From assembly GCF_009914755.1 (NCBI RefSeq), contig NC_060936.1: 64,000 nucleotides of DNA; one strand, written 5' to 3'. The notes beneath the pieces are model-generated. The model was given only the letters and a program-made list of their open reading frames with translations. It searched no databases and had not been told where the DNA came from. Each line of letters starts with the position of its first letter. The stretch's first letter is position 1. Source of the stretch: the human T2T-CHM13v2.0 reference genome, Homo sapiens. Below are positions 1 through 64,000 of the stretch, piece by piece. The translations under genes were made by a program, and so were the position numbers.

Positions 1-202
1 TTCACACCATTCTCCTGCCTCAGCCTCCTGAGTAGCTGGGACTACAGGCGCCCGCCACCACGCCCAGCTAATTTTTTTATTTTTAGTAGAGACGGGGTTT
101 CACCGAATTAGCCAGGATGGTCTCGATCTCCTGACCTTGTGATCCACCTGCCTTGGCCTCCCAAAGTGCTGGGATTACAGGCATGAGCCACCGCACCTGG
201 CC
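1..202 (-). mobile_element. Alu (AluY-like), truncated by window edge
   Basis: Antisense Alu sequence ending ...gagccaccgcacctggcc. Confidence 0.95.
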
Positions 203-639
203 CGAAGATGGAGATTTAATTAAGATGGATGGAACTGAGAAATGGAATTGAGTAATATGGCTGAGCAAATAATTCTGGCCAAGTCGTATACTTTTAAAGA
301 TGATTGAATGAGCATAATATTGGAAGTCTTTAGTAAGACCTCAGAAATCTGAATAGGAACATATTTCTTTCAAAATACTTGCACAATTTTACTATGGACC
401 AATGTGGCAAATCAATTAGGAGAATTGGTATAAGTCTATATTATCAAGGATGAGAGAAAAATGAGTTAGCAAAAAGAGTGTAAATGTTTAACTAAGGAAT
501 AATGCGTTGTCATTACCACAAAAGAGATCTTTAAGAGTTCTAAAAGTACAAATGTAAAGTGGCTTTACATTTGGAATGGATAACAGAGAAGAAGGATGTG
601 GACAAAATGACTCGTCCTTGTCTGTCTATAGACTTCTGT

Positions 640-1310
640 CTCAACTACATCATCCTAGACCAAGTCACCATATTTCCTGCCTGGACTACTACACATTAGC
701 CTCCTAATTGGTCTCTGCTTCCACTCTCAGTCTGCAATAATCTATTCTCACAGCAGCCAGAGCAATCTTTTTAATAAATCCAACCATGTCTCTCCTGTGC
801 TTAAAAACCTTTAGTGGCTTCCGGTGCAATAAAATCTAACTTCCCTCAGTGGCTCACAAAGCTCTCTGTGACCTGGTCCCCAGCTATCCTATTGACCCCA
901 TAGCCACCACCACTGTTCTTCTGACTCACTATTCTCTAACTACTCGGGCTTTCTTTCTGTTCCTCAAACATGCCTGTCATAGAGCTACTGCATTGGCTAT
1001 TTCTTTCTCGTTTTAGTCTCTTTTCCTGGCTTCTTGTGATTTAGTCTCATCTGCAATGTTACCTCCTTTGAGAGATCTTCCCTGATCACACAGTCAAGTT
1101 GCTACCAAGCAGTTCTCTATTTAAACCCCCTATTTTTACTCTGCAAAGTACTGGTCCCAATAGGATATTTTTATTTACTTGTTTATTTGTATATTAACTA
1201 TCTCCTGCAACCAGAATGTAGGCATGAGGGCAAAAACTTTGCATTATTCATGCCATTTTTGCAGCTCATTAAACAGTGCCTCGCTTGTAACAGTGTCAAA
1301 TAAATAATGT
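640..1310 (+). mobile_element. L2 relic
   Basis: Degenerate L2 3' motifs (cctggactactac...ctcctaattggtctc; cagcagccagagcaatcttt; acagtgcc). Boundaries approximate. Confidence 0.7.
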
Positions 1311-1325
1311 GCAATAAATGTATTT

Positions 1326-1637
<312 letters not shown>

Positions 1638-1811
1638 CCCAATAAATGTATTTTTTAGGATAGAATGCAATTTTAGATAAAGATACTAAAATATGGTACA
1701 TATAATAAAAATAGCAGCCTATGAAAGATAGATAGATTGTTGAATTCCCAGGATTGTTGTAGGACAAATCCCTATCTTTTCCCCCCTTTTCTGTGTAGCT
1801 TCTTCTTTTCA

Positions 1812-2096
<285 letters not shown>

Positions 2097-2699
2097 TGTA
2101 GCTTCTTCTTTTCACAAGTGTCACAAACAATTAAAAGCCTCATGTTATATCCAATATTTCTGTTTGTGCAAATAGTAATCTGATGTTGAATGACCTAAAA
2201 CCACTATTACCCACAATCATTTTTCCAAGAATATTTGAAGTTCACTTCAAATACACATTCACAGACATCATAGTGTAAAGGTATCTAACAATATGAACTG
2301 TCTTCTCCAAAGGATAGCAAGGAAAATTTATATAACTCCAGAATATCTGATGTTGGCAGATGAAAACCTGATGGAGTAAAAAGGAAAAGAATTCTATGTT
2401 TCTGTAAATGCAGTCATGGGAAATCCACTGAAGCTATTTTAGCTTCATATTTTCATCTAAAAAACTATTTATTGATACTTGCCTTGAAGGTTTTTTTCTG
2501 AGGATTAGGGATAAAATGTGATAAGGGCATAGGGCATAGTAGGAACTTCTAAGATGGGGTCTCTTAACATTTTTTCTTCAATTCTCTTGATAATATACAG
2601 CAAAACCTGATTTAGTGTTCTTTGTTACAAAGTGGAATTTAGAAAAAGGCAGGAGAATCTTAGACACATTTTATTTCTACTTTACAACTTTTTCAAAAC

Positions 2700-3222
2700 T
2701 CTTAAAGTTTTATTTTTCATTGACAAGTAATAATTTTATATATTTATGGATTATAATGCGATATTTCAATGCATGTATACATTGTGGAATGATCAAATCA
2801 GGCTACCAAAGTTGTTACCACAAATACTTATTGTTTCTTTGTGGTGAGAATATTTACAGTCCATTCTCTCAGCTATTTTGAAATATGCAATGTAGTATTA
2901 TTAACTATAGTTACCAAGTTGTATAATAGATCATCTTAACTTATTCCCCTTCTACCTAACTGAAACTTGTAACCTTTAGCTAAGACCTTTTCCCTTTTCT
3001 CTGTCTACCCTCCTCCCCCAGCCTCCCAGCCTCTGGAAACCACATTCTACTCTCTACTTCTATGAATTAAAGTTTTTCAGATTCCACACATAGGTGAGAT
3101 CATGTGGTATTTGTCTGCCCATGCTTGGCTTATTTCACTTAGCATGATGTTCTCTAGGCCCATCCACGCTGACAAAAATGACATTTCCTGCTTTTTAAAG
3201 GCTAAATATTAAATGGTATACA

Positions 3223-3267
<45 letters not shown>

Positions 3268-3712
3268 GTAGATATAGATATCTATCACATACTTACCACA
3301 TTTAAAAAATGTATTCATCCCTTGATAGCACTTCAGTTGTTTTCATATCTTAGCTGTTGTAATAATGCTGTATTGAACATGGGAGTGTAAACATCTCTTT
3401 GACATATTGATTTCAATTCCTTTGAATATCTCCCCAGAAGCAGAATTGCTGGATCATATGGAATTCTATGAACTTTTTTGAGGAACCTCCATATTGTCTG
3501 TCAAATTGGCTGTAGCAATTTATATTCCCACCAACGGTGTACAAGGGTTCCCTTTTCTTCACATCCTCACTAGCACTTGTTATCTTTCCTCTTTTTGATA
3601 ATAGCCAAATTAAAAGGTATGAGGTGATATCTCATTGTGGTTTTAATTTGCATTTCTCTGATGATTAGAGATGTTGAGCATTTTTTCATATAGCTGTTGG
3701 CCATTTGTATGT
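2700..3712 (-). mobile_element. L1MA-type 3' end
   Basis: Antisense L1 3' motifs (gcttatttcacttagcatgatg; gctggatcatatgg; tttgcatttctctgatgattagagatgttgagcatttttt). Confidence 0.85.
3225..3264. repeat. (TG)20 microsatellite
   Basis: Perfect dinucleotide run inside the L1. Confidence 0.97.
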
Positions 3713-4291
3713 TAGACACACTTTAAAGGAGCATCCACAGAGAACTTCAGAATCTCTTACAGCATAGACAGTGGCAGGTCTCAGCTTCATTCTTTTCAGT
3801 GGGGCACTTTTACAATAAATTGTATCTCAGTATTCTAAAGGAGATCTTTCCAGGGTCAGCACTATAAGGTTGTGCAGTTAATACACTGTGTAAAGGCAAC
3901 TGGCCAACAGGGTGAGTGAGGCCTGGAATCCAGCCCACACTCTTCTCCTTAGGATCTGGGTTTGCACAGAGGCTGCATTTTCTTAATTTGTATAAAAGCA
4001 TCCTAGAGCCTGTACTTGCCCCTTTCAAAGTATATCATTTTCCAAATTATCTTATATTTGTGGAGAATATAGCTGAATGGCACATAAACTATCTTGCTTA
4101 TATACTTTTAGATCACTGTCTTTTGTTTGATTGATTTTGTTTGGATTATTTAAATCTAATGATTTTGTTTCAGCTAAGAAAATATATTTTAGAACATATC
4201 TAAAATATATTTTAAGTATATTCATATATACATATATGTGTGTGTGTATATATATATATATACTCCTTGTATAGAATAAGTCACTTCTCAC

Positions 4292-4510
4292 CTATGACAT
4301 GTGGTTTTGTTGTGTTTGTTGCTGCTGCTGCTGTTGCTGCTGCTGAATTAGCAATTGCTGCTGCTGCCGACGCCTGGCTGTTCGTAGCTTTTCAAAGCGA
4401 GCCTCCATTTCTTCCAGAACTTTTGGGGTGTATCGCACCACCAGCTTGACGCTGTCTTTAGCAGCCTTGAGTAGTTCCACAGCTTTCTCATGGTGTTCTC
4501 CTTCCACACT
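4292..4510 (-). CDS. LIN7A: LIN7A last coding exon (219 nt): C-terminal half of PDZ, polyQ tail and stop
   Basis: Translates [72 protein letters not shown], the LIN7A C-terminus. Acceptor ttttcag|AGT at 4511-4513; donor TAG|gtgaga immediately after the stop. Confidence 0.98.
4318..4366 (-). repeat. LIN7A: Interrupted CAG/CAA repeat encoding the LIN7A polyQ
   Basis: Encodes [17 protein letters not shown]; CAG runs broken by CAA and TTGCTAATT. Confidence 0.95.
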
Positions 4511-5374
4511 CTGAAAATACAATGACACTTCTTAAAGGGAGGAGGTTCAATGTTCTTTTCCCTGGAGACAAATCTGAAATTAATATCACATTAAGAACCC
4601 AAAATTTAAAATTTTAAGAAAACATGGCAAATGAGTTATCTTACCATCATCGTTATTATTTATTACATTGTGGTTAAACTATAAGCAGGTTAGGCTGCAC
4701 TAGGTCACAGAATGGACTGTGTGGGGATTCAGGTCATGAGGGTGAAAAGCAATGAAGACCTAAATTATAATGCTAACATTAGGAATGAAATTTCCAAATT
4801 TTATCTGGAAGAGTAAATGCACTAGTCAACAAAATTTTGAAAAAAATTAAAACATAGTAACAAAGAGAAAATTTCTGTATCAGATATTAAAATTTATTAA
4901 GAATCTACAATGATTAAAGTGGTGTCTTATTGTGTGTATAAAAGAGATAGTAGAACATAGCACAGAGTCCAGAAGGAGAGTCATCACATGGAAAGCTTTA
5001 TTTATTATTAATGTGGACTTTAGACCAAAGGAGAAAAGGACTATTAACTAAATTAAATAATACAAAATAATGGAGACTCAATCTCATACACTATGCTAAA
5101 TATAACAGATTAATTAAAATTTAAATGTAACATAAAAACATAAAGTAACTAAAATAAAAGAAAGGTGAACATTAATCATTTTTCAATAGAAAAGGAATTC
5201 TTAATTTAAAATGCCACAGGAAAAATAACCACGAAATCAGATGTGCACAGTGTAAGTTTCTATGTCTCAAACACTGTAAAAAAAAAAAAAAAAGGCAAAC
5301 CAGAAAAACAGTTTCAGTATGTGACTGTCATATACTTAGTGCAAAAGGGTTTTTTTTCTGGTTTATTTGCCCTT

Positions 5375-5702
<328 letters not shown>

Positions 5703-5762
5703 TAAGCAGAATGAGCAGTTGACATGCATGGACAAAAAATAAAAAATATAAATGGACAATAG

Positions 5763-6128
<366 letters not shown>

Positions 6129-8939
6129 AATATTTCATTTTTAACTTAAAAATGATAAATATATATTTTAAAATTTGGTGTACAGACAAGGATGTAGGAA
6201 AATTGGACTCAGACTGCTAATAACTTAACAAAAACTGGTGAAATTTTTCTGGAGGGCACTATCGTTATGCATTGAATAAGCCCTTATTATAAGTGAATAA
6301 TTTTATATTAAGAAAAATCTATTCAGGATACAATCAAATAGGCACACATACTTATAAGATAGATACAGAAAACAAAAAACAAATCAATTCTTGGCTTTTG
6401 AGTTTCAAAACAGTCTTTTGAACATCATGGCATAGACAATACTTGGAGAAACTATGCTTCCTCTAAGTAAACACAATGCTGCTTTTTTCCCAATCTTCTG
6501 AAGATTCTCCAGGTTAGGATGATGGAGAAGCAAAAAGAAGAAAGTTGTAATTAGACTTTATAGGACCCTACATAAGGAAACCCTGGCTCCTGCCCCTCTG
6601 AGCGGATCACCAGGGCAGATGACAGAACCCTTAATTTACAGGATTGAACTGCCAAGGCCTTTTTGCCTTGCTTCTTGGGTAAAGTACAGAGAAAAAAAAT
6701 CACTGTGCAGTGTGATAGATGGAGACTGAGATAAGGTTAAAGAGTGTCAGACGACCTAGGAGTCACACTGAAGAGGCAGAGAAGGCCACCCTCAATTGTT
6801 TGACATTACATTTTCACAATCCAAGCAGAAGGGAAACTCAAAAAGATACTAAATTGAATTACAGAAAAATAAAGGAAGTGAAATCTTAAGCACCCTTGAA
6901 TTATACCTTCAGATTCATAATTTCTACTGCAGATTTGGAGACTTAAGGGATCATTTGATCATTGGCTTAGCCACTCAACTAATATGTTTATTAAGCATTT
7001 ATTTTATGAATTATAGTCTACTACGTTTCTTGAGAAAACATGAAAGGAAGGTAAACTTTGACAGCATCGTGCAATATAAACCCTATTTTCAGTATGTTTG
7101 TAATTTCTTTATAACTGGTCCCACGATGATTTGTTAATGCATATAATTTTCCTTTGAAAGGAAAACTTGGTGATTTGGTTGTCTACATACCCTTCTCTAA
7201 TTTCTTTTTTAATATTAAAACTTACATGTTTATGTTTTAATAATAATGGTTCACCCAGTTTCTAGGCCAGATCATCAGTCTGTAGACTTCTTCGTGGCTT
7301 TTGTTCTATTTGCTTTTATTTAATAGGGTTGGAGATTCTAGGCCAGACCTTTAGAGGCCCATTATCTCTGTTTTGGCACTGTGTCTGCGATTCAGTTGCC
7401 ACAGGAGGGCTGTGGTACTAATGTGTGTGGGCCATTAGGCTCTCACGGTGGTGGTGAAGAGTTGAGAGAAAAACGGCTGGCTGGTGCACCACACACCAGG
7501 CCCTGCAAAACCATCAAGGTTATCCTCTTCCAGTCCCTGCTCTGCCCTCTCCCACACAGTTAACAATGTATCAAAAGCAGACTCCACAGTTTTCAATTCC
7601 AGAAATTTTGCCTTCATGCTTTATCTTCAGTTTAGACAAGGACTCAGATTCTCTTTAAGGCTCAACAGAGTCAACAGGTCTGTTGGTTTGGCTCTACTGT
7701 CTTTCCCACCAGGACACAGAGCCACTATGAGAGATCTGGGCAGTGTCACAGTTCCTCATTTGTACTACTGAAATGCTTTACTAACATCCTACAAATTATA
7801 TAATTAAGCAGCTAAGAAGTGAATTTTAGAAAGATATTAAGAAATATAAGCATACTTGAAAAATTTTTATTTCAAACACTCCTCAACTTTGCTTTTTAAT
7901 TGTTTTCAGAAGCATATCTTGTCTTAAGGATTATTTTTGTGGCCTTTTTTTCCCCACTAGCTTTGCCTACTTTGTAAATACTTTTGAGTACATATGCTTG
8001 TCTCCTTAACCTATTATTTATCTCTGGAGTGCTTTTAGTCCATCAGTATAACTTTGTAATAAGAATAAGGCAGTTTTCTCTTCTTCTTTCTTTCCCTTTT
8101 AAGGTAAGAACAAGAAATCAAACCATCTTGCCACAGAAGTCTTGTTGCATGAATAAAAAGAAGCCAAAAGATCTACTCAGTTAGGGTATAAATGTTGATG
8201 TGCAAGCCCTTCACAGGTATTCCTTGAGCCCTGAAAGTTCAGCATCTATTCTTGCTTTTGACTTAGTCTGTGTCTCACTCTTAATGAAAGTATGCATCAT
8301 TTCTAGCTAAATATTTAAGACATATTTTGAAATGTGATAGGTTATTTATAAACAGTTAAGCTATTTTTATCAAAGCTGTATATACAAGCACTCCTGATTC
8401 AGAGTTGTCTTTTATAAGAACCAGTGTAAGTTTGAGCAATCACTGAAAACTTGTAGCACCAGCTTCCTACATAGGCTGAGAAGGTGGTTCTTATATGACT
8501 TTAAGAGCTCTAAAAAGACTTCTTATTTTACAGTGAAACCCCCTCCTCCATTTAAAAGCTGAAATTCTATATTTTTAAGTTTTATCCCCTTGCTTTAAGA
8601 GTTTTGTTGTACCTATTGCATTAGCATAAATTAATTTAACAAGGCCTTGCAATGGACGTCTGGTAAAATTGGATTTTATTAAGAAGGTGAGGAGTGATGA
8701 GAACAGCCTGAGGGTATATAGTAGGTACCCAGGAAATATTTTGACCAAAGAGAAGTATAGCCTAAAACAGAAAAACCCCTAAAAAGAAATGTTACCTACC
8801 CCAAAATTATGCCTAGGCTGGCCATGAGCATACATGAAATGAATTAAAATGCACTATGAAGACTGTACATTCCCATCCTGAAAATGCTTCTATCTTTAGC
8901 TGATAAATCTTTTAACAATAAACATAAAGATTAATATGA

Positions 8940-9242
8940 GGTCAAGCACAGTGGCTCTTGCCTGTAATCCCAGCCATTTGGGAGGCTGAGGCAGGAAGGA
9001 AGATTGCCTGAGCCTAGGAGTTCAAGACCAATCTGAGCAACATGGCAAGACCCCATCTCTACAAAGAATTTTTATTTTTTAAATAGCTGGGGCGAGTGGC
9101 ATGTGTCTGTGGTCCCAACTACTTGGGATGCTGAACCAAGAGAATGGCTTGAACCCAGGAGGTCGGGGCTGTGGGGAGCCATGTTTGTGTCACTGCACTC
9201 TAGCCTAGGCAACAGAGCAAGACTCTGTCTCAAAAAAAAAAA
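8940..9242 (+). mobile_element. AluJ
   Basis: gagcctaggagttcaagacc...gcaacatggcaagacccc; A-tail followed by TA/CA repeats. Confidence 0.9.
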
Positions 9243-9579
9243 GTGTATATATACACACTCACACACACACACTATTATATACATTAGTTATTATATACAA
9301 TAGTTATATATATATATATGGAGCCTTCAAAAAGTTGTATTACAATAAACACAAGCTAATAAAATACTAAACTGATATAAAAACCATACAAACTGGATCT
9401 CCTATAACATTGATGTACAAAGAAATATATTTTCATTTAGGAAGCTGGGAAAAAAATAGCTCAGTAGATAACCAAAGGCATACTTGTTTCATCAGCAACC
9501 TCATACAGCAGTAAGCTCTAGGCAGCTTTCAAGTTAGTTAATTTGATTGAAGTTTAGCAAATCAATGGCTGGTAAATGA

Positions 9580-9930
<351 letters not shown>

Positions 9931-10971
9931 TAGTTTTACTATTTGTATACACTGTGAGATATTAAAATGGCAGCTTATTTCTGGTATGCTCGTATTTCTG
10001 GTATGCTCAACTTCCTGGTTGATTAAGGATCATCCCTTATAAGAGAGAATTTGAATTGCACTACATACATGAATTTGCTCATGACATGTGCTCTCTCTCT
10101 CCCGCTTCCATAGAGGGTTAAATTTTGACCCTGGCTAGATCTCAGATGGAAGCAATGCCTGCCCTGGGAAGCAATCATGTGATCTGTGCACTATCAGTCA
10201 TCAACTGGCTAAGTTTTTAGGCAGGTTTTTCTCTGTGGGAATTACATAGATATCATCTTGATCCAGTTTTCTGATGTGTAAGTTACTTAAACACTTTGTT
10301 GGACAACAAGAGTTGGCTAGACCTTGTAGTTATTCAAGGCATATCTACAGCCAGGTTTATGCATAGACTCCTAAAAAACATCAGTCATTCCTTTAGATTA
10401 AAGGCCAAATGATGTTATCATCATTTGGAGTAAAGGACATCAAGGGTATTAGGTAATTATACCTTAGTGAATTAGATAGCTCAGAAACACAGAACATTAT
10501 ACCTAAAAAGACCTTTAGAAATAATCTCATTTATGTCCTTATATCTTAATACTTAAGGAAACAGACACCAAGACTGGCTATGACTTACTCCATTTTATAA
10601 GTCCGTTAGTTGTAGGTCTGGATTAGAACTCATTTTTCTTGATGACTGCTCTTTCAACAACCGTATGCTAATTTTCTAGCTTAACTAATCCCGAAATGAA
10701 ATACATGGAGTGTCATTTTTGTGTGATGCAAAAGGATAGGAACTAATGGCAAGAAAAAGATCTGGCAACTCCTAGCTCAAAAGTGTGAGCTGGAGTGAAG
10801 GAATAGCATGGGGCTACCTGAAGGACTCACTACTACTAGGATTAGGGGGTTATGATTCTCAACTTTGAAAAGGCCCAGTATAACCAAGCAAAGACCTATT
10901 CCTTTCCCAAAAAGATAACAGTGATTATTTTTTTCTTATGATAGTTTTACTTTTGTTCCATGAAGTTCTTT

Positions 10972-11073
10972 TGTTTGTTTGTTTGTTTGTTTTCTTTTTG
11001 AGATGGAGTCTCGCTCTGTCCCCCAGGCTGGAGTGCAGTGGCCGGATCTTGGCTCACTGCAAGCTCCGCCTCC
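10972..11073 (-). mobile_element. Severely 5'-truncated Alu (last ~75 nt plus tail)
   Basis: 14-bp TSD ccatgaagttcttt at 10958-10971 and 11074-11087; (TTTG)n tail. Confidence 0.92.
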
Positions 11074-11832
11074 CCATGAAGTTCTTTCACTATCATTTTA
11101 TTTTAAGAGTGTGTGTGTTCATACATATAAATGTGTGTAAACATGCATGTGTATATATGTATACTGTAGTTTTTATTGACCATTTATTAAGTAAAAGGCT
11201 GTTTTCTGTGCATTTTATCTAATCCTTGCAACATATCTGTTAAAAAGGTAATGAAAAGGTTAAGAAATGTGTCCTAGGTCACCAGCTAGTAAGTCGAACA
11301 GATCAACCTGAAATGAGCTTTATCTGTTTCTAGAGTCGAGGCTCTTACCTACCAATCCTTAATCTTAAATAAAATAATAAAGAAAAAGTAAGTATCACAT
11401 TGGCAGTTTTGCTTACTGATAGAGATGTTTAGGCCAGTCATTCTTAAACCTTGATGTACATAGTAGTCAACTGAAGAACTTTTTAAATATAGAGACCTAG
11501 GCTCTTCCCAGCCTTGCCATATTAAGATCTGTAGCAATATGACCTAGGAATATATAAATACAAAACTCTGATCCAGCCAGTCAGTCTCTGACATGTAGAT
11601 TTGTGTTTGGACACACTACTCTAAACCCAAATAGAACTAACCAAAATAGTAAAAGTCATCTTAAGGGTTTCTCTACAACCTTACTACAGAAAAAAGTGTT
11701 GGTTAGATGAGGGAAATCTTATGATTTTGCCTTGATTTAGCTCTATAGTTGGCATTTTTGATCATTAAAGAAAAACAATGTTGATTGGGTATTTAATTAA
11801 GAAAGAAATATCTTTTAATAAGCTACAGGATA

Positions 11833-12073
11833 TACAATAATGCCTCCTTATGCACAGTTTCAGTTACCCAGGGTCAATCAAGGTCCAAAAATAGGTGAGT
11901 ACAGCACAATGGGATATTTTGAGAGAGAGAATGAGACATCACATTCACATAACTTTGATTGCAGTACATTGTTATAATTGTTCTATTATTGTTGTTAATC
12001 TCTTACTGTGCCTCATTTATAAATTAAACCATCCTAAATATGTATGCACAGTAAAGGAAAAAATGTAGTATAC
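11833..12073 (+). mobile_element. MER44-like (Tigger-derived) DNA transposon fragment
   Basis: gtttcagttaccc...gtccaaaaataggtgagtacagcacaat...cacattcacataactt matches the MER44 consensus as I recall it. Confidence 0.75.
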
Positions 12074-12429
12074 ATTATTCAGAAAAGAATTTTATGATGT
12101 TTCATCTTTCCCTTTTTTCAAATGTGTTAATTTTCCTGTTCTAAATGTAGTCTTTTTTGATTAAGAAAAGTGGAAAATGTATTAAAAGTATCACATTTAT
12201 CTCTTGGAAAAATATGCTAATGATCTCCCATAGTACTTTGTTCTTGCTTTATGCTAATATCTATCACAAGTGCACTATAATTTATCAGTTCACCATCATT
12301 CTGTTGCCACCAGACTGTCCAAGAGCAGGATGAGTCTAATTTATTTATGTGTGTGTCCAGCATTTATTATGAACTCAATAAATAGTCAATGAATATAACA
12401 TCAATATAAAATATAAAGTCTTATAGGCT

Positions 12430-12650
12430 AAGGAACCAGTATTGCCTGGGTTTGAATCTGAGCTTCTTCCCTCACCAGCTCTGTGAACACAGACAAGCTG
12501 CTTAATATTTCAAAGCTTCACTTTCCTTGTCTGTAAATTGGGCATCATAGTGTACTTAGTTTATAGGATTATTATGAGCATTAAATTTAACATACATAAA
12601 GCACTTGGAACAGTGCCTAGGATTTACAAAGCGTCCAACAAACATTAGTT
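12430..12650 (+). mobile_element. MIR
   Basis: gcctgggtttgaatc...ctgtaaattgggcat...aaagcacttggaacagtgcct. Confidence 0.75.
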
Positions 12651-13451
12651 CTTTGTTGAACTATTTTCTTGTTAATGGTGTTGCTTAGGGCTTTAGATGT
12701 TTACAGACAACAACAGCAACAAAATATGATTTTGCCTTTGGTGTAAGTAGAAGTTTTCTTTATATTATTTGGGAAGTAAAAGTTTACCAAGTAAATTAAT
12801 AGTGTATGGGGCTTGTTAGAAGAATGTTTAAAACTATCTAGGTGAATCCACTGCTGTTAATCATCCTCAAGTAATTTAGTGGCATCATTTCCATTCATAC
12901 AATTGATATGCTAATTACAAATGATCATTAGTTATTCATTAAAACTGTTCCTCTCAGTCCCTCAACAATGTCGTGCTCTGTTAGGTAAAGAAGGAACGTG
13001 CAGGAGATTTACCTGATAGGAGCATGCATAATGTGAGGGAACTTGAGAGGGGAAAATCATCAAATAACTAAACACCACAAAAGAACAAGGAGGTTAATGG
13101 AAAAAAAAGTGTATATAATTATACATATTCTTATCCTGTGAGAGCAGTTAGAAATAGAAGAATTTTTGGACCATGAAAGTGGAGAATGCAGAGCATTATC
13201 AGTAAGCCTGGGGGCAGAAAACTGAAAACGAGCAAAAAAGCTTTAGAAAAAGATCAGTGCCTTCTAGCAATCAGATATTCACAAATCTAACATTTGGTTG
13301 ACCTCAGCCCACCTTTCAGATCTGGAGACTAAAACTGGAAACAAATGCAGCTACTACATCCTGGTGGTAATGCTTTATAGTAACTGCTTGATCCTTGATG
13401 TCTGCACCAAAAGGGGGGAAAAGTCCTGATGGTTGTTGGAATGAAGATTAA

Positions 13452-13453
<2 letters not shown>

Positions 13454-13493
<40 letters not shown>
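13454..13493. repeat. (AC)20 microsatellite
   Basis: Perfect dinucleotide run. Confidence 0.97.
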
Positions 13494-13495
<2 letters not shown>

Positions 13496-14072
13496 ATCTT
13501 CAGGAGTACAAACATGAGCTTTAGAGGTCTGAAAACAGAACAAAGCTGCCTGGGAAAATATTCCTCGAAAATGATACCTTTAAATCAGTCTACTAATTCT
13601 TGAGTGGTGGGTTTCACCCAGGAAGCAGGGATAATAGAGAACACTTACCAACTGTGATTCACACTGGTTTATCTCTGAGATGCAGGCTGTGCACCCCCAT
13701 GCTCTCCCAACCCATGACACTCTGTGACACTACACCCCCAATGAGCAAAGGCTTAGAAATGTACATACTCCTAAGCAGAGTGTTGTGACCGCCAGTTCTC
13801 ATTGTTTGCCTCCAGGTCTGCATTAGGATAGGGAAAGGGTTATGGAAGTGGTGATCACCACCATCCCCTACATATCCGCCAAGAACTACCTCCCCCATAC
13901 TCACCCCATTACAGTTCCACTTACAAAATGCAAATACATCTTAGCCACTAAAATTCACTGTGACTTCTTAAACCACCAAAGCCTTAGCAGAGCCAGGGTG
14001 CCAGGGCAGAAAGGCCAGGGATTGGGGTCAGGAGGATCTGGATTTGAATCTTAGACAAGTTGCTTATATTAA

Positions 14073-14175
14073 CAGTGTGACCTCTCCCCTCTCAGCTAGG
14101 GACTGTTCCAGTTTTAGCACTGAAAGTCCCAGGAAATGCATCGGGCCTGGGCAAACTAAGATAATAAGTCACCCA
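14073..14175. mobile_element. MER94/MER81-like hAT-Blackjack MITE
   Basis: gtgacc...ttttagcactgaaagtccc...gggcaaac...gtcaccc with terminal inverted ends. Confidence 0.55.
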
Positions 14176-14245
14176 AGACACAAGATGTTGCACATGTGCA
14201 CAGTGCATAGTAGTGCCTGGTAAATTTTCCTTTTTTTTTTAATTA

Positions 14246-14413
14246 AAAATACTTTATTGTTAACAATGCTAATGATCATCTGAGCCTTCAGTAAATCATA
14301 ATCTTTTTGCGGATGGAGGGTTTTGTCTTTATATGGATGGCTGTTGACTGATCACAGTAGTGGTTGCTAAAGATTGGGGTGGCTGTGGTAATTTCTTAAA
14401 ATAAGACAACAAT
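14246..14413 (+). mobile_element. Tigger1 internal fragment
   Basis: aaaatactttattg...gatcatctgagccttcag...ttggggtggctgtgg...cttaaaataagacaacaatg. Confidence 0.8.
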
Positions 14414-14863
14414 GCAAATACATGTGATTGCAGCTGCAGCCAGTCTGGAGTGGACACTGCGAAGACACCAGCTACAGTGGGGGAGGTGCTGCAGGGCTGT
14501 GGGCTTTAGGGAGCCAGTGGGAGCCAGCAACAGGCGGAAACCCCACCCCTTCCAAATTGGAGGGGCGAGAGCCCCACCCTCTTGGGCTCAGCTGCAGTTG
14601 CCCAGCTGCAGGTGCAGACCCAGGCATCTCTGCATTCTCAGGGACCCATGAAACCCCTCTCCCCTTGCAGGCTCAGAAGTGCCTGCTCCTGTTGCCTGGC
14701 CTCTCCCAGCTGCCTGTGCCTGCTCAGATTTCACAGCAAAGTTGATACTAAGTGCAGGCACTGTTGCAACCAGGCCAGACGTGTGTGCACTCAGGGGAGC
14801 ACTGACAAGCCAACCCCCTGACACCTCAGCCCTCTGTGGACTTTGGGCACTAACGAGCCCAAA

Positions 14864-15541
<678 letters not shown>

Positions 15542-16577
15542 GGAAGGAAAGCCGAGGGGGCCTAAGGGTGGCTCGGCACAGGACTGTAGGTGTCTCTCAG
15601 CACAAAGAGCCAGGGTGCCATGGGCATCAAGGATGGCAGGTTAATGGTGGCAGGAGGCAGGCAGACTCCTGGGTGGAAAGGGGTGGATTGCTGGTGAAGC
15701 CCCACCTTCAAGCCAGGGACAGCCTGAAGCCCAGGGGCTGGGCTGCCTGTTCAACGGACCAGAGTGAGAACTTATGGTGCTTTCTCTTGGTCTGCCTATG
15801 GACCAATCAGCATGCACCTACTCCCCTCTGAAGCCCATAAAAACCCCAGATTCAGCCAGACTCATGCAGATGATGGGTCGACCAGTCTGCAGAGAGGAGC
15901 TACCCACTGTGGGTCTCTTCTGAGCTGTTCTGTTGCTCAATAAAGCACCTCTTCGCTTTGCTCACTCTCCACTTGTCTACATACCTCATTCTTCCTGGAC
16001 ATAGGACAAGAACTTGGGACCTGCCAAATGGCAGGGCTGAAAGACCTGTAACACAAACAGGGCTCAAACATGCCCCTTGCTCATAACGTTGTGGGTGATG
16101 AGAAGGAGAGAGGAGCTACGGCCTTTTGGGGAGCCCAGACCTAAGAGCTCCCCGAGCCAGGGTTGTGACACCCTCTTTGGGGCTTTGCAGTTCCTGGCTA
16201 CTCCAAGCTTCCAGGCACCACTGCAGTCCCTGGTGCCAGGCATGGAAGCTGTTTGTGGTACACCTGGTCCAGCCACAGCCTTCTAGGGAGCCAGCCCCTG
16301 TGCCAGCACCTAGAGCTGCCCACCCTGCCACAGCCAGCATGCCTGGCTCTGTGCAGTGGCTGGACTCCATGCTCACTTGCTCACACACTCCTCACCACTC
16401 TGCATCTGACTTGCCCCTGGTAGGCACAGGATCCAGGCGAGTAGCAGAAGCTGAGCACAACTTGCCAGGCTGAATGTGTGGAACAAGCCCAGCAGGCCCG
16501 AGCAAAATTTGGGCAAAGGCGTCACTGGACACAGAGGCTTCCAGCCAGAAATGTGACACCCCAAGGATTCTGTGACA

Positions 16578-17947
16578 CATGGAAATTAAATAATCTGCTT
16601 CTGAACGATTGTTGGGTCAACAATGAAATCAAGATGGAAATTTACAAATCTTTGAACTGAATAATAATAGTGACACAACCTATCAAAACCTCTGGGATAC
16701 AGCAAAAGTGGAGCTAAGAAGAAACTTCATAGCATTAAATGCCTACATCAAAAAGTCTGAAAGAGCACAAATAGACAATCTAAGGTCAGACCTCACAAAA
16801 CTAGAGAAACAAGAACAATCCAAACCCAAACCCAGCAGAAGAAAAGAAATAACTAAGATCAGGGCAGAACTAAATGAAATGAAACAAAAAATACAAAAGA
16901 TAAATGAAACAAGAAGCTGATTATTTGAAAAGACAAATAAAATTGATAGTCAATTAGTGAGATTAACCAAAAAGAGAGAAAATCCAAATAAGCTTAATTA
17001 GAAATGAAACAGGGGATATTACAACTGATACCACAGAAATACAAAAGATTATTCAAGGCTACTGTGAACACCTTTATACACATAGACTAGAAAACCTAGA
17101 GGAGATGGATAAATTCCTGGAAATGTACAACTTTCCTAGATTAAACCAGGAGAATATAGAATCTCTGAACAGACTAATAACAAGCAGTAAGACAGAAATG
17201 GTAATAAAAAACATTGCCAACAAAAAAAAAAGTCCAGGACCAGATGGATTCACAGCTGAATTCTATCAGACATTCAAAGAAGAATTGGTACCAATCTTAT
17301 TAACACTATTCCACAAGATAAAGAGGAAATCCTCCCTAAATCATTCTATGAAGCCAGTATCACCTTAATACCAAAACCAGGAAAGGACATAACAAAAAAT
17401 TAAAACTACAGACCAATATCCTTGATGAACATAGATGCAGAAATCCTTAACAAAATACTAGCTAACCAAATCCAACAACATATCAAAAAGATAATCCACC
17501 ATGATCAGGTGGGTTTCTTATCAGGGACGCAGGGATGGTTTAACATACATAAGTCAATAAATGTGCTACACCACATAAACAGAATTAAAAACGAAAATCA
17601 CATGATCATCTCAATAGATGCAGAAAAAGCTTTTGACAAAATCCAGCATCCTTTATGATTAAAACCCTCAGCAAAATCGGCATAGAAGGGACATACCTTA
17701 AGGTAATAAAAACCATTGACAACAAACCACCAGCCAACATTATACTGAATGGGGAAAAGTAGAAAGCATTTCCTCTGAGAACTGCAACAAGACAAGGATG
17801 CCCACTTTCAGCACTTCTATTCAACATAGTACTGGAAGTCCTCGCCAGAGCAATCAAACGAGAAAGAAAGGGCATCCAAATCAGTCAAGAGGAGCTCAAA
17901 CTGCTGCGATTTGCTGATAATATGATTGTATACCTAGAAACCCTAAA
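16578..17947 (+). mobile_element. L1 (L1PB-like) ORF2 fragment, defective
   Basis: ORFs give ...[11 protein letters not shown]..., ...[19 protein letters not shown]..., ...[14 protein letters not shown]; [10 protein letters not shown] near 17910; multiple frameshifts. Confidence 0.95.
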
Positions 17948-19364
17948 TGTTATTTCTTTATAAATTTTTTTTAAAAATCAATAGCCAGGAAGGGAAGGGG
18001 TTTTATCAGAGAATGCGTCATTGCCAGCATGAAGAAGGGGAAAGGAAGGAGAGATCTGAGTGATAAGAAAAGTTTGAAACAGTTAGGTTCGAGGGCAGTT
18101 AAGTCATTTTTGCCCACTCTGCAATTCTGCCAAGACCCTAAGGGCAGACCTAGTGCCATGGGGCATTATCTCCTTCTGCCACTGCAGAATCCCAGGGATG
18201 ATACAGCCTGGTTTAAAATGTGAAACTAGCTTAGAAAGAGTACCCATAATCAGATGAAGACTTTAAAATGTTTATGAAGCAGTGTTGTGTACTGGGATAC
18301 TGATTGAGATCCCTCAGAATAAGTAACAAGGCCCACACTTCAAATCGTTTTCCCTGACTTTTATGACAGGTGGGCTGTTACAGTGATGGAAACAGGGCTG
18401 AAGCTAGGGGGTTCTATAAAAGATTTGCAACCTAGAAAAAGGCTTAGCCTATAGGAAGTTTTTGAGAAATCTTATTTCCCTAAGCAAGGAATACATCATC
18501 CTATCTCCTCTTCCAAGATGACAGCAAGTATCATGGGCAATGACATCTCCTAGAATTCCGTCAATCAGAATAGATTTTTTTTTTTCTGTAAGTATCTTAC
18601 TCTAGTGAGCTCACAGAGATCATAGTTTTTCAAGTGGTGTCATAGAGACAACAATAGATTGCTGAAATTATTCAACCAAACCCTTCAAAAGATATACTTT
18701 AAATATCTAGCCTGTTTTATAATCCTAGAAGCCCAGGCAATTTAATATAAAACATCAGGGGGAAATACAGCAAATCTGGGCAGAAGTTGTCTGAGCCTGG
18801 CACTGTCAAATGTGTTTCCTATAAAGTGTAAAATGGCATGGACATTTATGTTGATGTGTACCATGAATAATAAAACATTAATAATAGCTATAACATTTAA
18901 TTTAATTGGAGAGATTCAACATTGCAGATGCTTTCTTGCAGAAGTCAAAATTTAAAGGCTATTTCAGGTTTATTGTCCAATATCTCTGTAGCTGTGCATA
19001 TAAATGTCTTTTCCAATTAAATGTACACCCACAGAATATTCTTTGCTTTTGTCACCATTGATTTATACTAAGATCTTTTGCTTATTTTAAATGCTCTAAC
19101 TGGCTCTAACCTCCAAAGATTCTTTTCAACCCTCTTCTCTAGTTCCTGCTATCACTAGTCATGCAGCCACCCAAGTTGGACCCTCCTGGGGACATCTTCC
19201 CTCAATCTACATCCAATTAACCACCAATACTGGTTGATATTAATGCGTCAATTACCACAATTGCATCTCATCCTCTCCTCCCTCTTATTTCTTATGATTT
19301 CTTGCCTGGATTTCCTCTCTTGTCTAAATGCTTCTACCTATTCCAGCCAGAGTTACTTTACTCC

Positions 19365-19654
19365 TTTTTTTTTAGATGGAGTCTTTCTCTGTGGCTCAGC
19401 CTAGAGTGCGGTGGCATGGTCTTGGCTCACTGCAACTTTCCCCTCCTGAGTTCAAGCTATTCTCCTGCCTCCGCCTCCCGAGTAGCTGGGACTATAGGCA
19501 TGTGCCACCATGCCTGGCTAATTTTTGTATTTTTAGTAGAGATGGGATTTCACCATGTTGGCCAGGTTGGTCTCGAGCTCCTGACCTCAAGTGATCCTAC
19601 TGTCTCAGTCTCCCAAAGTGCTGGGATTACAGGCGTGAGCCACCACCCCTGGCT
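19365..19654 (-). mobile_element. AluS
   Basis: Full antisense dimer within L2-like flanks. Confidence 0.93.
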
Positions 19655-19938
19655 GAGTTGCTTGGTTTTTGCATGCCCTTGCTTAAAATCTATTGATGAG
19701 TAGAAAGAACACAACTATGATAGGCACTGTCCTTGAGGGCAGGGACCTTGCTACATTGATGGTTTATCCCTGATACCTAGCACAGTGCACAGTACTCATC
19801 CAGTGTTTGTTTAGCTAATCTGAAGAGGGCTGACTTTAAAGCTTAGGTCAAAGATTACTGCTGTAAGAAGGTTATTTCATTTCCCTGAGCCTCTCAGTTC
19901 CCATATATGCAAAATGGCATTAATAACATCTCCTTCAG

Positions 19939-20254
<316 letters not shown>

Positions 20255-23200
20255 TCACAGAAGTCATTTAGGTTTATATGGACTACCCGTGTAAAGTGCC
20301 AAGTACTAAACCTGGCTCACAGAATGTACCCAATAAATGCATTACCCCATACATATTTTTCAATTTTCTAGAAATGAAAATGAAAACATCCTGTATCATG
20401 CAAAGCACTTCCCATGTACAGGCAGGTCCAATTATATTTCCTAATATTAATCTTCAACATAGAAGCAACACTATGCTTTTGATTTCAGCATGTGTTTTCA
20501 TGTTTCTATAATCTCTCAGTTTTATTCCCTCAGTGTAGAATGTCCTTCCTCCACTCTGTTTTAATAACCCCCCACCCATCATTCAAAGCCCATCCCAAAC
20601 AGTACTTATTCTCTATTATGTCACTTTCTTGCTCAAAATAAATAGCAAACACTTTATGATGGTTTACAAGGACCTTCACTCTTCACTCCCAGCTGGCCTC
20701 TATAACCTTATGTCTAATACTCTCCCCATCATTCATATTCAAATCATTCTGGGCGTTTTTTTTGTTCTTGCTTATACCTAGTTCATTCCTGCCAGAATTT
20801 TGTATGACTAGCTTCTTCACATAAAGTTCTCAGCTACGAGATGCTCAACTCTACTATCAGTTAGGGAGATGCAGATTAAATCTAAAATGAGATCAAAATC
20901 ATTCACATGCTTAAAAAAAGAATGTATCCCCAAGGATTTGGTGAAATTTATATCTTCATAAAACATAGAAGTATAAATTGATATAGGCTTTTTGAGTCAA
21001 TTTGGCAATATCTATTAAAATAAAGTATATCCATATCTTCCTATCCTGGCTTGCATATATTAGGATCTACCTGAGAAAAATAGTTACTCATATACATAAA
21101 GATTTTCATTCAAGCAGTACTCAAAATAGTGAAACAAAATTAAACAAAAAACCATTTGGTTAACAAACTAAATGTCCATCAACAGGGGAATAGTTAAATG
21201 CACCATATATAGAATATTATATAGAAGATTTAAAAAGGTCTATGTACAGATGAGGCAAAATCTCCAAGACATTATTAACCAAGAAAGCAAGTCATAGATA
21301 ATACGTATATGTAAAAATAGCAGTGCATTTAAGAAAATTACATATAATAATAATAATAGTAGCTTATATTCATTGAGTATTTACTATCAGGTACTGTTTC
21401 AAGGGCTTTAAATGTAGCAAAATAGTGACTTCTCATAACAACACTGCAAGTTATGTAATGTTATCATCCCAATTTCATATATGAGGAAACTGAGACACAG
21501 AAAGGTTAAGTAAGTTTCCATGGCCACACCGTTAATGGGTAACAAATCATTGTCTGGAGGCTGACCTCTTAATCACAGCCCTGCATTGTCTCATATGTTT
21601 GTATTTAAAAATAAATAAATAAGTAAATAAATGTGGGGTGTGTGTGTGTGTGGTGTATGTGTGTGCTTGAATACAAAGAGAAACGTTCAGATGCATGCTC
21701 ACTACAATGGTGTTTCTACGCGTGGAGAGAGAGAGGGGCTGGAACGGATTGAGGAAAACAGTTAAAGGGACTCTTTAAAAAATCTGATTTTAGTCTTTCC
21801 ACACTGAATTATTTAAAAATTTGCTAAGAATGCATTTACATATTTATTGTATATTTTTAAATACAATAGCCCAGTATCATCCCATAAGGATCATGAGAGG
21901 AAAGGTCATTCTAGAACAAACCAAAGAAGGTGGGACAAAGCATAATTTTGTTTAAATAGTACTTTCAGGCAGAGCTTTCAAGTAGTTTGGGCAAAATAAG
22001 TCCCCCAAAACAAAAGCAAAAATCCCTACAACTATAATTCTATAATTGCCTGGGTAACTCAGGTGAAATGAAGGGATTTTAGCAAAGTTACCTCAAAATT
22101 TACAGATGTAGAAGTATAGTCTGTGGGAGCTTCAAAACCTCAGTCACAATGTAATGCCAATGATATTCTGTTTGAACTATCATGACTGAATGGTTTTTCT
22201 CCCGACATCGTTAATTTGCTGAAACCCAAGTTTTCCTTTCCTATATTTCCTCTCAGTTGTTTATTTGTCGGGGCCAGCATATCACTTATACGGCATGGCA
22301 GATCATTCATGGTTCAATATATAGGCTATAAATCCATGTTTTCAAGGAATAATGTTCAATGGAAAAATCATAAGGAAGGATTATGAAATACTTCATGTTT
22401 AAAATTTTGCTTTTCATCTAATGGCTCCTGAGATTAAAAACAAACAAACAAACTTGTAGTGATCTCAATCTTGATAGATGTGAGATTCCACAGAGAGTAA
22501 TCAGTTGACCTAGGAATTTTTCTGAAAATGAAATGAGTTGGCTTTGTCTTTCTTCTTTGGTACAATTACTGTTGATCTTATCCCCCTTCCCCAAATAATA
22601 ATGTGTCATAACAAAGAAACATCAATATTCTCTACATAATAGATCATAATGAGATAGATACTAATGAGATCTGTGTTTCTCTCACTAAATATTAACTTAC
22701 ATCCACATCTGGTGGCCCTGCCTTTAATTCTGGCCACTTCTAAACCACTCTTCACATTGCAATCATAGTAATCATTCCAAAATGCACTCTCGTGCTTAAA
22801 ATAATTACATGTGCCTGTATTGCAGATACAGGCTGAAGTCTTTCAGCCTAGTGTACCTCACCCTTTGTGATCTGGCCCCTGTGTATATTTTCACCCTCAT
22901 TTGCTAATCCATGAAGGTCCAAACAGGAGAACATGCAATTTTTTCTTGTCTCTGGGCCCTTCCTTGTGATGTCTCTTTCACCTTCCTCACTGCCTCCGTT
23001 CACCTGCTTGCTTAAATCAATGGCTTGCTGCCTTGATTATAAACTAGCAATGATTATAAGCACTAACATTTATTTAGTACTTACTACATGTTCAGGAACT
23101 GTGTTATGCCATTTAAACACTAAAATAGAAAAACTAAGTAGCTTCTTATATTATCATCTTTTAGCAATGAGAAAACTAAGGTTCAGATAAGTTAGCAAAT

Positions 23201-23529
23201 TATTCACCAAACTCCACCAATGACATTGAATTTGTGCCCTATAGGGATTTACTGAGAACTAAAGGGCCCAGTGCATTTAGAGTGCTCTGCAGACGCTTGG
23301 CTTAGAAGCCCTGGAAGGAAGTATTTTCCATTACTTTTGTTACCAATGTTGTTACTACATTTGGGGGTGCTTGCTTTATTTCTAAACTTAATGTCTGGGG
23401 ATTTAAAAATTGCCATTTTAACACAATGGCACATATAATTGAGTAGAAGATATATTTTTTAAAAGTTGATTTTTTTTAATTAGAAAAAAACTAAAAATTG
23501 AAAATGAAAGTGAATTACTAACACTGAAC

Positions 23530-24010
23530 TCATTTCCTTCTCCCCTCTACTCCAATCCACTCCAGTTTCACTGGTTTTTCGTTGCTTCTCTCGAATGCCA
23601 GTGCCCTTCAAACCTTAAAGACTTGGTGTTGACGCTTTCCTCTGATGGTCACAGGAGAATGATCTGAATGTTCTTCCCTAGGTGTGGCTCACTCCCTTAT
23701 CTCCTTTGACCTCCACCTTGAATATCACCCCTTAACTGATGCTACTCTGACCGGCACCACACTCTCCCTGCCATAGCATCCCCTAGCCTCCTTACGCTGT
23801 ACTGATTAATTTTCTTAGCACTTGCCATCTCTAACACTATATGGATTTCCTTATTTATTTTGTTTATTGCTTATCTGCCATACTAGAATGTGAACTCCAC
23901 AAAGGTAAGGACTTTTTTGTCTCTTTTTTTTCATTAAAGAATCCTGACTGCTTCAAATTGTACAATGTAGATGCCTAATAAATGCTTATTGAGTGACTGA
24001 GTGAATGACT
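23530..24010 (+). mobile_element. L2 3' end
   Basis: ctagaatgtgaactccac...aataaatgcttattgagtgactgagtgaatga tail. Confidence 0.7.
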
Positions 24011-25368
24011 ATTGAAACTGGCCAAGCAATGTTATATAGCCTTGTTTGGCTACACAGGTGCTTTAGATACAAGTTCATGTATATTTTGTCGATTTATTGC
24101 CCTATCTAACATCTCTCAAACTAAGGCTTTGGTGGAGTCACTGAGCAGTTAATATATTACTGAAAGCAGATGAATGTGCTTGGATCTAGGCAGAGTAACA
24201 AAACAAAGACAGCTAAAGTTAAAAGTCTGACCCAAGGTCTCACATTCCTATAAATAATTGATAATGCATCAGGGGAATTTTAATGAATATATTTGATTTG
24301 TTTTATTTACAAAATAGACATACTAAAAGTTGCACATAATTATTAATCCTTTTCTAGAAGAGTAAACAAATTTATTAGAGACCAAGCAGACTGAAAGTGA
24401 TTGGGCTTCTTTGTGAAACACTGCCAATATATGCAAAATTATATCCAATACAACTGAAGGAAAATATATTTGAAGCAATTACAAATCCTGTCCCATAACA
24501 TGATGTGTGGTGTGATAACCAACATCATACAACTTTGCATTATCCCTCCTGCCAATTTCATCTAATAAAACACGACTCATGTGAAATGGTGTGTGCCCTA
24601 GGTTCCTGTGGTAATTAGCTGTGTCTAAATTGCTATAACATGGGCAATGATATTTAAAGTTGCTCTTACATTGCCTAAGAGTGCATAGCAAAATAATAAT
24701 TATCATGTAATTTAGATTTTCAAAATGTAAACAGATCATGGCCACAAAAATAAGGGGAATTTCAGGATGAGTGGCTGTGCACTGTCTAGCCTGGTGGCCA
24801 GTCTCATTTCAGATCCATTGTAAAACTGAGAGACAGACAGCATTCAGGTACCCTGCAGGTTTTGGTTACAGACTTTACTGAGTGGTCAAATAGATATTGT
24901 GCCTTCTAGATTTAGGCAAAAAAGAAGAGTGGTGAGGCTTTGGCATATTTCTGTTCATGACATATTGGCACAATATTTCTACAAATCACTCAAAGCTAAA
25001 GCTAAGGCAATTAGGAGTAGTGCATCCATTTCTACTTATGAAAAACTTAACTTGGTGTTTCTAGGATAATTAGATCAAAGTAAGCTCCCTTAGGGTATGA
25101 TCTACGTTTTCTTTAAACTGTTCCTTTCCCAGTGCCAGACATGGTACCATGGTTAATAAATCTTATTAGCAGTCTGACTGAAGATTTTAAAGTGATATTC
25201 TTACAATAACGTTTGCCTGTAGAGACAGATTCAATACCAAATTTAATAATGGCAAGCTGTCAATTGCTTTGCCTTTGTCATCCATGGTAATTGGGATCAA
25301 CTCTGGTGCTCCTCCACACAGAACATTCAATTGAGATCAAGCCTTGGATGAAATCTCTTTTCCAGAAT

Positions 25369-25465
25369 GCTCCTCATTTATTGAATCAGAAGGAGCCTGG
25401 ACTTACCATTTGAAGGTGGTAGGAAATGGCCACCTTCAAATGGGAAGTCTAGGCTCCTTATGATG
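25369..25465 (-). ncRNA. MIR617: Intronic pre-miRNA hairpin miR-617; mature AGACUUCCCAUUUGAAGGUGGC = minus strand of 25429-25450
   Basis: 30-bp inverted repeat (25390-25419 / 25430-25459, 2 mismatches, 10-nt loop). Sequence matches my recollection of hsa-mir-617, which is known to lie in a LIN7A intron. Confidence 0.9.
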
Positions 25466-25674
25466 GCTTATGGTAGCTTCCGTGACATAGCTTCAGGCCA
25501 TCCCTTCAACTCTACTCTTTAGCTACAAACATGTTGATGCTATGATTTGGTAGAAGTCCATTCTATTCATATTTATGGCATAGTGTACAATGTGTGCATT
25601 TTTCAGATTTTAATATTGTAGCTACTATATGGTTTGGAACTGTTTTCATGAAAATGAACTAATTTAGTTTAAGA

Positions 25675-25868
25675 TAGTGATTCTCAACCAAGGATGATTT
25701 TGCTTGTTAGGGGACAGTTCACAAGGTCGGGGGACATTTTTTGTTGTGGTGACTGGATGGGGAGGGTGTTACTGGCCAGGATAAACATTCTACAATGCAC
25801 AGAATGGCCTCCCCCAGAAAGAATTATCCCATTCAAAATATCAGCAATTTCAAGGGTGAGAAATCCTG
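25675..25868. mobile_element. MER20-like hAT element
   Basis: gtgattctcaacc...aacattctacaatgcacagaatggcc...gtgagaaatcctg. Confidence 0.75.
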
Positions 25869-26109
25869 GTTGACAAATGTAATTGAGTGAAAAGTTTACA
25901 TAATATAATTTTTAAGTGTTCTACTTTGAAATGCTGTCAGTTTGATAGAGCTCAGTTAATTAAATTTACATCTTGGAAAAGGCAAAACTAAATTAAAACC
26001 TATGCCCTTGTTTATGTTCATATGGCTGAGCCATAGACAACACAACCTCCAAGTACTCAGCTGCTCACTCTCACCTGAACCATCTTTTCTGCTGTGTCAA
26101 CAAGAGGCA

Positions 26110-26650
26110 AGATCCTTGTCAGAAACCCAAGAGTTCTTGGTAACTCCCTATTCTTCACCTTGCATATCCAGTCAATCACCAGTTCTTGTTTATAGTCCCG
26201 TTACATCCAAAGTCATTTTCAAATCTTTTCCTTTCTCTCCAAATTGCCCCTCTTCCAGTTAAGACCTCCACCATGTCCCTCCAGAACTTCTAAGAGTGTC
26301 CTGGTTGATCTTCCACCTCCAGCTTTTCCTCCATGCCTTCACACACCCTATGCCCACATGTTGGCAATTGCCAGAATAACCTATAAAAATTCATGTCATT
26401 TTGGCAATTTCCTACCACTTTCAAATGTTAAGTCCGGGCTCCTTGTGATGGCTTATGGTGTCTTCCATGACGTGGCTCAAGCCCATCCCTTCAACCCTAC
26501 TCTTTAGCTACAAACATGTTGTTTCTTATATGTTTCTGTAGATGTTGTCCCTCTGTCTAGAATGCCCTCCATCAACCTATTCATTCTAACATTCCATAGA
26601 TAACTACTATTAATCCTTTAAAATGCTTCTTATTATATATACCATTTCCT
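26110..26650 (+). mobile_element. L2 relic containing the donor of the miR-617 arms
   Basis: cagaaaccc...atccagtcaatcacc...aagtccgggctcctt...cttccatgacgtggct...ctagaatgccctcc follows the L2 consensus order. Confidence 0.65.
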
Positions 26651-29210
26651 CTACAAAGGCAGAAGGTGTTGTTTGCTTGTTTTTAAATTCTGAATTTTCG
26701 CTACACTGTCCACAGTACCAAATGGCAATAACCGGCTAGAATTGTAATAGGGCATTTCTCCTCTAGATTGCCATCTTTCCCTCTTGATTATCTCTGCTCA
26801 CTTATCTAATCTCCTTCTGGACCCTAAAATAGTCAAATTTAACCACTCCTACTTCCTGGATAGCCTTTTGCAAAACCAAATCTAGTACAATGTCATGTTC
26901 CCTTGACTTTCAGAGGTAGAAGCTCAGAGACTGCCCAGAATCCTCAACTCTTCTGATGTCACATTTTACTCGATTTTTAAGTATGTAAGGACTACCACAT
27001 ATATAGTGATTAGTTCAGAATGAAAAATCTATGTTGAAATGGTAGTGCTGGGTGATAAGATAGGTTCAGGCTGATGCTAGATCAAATCTTGTATACTACA
27101 TATACAGATTTTGACTTCAGGATCTAAAGTCTTATGCTTTGGTTCTTATTCAAATTTATATTCTTAAAGCTTAAGATATGCTATATATTTACACAGTTGG
27201 TGATAATAGGCACCTCTGTAAATAGAAAACATGACTTCTCTTGAGAAGTGATTTGGTGTCACTGAAGGGCAAGGTCAATAATTTACAATTCAGAGTAAGG
27301 TTGGCTGTGATAAAATTAGCAACTAATGATTTTGTATCTACGAGAGAAGAGAAAGAAACCCAAGTAGGAAAGGCCTATGATCAAATGTGATTCATTTGCA
27401 AATTTATTGAAACAGCCCATACCTCCTGGCTGAACTTAGAAAGATGTAGTTCTAATACCACAATTGCTGATACTCATTTCCCATATCTGAGACTCAGCAA
27501 CCAACATTTGAGTTAAAGTTTGGTTATCTCACATGAACCTGTCAGCAATCACATGTGGCTTGTGACATGTCATCTGATTGCCATATGTATCAGTGTCTTC
27601 TGTTTTTGAGAATATAATTAAAAACAGAACAAGATATAAATCCATTATGGAAAATTATATAAACCCTTAGACTTACACTTGGCTTGCATTTCACTAGGTA
27701 TACTCATGTAGCTGTGGCATATTAACATTCCAACCTTGCTTTAGGCTAGTGCCAACAGTCTGTAGACCAGCATAAATAAGTTAGAAGAATGTTCCTCCCA
27801 AGTTAGGCTTAAATTGAATCATTGGCTTTTCACTAATGTTTAAAGCAATCACTGGTAATTGGGCTTGGTGAGTTCCACAAAATATAAATGATGCTTTTTT
27901 GGACCAGCACAGGATTTCAAGACAAATATTCTATTCATTTGAGATAAACCACACATTTCTCAGCTAGAACAGAAGAAGGACCATTACTTGGTTTACATAT
28001 TCTGTTTTTGTAAATTAAGGAAAAATGTTGCAATAGGAAACATGGAGAGATGCATCTGGAAGTTTGGTGAAAGGCTGTTTAATAATAATATACAGCAACA
28101 ATGCTGTGTAATTGTGGAAGCATAAGTCTTATCTTTTAATGCTGTATTTATCATTTCTCTTTTTTATCCTAATTACTATTAGGAAAGGTAGACAGGACAG
28201 GTGTTGTTACATCAGTCCTGCAGATATAAAGACACCAAAAATTCCAATGACTTGCCCATAATCAACCCACCAATGACAAGGATCCAATTTCCTCTGAAAT
28301 TAGAGTATTTAATGGGGGACTTTTATTGTCTCTTGAAGATAAACAAAAAGCAGAGGAGATGACTTAAACTGGGCGGAGAGTCTAACTCTATAGGGAGATA
28401 AAATTATAAGAAAGAAAAGACTATTATCTGATTTAAAAGAAAAAATTTATAGTTACTGGGTATTTAAAAGGTATCCAGCTTAATGCCAGACACTCTTACA
28501 TACTTTCTCTTATTTAATCTTTGGATTAAACCTGTGAGAAAGATATTGCTATTTTTGCTTTACGTATGACAAAATAGAGTCTCAAAGAGTAAATAAACAT
28601 ATTATGGTTAGAATAACCTTAACTCCTGAGAAACCATAAGAACTTGAATTTGAATGAGTCCCTTTTGAAATGTTGAAAATATCAATTCACAATAAAGTAA
28701 AAGTTTGTAATTTTCATTAAATATGATGACAGAAAAAAAGGGAAAATTGCTCTTAAGTTGTTATCATATGCAATATCCTAGTCAAGTGATTTAAGGATAT
28801 AGAAAGAAAATTTCAATACAAAAAATAATAATAAGCTAACAGAAAAAAAAAGTAGAATACATTTCATTTCGTAATGAACAGCCTCAGGATGTATTAGAGA
28901 CTCTTGGCATATCATCAGATTTCAGAATTGATTTCAGATTCCTAATGCACTTAGAGTAAAATGAAAACTTTTGGGTATCAACCTTAAAACTCCATTGGTT
29001 GGCTCCCAATCAGTTCTTCAGCCTCATCTTATCCCACTATGTATACTTTAGTCACTTTGTTCTTTCAGCCGCTCCTACATGGCAAATCATGGACTTCCTT
29101 ATCTCAAGACCTTCACACAAGCTCTTTCTTATGATAACAGACTCTTCTCCTTAATCTCAGTTTAAATGTCACCCTTCAAAGAGGCCATTTCTAACACTAT
29201 TAAAACTAGC

Positions 29211-29510
29211 TCCTGGCATGGTGGCTCAACATCTGTAATCCCAGCACTTTGGAAGGCCAAGGCTGGTGGATTGCTCGAGCTCAGGAGTTTGAGACCAGTT
29301 TGGGCAACATAGTGAAAGCCTGTTTCTATCAAAAATACAAAAACTAGCCGGCATGGTGGCATGTGCCTGTGGTCCCAGCCACTCAGGAGGCTGAGGTTGG
29401 GAGGATTGCTTAGTCTGGGAGGCAGTTTGCAGTGAGCCAAGATCACGCCACTGCACTCCAGCCTGGGCCACAGAATGAGACCCTGTCTCAAAAAATAAAT
29501 AAATAAATAT
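29211..29510 (+). mobile_element. AluJ
   Basis: gctcgagctcaggagtttgagacc; (TAAA)n tail; imperfect TSD taaaa(c/g)tagct. Confidence 0.9.
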
Positions 29511-30059
29511 GTATATATATATATTTTAAAAGTAGCTTCTCTTGTTCCATTACATGGCTCCTTGTTTTCTTCTTTCCCCTCTGTAACACTTATCACAGTG
29601 TTTAATTATGAGGCCATGTTATATTCTGAAGTATTAATTCGTGTTCTTTGTGAATTTTCCCTCCCATTCTGCTTCCTTCAGCCCACACCTTAGGAGTAAA
29701 AAAGGACTGAAAAATATCTGAAGGTCTTTGCTGTGCAGCAGAATGTTTTGGCTGCATGTTTTCACGTACATTTTTTTTTTTTTTCTCATCAAAGACCAGG
29801 CAAGATGGGGGGCGGGGAAAGAAGGAAGAGGAGTCTGAATGGCTTTATTGATTGGATAGGCAGAAGCAGAAGGAGAAAAGTCTGAAAGTGAAAAGGGAAG
29901 AAAGAACTTGCATTGTCAGAACTAGGAGTAGAGTGGAAAATACTCAGTGTGTGCTGTTTTGAGACTAGAAAACCAACGTGCCCATGCTCTGTGGACAACT
30001 GGTTCCATTCCATAGCCCTATACACTTGTAAGCACTCTAGATTTATGATATTTACACAT

Positions 30060-30540
30060 TGTAGAGGACTGGATAATTTCTCAAAGATATTAATATCAGG
30101 TCCTATTCCCCAGAACCTGTAAATATTACCTTTTATAGAAAAAAAGGTCTTTTCAGATACAATTAGGTTAAGGATCTTGAGATGAGGCGATTACCCTGCA
30201 TTATCTCAGTGGGCCCTAAGAACTCACAAGTATCCTTATAGAGGGAGGTGGGAGATTTGGCGCAGAGAAGAAGGTAATAACGTTACCATGGAGATAGAGA
30301 TTGGAATGAGGTGGCCACAAATCAAAGAATGCTGCAGTCACCAGAAGCTGAAGGGAGCAAGGAACAGATTCCCCAATAGCACCTCTAGAGGGAGCACAGC
30401 CCTGTTGATGCCTTGGTTTGGAGCTAGTGAAACTGATTTGGGATTTTTGGCTTCCAGGGCTGTGAGATAATACATTTCTGTTGTTTAAAAACCACCGTGT
30501 GTGGTAATTTGTTATAGCAGCCATAGGAAACTAATATACA
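30060..30540 (+). mobile_element. MLT1 (MaLR) solo LTR
   Basis: ttaaggatcttgagatg...ggaacagattccc...ggtaatttgttatagcagccataggaaactaatataca. Confidence 0.85.
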
Positions 30541-30659
30541 CATAACGGAGTTAAAAAATCCTGTTACTGTGACCAGTGTGAACCTGAACAAAATCACTGG
30601 GAGCATTTCCCTTAGGCTGGGATAACTGATGGATATGTTACATTTATATGTATGTATTT

Positions 30660-30706
30660 ATCATCATCATCATCCTCATCATCATCGTCATCATCATCAT
30701 CATCAT
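30660..30706. repeat. Imperfect (CAT)n trinucleotide repeat
   Basis: atcatcatcatcatcctcatcatcatcgtcatcatcatcatcatcat. Confidence 0.93.
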
Positions 30707-32079
30707 GTTCTTACTCTCTACCAGATTATAACCCTTTTTTTTTGTTTACCACTCCATATCCAGGACTTAGCTCAGTAGCTGGCACATAATAATTTCTCTA
30801 CAAATAATTGTTGAATGAAAGAAAAGCATTGCTAAAATAACAGCACAAATAGAAGGAAAACACAAACATTAAATGGTAAAAATAACTATGAGAAAGACTG
30901 CACCAGTAACTAAACTGAATAGTCAAATACCCATTACCAGCAATCTAAATAGAGATTTAGGTCAGTCTGATCCCATGTGTGGGAATGCTTCCCTCATTTA
31001 GAGACTTGCCGTTTAGCACCGACTGACTGTGAGTGTGTTCTGGCACTGACACACTATCAGCACAATCTCGTGTATGCTCAAAGCTCAAGTTGATCTATGA
31101 AGGAATGAGAGACCTGGTGCCCATTCTTGCAGGCTGAAATCACCAGGTGGGAATGTAGTTGTTCTAACCTGTGAACTATAGTTACCTGTGCTATTGAGAT
31201 AGCACGATATTTCCCTGTTCTGCTTTTTAAATTAAAAGATCTCTTATTGTGAGCCAACTCAGAATGAAGGGGGGTAGAATACTCCCTTCTCAGTGTTGCA
31301 AAATATACCAGATCATGCTGCATTGTTTGTGCTCTTCTGAAAGTGACTGGGATAAAACAACATAAATGTACTTCTCTTGGCTTCTTCACAAATGTGAGTG
31401 AAGTGTCACATGATGTCATGCCGAGAATAAAAATTTTCAGCACTTAGAACTGAAATTTCAGCTTGCACTCCTATTTAATTATAACCTAAACAGTCCCCCA
31501 CTCAGCTTCTGAGAAAGGTAAAGCATCTGCTAACGACTTCTAGGAATAGAGAGATTGTGAGAATAGCTTTACTTGAGGTCTCTTAGCTGGAATTAAGCTG
31601 GGGATCTGTGTGCCAGGCCTATAGGGGAACTGAAGACTGAGCTTCTGTCTTTCCCCTCTTCATGCAAGCATCTGCTCCCCTCTAAGGGCCAAGTGGCTTT
31701 AGAGAGTGCTTGTGGACCAGGGCTGTTCAGTTAGCCGGGAATGCAAAGTGCCTGGTGCAAACTGGAATGATGCAGATATGGAACAATTCAAACACATTCA
31801 AACCAAACTCTTCACACATCTGCAGTGGTGAATTAGAGTACTGAGCCATTTGAATCAGAGTAAATTCCTTTTCAAAACCTTACTATCTTTAGAAGTGGTT
31901 TTTAACTTTTTAAAGGTCAAAGTCTCTTATGAGTAGTTAAGAAAAACAACTGATCTCTCTCCACCAAAAATTTACTTATGCAAACCCATAAAGGCTAAGA
32001 AAACTTGATCTTTTCTACATTGTACATGAAAGTACTAATTTATTAATGGCTAAGATATTTATTTACCTTAAATTATGAT

Positions 32080-32290
32080 TAATAAGGCTAGACTGCCTGA
32101 GTTAGAATCTCTAGTTCTGCCATTTAGTAGCTATAGGAGATTGGGCAAGTTGCTTGATCTCTCTCTTCCTCAGTTTCTTCATTTGTAAAATGGGACTGAT
32201 GATAATAACACCTACCACTGAGGATCATTACGGGTAAATAATGAATTCATTATGTAGAGTGCTTACAGCAGTGTCTGGCATTCAACAAAT
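32080..32290 (+). mobile_element. MIR
   Basis: ttgggcaagttgcttgatctctct...cctcagtttcttcatttgtaaaatggga. Confidence 0.8.
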
Positions 32291-33859
32291 ATATAGAGAG
32301 CTTTGACTATATACAGGGACTGTTCTAAGAATTGGGATAAGGCAATGAATACAAATTACTGCCATCATTGGAACATGCATTTTATTGTGAAACTTAAATC
32401 TTGCAGTGTAGTTCATAGCAATTAAAAAAACTTTTTATGTTTTCTCTTTGTTCCGACACAGATAAATAAGATCTTAATACAGATTTCCCCTCTGGGATGC
32501 TGTAGCTTCACAGAGCTCGAATCTACAGTTCTAATTTTTATTTCATCTTCATCCCACACCTGATAGCCATTCTGCATAAGTAATTTGGGCTGTGAGTACT
32601 TACTTTCAACTTGATATAGGTATTTATAAAATGTAAAAAAAGCCGATGGCAGGAAAACAATTTATTCTGTCCCATCCCTAAACTTTTATTCACTCATCTG
32701 TTATGCTTAAAAATCAATTAGCAATCTGTATACACTGTATAGACAATTTTATTTAGTTTTAACTGTAAAGCTAGGTAAATTCAGCTGCAATTTCCCACCA
32801 ATGGTGCTCTAAGACAATGTTTGCATTTCAGAAGCAAATGAGGGCTTCTTTTCAGTATGCCATATTTTTTTTAAGTCCTCATGCTTATATTTTATCTTTC
32901 TATCCTTTTCTTTCCTGTTCCTCACCTGCCTCTCTCCCATCAGTACCAGTAAAATATCACCTTTTGGACTTTCTTGCTTTATAAAAATAAATAAATAATT
33001 ATAGATTTAAGAGAAGTTGAAAAGTAATGTACAGGGACATCACATGCATCCTTTACCCAGCTTTCCCCAATATTAACATCTTACAAAATCATATTAAACC
33101 AGCGAATTGGAATTGGTACAATTCAGAGAGCTTACTCAGATTTCAGTGGGATTTGTTTTTAACATAACCAGTTATTACATTTGGTAAGCATCAGTTATGA
33201 TTGCAGTAAAGGTTGAAATCCACTTTCTCACCTGCGTGCACGTGTGCACGTGTGTCTTTGGATGTGAGTTCATGTGTGCTTTTGTGTGTATCCATTGGGT
33301 TGTGTGTGTGACAGAGGGACAGAGAGAGAGAGGGAGGAAACACTCCTGGCCCTACTCTTTCATGAGACTGTGTTTCTGAGGAACAAATGAGAGAACATAA
33401 TGTAAATACTGTTAAAAAAAACTATAAAGTACTAAATAAATAAAACATATATTGTGTTAGATTTCTCATCTTTCCATTCAGAAAAAAATGTCTTATGAAT
33501 AGGGTACACAGAGCATAGGTAGAGCCTACTCATCTGCCTCAGAGTGTAAGGCAGCATGTGTGTGTTGGTCAGGGGAGGGTTATATGGTACTCTCAGCAGA
33601 ATCCCATTGGAAGACATAGAATCACATAGTCACAGACTTAGAAGGGACTTTGGGGCCAACCATTCCAACTCTGTACATGGTACTCATATTTTGAAATACT
33701 CTGATCAGGTGGTCTCCTAATCTCTGATTAAAACTTCAAATGATGAGCAAATTCTGCCTTATGATTTAGTCTTTCTCCATTTAGAGAGCTTTAAGTGTTT
33801 AAAAGCTCTTTATTATAATAAGATGACTACCCCATGACTTTTACACACTGGTCTTGGTT

Positions 33860-33874
33860 CTGCCATCTGGTGCC
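33860..33874 (-). promoter_or_regulatory. Candidate CTCF core motif
   Basis: Minus strand GCACCAGATGGCAG matches 13/14 of CCASYAGRKGGCRS. Motif only; occupancy unknown. Confidence 0.3.
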
Positions 33875-34044
33875 CCATACAATGGATGATAGCTGAAGAC
33901 AGTCATCATTCCCCTAAATATTCTCTTCTCCACTATAAACAATTCAAGTCATTCTTTAACATGTTCCTCATATAAAAGGTTGCTCTTCTCTGGGTGAGCT
34001 TATTTTTCTTTGCAAGGATGGAATGAGCACAATAGGGTGTGAGC

Positions 34045-34244
34045 TTAAGCCCAGGAGGCAGAGGTTGCAGTGAGCTGAGATCATACCACTGCACTCCAGC
34101 CTGGGCGACAGAGTGAGACCATGAGAAAGAAAGAAAGAAAAAAGAAAAGAAAAGAAAAGAAATGAAAAGAAAGAGGGAGGGAAGGAAGGAAGGAAGGAAG
34201 GAAGGAAGGAAGGAAGGAAGGAAGGAAGGAAGGAGGGAAAGAAA
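34045..34244 (+). mobile_element. Alu 3' fragment with tail expanded into (GAAA)n/(GGAA)n
   Basis: cccaggaggcagaggttgcagtgagc...gagacc followed by purine microsatellite at 34123-34244. Confidence 0.9.
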
Positions 34245-37200
34245 GTACGAACAGCACCCTCAAGAGCTGGACCAATCTCTTTCTGTGTTCTATACAAGAT
34301 ATTTATATCAGAGCCCCTACAATCACATTATGTTTTGTCCCCCTCCCTCAACTTGCTTTATATTCCTCTTGAAATCAACATTAAAATTCCCTAAAATTTT
34401 TTTCCCCAGGCTTTGATATTTAGTTGTTCCTCCCTGATTCTGCATATATGTAGCTAGTTTTTTTGGGCACAGGAGCAGGACTTCACGAAGATTCTTATTA
34501 AAATAGGCCTATTGTACCATTCTATTGAGACTTTTTATATCCTGACTCTATCACTAAATATATTTACGGTTGCCGCTGGCTCCACATTGGCTGCAACCCT
34601 TATAAATAGTCCTTGAGTTCTCTCTTAAAATTGCGGAGAAAACACTTGAGCATAAAAGGGTGAAAAGGAGATCATTAGAAAGCTATAAATTCTTACTGTA
34701 ACATTTTGACCTCCTATTAATGTTAAATTTTAATTCAGCATTCAGTTGTAAGGTTTCACTGAGGATTGATATAAGAAGTAGCCATACACCAAAGGCCTCT
34801 GTATTTTCTATGGAATTGTATTAGGTGGTTCAATGTCTCATTTGTAACATTCCCATGGGAAATTTCTCTTGGTGCCTAGGGATAGAAAAAATTTTCTCTC
34901 CCAATGATTGCTGAGCTGACATGAGTTTCCATCTGTTTTTGACTTCTTAGAAGCTAGGAGGAAAAAATCAATTGTTCAATTGCTGTATTTTGTCTTTATT
35001 TTTATTTATTGATTTCCCCCCCTTTCCATCACACTTTATAACCTAACATTCCATGTTAATAGTTCTGTGTGTGTATATATATATTTCTGTCCTATTTAAA
35101 AAGTAAAGAAATTATTCCATGGACATTTAAACATCTGAAAAGACATCTGATGTGTTGTCCTGCTTATCTTTGATTGTTTGTCTAGTTTTATATTTTGCCT
35201 GCATTTAGAAAAAGTATATGTCATGGATCTGCCTAAATATATATATAATTTAAAGTTCAGAGAACTTATACTAAAGTAGTTAAGGTTTGCTTTAGCCCTC
35301 CAAAGCACTTCCTTTCATAATTTCTCAGTTTAGAATGGCATGTTCTGAAAATCTTCCATATTTAATCTCCTGAAATTGTACCTTATTTAAAGCCAAAAAT
35401 ATAAATCATTCAATCATTTGCTAATCTTTTCTTTTTTGGCCTTTCCATTACAGATTTTTTTTTTCATTAAATATTGTTACCTGCCTAGAATTATTTACAC
35501 TGATAAAACCTCTGGGCTCAGTGTTTGTTAGAAGCCCAGAGTTCTAGAATTGGATTAACTATTATTTGTGTGACTATGAACAAGTCACTGGGTCATGAAG
35601 TCTCTTATTTACAGAAAACTGCTTTTTGATGAACACCTGGTCAATATTAGGCATTGTTAAAGAGCACATAACTTACTTTTAAACAGTTTAAAATAGGTAG
35701 TTTATAATATATAGTTTGACTATATGAATGTGTAATACTTTAACCTTCAACTTTAGGAGCTTAATAAACCAGTCTAGGGTAGTTAGCCAGCATTAGCATT
35801 AGATTGAAAGATAATACTCTAGAGGTGGCTACTATATGAGTAGCTGTTGCACCTACTTCAATGAAAAAATGATGCTTTACTTATTAGCAAGAATATGTCA
35901 GAAATGGATTTTCTTTGGTGAAATTAGTAGCCCATTAACTAGCAAAATAAATGTTATAAATGGAACTTAATTGGTAAGATGAGAGGTTTAAATATATGTG
36001 GGATATTACAATCTTGGAGACATTCCTCACCTTTGCATGAAGAGGATATAAAAATCTTAGGGAGGCCCATGGCCTATACCATAGGATTAATGACCAAAGT
36101 TTGATCACTAAACTACCCTATTTTCAACTGTCAATCTAATAGGATTTCTGATTGTCTGATGCTGAATATAAGGGTAACAAAGTTGTCTCATCTGCCTCAC
36201 GTGAACCTTTTTCTAAGGTTATGATTAGAACACCTAAATGGACAGAGACCTGGGGTTGTATCAAATTTATGGAAGGGGTTGTGAGTCGAACACTGCCTTC
36301 TTGCTAATTAACGTTTGCTAACATATGCTTATATATGTAGCAGAGTTTGCCATAAGACTTACTTTTAACCTAACTAGCAAAAGCAGTATCACTGGGAGGT
36401 TGTTAATCCTCACCAACCTCAACCTTCACCAGTAGCCACATTTACCTGTCAAAGGTTTGTATGACCAAATTAACACAGGATAGCTCTCAACAAACATTTT
36501 GCCTCGTTTTATTCTTCATCAGAGCCCTTCAAATTAGTTACTATTCCCTTTTTTCAGATAAGGGGATTAAAGTTTAGGGGATACTAATCCATAATCATAT
36601 GAATATTGAGTGGTAGAACCTTATGTGTTTGATTCCAGATAAGGTAACTGCCACCTCCCAGGTATATCAAAACATCATTGCAAGGAATGGGTAAGTAATT
36701 ATGAAATGCGTACAGTGTGTTCCCTGCAAATGTTTATGCTAAACAAGGTCTGTTTAGCTCCCTTATAAGAAAGCTCAAAGTCAACCACGTATTAAATTTA
36801 TTATATATATATATATTCTTACTTTACACAATTATAATTACTGTTAATATACTTTGAAATTTTTTAAACTTTTCATACTGTTTTTAAATCTATACCTTAT
36901 TTGATTTATATAATATATTCAGAGAAATTGCAAGTTCATACTCTGGGGCATAAGCCTCTATGTGACGCAATTGTGTGACCTACCTCTAGAGTCCTCTACC
37001 AGAAAGTTAGACTCTGAAATTATCACTTGAAACATGCTTTGAAAAAGTCACAGTTATCTAAAGGTCAATAAAAAGCTTATCTCAAAACATTATTACATAG
37101 AAAAAAGTAAGTAGTAATTGGAATGCTGAAGTGATAGAAAATATTCATGGGTTGAGAATTTTGATATACATTAGAGGACAGCAGAGTTGAAGGAATAGTT

Positions 37201-37783
37201 TTGGGTTCTATGAAACTACTAGTCAGTCTAAAAATAAGAAACAAATGAATAAAATTCAAGATATGAATACAGAAGAATTTCATTCTACAGTTACCAATAA
37301 AATATCATGTTCCAATTACATTTGATTTTGGATATTGTGTCCCAAGCATAAATCAATCTGGCCACAAATAACTGAAATCGAGTTTATATATTAAAATCCT
37401 TAAGTTCTTAGAAAAAAGATCTTAGGTTAATCGAAAGGTAACATTGATAAGTTTCTGTTTATATTTCTGAAATGTATGCTTTTAGGTAATTTATGTTTAA
37501 TATAAGTGGATGTTATAGGGAGAAAATGTTTGTTTCATAGGAAACAATTTCTTTAGCAACTCCTTATTACAAGTGGAAGTGGTGGCATCCAGAGAATATA
37601 AGTTATGAGAAAATGTATATTCATACTTTTACTTTAAAATGTTACATATTTTAATTTACTCTAATTTCATTTAAAAACGAAAGCATATATTATGAATAGG
37701 TAATTTAATCAAACTCTTTTTTGGAGGAAGGCTAATATGTTTTTATTATACTATAGCTGTAGATCTGGCTTCAAGAATTTTGA

Positions 37784-38150
<367 letters not shown>

Positions 38151-38552
38151 TTAAAATGAAAAACCCACACACATTACAAAGTAAGGAGCTATATCTTTAT
38201 TCTTAAAATGTATGTATTTGCTTATAGTAACTTAGGATAAAAAGTATCTTGAAATTACTGTATTCTTGTAAATGTTACTTGGAGTATTATGGGAAGAAAG
38301 TCAGCTAGTTGGATTAATTTCCTGGGATGTTTTTTCAACTCACTGATATTTATCATAACTGAACATAATGAAATGAGACATAAAAATTAGATTGCAGCTT
38401 TTATAGGTTTAATATCCATCAATGCTTAGAAAGCTGGTTAGACATAAAATGAATATTTATTCTAGGTTTTCAACGTTGACTTCAGTAATAGCAGGGGGCA
38501 AAAAAAAAGAATGTGCTTAAGGAGAAAATCTCTGGTTATTTTATAAACATAC

Positions 38553-38762
38553 CACTCCGTTCACTGATAGCAGCTGGTCTCCTCTTTTGAGGCCTCCGTG
38601 TCTTTCAGCCACCCCTCCAGGAATTATGCGAGAGATATAAATGGGGGAATTTTGCTCCTTTCCTCCCATCACATTAAAACCAAGGCCTTCATCAGTCTTT
38701 GGCAGTTCAACTACTCGAGGGTGGGAGTGGCCTTCACTAGCTGCAAAAGCTGCAACTGTTGC
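38553..38762 (-). CDS. LIN7A: LIN7A internal coding exon (210 nt, phase 0-0): linker and N-terminal half of PDZ
   Basis: Translates [70 protein letters not shown] (contains GLGF). Acceptor T15-cag|GCA; donor GTG|gtatgt. Confidence 0.98.
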
Positions 38763-41073
38763 CTGAAAAAAAAAAAAAAAGATGGTCTTTTGGTAATAAA
38801 ATGAGGGAAATAAAGGCTAATCATATGCTTTGCAGTGGGTAGCTCAGGCAACTTCTCATATTTTTATAGTATTCTCCTGTGAAAGAAAGAACACAAAAAG
38901 CAGAGGACTTTCTTCATTTAGATGCCATCTAGGATTTCTTTCTTTGGTAAAGTCCCACTCATCTATTTCCAGCTTCCTAGGGCTTATCTGTTATGACAGA
39001 ATTTTCCTGTCTTCATAAAAATCCTTTCCAGTTACCTTGGTTAGCTGCAATTCTTCCTATTCCTGGAGTCCAAATAACTTTGTTATATGTACTATCTACT
39101 ATTATAATTATTTTATACATGTGTTGACTATGAGCACCTTAAGAGCAGAGATGGCGTCTTGCACTCTTTTGTATGACACAGAGTCTAATCTGGTGCTTGC
39201 ACATAAAAGTTCATAAGTATTTTTTTAATAAATTGAAGAGCACTTGTATGTATACATACTTTTGAATACATATGTAATCTTGCTATTGCCAACCCAAAAG
39301 CTTAGCAAATTTAACTTTTTTAAAAAATTAAGGATGCCTTAAAGAGAATGAAAACTAAAATAAAATAATAGATTCAAACAGATTATTGTTAGCTTATACC
39401 AATATACCATATTATTATTCCATACTGAGAAATCTTATCTGGAACAGGATTTTTCTTCCTATATTATACATTAATATTTCAATTATTATAACAAAATAGG
39501 CAATATGAAGTCAATGATTTTATACCTAGATATACAAAACATCATTTAATATGGACATAATTTGTTTTAAAATTCATGTACTGATTTCATTAAATGAGTT
39601 CAAGAAAACAACTTACCATTAGTTCCCACTAACCCCATAGAAATAAAATAACAGCACTTAGGTAGTTTCTATCAAGAAATGATTCTGTGCCTGCTTATTT
39701 TTCACTTTTATTAATTCACCTTGATCACAGTTGATTAGATGCCTGCTATAAAGTGACTTACTCAACACTGTGAAAATATTTATTCCCAACGACTGTACCT
39801 TCTTTTCCACACACAGCATTATCACATCAATTTAGCATTATGCTACTGTCTGCATTTAGTGAAAGATAGTGAATGACATGAAAACAATGGCTTGTTTTTA
39901 GCTACATGCATTTGCTCATGCAAACCTCATTGTCATGCATAGATTTTAATGGCTGACATGGATGCAATGCAGACAGCCCAGAAACAACCAGAAAATACTG
40001 TGCTATTGCAACATTATGCTGCTATCCTGCTGTTCTACATGAATAAGAAATGAGAATGGTAAAACACTACACAATTCACTTTCCCCTTAATTAAACCACG
40101 TAGGGATCATTTTTCTGTGTGTGTTCCACTTCAGTACAAGCAAAGCATGACATGATGATAATAACACCCTCTTTTTTTCCCTGAGTTTAAACAAAACAAA
40201 ACAAAACAAAAAAACCTTACAAATCTACAGTGTTCAGTTACAGAGTAAAAACTAAAAAATCAAGAGAGAAACTAAACAAGCGTTGATGTAACACAAAATA
40301 ATTAAATGGAAAATTCTACTCATTTTCAATGGTTATTTCTTATACATTATTAGAAAAATAAAGTATTTTTAAAAGCAAGTCATGTTTCTATTATAACATT
40401 TGTGTGTTTGTAAAAGAAGAGCTGCATCAGTGATTTTAGTTTAAAATTGGTATTTCCTAATGGCCTATTTTCCTGATAATTTCCTGATGTTATCGGTATA
40501 ACATTTCCATTAGTAGGGTCTCTACAGTCTCTGGATTTGAGTCTTTAAAGGGCAGATGTGGTCACTACCACAAAAGGTGACAGGCGTTTTCTATAAGGTC
40601 TATGCCACATCCTTTCAGCAAGTTACCCACTGCTCAGCTGAATACACAGAAGTATCCTAGATCAGTGGGTGTCAGGTGAATTCTTTTCCTGTCTATTTGA
40701 AATCAAATCTTTAGACCGGTGCAAATAAATCTTCATGCACTGAATATGATACAGGTTCTTTCAGATCAGAAGAATGTGTCTGAAAATCATATAGTATTTC
40801 ACACAATGAACCAGTAGATTTGCTTGTGCCAAATGGACATTAAGTGAGTTTAATGAAATCATTCTCCTTTCTTAAGCTACAGAAGCAGCAGAAACGTTCA
40901 ATTTTCCATTAGGATTTTTACCTGAGAAGTAGTACTGGTTCTAGACTCTGGGCTGCCACTGATGTCTAAATTCTCTTACAGTGTACACACGAGAATACCT
41001 GAAACACACACGCGCACAATCAATTACTAGATAACTGGGGTCAAGTATATTTTTAAAGTTACTCAAGCCTTAC

Positions 41074-41145
41074 CTTTGCTGTTGCCCTCGCACGGAATTC
41101 GGGACAGCCATTAACAGTTATCGTTTCATGCATATATTGATACAC
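41074..41145 (-). CDS. LIN7A: LIN7A internal coding exon (72 nt, phase 0-0): end of L27 domain/linker
   Basis: Translates VYQYMHETITVNGCPEFRARATAK. Acceptor ttttag|GTG; donor AAG|gtaagg. Joins in frame to the 210-nt exon. Confidence 0.97.
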
Positions 41146-43330
41146 CTAAAATGTTCACATAAAAAGAAGAATGTGTAAGAACATGAAGAATAATAATTCT
41201 TTTATTGCAGAAAGAAAATTATATTTTCACTGTAGGAAAAAAATTCTCTATTGCAAAATAACATAGGTCTGATGTTTGGGAATGTACCTGATAGCACTCC
41301 TTAAACAGCAGATATTATTACTCATTGTGATTTTAGATACAATTACAGAAATCATTAAAATGTAGTAGAAAAAAATTGTTTCTTATAAACTTCCAGGGAT
41401 GGGATTATAAAATCTTTGTATCTATGGTAAAATAAATTGCTTAAACTAAAGTACAGAAAAAAAAAAACTTAAAGGATGCCTTGAGGAAGATGTTTGGAAA
41501 AAAGTAACAAGGTTAAATGTGTTGGACTATATGTTCATTTTGGATTTAAATAGTATACGTAAAAATTTATTGCATAATGCATAGCAATAAAAGTCCATTT
41601 GGTACTAGGCTAGAGTATTTTTGGGGAGTGATCCATTAGCTATTTCAGTAAAAAAGGAAAGGGAAAAACTGCAATCGAAGGTTGAAAGGTTTTTTTCTTC
41701 CTTTATATTAATCTTATTTTACATGCTTAACTCAAAAATTAAATAAGTGAATCCAACATTTGATTAATTCACCCATTCAACAACTATTTGTTGAGTGTCT
41801 GGGACTAATCTCTTCCCTGCATTTTTGACTGGCTCATAATTTCTCAAATACATTTGGTTGAATCTCCACTAACGCTGACTCATCTTTCCCAGGTGACATG
41901 GTTAGAAGGAAATTGACAAAGTAGTCTGTACTAAAAAGGCAACAGTGCAATTCAGAATCTAACTTTTAGCTCTGAATCTCCACTTAACAATTATGAGGTG
42001 TTCAATTTCTATGGGAAATCTGAATGGAGACAGGAACAAGTTTCCAGAAGATCATTTATGGAATCTGAGATATGTTACTGCAAATTCTCCAGGTTACCTG
42101 AACAGCTGCTAAACGTACTTCCAGATTATTTCCTTGGAAATGCATTATTTTGTTTCATAGAGACAGCCTTTCCAAAAATAAATTATACTATTTGCTCTAA
42201 TAGCCCATTTCAGAGGAGGATTTTCCCTGCCCTGCTTCTCTTGTAATAAACTCTCTCAAATCTGACCCTTCATTCCACCCTAGCTCATTATCTCTTGCTG
42301 CAAGCATTGCATTAGTGACTTAATTGGGTCTCCCTGCCATCAAACCATATACACTTTGGTGATCATCAAGTACCTACCTGACCATGTCCCTGCTGTGCTC
42401 TTGGCTGTCTGCTGCCCTTACTGCAAAGGTGATAAGGGCAAATACCTACAGGAGTCAAGCCACAGATAATAATGCAGAACTCAGCCTTCTCTCTAGTTTT
42501 ATTTTCCTGTTTTCTTTTCTCCACCCCCACCATTCCTCAAACATATTGAACTCTCCAAGTTACCTAGGTCTCTGCACATGCCGTTTACTCTGCTAGGAAT
42601 GCCCTTCCACCTGGCAGACTCTTATTCATCCAAATTTAATATGATGATAAAAGGTCAAATTCAAATATTGTCTCCTCTATTAAATGTTTTCTGCCTCCCT
42701 CAAGCAGAGTGAGTCTCTCCACAGTTCCTGGTCATCTGAATTTGTTTGAAGTTATTTTGGTTAACATTGCCAGGGAAAGTGACTTTGCCTGCATCCAAGG
42801 ATGTTTATGAAGACAATCATTTAGCAAATAATTGGAATATTGTCATCAATTGAATAAAACAAAAGGTGATTTTGTAAGTGCTGGAGATAAATACCTGTAC
42901 CTAATAAATATCACAAATTAAGAATAATTAGCCTTAAGACCCCAAATTGATTTTGAATTAGAAAGTGGTATATTCAAGGAGCAATACTGTGTAGTAGATA
43001 ATTTCACAGACTCTGAAGATGGCTTGGAAGCAAACCGTAGCTGTACCATTTAATTGTATGATGTTTGTCAGTCACTTGATTTCTCTGATCCTCAATTTCC
43101 TCATTTTAAAAATGTGCCTTAAAATAGTAAGTAACTTCTAGGTCTGTTATGAGGATTAAATAAGATAAGAACAATTTGCCATGTTTAGTATGTTTCCAAA
43201 AGTTAGCTATCATTGTTATGCTGTTGCTGGCATTTGATGTTTCTCATCTTATTTGACCATGGATCTTTTGGGGAAAATCTCCTAAGATGAGCAGTTCGTG
43301 AACACTGTTTACATAGAATTGATCAAGGGC

Positions 43331-43536
43331 TGTAGTTCTCAACTGGGGACAATGTTGCCCTTCAGGAGACATTTGGCAATGTCTGGAGGCATTTTTGGTT
43401 GTCATAAATGGGATGCTACTGCATCTAGCATGTGGTGGCCAAGGATGCTGCTAAATTCCTACAATGCACAGTGAAGCCTCACAGAACAAAGAATTATCTG
43501 CCAAAATGTCAATAGGGCTGAGATTGAGAAATCCTG
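43331..43536. mobile_element. MER20 hAT element
   Basis: gttctcaactgggg...acatttggcaatgtctggag...ttgagaaatcctg. Confidence 0.85.
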
Positions 43537-45599
43537 ATCTAAGGAATTAAGCTATACCTTTTCTTCGTACGTGCAATGATTGGTAAGCTGTAAAAACAGA
43601 CTTGGATAGCACTGAGTAAAGGCTCTTGTAAAACATTCAATAAATATTTGTTGGAGTAAATTACCATAATTCTGGTATATATTTAATGAGAAATCACCAT
43701 GGGCCAAATGTAATGCTAACCATTTTATATCCATGAGCTCGGTTAATTCTCCTAACTTCTTATTTGGGCACTCTACACACAAAGACACTGAGTCACAGAG
43801 GTGGGAACATACCGATGACCACACAGCTAATTTGTTGCAGATTTGATACAGCAACTCATCTCTATCTCCCTTCAAAATCTTTCCTCTTTCAACCGTATCA
43901 GACTTTCTTATATTAAAACAGCATCAGATCATTACTATTTTGGCAGTATCAGTGTGAACAAAAACTTGCAGGTGTTATGAGAATTTCTTTATATTTTGAA
44001 TAAAGGAATCTAGGTTTTATACAGTGGCTACCATTAAACAAGTGAGGGCTGCAAATATACAATACAACAATTTTGAAACCAATAAATTCATTAGTCCACA
44101 GTGAAATATCATTTTAATCTTCCTTATGATTATAATATATGAAGACTTAGTGGAATGAATCCAATATAATTGCTAGTCTTTTTTTTTTTTTTGTCTACAA
44201 AACACAATAGATTCTGATTAGCTGGTTTTCAAAAGTGAGCTGAAGAGGACATGATCTGGTTGTAGAGTCAGGTCAAATCCTGGAGATATTAATTCTATTT
44301 CCATTAGCTGTGTCACCTTATGAACTTCCTTAGCCTCTCATTTCCTAAGGCGCAAAATATATCCATGCCTATCTTACTTTTCAAGGACAATTTTTAAAGT
44401 ATTTGTAAAAATCTGAAGCAAGTTTTCATGGAAAGCCAAAGTATTTTACCAGATACCCTGAGAGAGTTCTTAAAGGGAAAACAGAAAATAGTTGTATGTG
44501 CTTTAATGAGGGGCTTATACGTGGGGCTTATAGACTCCTGAATTCTTTGGGTCCCAGAATGTATGACAAACTTCAGCTACAGCATTTGTAAGACATTTCA
44601 TTGGTAAAATGGGTTTAGTTCCTAGTGTAAGCCAAATAATTCATAGAAACTCATAGGGGTTTTATATATCTCAGCATTATTAATTTCCTAACCTTGAATA
44701 AATTGCACAGATTCAGTAGCATTTTGCATGTTTAGAACTTATTCCAAGCTACTGAAAATTGAAAAAGATTAACTTAAAAAAGCAATAAAATTATAGTGAG
44801 TTGGTTCAGAAAGTTCATTTATTCATTTGTTCAGCTAACATTTAGGAGCAATTCTAGTCAATGTATTAGGCATCTGGGCTAAATTATGAAAATAAAAAAT
44901 AATGGTTGTTTTTAATTAATGTTTGAAACAAAATTTTCACTATAGAAGGGCTGTTTTCAGTTTTTTAAGTGAAAAATTTCCATTTTATTTTTCTTTATAT
45001 TTAAATGAAAATAGAATACTTTTTCCGGATGGAAATTTTATCCCTGAGAGAATAACAAGTATAAATGAAGTACAAGCTTCACTTTAATTTATTTACCAAG
45101 TTTACATACACAGGTTATGCAATCATTATCACAATATAAACTTTACATTGCATAGTTCGTCTTGATCTTGAAAACCCTAATTGGTACAGAAAGCTAGGTA
45201 AGGGATGACAAGCCTTTATTGTGAGTTTCTCATTCTGGATCTCTTTTCTACATGACTTCAAGTAACCTACTATCTGTGTACCTTAGTTGTCTATTATGTA
45301 AAAGCCTATATTCAAAGAGGCAATCAAAGAAGATAAAGTATGTGACTTCACAAACCATAACCCATTATTCTTATTATGCTTTTATTCTAATAGCTGCTAT
45401 TATTTCTATTATTACTATTATATATATATACACAAGATGCAATTGGAAAAGTGCCTTTAGAATTTAGTTGCTTAGCCAGCAGCAAGTTTGAAAAAACTTT
45501 GAATTTAAAGCTAGATTTTGGTTGTTCTCTCTTCTACTTTTATAGTAGAGGTTTATTGCCTTTTGTATTTTGATGTTATTTAAAACTTTCTGCTGAGGC

Positions 45600-45980
45600 A
45601 GACACTAGACAGACTCATCTCACACAATCCCCAGTTTCAATCCCCTTCTCCCAGTATTGTCTGACCATATGACCCAGTTCTGTCCAATGACAATTCAATC
45701 GGAAGCAGGTGAGAAGCTGCTGGGAAAGCGTTACTCTCGTGGTGCAAGTGCTGTCTTTTCCCTGTCTTCTACTTCTTGTCTTGTGTGTGGATATTATCAG
45801 CTGTAGTGGCAACCTTCAACTTCAGAGAGAAGGACCAAGGAAGTGTACAGATGTCAGTTCTGATTACATGGAACTTCTAAGTGCATGCAAAACACCTGCC
45901 TATCTCTGAATTTGTTATAACGAAGAAAAGCATTCTTGTTTAAGCCACTACAGCTGGACTTTCTGCTACTTTCAGCCAAA
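45600..45980 (+). mobile_element. Old MLT1-type LTR relic
   Basis: cttgtttaagccact...ttctgctactttcagccaaaa 3' end motif. Confidence 0.55.
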
Positions 45981-46520
45981 AAAGTTCCTGATTGCTATAT
46001 TTCTCAAGTAAATGTTATATAGAACTATGCTATCTTTAGGGTCTCTTTTCTTCTGTTCCTTCCAATTCTGAAACTTATAATTTTGTCCATCAGAAATTAG
46101 TGCAAATTTGTTAATATGAGGGCCTACAAACCAAAAAGATAGCCTAAAATAATAGTTAAAAAAAAAAGAAACTCTTTGAAAAACACTGTTAAAAAAAATG
46201 AAAAGACAAGCCAACTGGCAGAAAATGTTTGCAAAACATATATCTGATAAAGGCTTCATATTCAGAATCTATAAAGAACTGTCAAAAGCCAAAAAGTAAA
46301 CAACACAGTTAAAAATGGGTTAAGTATTTGAACAGGTACATTATCATGGAAGATATATGGGTAGCAAATATGAAAAGATACTCAACATCATTAGTCACTT
46401 GGGAAAATTCAAATTGAAACCATACTTAGATACACCTACACACTTATTAGAATGTGTAGGTTAAAAAAAAAAAACATACTGACGATATCTAGTGTAGGTG
46501 AGAATGTTGGAGAACTAGAA

Positions 46521-46910
<390 letters not shown>

Positions 46911-47115
46911 TAAGATCCACTCATCTTCTTCTAGCTATTTATCCAAGATAAAGAAAAAGTTATATTCATACAAAAACAATATGGAAATACTTATAGCAAC
47001 TTTATTCATAATTGGCACAAACTGGAAACAACCCAAATAGCCTTCAGGTGTGAATGAATAATTAACTGGTGGTATAGCCATACAATGGACTACTTGGCAT
47101 TAAAAAGGAACAACT

Positions 47116-47247
47116 GGCTGGGCACAGTGGCTCACATCTGTAATCTCAGCACCTTGGGAGCCTGAGGCAGGAGGATCACTTGAGCGCAGGTATTCTAGAC
47201 AAGACTTGGCAGCATAGTGAGACCCCATCTCTACAAAATTTATTTAG
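47116..47247 (+). mobile_element. Free left Alu monomer (FLAM-like)
   Basis: Single monomer with 12-bp TSD aaaggaacaact at 47104-47115 and 47248-47259. Confidence 0.88.
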
Positions 47248-49149
47248 AAAGGAACAACTACTCATATATACAGCAGTGTAGATGAATCTGAAATGCATGT
47301 TGCTAAGCAAAAAAAAAAAAAAAAAAAAAAAGCCAGACATTATAATGATTTTATGTGACACTTTGAAAAAGACAAAACAATACGGATAGAAAGCAGATCA
47401 AAGGCTGCCAGAGGCTAAGGGTGGGGACCAACAGATTAGACCAAGTATGATGAAATTTTTGGGAATGTTGGAACTGTTCTATATATTCATAATCATGTAA
47501 TGATTACATGATTGTATGTGATTATTACAGCTCTTAGAACAACACACTAAAAAGTAGAACTATTACTGTCTAAATTATACTTCGAAAGACTGACTTTTTA
47601 AAAAGCAAAAAATATTTTTTAAGACATAGGAAAGCAGAAAATATTTTAAAGAGATGAAAATATTCAGAAACTTAATCATGATTTCAGAAGCTAAAAGTAA
47701 GGGTTTGAAACATAAAGACATATATATCTAAGAATATATTTCATATAATAATAACATGACATTCATCCTCATTCCACAAAGTTTATCAGCATGGAAAACA
47801 GTAGATATATTTAATGGATAAGAACATCTCTTTAAAACATAGGATGCTCCAGAGATTTTGTAGTGCCTCGTTATAGATGGGTTGGCTACTAAAATGTCAA
47901 TAGAATTACAATTAGCATCATATAAACCCCTCTCTATCAATGACTGGAAAAAAAAAAGTAAATGCTTCAACAACAAAGTGACATTAGACCAAGTTATCTC
48001 AAGAGGGAAAAAAGTGAAAAGACATATAATAGGTATTATCAGAGCAAATGAAAGGACACATGGGAAAATGATGAGGTCTAAATCTCAGCACATTATAGTG
48101 TGCATTAAGCCTTGTTAAGTGTATGGCTTTTCTTAAAAAGCAAGTAAGAATGGTTTTTTAATAAGAAAAATTATAAAAATTAAGATTAATATCTATACCT
48201 ATCTACACTTTTTAAATGGATTTCTTGATTTTTCTGATTGGGAAACTCAGATAAGAGTTGAATAAAGAAAAATTATTTGATGTGGTATCTGACTTTAAAA
48301 TATTTTAAAATCTTCATTACATTAAAAATAAAAATTTAGCTCCCCACACTCTTTTACAATTATAGGCCACCTGGGTAGTTGGAAAACATTCATAATATTA
48401 AGCCATAATGTATTTATCATAATATAATAATACTGCAGGCTTCTTGAAAGCAGATTTTAGGCCAAGGGAGGTATCTAAAATGAATTTGGGGATCATTTGA
48501 GGCTCTAAGTTTAATTGCATTCAGTGGAATGGAGTCCATGCCTGCAAAATTAAGTGCCCTGATGTAAATGTACATACTGTACTTGATATGACTAGAATAA
48601 AATAGAAATAGAACTTAAGTCACCAACAATTTGGTCTGCTTGTTTTAGGAAGTTTTGTGAAAATAACTGATTCATCTACTAAGGAAGAGATGTTTTAAAA
48701 ATATCTATTTATTGTCTTTTATCCTTTCATTTTGAAAACCTGGCAGCCACATATAAATTTTATATATTTTAAGCTATAGCTATCCATATAGCTTTCATAT
48801 ATCTTTTCTATATGCTTTTGTAACTGTGGAAAATATTGTTTAAAACTGTAGTGTTAGAATTCCTATAAACTAAAAAATTTAGGTTATGGAATTCACTGCC
48901 TGCGGCCAGCCATTTTTTGCAAAAAAAGAAAAAAGAAAAATTAAATGGCAATGGTACAGACTGTATACAAGTCATGTCTACTACAGTAAGATCATCAAGG
49001 CTCAAATCGACCCAGTGAAAATCCAAGAAGGATAGAATTTCCAGAGTACTATCTTTCTACATTTCTCTGCAGCCATCAACTTCGATGAAAACATGTCACC
49101 CGTCGGACAAGAAAAAATACTGACAGGTATAAAGAAGCAAAGGACAACA

Positions 49150-50400
49150 TCTTTGTTAGGTCGAAATGAGTTATAAAAGAGGGCTCCACCATTAAAGCAG
49201 ATATTTGATAGTATTACTGGTAAAATAAATGTGGCAAATTGGTTTTACCAGTTGACAAACTCTAGGAATAGGTCAAGGTCTTGGAGAGGAAGCATTCCTC
49301 CTAGGTTCAGTGGTAACTGTGCCATGTGAAATACTCTTTATGTCCTCAAACAAGGACGAAAAACAAATGAACTCTCCAGTTTTTAGTCACAAAGGACATA
49401 CAAGACCTTCGTGTAGGCTATTAGCTCCATTACTTTCATTGGTATTTTAAACCATGCTGATGCAGTGTAAAGTGCCTTTGGCTACAAAGTGCTTCCTTTC
49501 AGCACTGAAGAAGAAACTTCAGTTAACACTCATTAATATATCACTATTGTCTTCAAGAAACAAAATCAGCCTACCTCTAGAGCCTACTACTTCAGTCGTA
49601 TCCTGACAAGATGTATCTGACAACCAAGTTATTAATAGGATGGCAATACTTATAACTAAAAACAAAACAAAACAAAACAAAAACTCCACTGAATTTGACG
49701 ATTGAAAACAAATGTGATGCAAACGTGATACTTTGGGATTAAAAACTTCCTGCCCATTGGCACACAATTTAGCCTCTGCACACCTGTTTATTAGTTGCCC
49801 CAATATCCTTATGGAAGGAAGATCTGCCCGTGTGGTTGATCAGCATGCAGGAACTGTACAAGGTCATGGCTTTACTAGTGGTATTGATAGTGTCTCTCAA
49901 AGGTTGGCTCTGTGAGATACACCTTCTTCTCTTTCTGCATCCATGTCACGAGAACTTAGGTGGGGGTACCTGCTTGGAGCCGATACAGCTAGTCTTCTCA
50001 TTTTATATTCCACCTTCTAGGCCAAGCCAGATATCTTAGATTCAGAGTGGAGTAAAACAGATAGTTTACTTAGGCATCTGGGCCCAGTCTTCATTTTCCA
50101 ATCTATATTTTATCAGAAAAAGCTTCACTAGAGAAGATCTTGGTGCTTTCCATGCTGATAGCAAAGTGGTACTTTGTTTCCCATTTGGTTATGGCCCTTG
50201 TATCTGGCTTCCTTTGGTAGTAATCCCTGAGAAGGAAGGACAGAATGTGGAAGAGGATTTGAGCACTACTGGGCGCCTGGATAGAATACCATCTTAATAG
50301 CACTGAAACCTCATGTCTACTTCTTACAGCCCACAAGCATATTTCTGAGCTCAACTACATGACTCAGACATTTTGCTTCAATGTGATACATGCCATTTAT
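49150..50400 (+). mobile_element. Putative ancient non-L1 LINE ORF2 (RT) fossil, CR1/L2/Jockey-like
   Basis: Ordered degenerate RT motifs across frameshifts: APPLKQIFDSITGK, KLPAH, ILMEGRSARVVD, SVSQ/GSVRYTFFSFCIH, FHADSKV, VEEDLS/AWIEYHLNSTETSCLLLT. Confidence 0.45.
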
Positions 50401-51869
50401 GATTTGCTTTAAAGGACATTAACTAGACTGCAGATATAGAAAAGTCAAATTGAAATTATTCATAATTTATGACCAATCTCATGTCTTAAAGCCAATTTCT
50501 GTGAAAATGGTTTTACCAGATTGAAGAAAAATGTAGTCTCAAGTTGCAAGTCATCTCCAATGCTCAGATTAGATGAAGATGAGAAGGATTTTGGACACAG
50601 TGATGGCCTTAAATATCTAACCATCTGCCTAGCCAAGTTACAAAGAAACTGGGCCTTTTTCTGAAATGATGTTTATAGATTAAGTTTAATGAGAAGGACA
50701 CATGAGAAACGTCTCCAGCACTCTACCTCTTAAATGATGAGTAAAGGATGGGGAGACCCTCTAGGATGGTATTCTAGAAACACTTAACAGAGACGATTAA
50801 ATGTCTCCTTGTGCCTGACAGTAAATGGCACATCCTTTTATTTGATTCTGGCTTTGTGGGAGCTCAGTAGGGAGGCATCAGGACTATAGGTACATAATAT
50901 AGCACAGTCTTCAAAAGTGTCTACCAATTTTCAAATGTCCAGAAGCTATTTATATCACTTGTTTTAGGTGAATTAAAATGACCATGCCACACACTTAATT
51001 TTCCAAAGTAAATAGAATATACTTTGCTCAAATTTATAGTTTCAAAACTAATTATTCTATTACATAAAAGCAGAATAATTAGTTGGGAAACTATAAAACT
51101 GAAGAATGACTATAATTTTAAAGCTATGCTATTAATCTTAATTTCCCTACCTATTTTTATAATTGGTTTATATTTCCTAGTGGCTCTTAACATATATAAC
51201 TTTAATAAAGTAGTTCACATCAAATAACTTGTACAAATCATTTAATAACTTCAAGGAAAAAGTGAGATCACAAATAACAGGGTGTTTCTACTCTACATGG
51301 CAGGTGGCCAAGCCACCAAGAAGAAATTTCTTTTTTTTTTTTTTTTTAAGTTGTTCAAAAAAGAATTCCCTTAAGGCAGCTGTTCCCTGTCTTGTCCTTG
51401 TTACACAGTCAGAATCCTCTGTGACAGGAAATGCCTGAGCAAAATTTTGGGAAGATGTCATTTTCAATTAGCATAGTACCATTCAAAGTGACTGAATTAT
51501 CTTTATTTGCTTATTTTGGGTAAAATTCAAACAAGGTTTGGGGCTTCAAATATGCCTTAATTTTCACTGTTTGGATTACGCTGATGTGAAATTTTATGAA
51601 GGATTGTGAAGTGCTTAGATATTGGCTCAGCAGACTTGAAATTTACTAGTGTACTTAAAAGTTTGCAAGGGTTGTAAAATAAGGTTTACTTTTTAAAATA
51701 GGTCTTTATCAGGTGAATATATTATCCAGGAACAATTAGGGATACATTGTCATTGTCACAGGAGTCATATCAGCTAATCAAATGAATGCTGAGGAAAAAA
51801 TTTAACTCAGTGAATAAGAGCCAACCTGATTATTCAGTTGATTGAATTAAAATTATTATAGCTAATAAT

Positions 51870-51985
51870 AAGGTTGCCAGATGTAGCAATAAAAATATTG
51901 GATGCCCAATTAAATTAGAATTTCAGATAAACAATGAATAAATTTCTAGCTTAAGTGTGTTCCATATAATATTTGACACACCGTT
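51870..51985. mobile_element. MER53-like hAT MITE (partial)
   Basis: aggttgccagatgtagcaataaaaata...gaatttcagataaacaatgaata. Confidence 0.75.
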
Positions 51986-53065
51986 AATACTGCATCATAA
52001 ATGAATTAAGGTTAAAAACAAGACTTATAGTTTGGGAGGTGAGAGATGTTAACAACAGTGAGTATAATTAGGGAGCAAACAATGTAATTTGATGATTGTA
52101 GGCTCAGGTTACAAAAGATAGGAAGAGGTCCAGTTTGATGTCATGGTAAAAGATGTGGGTGGGTTAATAAGTTTGATTTCAGACAATGTTGTTTGAGTCA
52201 TTTTGTGATCTCTAGGAGGAGATGTTCAGTAGACAGCTGCATATGCAGGTCTAAAGCTCAGAGGGAAAATGTACGCTATAAAATATAATTTGTGAGTTAT
52301 TTCTTTGTCAGAAGAAGCTTTGTGTATACTTTACCCTCTAGGAGAGATTGAGAATGAGAAAATGAGAGAATTTTGAGGGGCTCCAACATCTATTTATGTC
52401 ATTTATAAGCCCAGCCTTAATCATATTGAACCTATTGAGCCAAGACATCTTTTTAAAAAAATTAAATAACTCACATATACTCCTTTTTAAATGGATTATA
52501 TTTAGGGGAAAACAAATACAATAAAACCCCAAATTTTTAACAAATGATTTTAAAGTAAAAGTAATTCCTATACACTATAGAAAATATGTACAATATAGAT
52601 ACATATAAGCAAGAAATTAAAATGATTTATAATTCCATGCCAAAGGACAACCACTATTAACAATCTATCATACTTACTTTTAATGTTTATTAGTTTTTTA
52701 AATCAAGCCAATCATTACATACTTTTTATAATCTAATATTTTGTTTTCTTTATTTTTTACACTATTTGGAAATTATGACATGTGAGTACATATTAATGCT
52801 TATTCTACTTAAAGCTTCATATTACTCCAATTTGGATGCATCATAATTCATTTAATCAATCCTCTGATGAGGTGCTTTTTTTTCTTACAATCTGTACAGC
52901 AAGAAATAACCTTGAATATCTGTGTTTTGTAAGTGTGAGAACATCTCTTTATGATAAATTCATTGAAGTAGATTACTGAGTCAAAAGTATATGCATTTCC
53001 AGTGTTGATAGATATTGGTATATTACCCCTTTGGTAGAGTTTTGGCACCCCAGTGTGTGCCAATA

Positions 53066-54393
<1,328 letters not shown>

Positions 54394-55164
54394 CTGCAGT
54401 GAGAAGCAGATACACCCTGAGATGCCACTGCCTTTACTGTCCTGACTGTCTCCTTGTCTTAATTAGTCAACACTGATGTCCCAGGGAGCCACTGATCCTT
54501 GGTTGCAAAGCGAGGTGCCCAGAGGAGCTCTGCTCATAACCTGCAGACAATCTCACATTTCCTGGGCAACTAGCTGCCCTTGGCAGCCCAGAGGATATAA
54601 AACCAATCTAAGCAATTATCTTGGTCAGAAAACAGACATGACTTAAAGATGACTAGTTCCTGGAGCAGGCAGCTCTGTGAGGCAGGTTTTTGAGAGTTGT
54701 CTCTGAAGCCAGTCTTGCACCAGATTGTATGTAACCTGATTTTTCACTTAAAATATTGTGAACACTTTCCCCACTAATTAAATATTCTTTTAGATTATTT
54801 TAAAGGAGCCATCATCAATGTGATGGTATTAGAATCATTTGAAGACTTTTAAGATAATAGTTGTGTGACCCTCAAAATAGATCTCTAAATAGAGAAATAG
54901 ATGACTTGGTTATTTTCCAAAGAACTTACCAGATAGTTGAGGTTATAACTGTCTCAACTATCACCAAGTCCTTCAGCTTATACTAACCGAACAGAGAGTG
55001 AGTCACAATTTGGTAATCTGTAAAGCCTGCAAAAAGAGTTTCATCATATTTCACAATTTCCAGGAATCCTTTAAAATTATGGATCTTAACCTTTTATGTG
55101 ATACAACTGTATACCTAGGTCTGACCTCTTTTCTTCAATTGATTATATTGAAAATAAGGACTAT

Positions 55165-55690
55165 CACTGATTCTTTTTATTTGCAGGAATGTTGTATAAA
55201 GTCCCTGCAAAGACTAAATTAGCAAATTCTGAACCACTGTTTCTAGAGAAAATACATGGTTAGGTTTCTCTGAATCTCTGGTTACATTTTCACCAACAAT
55301 CAATTCATAACAGTTTTATGAATGTTTTTTGTTTAAAGACATCTTATTTAATACATATTGTTGATTTGCTAACATTGAACTCAAGGCCAACAGCGCTATA
55401 ATGCATGTCTGAACGAAGCTTATCTAACACGTATTTTCTCTCTAAGGCACATCATCAACTTCGTGTACTGACAAACAGTAGATAGCACTTCAGCACTATG
55501 ATGAGGGGCCATTTGAAACAGCAAAATCACCAAGAAAAGGCACAACAATGTGATGAATAAGGCACTAAATAGATGGCAAAAAGCCCACTTCATTACAAGT
55601 TGTTGTAACAGGAAGGCAGAGCATTGCCTTGTTCATCCTCAGCTGGGAACTTGAGTGCATACATTAGATGACTCAAGTTTTTCTACAGAA
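55165..55690. mobile_element. MER82-like Tigger element
   Basis: aacattgaactcaaggccaacagc...ctgaacgaagcttatctaacacg...gcacttcagcactatg. Confidence 0.75.
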
Positions 55691-58600
55691 AAAGAAGGTA
55701 CAGAATTAAAGATTCCAGATTGGGCTTACCTTTACTAACACCATCCTGACTCACTGTTACCAAAATGCCAGACTATACTCTTCACAGAGAGGAGTTTTCC
55801 ATTACATCTTTTCTCATGTGTTCTGTTACATTCAAGTTATGGTAAATGCACCACGCTTGGCTCTGTATAATTAATTTCACAAGATGGATGTCAAGACTAT
55901 AAAACAATCACTAGGTTCTGATTTGTAGCCTAAGATGGGCTTTAGCTCTCCTGCATGTGCAGCTTTGATAGAAAGAAAGAGGAAGGAAAGGAAGAAGATA
56001 TTAAGGATGCTGACTTAAGGCTGATTTCTATTAGAGTTCTATTTCAAGTTCATTATTTCAACGACTGAATAGACTCTCACAAATAATGATTTAGTTCTCT
56101 GCTTTCTTGTAGATTAAACTAGATAATTGATATAGAGGCAGTAAATATGCATAATTAAACATACTTTGTTTATAGAGGTAGAGTCTAAATCAAGTTCTAA
56201 GGTTTGATCTACAAAAAGACAGTCAATGTGTCGGCTTAAAGAAGGGAGAAAGAGAGCACATAATCACCTATCCAAAGGTGCACATAAACTTAGCCAAGCC
56301 GCAATTAACCATAGATTTTATTTGGCTTGAATTATCCAGATTTCCCAGGCCCTTTGACCTTCTATTCTGATGAGTGTTTAATTATATGTCCTAATGACCA
56401 TAATGGCACTGTCACCCAAGGAAGAGAGAAAGAAGACTCATAATGACCTCATTGGTAGTAACATGTGAAAACATATCTTGATGTAGTCTATATGATGTGG
56501 CATTTTGACATAGTCCTCTTAACATAGAAAAATTACTTTAAAGCATTTTTTTAAGGATCAAGTTATAGACACAACAGACATCTCTGGTCCTCACCCTATC
56601 CTATACCCCATCTGGTGGTATGGGTTATGATGCTTAACCATAGGGTAAGGACATTTCTTTTGCATATAAGCTGGAAACTCTTTTTTAACAGCTAACTAAT
56701 GAATGATGAAAGGCTTGTTTGTTTGTTTTTTTTTAACAACATTAAAATGTTCCTTTGAAGAAAAGGCAGCACCAAATATTTACTCAACCCTCAAAATGTA
56801 TCTGGAATTTTGTTTTTGCAGAAACCTCACTGAATTGAGTGAAATTTCATGTAATTTTTAAAATAAAAAGATTTGTTAAAACATGACTTATACAGATATT
56901 TTTTCATTATTTATATCTATAGAAGTCTCAAAAGACAAAGTTACACTCATAAGTTTAAGGGCGTAATACTTGCAGCAACTGTTATTATTTCTGTGTTGAA
57001 ATCAGCTGACCCAGACATAAGGCTTAAGATGACATGGCAAATCAACTCCAAGACTCAATACGCAAGGCTTGACCCCACTGCTCTAACCATCTCCACTTCA
57101 CTTGGGATCTGCATAAGATTTTGTTAAAGTTGTTTCCATATCAAGATGAGAAAAAAAAAGAAATGAATCACTTTATTGCTGAAAAAAAAAACAGCAAAAA
57201 TGATGTGGAGAAAATAATGGCTGTTTACATTTGCCATTTTAGGATGAAAGCATTTGAATTTTTTGTTTTGAAAAATGATTTTTTTTATTTGCCAGGAAGT
57301 AGACATGTGTTTTCATTAGGAACATTGTTGGAAAATCCCTGCAAAGAGGAACATCTGCATCATTATCACTACTGTCAGAAAAATTCCCTGGCATGCAAAG
57401 CACTGAATGCGGCTTGTCTCAAGTAGCAGAGATGCTAACTCATTAAAAAGCCCAGACCTGAAAATGAACTAAACTTCATTTAACTTTTGGAAGTGATATG
57501 CCAGGTTCAATTATAGTATGGAAAAAGGCATCAAAACGCAACATTTTTTAATGTGAATAATATTTCATAAGACATTTTCTCTCTAAAAGAGAAAGTAGGT
57601 CAGTTTTATCAAAGTGAAAGAAGATGTGAATTTGAATACATTATTAACCTGTCTTTGGGGATGGCAAAAATCTGCCTTTGTACTTCCATCACCTTCAAAT
57701 TAAATCCTATAAAAATCTAAGTTAGTTTGTAAAGGGGGAAAGGGAAGCTCAGAAAGTTTTAATTAGGTTGAAGTGCTTCATTAGTACTTACCCTCAATCT
57801 GGTAAATGCTATCAATTCATGTAAATGCAAAGAATCTCTCAGACACTGATTATTCCTCTCACATTGCTCATTCATTTTTATTGGAGATAATTGTCAGCAT
57901 AGCTCAGCATTAAAGAAAAACAACCTTCTGATTCCATGCCTGTTTCAAAGTTTATGGTGTCTTCTTTATGTTCTTACTGCCTATCTAAATGCATATTTTA
58001 AAAAGTCTTTCACTTAAATGATAAGATTGTGTAGTCATATTTCTCCTCTGTTAAGCAAGTTATCTCTGTGTATTACAAAATTAAAGAAATTCTACACTGA
58101 TATGACCTATGAAATGCAAAGCACATTCATCTGTCATTTTAAAAAAAAGGTTTGTTTTTTAAACTGAGTGGCCTATCCTGCTGTTGGATAAGAATAAGGA
58201 TGCCTGCTTATATAATATCTACCCAGTTTTTATCATCTTACTTAAAGATGAAGTAGGAAATCAAGGCCTACATCTAACAACTGAGCAATGGAGAAGAGGG
58301 ATGAGATTAACAATAGCTGTGAGAAATCAAGGAGGTCTTCCTTGAAACTGGTAGTTTAGCAGCTGTCATATTAGACAACAATGTAGTGTGATCACAAACA
58401 TGGTCAGGAGTTACAGTGCTGAAATGTCCACTTTGGGGCTGAAAGGTGACACAGATTCTCTGCAAGATGATGGATCCAGTGCATAGTGTTTTATGTGAGA
58501 AAGGACAGGCAGCTTCCCTCTGTATCTCAGATGAGGGAAAGGATTTAAGACATTGCTATGTGATCTGGAGAGGTAGATGATGATAAGTTCCCTTCCTCAA

Positions 58601-59355
58601 AATAAGTGGACATACAGCCTTTCAGAGGATAGAGAATGTTTCTTCTGTAAATTGGGTGAGTCAAAGAATTGTTACCAGGATTCACAATAAGCTGTCAGGT
58701 TTGTGGCCTATGTCTCCCATGTGGAGTTTAAATCACTATGGGCCATTTCTTAGTTAGTTTCCTAAATTATAATTCGTGGGTCAGACAAGAGGTAAGGTAT
58801 TAAAGGGCCTTAATCAAGGATTCAGCAGTGGTGTTTTAAAAAGGGTGTGCATGTGTTGTGTGCAGGTGGGGGGATTTGTAACAAGTGACAAAGATAACTA
58901 ATCTTCCTCTCTTGAAATTAGATATAATAGAATCTAATATTTGTTTCTGTTATGTAGACATATTCTTCAAAGACTAAATTTAATAAAGATGAAAGGAGTC
59001 TCTCACTTTTAATTATTTTACATAAAAGATACTACAGGATATTTAATGGATACAAAGCTTTATCAAAGGAAATAAGCAGTGAGACTACTCTATCAAAAGT
59101 AGTAGGTACTTGATTACATTTGAATATGGTTCAAACTGATCTCTAAGTAATTGACTTGGAGTTCCTTTTGAAAACTATGAAAGCATTTTGTTGACTCTAT
59201 TATACTCTTCTTAATTTTTTTTTCTGTCTTATTATCCAGTGAACCTACTGGCACAAATAATGTTTTCAGTCTGGATTTTCTTTTTTAGTTTTTGTTGTTT
59301 CAGTTATGAAAAACTCAGATAGAAATGAAAGATATAATTCAAAATTGCTCAAACC

Positions 59356-59532
59356 ATATGGTTTCCAAATGTTGCTGCATAATGGAATCACCTGGGGATT
59401 CTTAAAACATAGTGATGTCTGGCTCCCACCCCAACATTCTGATCAAATTGCAATGGGCTGAGAGCTGGGCATTGAGACTTTCAAAAGCACTCTATGTGAT
59501 TCCCATGTGCAGCACAGTTTGGGAACCACTGG
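59356..59532. mobile_element. MER5-type hAT-Charlie element
   Basis: gaatcacctgggga...gtgattcccatgtgcagc...tttgggaaccactgg. Confidence 0.75.
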
Positions 59533-59780
59533 CTCAAACACTGAGAAAAACTAATAACATGAAAGTTCAAGGTAAAGAAAATCTAAGGAATTAGTTCAGA
59601 GACCATTTTTTCATGAAGAACACCAGGTTTTTACACCTCTGGAATTCTTAGAATGCCAGCTGTGTCTTTGGAGGCTTGTTCTCCTCACCATCCTCCAAAG
59701 GCTGCCGTAGTTCCAAAAATCACATGCAGACAAGACAACACCCAGTGGAAAAGAGGGCATTACTGGTTCCCATGTCTCTC

Positions 59781-60066
59781 TTTTTTTTATTTTTATTTTA
59801 GAGACAGAATCTTGTTTTGTCACCCAGGCAGTGATGCTGTCATAGCTCACTGCAGCTTCCAAATCCTGGCTCAAGGCATCCTCTTGCCTCGCCCCCCAAG
59901 TAGCTGGGGTTACAGGTATGTACCACTGTGCCCAGCTAAGTTTCACATTTTTTGTAGAGACAGGGTCTTGCCATGTTGACCAGTCTTGAGCTCCTGGCCT
60001 CAAGCGATCCTGCCACCTCAGCCTCCCAAACTGTTGGGATTATAGATGGGAGCCACCATGCCTAGT
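59781..60066 (-). mobile_element. AluJ
   Basis: catagctcactgcagc; TSD cccatgtctct at 59769-59779 and 60067-60077. Confidence 0.9.
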
Positions 60067-61107
60067 CCCATGTCTCTTTTAATAGCCATCATATCTTTGT
60101 CAGAAAGTCACCCTTGGACTTCCACTCATGCCCCATTGGCTGGATCAGCTTCACACCCTCACTCCTGACAAGGGAAATTAGACCATGACCCCTGCCTTAG
60201 ATTAATCCAGCCAGATTGACCCACCTAGCCGAGGATAGAGTCACCCCTTCCCTGAGTCAGACAGGGGCTAAGAGGTGGGGGTATAAACCTGAACAAAATC
60301 ATTCTACCAGTTAGAGAGAGGTGAAAGAGACTGTTGATAGCAGCTCTGGAGTATCTGCTGTATTCCTTTTTTTTCATGATCTAACAGATAGCTTTCAATC
60401 TACTTGGATAAGTTTTCTGTTATGCAAATCTTCTATGAGTTTTCTTTTGACACGCTTTCTGTATGAACATTATGCTCCATAATAATGAGACATCATGAAG
60501 ATGACAGGGTTCAGAGGAATATCAACCATAAATAACCCCATTCCTAGAGCAGGATGTAACATCTTATAGTAAATTTCAATTGTTTACTTTAAAAAATGTT
60601 TTTCCCTCTTAAATTTATTGTGGTAAGAGCCCAATATCACTAAACATCAAGTATTTTCAATTTGTGCCTCGCTAGTAGTACTTCAACCCATCTCCTTAAT
60701 ACACAGAAATGTAATGTATTAAAAAACTGCTACATTTATTATATCCTGTCAATTTAACACAGTAGTATTTCAATTTTCATTTAAGTATAGTTAAGGTTTA
60801 GAGTCCACATAAAAATACTTATCCCTGAAATGTTACTACACTGACAGCAAAGCAAAGTGAAAGCTGGAAGCAGCTATTTCAGCTTCCTATAGTGAAATAA
60901 CAGATGATTAGCAACTTGACTGCACCTTGGTAGCACTTCTTTTACTGATAATGTTTAAGTTGCCTCCCGCAAGAGTGTAATAATCATTATGAGAGGCCAT
61001 CTGCCTAGTACCAAGGTAATCATTCACAAAGTTCTTCCAGCATGTCACTGTTTGCATGCCCAAGGATAAAGAGACATCTGTCCTTCTGGTAAAAGAGGAA
61101 ATAAACT

Positions 61108-61432
<325 letters not shown>

Positions 61433-64000
61433 AGGAAAGAAACTGCAGGACTTAAATCTTTTCTTCATAGCCATGTGTTACGTGTCTTTTGATGTAATTC
61501 AGGTCAAAGTTTTCAGGAAGTAATTAATTCAGAAACCAGGAATGTTACCTGCCCAGTTGCCCAGCAGAGCCCATTGCTAAGCTTTAATTAACTGAAGATA
61601 AACTATGTAGCAGATAAGATCACTAAAGACCAGTACTTGCCTCTGGGCTGGTTTCAGGTGGGGGGGCCCATATCAGATATGACTACTCTCAGGTAGGTAG
61701 CAAAACAGGATCACCCTCACAGAAATCCTAGAGCAGAGACTTTTCCAGTGTTAAAAGCTGGACCCACTGCATCTCAACTGCTCTGCACTTGACACTTAAG
61801 AAAGATGGATACGAAGGCAATATGTAATCTAAACCATGACATGATTGCCAGCAAGAAGTTGCAAAGTGAAGTAGAAGGTGAAGCTAAGGTGGCCTAAGTT
61901 TTGGCTAGGTGGAGAAAGGGCATTGGCATGTAGCACTTTAAACTAAAGTATCTAATAAATAAATAAATAAATATATATATATATATATTTATGTGTGTAT
62001 ATATACATATACATAAAAGGTTGTGTGGTGTAGTTCATGAGACAAATGAACAGAATTCTAGGCAGCTCAAGTGAACGCTTTGTGGGAACTCATGTTGACA
62101 GTTTAAGATGCATATGTTTTCTGGTCACACAAACATATAGCATTTCTATCTGACTTGAGAAGATTCTGTAGTGTGGGGAGTTCTGTGGACCCATGAACAT
62201 GTTCTATCACACTTCTAACCAGCTCAAACTGCCTGGTTGGATTGCTTAGTTGGCTGGGGGCGGATTCATCTTCAGGCAGAAGGCACTGCACTCCATCTGA
62301 GCACCACAGGAGAGGCTTGGCAAAGATCTGCAGAAGTGTGGGCAGAAAACCACGGCCATTGGCACCCTCTGACTTCTTTTTATCACACCTCAGGAGACCT
62401 CAGAATAGACATATACTTAATTTAAAAACTGTTGGGAATCATTTCATGGAATAACATGTATTTTTGAGGATTCTAAGAAATAGATGTCCAAAAATAGTAT
62501 AGGTATTGTCAGAGATTTAAATGTCTATATAACTACTAAAAGCATAACTCAACCACATTACGCCAATGGTTTTTTTTTTTTTCTTTTTTTGCAAATAGTC
62601 TTCTTTTTAGTTTAAGAGAAGGCAACACTTGAATGCTCTCAACTCTGGCTCAACAACTGGGTAACTGAACATGACTTACCCTAACAGTGTTGCATGGAAA
62701 CCTATCATACAAAATATAAAATTATAGAGTCAGATACTTCCAAGAAGAATTTCTCATGAATTTTGGAGATCATGGAGAGAAAGCTAGCCAGATGTTTTAA
62801 AGGATTGGAAACCATGACATACGAGGAAAGTTAAAAGAAAGATATGGTATATTTAACTTAAGGAGAAAAAACTTGCCAGTTGCAAGGCTCTGGAAACTTC
62901 CCTAATTCCTAATAGAGTGGGGCTTCTCCTAGGATCTCAATGCACATGGTATGTCCTCCCTGTGATAAAGGCACAACATAACAAAGAATATGTTAGGGGA
63001 AATCTTGTTCCATCATTATCACAATTAGTGCATCCATGCATATTATAAAAAGCTGGTCCTTCCTTAAAACACTGCCATTTGCCAGGGAATTTAATAATAA
63101 ATATTTAAATCTTGGATGAATACAAAATGAACGACTCCTCTAAAGTGTGGATTAAATAATATTACTTGGTATCCTTGAGAATTTTCAGAGTTATTACTAA
63201 TGTAAGTATCCTCTCTCTTTCAATAAGAAGAAAGGTGAATTGTGCAAGTCCACATGATTGGAACTGATAGACATACAAATACTGGGCATGTCCTGGGCAA
63301 AGCATGGGAGAACAAGAAGTTGTAAGAGGAACAGAAGTGGGGAGCACAGAGGTCTCATCACTTCCGTTCTTCTTATAACAACATGGAGGACTGAATAAAT
63401 GTTCCAAAGATACACTAAATCATAACTTCCATCACAAATACCTTCTATATGTTTGGTACCCTCATCTACAGATTACTGGGAGACCACAAAGGGGTAGACA
63501 AAGTCTCTTCTAACCAGAAATTATGAACAGGAGAAAACTGTTGAGCCAAGACTATCGCCAGACTATGTATAGTGGAGTCAAGAACATCAGAGTGCTCCTC
63601 CAGGTGCTAGCTCCAAGTTGAAAGTTAATATTTCTTTGCATAGGGAAAGATATTTTGTTGTACTATGGTAGGCACATTCACATTCACAAATTTTGGGCCA
63701 CATTTACCTTTGTATGTGAAAACTTCAAATGTAATATGTTCATATTATTTAAACAGCAAAGATGCTAAGGAATTATTTGTATACCTCAGGGAAAGGTCAA
63801 TGCAAAATTCTGCTGTAAATGTAAAAAGCATTCAAATAGAAATGATCTAAGCCCCAAGGTCATAAAAGTAGTAACTGCTACATTTTTGAAGGAGTCAGTG
63901 TTTGTTAGACAAAATTAAGACATCTCAGGCTGAAAATAGTGCGGGAAATATACCCATCAAATTCAGCTTTTTTTCCTCTTGCTGCCACATTAGAGGATAA

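What the first reader, a model, noticed from the sequence alone, without database searches (positions are those of the whole stretch)
25385..26521. Origin of the miR-617 hairpin: inverted plus direct copy of an L2 donor 1 kb away (template-switch signature)
Seen in sequence: 25430-25536 is an ungapped direct copy of 26415-26521 (107 nt, 15 mismatches by hand count, ~86%). The reverse complement of 25390-25432 matches 26402-26444 (39/43). The inverted and direct pieces overlap at a 3-nt CCA (25430-25432), and together they form the whole hairpin, loop included. The 26.4-kb copy sits in continuous L2-like sequence while the 25.4-kb copy does not, so it is the likely donor. Inference: one replication/repair event with a microhomology-mediated template switch created a ready-made 30-bp hairpin from L2 sequence. 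The two arms differ by only 2/30, less than the direct arm differs from the donor (5/30), which could reflect selection or gene conversion.
Basis: partly seen in the sequence, partly recalled or inferred. Interest (0 to 1): 0.8.

Follow-up and report, generated by a model that had tools for sequence, protein, structure and literature searches.

The report
miR-617 hairpin copied from neighbouring repeat
The stem-loop of the primate microRNA miR-617 is built from a backward copy and a forward copy of one short stretch of an ancient repeat lying 1 kb away, a clear example of how copying errors can create a new microRNA gene.

Summary
25430-25541 is a direct copy of 26415-26526 (17/112 mismatches). 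25385-25432 is the reverse complement of 26402-26449 (5/48). The two pieces overlap at CCA and together make the whole 35-bp stem and 10-nt loop of mir-617 (Rfam 112 bits; -49.9 kcal/mol, z -9.9). The donor stretch does not fold (z +1.1).

A whole-genome search finds no other close copy. The donor lies inside a continuous fragment (about 26121-26660) of an old dispersed repeat, shown with profiles built from 21-30 independent genome copies. The hairpin's flanks do not. Donor and copy are 80-85% identical, against at most 60% for either versus independent copies. This is therefore a secondary copy of the neighbour, not two separate repeat insertions.

One complex template-switch event (about 0.5) and duplication followed by a local switch (about 0.35) cannot be separated without outgroup genomes. 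The arm-versus-donor argument for selection or gene conversion is not significant (Fisher p 0.48), and only one site is a clear shared derived change. mir-617 is absent from the published template-switch miRNA list and from a catalogue of 409 repeat-derived miRNAs. The name "L2" rests on recall only.

The parts
25385..25432 (.). Inverted piece: reverse complement of donor 26402-26449. It forms the left arm on the + strand (25385-25419), the whole 10-nt loop (25420-29) and the CCA.
   Evidence: 43/48 identical; blastn E 4.8e-10 in the window; E 2.2e-8 in the whole genome
25430..25432 (.). CCA shared by the end of the inverted piece and the start of the direct piece (3-nt junction microhomology)
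   Evidence: Coordinates of the two repeats overlap here; the neighbouring bases mismatch on both sides (read)
25430..25541 (.). Direct piece: copy of donor 26415-26526. It forms the right arm (25430-25464) plus 77 nt that are not part of the hairpin. It may run to 25557 with gaps.
   Evidence: 95/112 identical; gapped 81.7% over 131 columns to 25557/26545, but that extension alone is not significant
25384..25465 (-). mir-617 precursor hairpin: 35-bp stem with 3 mismatched positions and a 10-nt loop, on the same strand as the host gene LIN7A
   Evidence: Rfam RF03201, 112.4 bits against a gathering score of 80, E 2.8e-26; MFE -49.9 kcal/mol, z -9.87, 0 of 200 shuffles as stable; annotation in the task
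25429..25450 (-). Mature miR-617 as annotated. It is read from the complement of the direct piece and starts 15 nt in from the base of the stem.
   Evidence: Annotation given with the finding; position relative to the stem worked out
26402..26526 (+). Donor segment: one contiguous stretch that is the source of both pieces
   Evidence: It does not fold on its own: 26385-26481 minus strand gives -12.9 kcal/mol, z +1.11
26402..26417 (+). TGG (26402-04) and CCA (26415-17) in the donor: a 3-bp inverted micro-repeat 10 nt apart, exactly at the strand-switch points. The 10-nt spacer became the miRNA loop.
   Evidence: Read
26121..26660 (+). Fragment of an old dispersed repeat family (LINE-2 3' region by recall only) that contains the donor and runs past both of its ends
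   Evidence: Profiles built from independent genome copies hit 26269-26509 (E 9.8e-7), 26122-26500 (E 5.1e-7), 26411-26658 (E 7.7e-11) and 26543-26660 (E 1.4e-9). With the donor masked, the left flank 26121-26388 still hits (E 0.0083).

Best explanation
A 125-nt stretch (26402-26526) of an ancient LINE-type repeat fragment in LIN7A intron 4 was copied to a site about 1 kb upstream as two abutting pieces.

The first piece is the first 48 nt in reverse complement. The second piece is nt 14-125 in forward orientation. They are joined at a 3-nt CCA, which matches a TGG...CCA micro inverted repeat, 10 nt apart, in the donor.

Because 35 nt are present in both orientations, the insert was born as a near-perfect 35-bp stem with a 10-nt loop. 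This lies on the transcribed strand of an intron. That is the geometry Drosha and Dicer prefer, and it is now annotated as mir-617.

I think the most likely route is a single replication or repair event. A DNA end at the 25.4-kb site used the repeat 1 kb away as template, switched strands once at the microhomology, and rejoined. This would be a templated insertion of the MMBIR / template-switch kind, in an ancestor of primates.

What is shown: the two copies, their orientation and junction, the direction of copying, the repeat context, and that the hairpin exists only in the copy. What is inferred: that it was one event, the enzymology, and the date.

Confidence that this is a secondary inverted-plus-direct copy of the neighbour is about 0.9. 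Confidence in the single-event version is about 0.5, and that is the figure given below.
For: - Anatomy and significance. No other close copy exists in the 3.1-Gb genome.
- Hairpin versus donor: the hairpin gives -49.9 kcal/mol, z -9.9 and Rfam mir-617 112 bits. The donor does not fold, z +1.1.
- The donor is in a dispersed repeat. Three window-derived motifs, to the right of, inside and to the left of the donor, have 30, 22 and 86 genome matches. The reversed-pattern controls give 0 each.
- The profile seeded inside the donor hits 26 of 30 copies seeded on the left motif, collinearly and on the same strand. The profile seeded on the right motif hits 7 of 21 copies seeded inside.
- Those profiles align to the window across both donor ends. 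At the copy they align only to 25443-25524.
- Donor-copy identity is 0.80, against a maximum of 0.60 to 21 independent copies.
- No donor-flank homology in direct orientation beside the copy. No tandem 985-nt periodicity in 24500-28500.
- The loop sequence has its only counterpart in the donor: 12/13 positions in the loop-plus-CCA stretch.
- For a single event: the three divergences to the donor are statistically alike (11/77, 6/35, 5/48). No trace of a longer direct copy remains to the left of the hairpin. mir-617 is absent from the 2023 list of template-switch miRNAs (Dataset S1 searched and part 1 read). That method could have seen a purely local switch within 50 bp of flank (Methods sections read).
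- Date: pooled K2P distance of 0.153 over 160 nt gives 35-76 My at 2.2e-9 to 1.0e-9 per site per year. A paper calls MIR617 primate-specific (passage seen).
Against: - No outgroup genome could be examined, so neither the empty site nor the timing was observed.
- One site (25443, with its partner in the other arm) carries the same derived base in both arms. The donor keeps the base seen in 18 of 21 family copies. A plain single event predicts this only by parallel or compensatory change, roughly 7% by my estimate. A two-step history predicts it naturally.
- The left outer junction shows no microhomology in today's sequence (read). The right outer junction cannot be placed better than 25541-25557.
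- Evidence that the repeat continues left of 26402 is modest. With the donor masked, one profile gives E 0.0083 and the other gives nothing at E<=1. Single-sequence comparison of the donor region with 21 and with 29 copies is nearly blind.
- The genome search scores only its best candidates, so 'no other copy' holds for close copies only.
Confidence: 0.5

Rival explanations
1. Two steps. First a short direct duplication of the donor (from at least 26402 to about 26526-45) landed 1 kb upstream. Later a local template-switch mutation at the left edge of that copy replaced its first 13 nt, and whatever lay before them, with the reverse complement of its first 48 nt. That created the hairpin.
For: - One clear shared derived base in both arms against the donor and against 18 of 21 family copies.
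- The arms are nominally closer to each other (3/35) than to the donor (4/35 and 6/35).
- Local template switches of this size are documented as a source of primate miRNA hairpins (PMC10710096: abstract, three Methods sections and passages read).
Against: - It needs two rare events at one spot, with the second at the very edge of the first, because no direct donor homology survives to the left of 25385.
- The first step already requires an unusual dispersed 125-nt templated insertion.
- The arm-arm versus arm-donor difference is not significant (p 0.48 and 0.58).
- mir-617 is not in the published list from a scan that could have seen a local switch within 50 bp of flank. Failure of that scan's quality filters is an equally good reason for the absence.
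Confidence: 0.35
2. The classical model for repeat-derived hairpins: two independent copies of the repeat inserted next to each other in opposite orientation at 25.4 kb. The 26.4-kb copy would then be just a third, unrelated insertion.
For: - Published catalogues describe many L2-derived miRNAs as two nearby, oppositely oriented L2 elements (PMC6433296, passage seen; PMC4482582 'Type I inverted', passages seen).
Against: - Donor-copy identity is 0.80-0.90. The maximum to 21 independent copies is 0.60, and the maximum among 210 independent pairs is 0.758, even though those copies were selected to share 17 fixed bases.
- Homology stops abruptly at 25385 and at about 25541.
- No family profile hits the flanks.
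- The two pieces meet at a point that is 13 nt apart on one contiguous donor.
Confidence: 0.02
3. RNA-mediated copy. A transcript of the repeat was reverse-transcribed and inserted with an inversion, in the manner of L1 'twin priming'. That process gives an inverted 5' piece joined to a direct 3' piece.
For: - The architecture (inverted piece, then a direct piece of the same template, with a short junction homology) resembles twin-primed L1 insertions. This resemblance is from recall and was not tested.
Against: - No A-rich tail after the direct piece and no convincing target-site duplication in the flanks printed (judged by eye only).
- The inverted piece overlaps the direct piece by 35 of its 48 nt, rather than lying mainly upstream of it.
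- The template would be a 125-nt internal piece of an intron-antisense transcript.
Confidence: 0.05
4. Gene conversion. Old independent repeat fragments at 25.4 kb were homogenised against the 26.4-kb copy, which raised their identity afterwards.
For: - High identity confined to a short tract is what a conversion tract looks like.
Against: - It still needs a pre-existing inverted pair covering exactly the same repeat coordinates.
- No older repeat homology continues beyond the tract ends.
- The loop-plus-CCA stretch is itself a 12/13 inverted copy of the donor.
Confidence: 0.03

Closest known systems
Template-switch-mutation (TSM) origin of primate miRNA hairpins (Monttinen, Frilander, Loytynoja, PNAS 2023, PMC10710096)
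   Same: An inverted fragment is copied from the opposite strand of nearby sequence. This creates, in one stroke, a perfect stem of miRNA size inside an intron on the host gene's strand. The 35-bp stem and 10-nt loop match the preferred pri-miRNA geometry quoted in that paper's introduction.
   Different: There the source lies within the locus itself: loci were analysed with 50 bp of flank, and the polymerase returns to its original template. Here the source is about 970 nt away, and the forward arm is also a copy, so the whole 157-nt block is new at the site. mir-617 is not among the loci in their Dataset S1; their PDF supplements could not be read.
Repeat-derived miRNAs of the 'inverted TE' type, e.g. 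L2-derived mir-151a and mir-28 (Qin et al. 2015, PMC4482582; Petri et al. 2019, PMC6433296)
   Same: Both arms are repeat sequence in opposite orientations, in an intron, and the repeat family is old.
   Different: Those are described as two distinct elements lying close together. Here both arms are secondary copies of one neighbouring element. mir-617 is absent from the three supplementary tables of the 409-miRNA catalogue, where the list goes from hsa-mir-616 to hsa-mir-619.
Templated insertions and complex rearrangements by replication-based template switching (FoSTeS / MMBIR), and fold-back inverted duplications (recalled; no paper read here)
   Same: Short segments are copied from sequence within kilobases, in either orientation, and joined at 2-5 nt of microhomology. 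The strand switch occurs at a small inverted repeat.
   Different: Those are mostly described for disease-causing or somatic structural variants. Here the event is a fixed, tens-of-millions-of-years-old, 157-nt insertion whose product is an annotated miRNA.
Inverted duplication of target genes as the origin of plant miRNA genes (recalled; no paper read here)
   Same: The hairpin arises by inverted duplication of pre-existing sequence.
   Different: The source here is a decayed repeat, not a future target gene. It is animal rather than plant, and the arms are much shorter.

Membership tests
Rfam mir-617 (RF03201) | Covariance-model score above the curated gathering score | tested here: met
   112.4 bits against 80, full length 1-82, minus strand 25384-25465. 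The plus-strand reading scores 77.7, below threshold, as expected for a near-palindrome.
TSM-generated miRNA (Monttinen et al. 2023 criteria) | Inverted fragment of at least 15 nt with at least 80% identity to a source on the other strand | tested here: met
   48 nt, 89.6% identical to the reverse complement of 26402-26449
TSM-generated miRNA (Monttinen et al. 2023 criteria) | Source lies within the locus (analysed with 50 bp of flank) and replication returns to the original template | tested here: not met
   The source is 970 nt away and the forward arm is also copied. Methods read. Under the two-step rival this feature would be met for the second step.
TSM-generated miRNA (Monttinen et al. 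2023 criteria) | Parent node lacks the hairpin and child node has it, on a species tree | not testable with these tools
   Only the human genome and prokaryote genomes are held (banner)
TSM-generated miRNA (Monttinen et al. 2023 criteria) | New stem of 30-55 bases with the loop central in the switched region | tested here: met
   35-bp stem, 10-nt loop; criterion read
Inverted-TE miRNA (Type I of Qin et al. 2015) | Precursor made of repeat sequence in two opposite orientations | tested here: met
   The direct arm region 25443-25524 hits the family profile (E 0.0028). The inverted arm is a 43/48 reverse copy of the repeat-embedded donor.
Inverted-TE miRNA (Type I of Qin et al. 2015) | The two arms come from two distinct transposon insertions | tested here: not met
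   Both arms are 83-89% identical to one neighbouring copy (6/35 and 4/35 mismatches), against at most 60% for the copy or the donor versus independent copies on 80 profile columns
LINE-2 (L2) 3' region | Match to the named consensus or model in a curated repeat library | not testable with these tools
No Dfam/RepeatMasker was available. Shown here is only membership of an abundant, old dispersed family. A Rfam scan of 20 family copies found no L2-derived miRNA family at the repeat, only Alu-related hits elsewhere in the loci.
L1-mediated twin-primed retrocopy | Poly-A tail at the 3' end of the direct piece and a target-site duplication | tested here: not met
   The flanks printed show no A-run after 25541-25557 and no clear duplicated flank (by eye; 35-76 My of decay could hide them)
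Microhomology-mediated templated insertion (MMBIR/FoSTeS type) | Microhomology at every junction | tested here: inconclusive
   The internal junction has 3 nt, CCA. The left outer junction has none in today's sequence. The right junction is not resolvable.

The most novel reading that the evidence does not exclude
miR-617 is the first worked example of a general route. A single old transposon fragment is copied over a kilobase-scale distance, with a strand switch, into a ready-made miRNA hairpin.

If this is common, part of the 'two adjacent inverted transposons' class of human miRNAs would in fact be inverted templated duplications of one element. Both kinds of existing scan would miss such events systematically. 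Template-switch scans are limited to the locus plus 50 bp. RepeatMasker-overlap catalogues did not list mir-617.
Probability: 0.3. Interest if true: 0.65.

Novelty: new variant of a known kind. Interest (0 to 1): 0.45.

Why it matters
This gives a base-by-base birth record for a primate-specific microRNA. Stem, loop and flank are all accounted for by one 125-nt donor, and the switch point sits on a 3-bp micro inverted repeat.

It links two literatures that treat such hairpins separately: transposon-derived miRNAs and template-switch miRNAs. It also suggests a blind spot in both. The template-switch scan looked only 50 bp around each locus. The repeat catalogue I could search does not list mir-617.

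The claim is cheaply testable with primate genome alignments.

The limits are real. The mechanism class is already known. mir-617 is a weakly characterised miRBase entry; I could not check whether stricter miRNA registries accept it. Nothing here bears on its function.

Tried and rejected
- **Naming the repeat.** No repeat library is on hand. A Rfam scan of 20 family copies at E<=5 gave Alu/SRP-type hits and no L2-derived miRNA family at the repeat. Literature searches for mir-617 together with transposon terms found nothing useful. PMC7345915 does not list it. Two older papers on repeat-derived miRNAs are not held.
- **Single-sequence searches from the donor.** nhmmer against the window found only the known copies. 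Against 29 copies, 8 hits appeared at E<=10 and only one reached into the donor (L012, 26435-26628). Against 21 copies there were 0 hits. The family is too decayed for pairwise work, so profiles were needed.
- **Profiles that went wrong.** The first alignment of 900-nt extracts was loose. Refining it shrank the window hit to 26543-26660. Two profiles picked up Alu elements from the flanks, and their Alu hits were ignored.
- **Left-flank test.** The core-seeded profile gave no hit left of 26402 once the donor was masked. A profile seeded on the left motif did (E 0.0083).
- **Motif co-occurrence by fuzzy matching.** This failed. The right motif was found downstream in 2 of 21 independent copies. 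The core motif was found in 1 of 30 left-seeded copies. Profile searches replaced it.
- **Flank homology between the two loci.** Direct orientation: none (141/300, 84/300, 273/300 and 117/300 shuffles reach the score).
- **Empty-site test through paralogues.** Both flanks of the hairpin are unique in the genome at this sensitivity.
- **Tandem 985-nt duplication.** No further collinear match in 24500-28500.

Full report
**1. The observation**

Region 25200-26700 was read and scanned for repeats. There is one direct family, 25430-25541 against 26415-26526 (112 nt, 85%). There is one long inverted pair, 25385-25432 against 26402-26449 (48 nt, 90%). There is also the local hairpin pair, 25385-25419 against 25430-25464 (35 nt, 91%).

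Over the full extents the counts are 17/112 and 5/48. The two pieces share exactly CCA at 25430-25432.

blastn gives E 1.5e-28 and 4.8e-10 within the window. A search of the whole 3.1-Gb assembly with 26300-26620 returns only the query itself and these two matches. That tool scores only its best candidates, so the result excludes close copies, not decayed ones.

A self-comparison of 24500-28500 shows no further collinear match, so this is not the remnant of a 985-nt tandem duplication.

**2. What the pieces make**

Rfam's mir-617 model matches 25384-25465 on the minus strand with 112.4 bits against a gathering score of 80.

The annotated precursor folds into a 35-bp stem with three mismatched positions and a 10-nt loop. 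The energy is -49.9 kcal/mol, z -9.87, and 0 of 200 shuffles fold as well. The equivalent stretch of the donor does not fold: -12.9 kcal/mol, z +1.11, and 182 of 200 shuffles do as well.

The structure is therefore a product of the inverted piece. The inverted piece supplies one arm, the whole loop and the CCA. The direct piece supplies the other arm plus 77 nt that play no part in the hairpin.

The annotated mature miRNA (25429-25450, minus strand) is read from the complement of the direct piece. It starts 15 nt up from the base of the stem. The miRNA is on the same strand as its host gene LIN7A. A 2024 paper places it in intron 4 and calls it primate-specific (passages seen).

**3. Which copy is the original**

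No named repeat library was available, so I built the test from the genome itself.

Three short motifs taken from the window were searched genome-wide:
- One to the right of the donor (26546-26570), with up to 3 mismatches, gave 30 matches.
- One inside the donor (26430-26452, with six N) gave 22 matches.
- One to the left of the donor (26370-26390, with five N) gave 86 matches. Through a slip, its last letter differs from the window.

The reversed-pattern controls gave 0 in every case. Of the 86 matches, 30 were fetched.

Profiles were built only from the other genomic copies, never from the window. They show that the three motifs belong to one family, in this order and orientation:
- The core-seeded profile hits 26 of 30 left-seeded copies.
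- The right-seeded profile hits 7 of 21 core-seeded copies.

Against the window, these profiles align to 26269-26509 (E 9.8e-7), 26122-26500 (E 5.1e-7), 26411-26658 (E 7.7e-11) and 26543-26660 (E 1.4e-9). The donor therefore lies inside a fragment of roughly 26121-26660 that continues past both of its ends.

The evidence on the right side is strong on its own. On the left it is modest. With the donor masked, one profile still hits 26121-26388 (E 0.0083), and the other finds nothing.

At the 25.4-kb locus, the only profile hit is 25443-25524, inside the direct piece (E 0.0028). Nothing hits its flanks. The flanks also show no direct-orientation similarity to the donor's flanks.

That name was not verified by any search.

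**4. Not independent insertions**

On 80 profile columns, donor and copy are 0.80 identical (85% in the ungapped alignment). The comparisons with independent copies are:
- Donor against 21 independent copies: mean 0.50, maximum 0.60.
- Copy against the same 21: mean 0.48, maximum 0.595.
- The 210 pairs among independent copies: mean 0.55, maximum 0.758.

These values are inflated, because the independent copies were selected to share 17 fixed bases. The classical reading of such hairpins, two separate oppositely oriented insertions (passages), is excluded here.

**5. One event or two**

Over the 35 nt present in all three versions, the site pattern is as follows:
- Both arms agree against the donor: 3 sites.
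- Only the direct arm differs: 2 sites.
- Only the inverted arm differs: 0 sites.
- All three differ: 1 site.

This gives arm-arm 3/35, direct arm-donor 6/35 and inverted arm-donor 4/35. None of these contrasts is significant: Fisher p 0.48 and 0.58, multinomial p 0.38.

I polarised the sites with 21 family copies:
- One of the three 'both arms against donor' sites is a change in the donor lineage. The family has A in 17 of 21 copies, as both arms do.
- One is a clear shared derived base in both arms. The family has T in 18 of 21 copies, as the donor does, and both arms have G at 25443 and its partner.
- One is ambiguous.

The single shared derived site is what a two-step history predicts. A plain single event needs parallel or compensatory change to explain it, which I estimate at roughly 7%.

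Against two steps:
- No direct-orientation donor homology survives to the left of 25385. A later local switch would therefore have had to act at the very edge of the earlier insert.
- The first step would already be an unusual dispersed templated insertion.
- mir-617 is missing from the published list of template-switch miRNAs. That scan used 50 bp of flank and could have seen a local switch, although its quality filters could equally explain the absence.

I put the single event at about 0.5 and two steps at about 0.35.

**6. Mechanism**

In the donor, TGG (26402-04) and CCA (26415-17) form a 3-bp inverted micro-repeat with 10 nt between them. A strand being copied from the donor that switches to the complementary template, or onto itself, at this micro-repeat yields exactly the observed product. 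The 10-nt spacer becomes the loop.

This is the logic of template-switch or fold-back synthesis at microhomology. Here it operates between sites about 1 kb apart. The enzymes, the order in which the pieces were made, and the outer junctions are inferred, not shown.

A retrocopy with twin priming is unlikely. No A-tail and no target duplication are visible (by eye).

**7. Age**

The pooled donor-copy distance is 22/160 mismatches, K2P 0.153. This gives 35-76 My at 2.2e-9 to 1.0e-9 substitutions per site per year. The range is consistent with 'primate-specific' and far younger than the host repeat, whose copies are only about 50-55% alike.

**8. Novelty**

Hairpin birth by template switching is published (PMC10710096: abstract, Methods sections 12-14, passages and Dataset S1 part 1 read). 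Transposon-derived inverted hairpins are published too (PMC4482582, PMC6433296: passages read, and the first paper's supplements searched).

mir-617 is in neither list I could search. No paper in the library links mir-617 to transposons. The PDF supplements of the 2023 paper and two older catalogues could not be read and may bear on this.

The new points are the kilobase-distant donor and the fact that both arms are copied from a single neighbouring element.

Noticed in passing
window 26362-26373 and 26402-26409: A perfect 12-nt palindrome (TGGCAATTGCCA) lies 29 nt upstream of the donor's left end. Its first 8 nt recur as a direct repeat exactly at the switch point 26402-26409. The repeat finder also reports the 21-nt imperfect inverted pair 26360-26380 / 26395-26415. 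Such a structure might have favoured stalling or fold-back at this spot.
   Followed up: no
window 25675-25870: Between the hairpin and the donor lies an element with short inverted ends, looking like a small non-autonomous DNA transposon. This was seen by eye. It was neither named nor tested. If it is younger than the copying event, the original donor-copy distance was about 200 nt shorter.
   Followed up: no
window 669-983, 20088-20704, 22710-22803, 23536-24010, 42449-42736: Further fragments of the same old repeat family, all on the + strand and therefore antisense to LIN7A. The uniform orientation inside the gene is the usual bias for old LINE fragments but was not analysed.
   Followed up: partly
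window 25233-25278 vs 26653-26697: Weak inverted similarity between sequence left of the hairpin and sequence right of the donor (score 15; the shorter 25240-25278 / 26653-26689 version scored 14, reached by 1 of 1000 shuffles in one of nine comparisons; AT-rich). Probably chance, but it could be another small inverted templated piece.
   Followed up: partly
window 26506-26535 relative to the family profile: In the first profile alignment, the donor fragment lacks about 70 profile positions just right of the copied segment. One independent copy (L012) aligns without that gap. It may be a subfamily difference or an alignment artefact.
   Followed up: no
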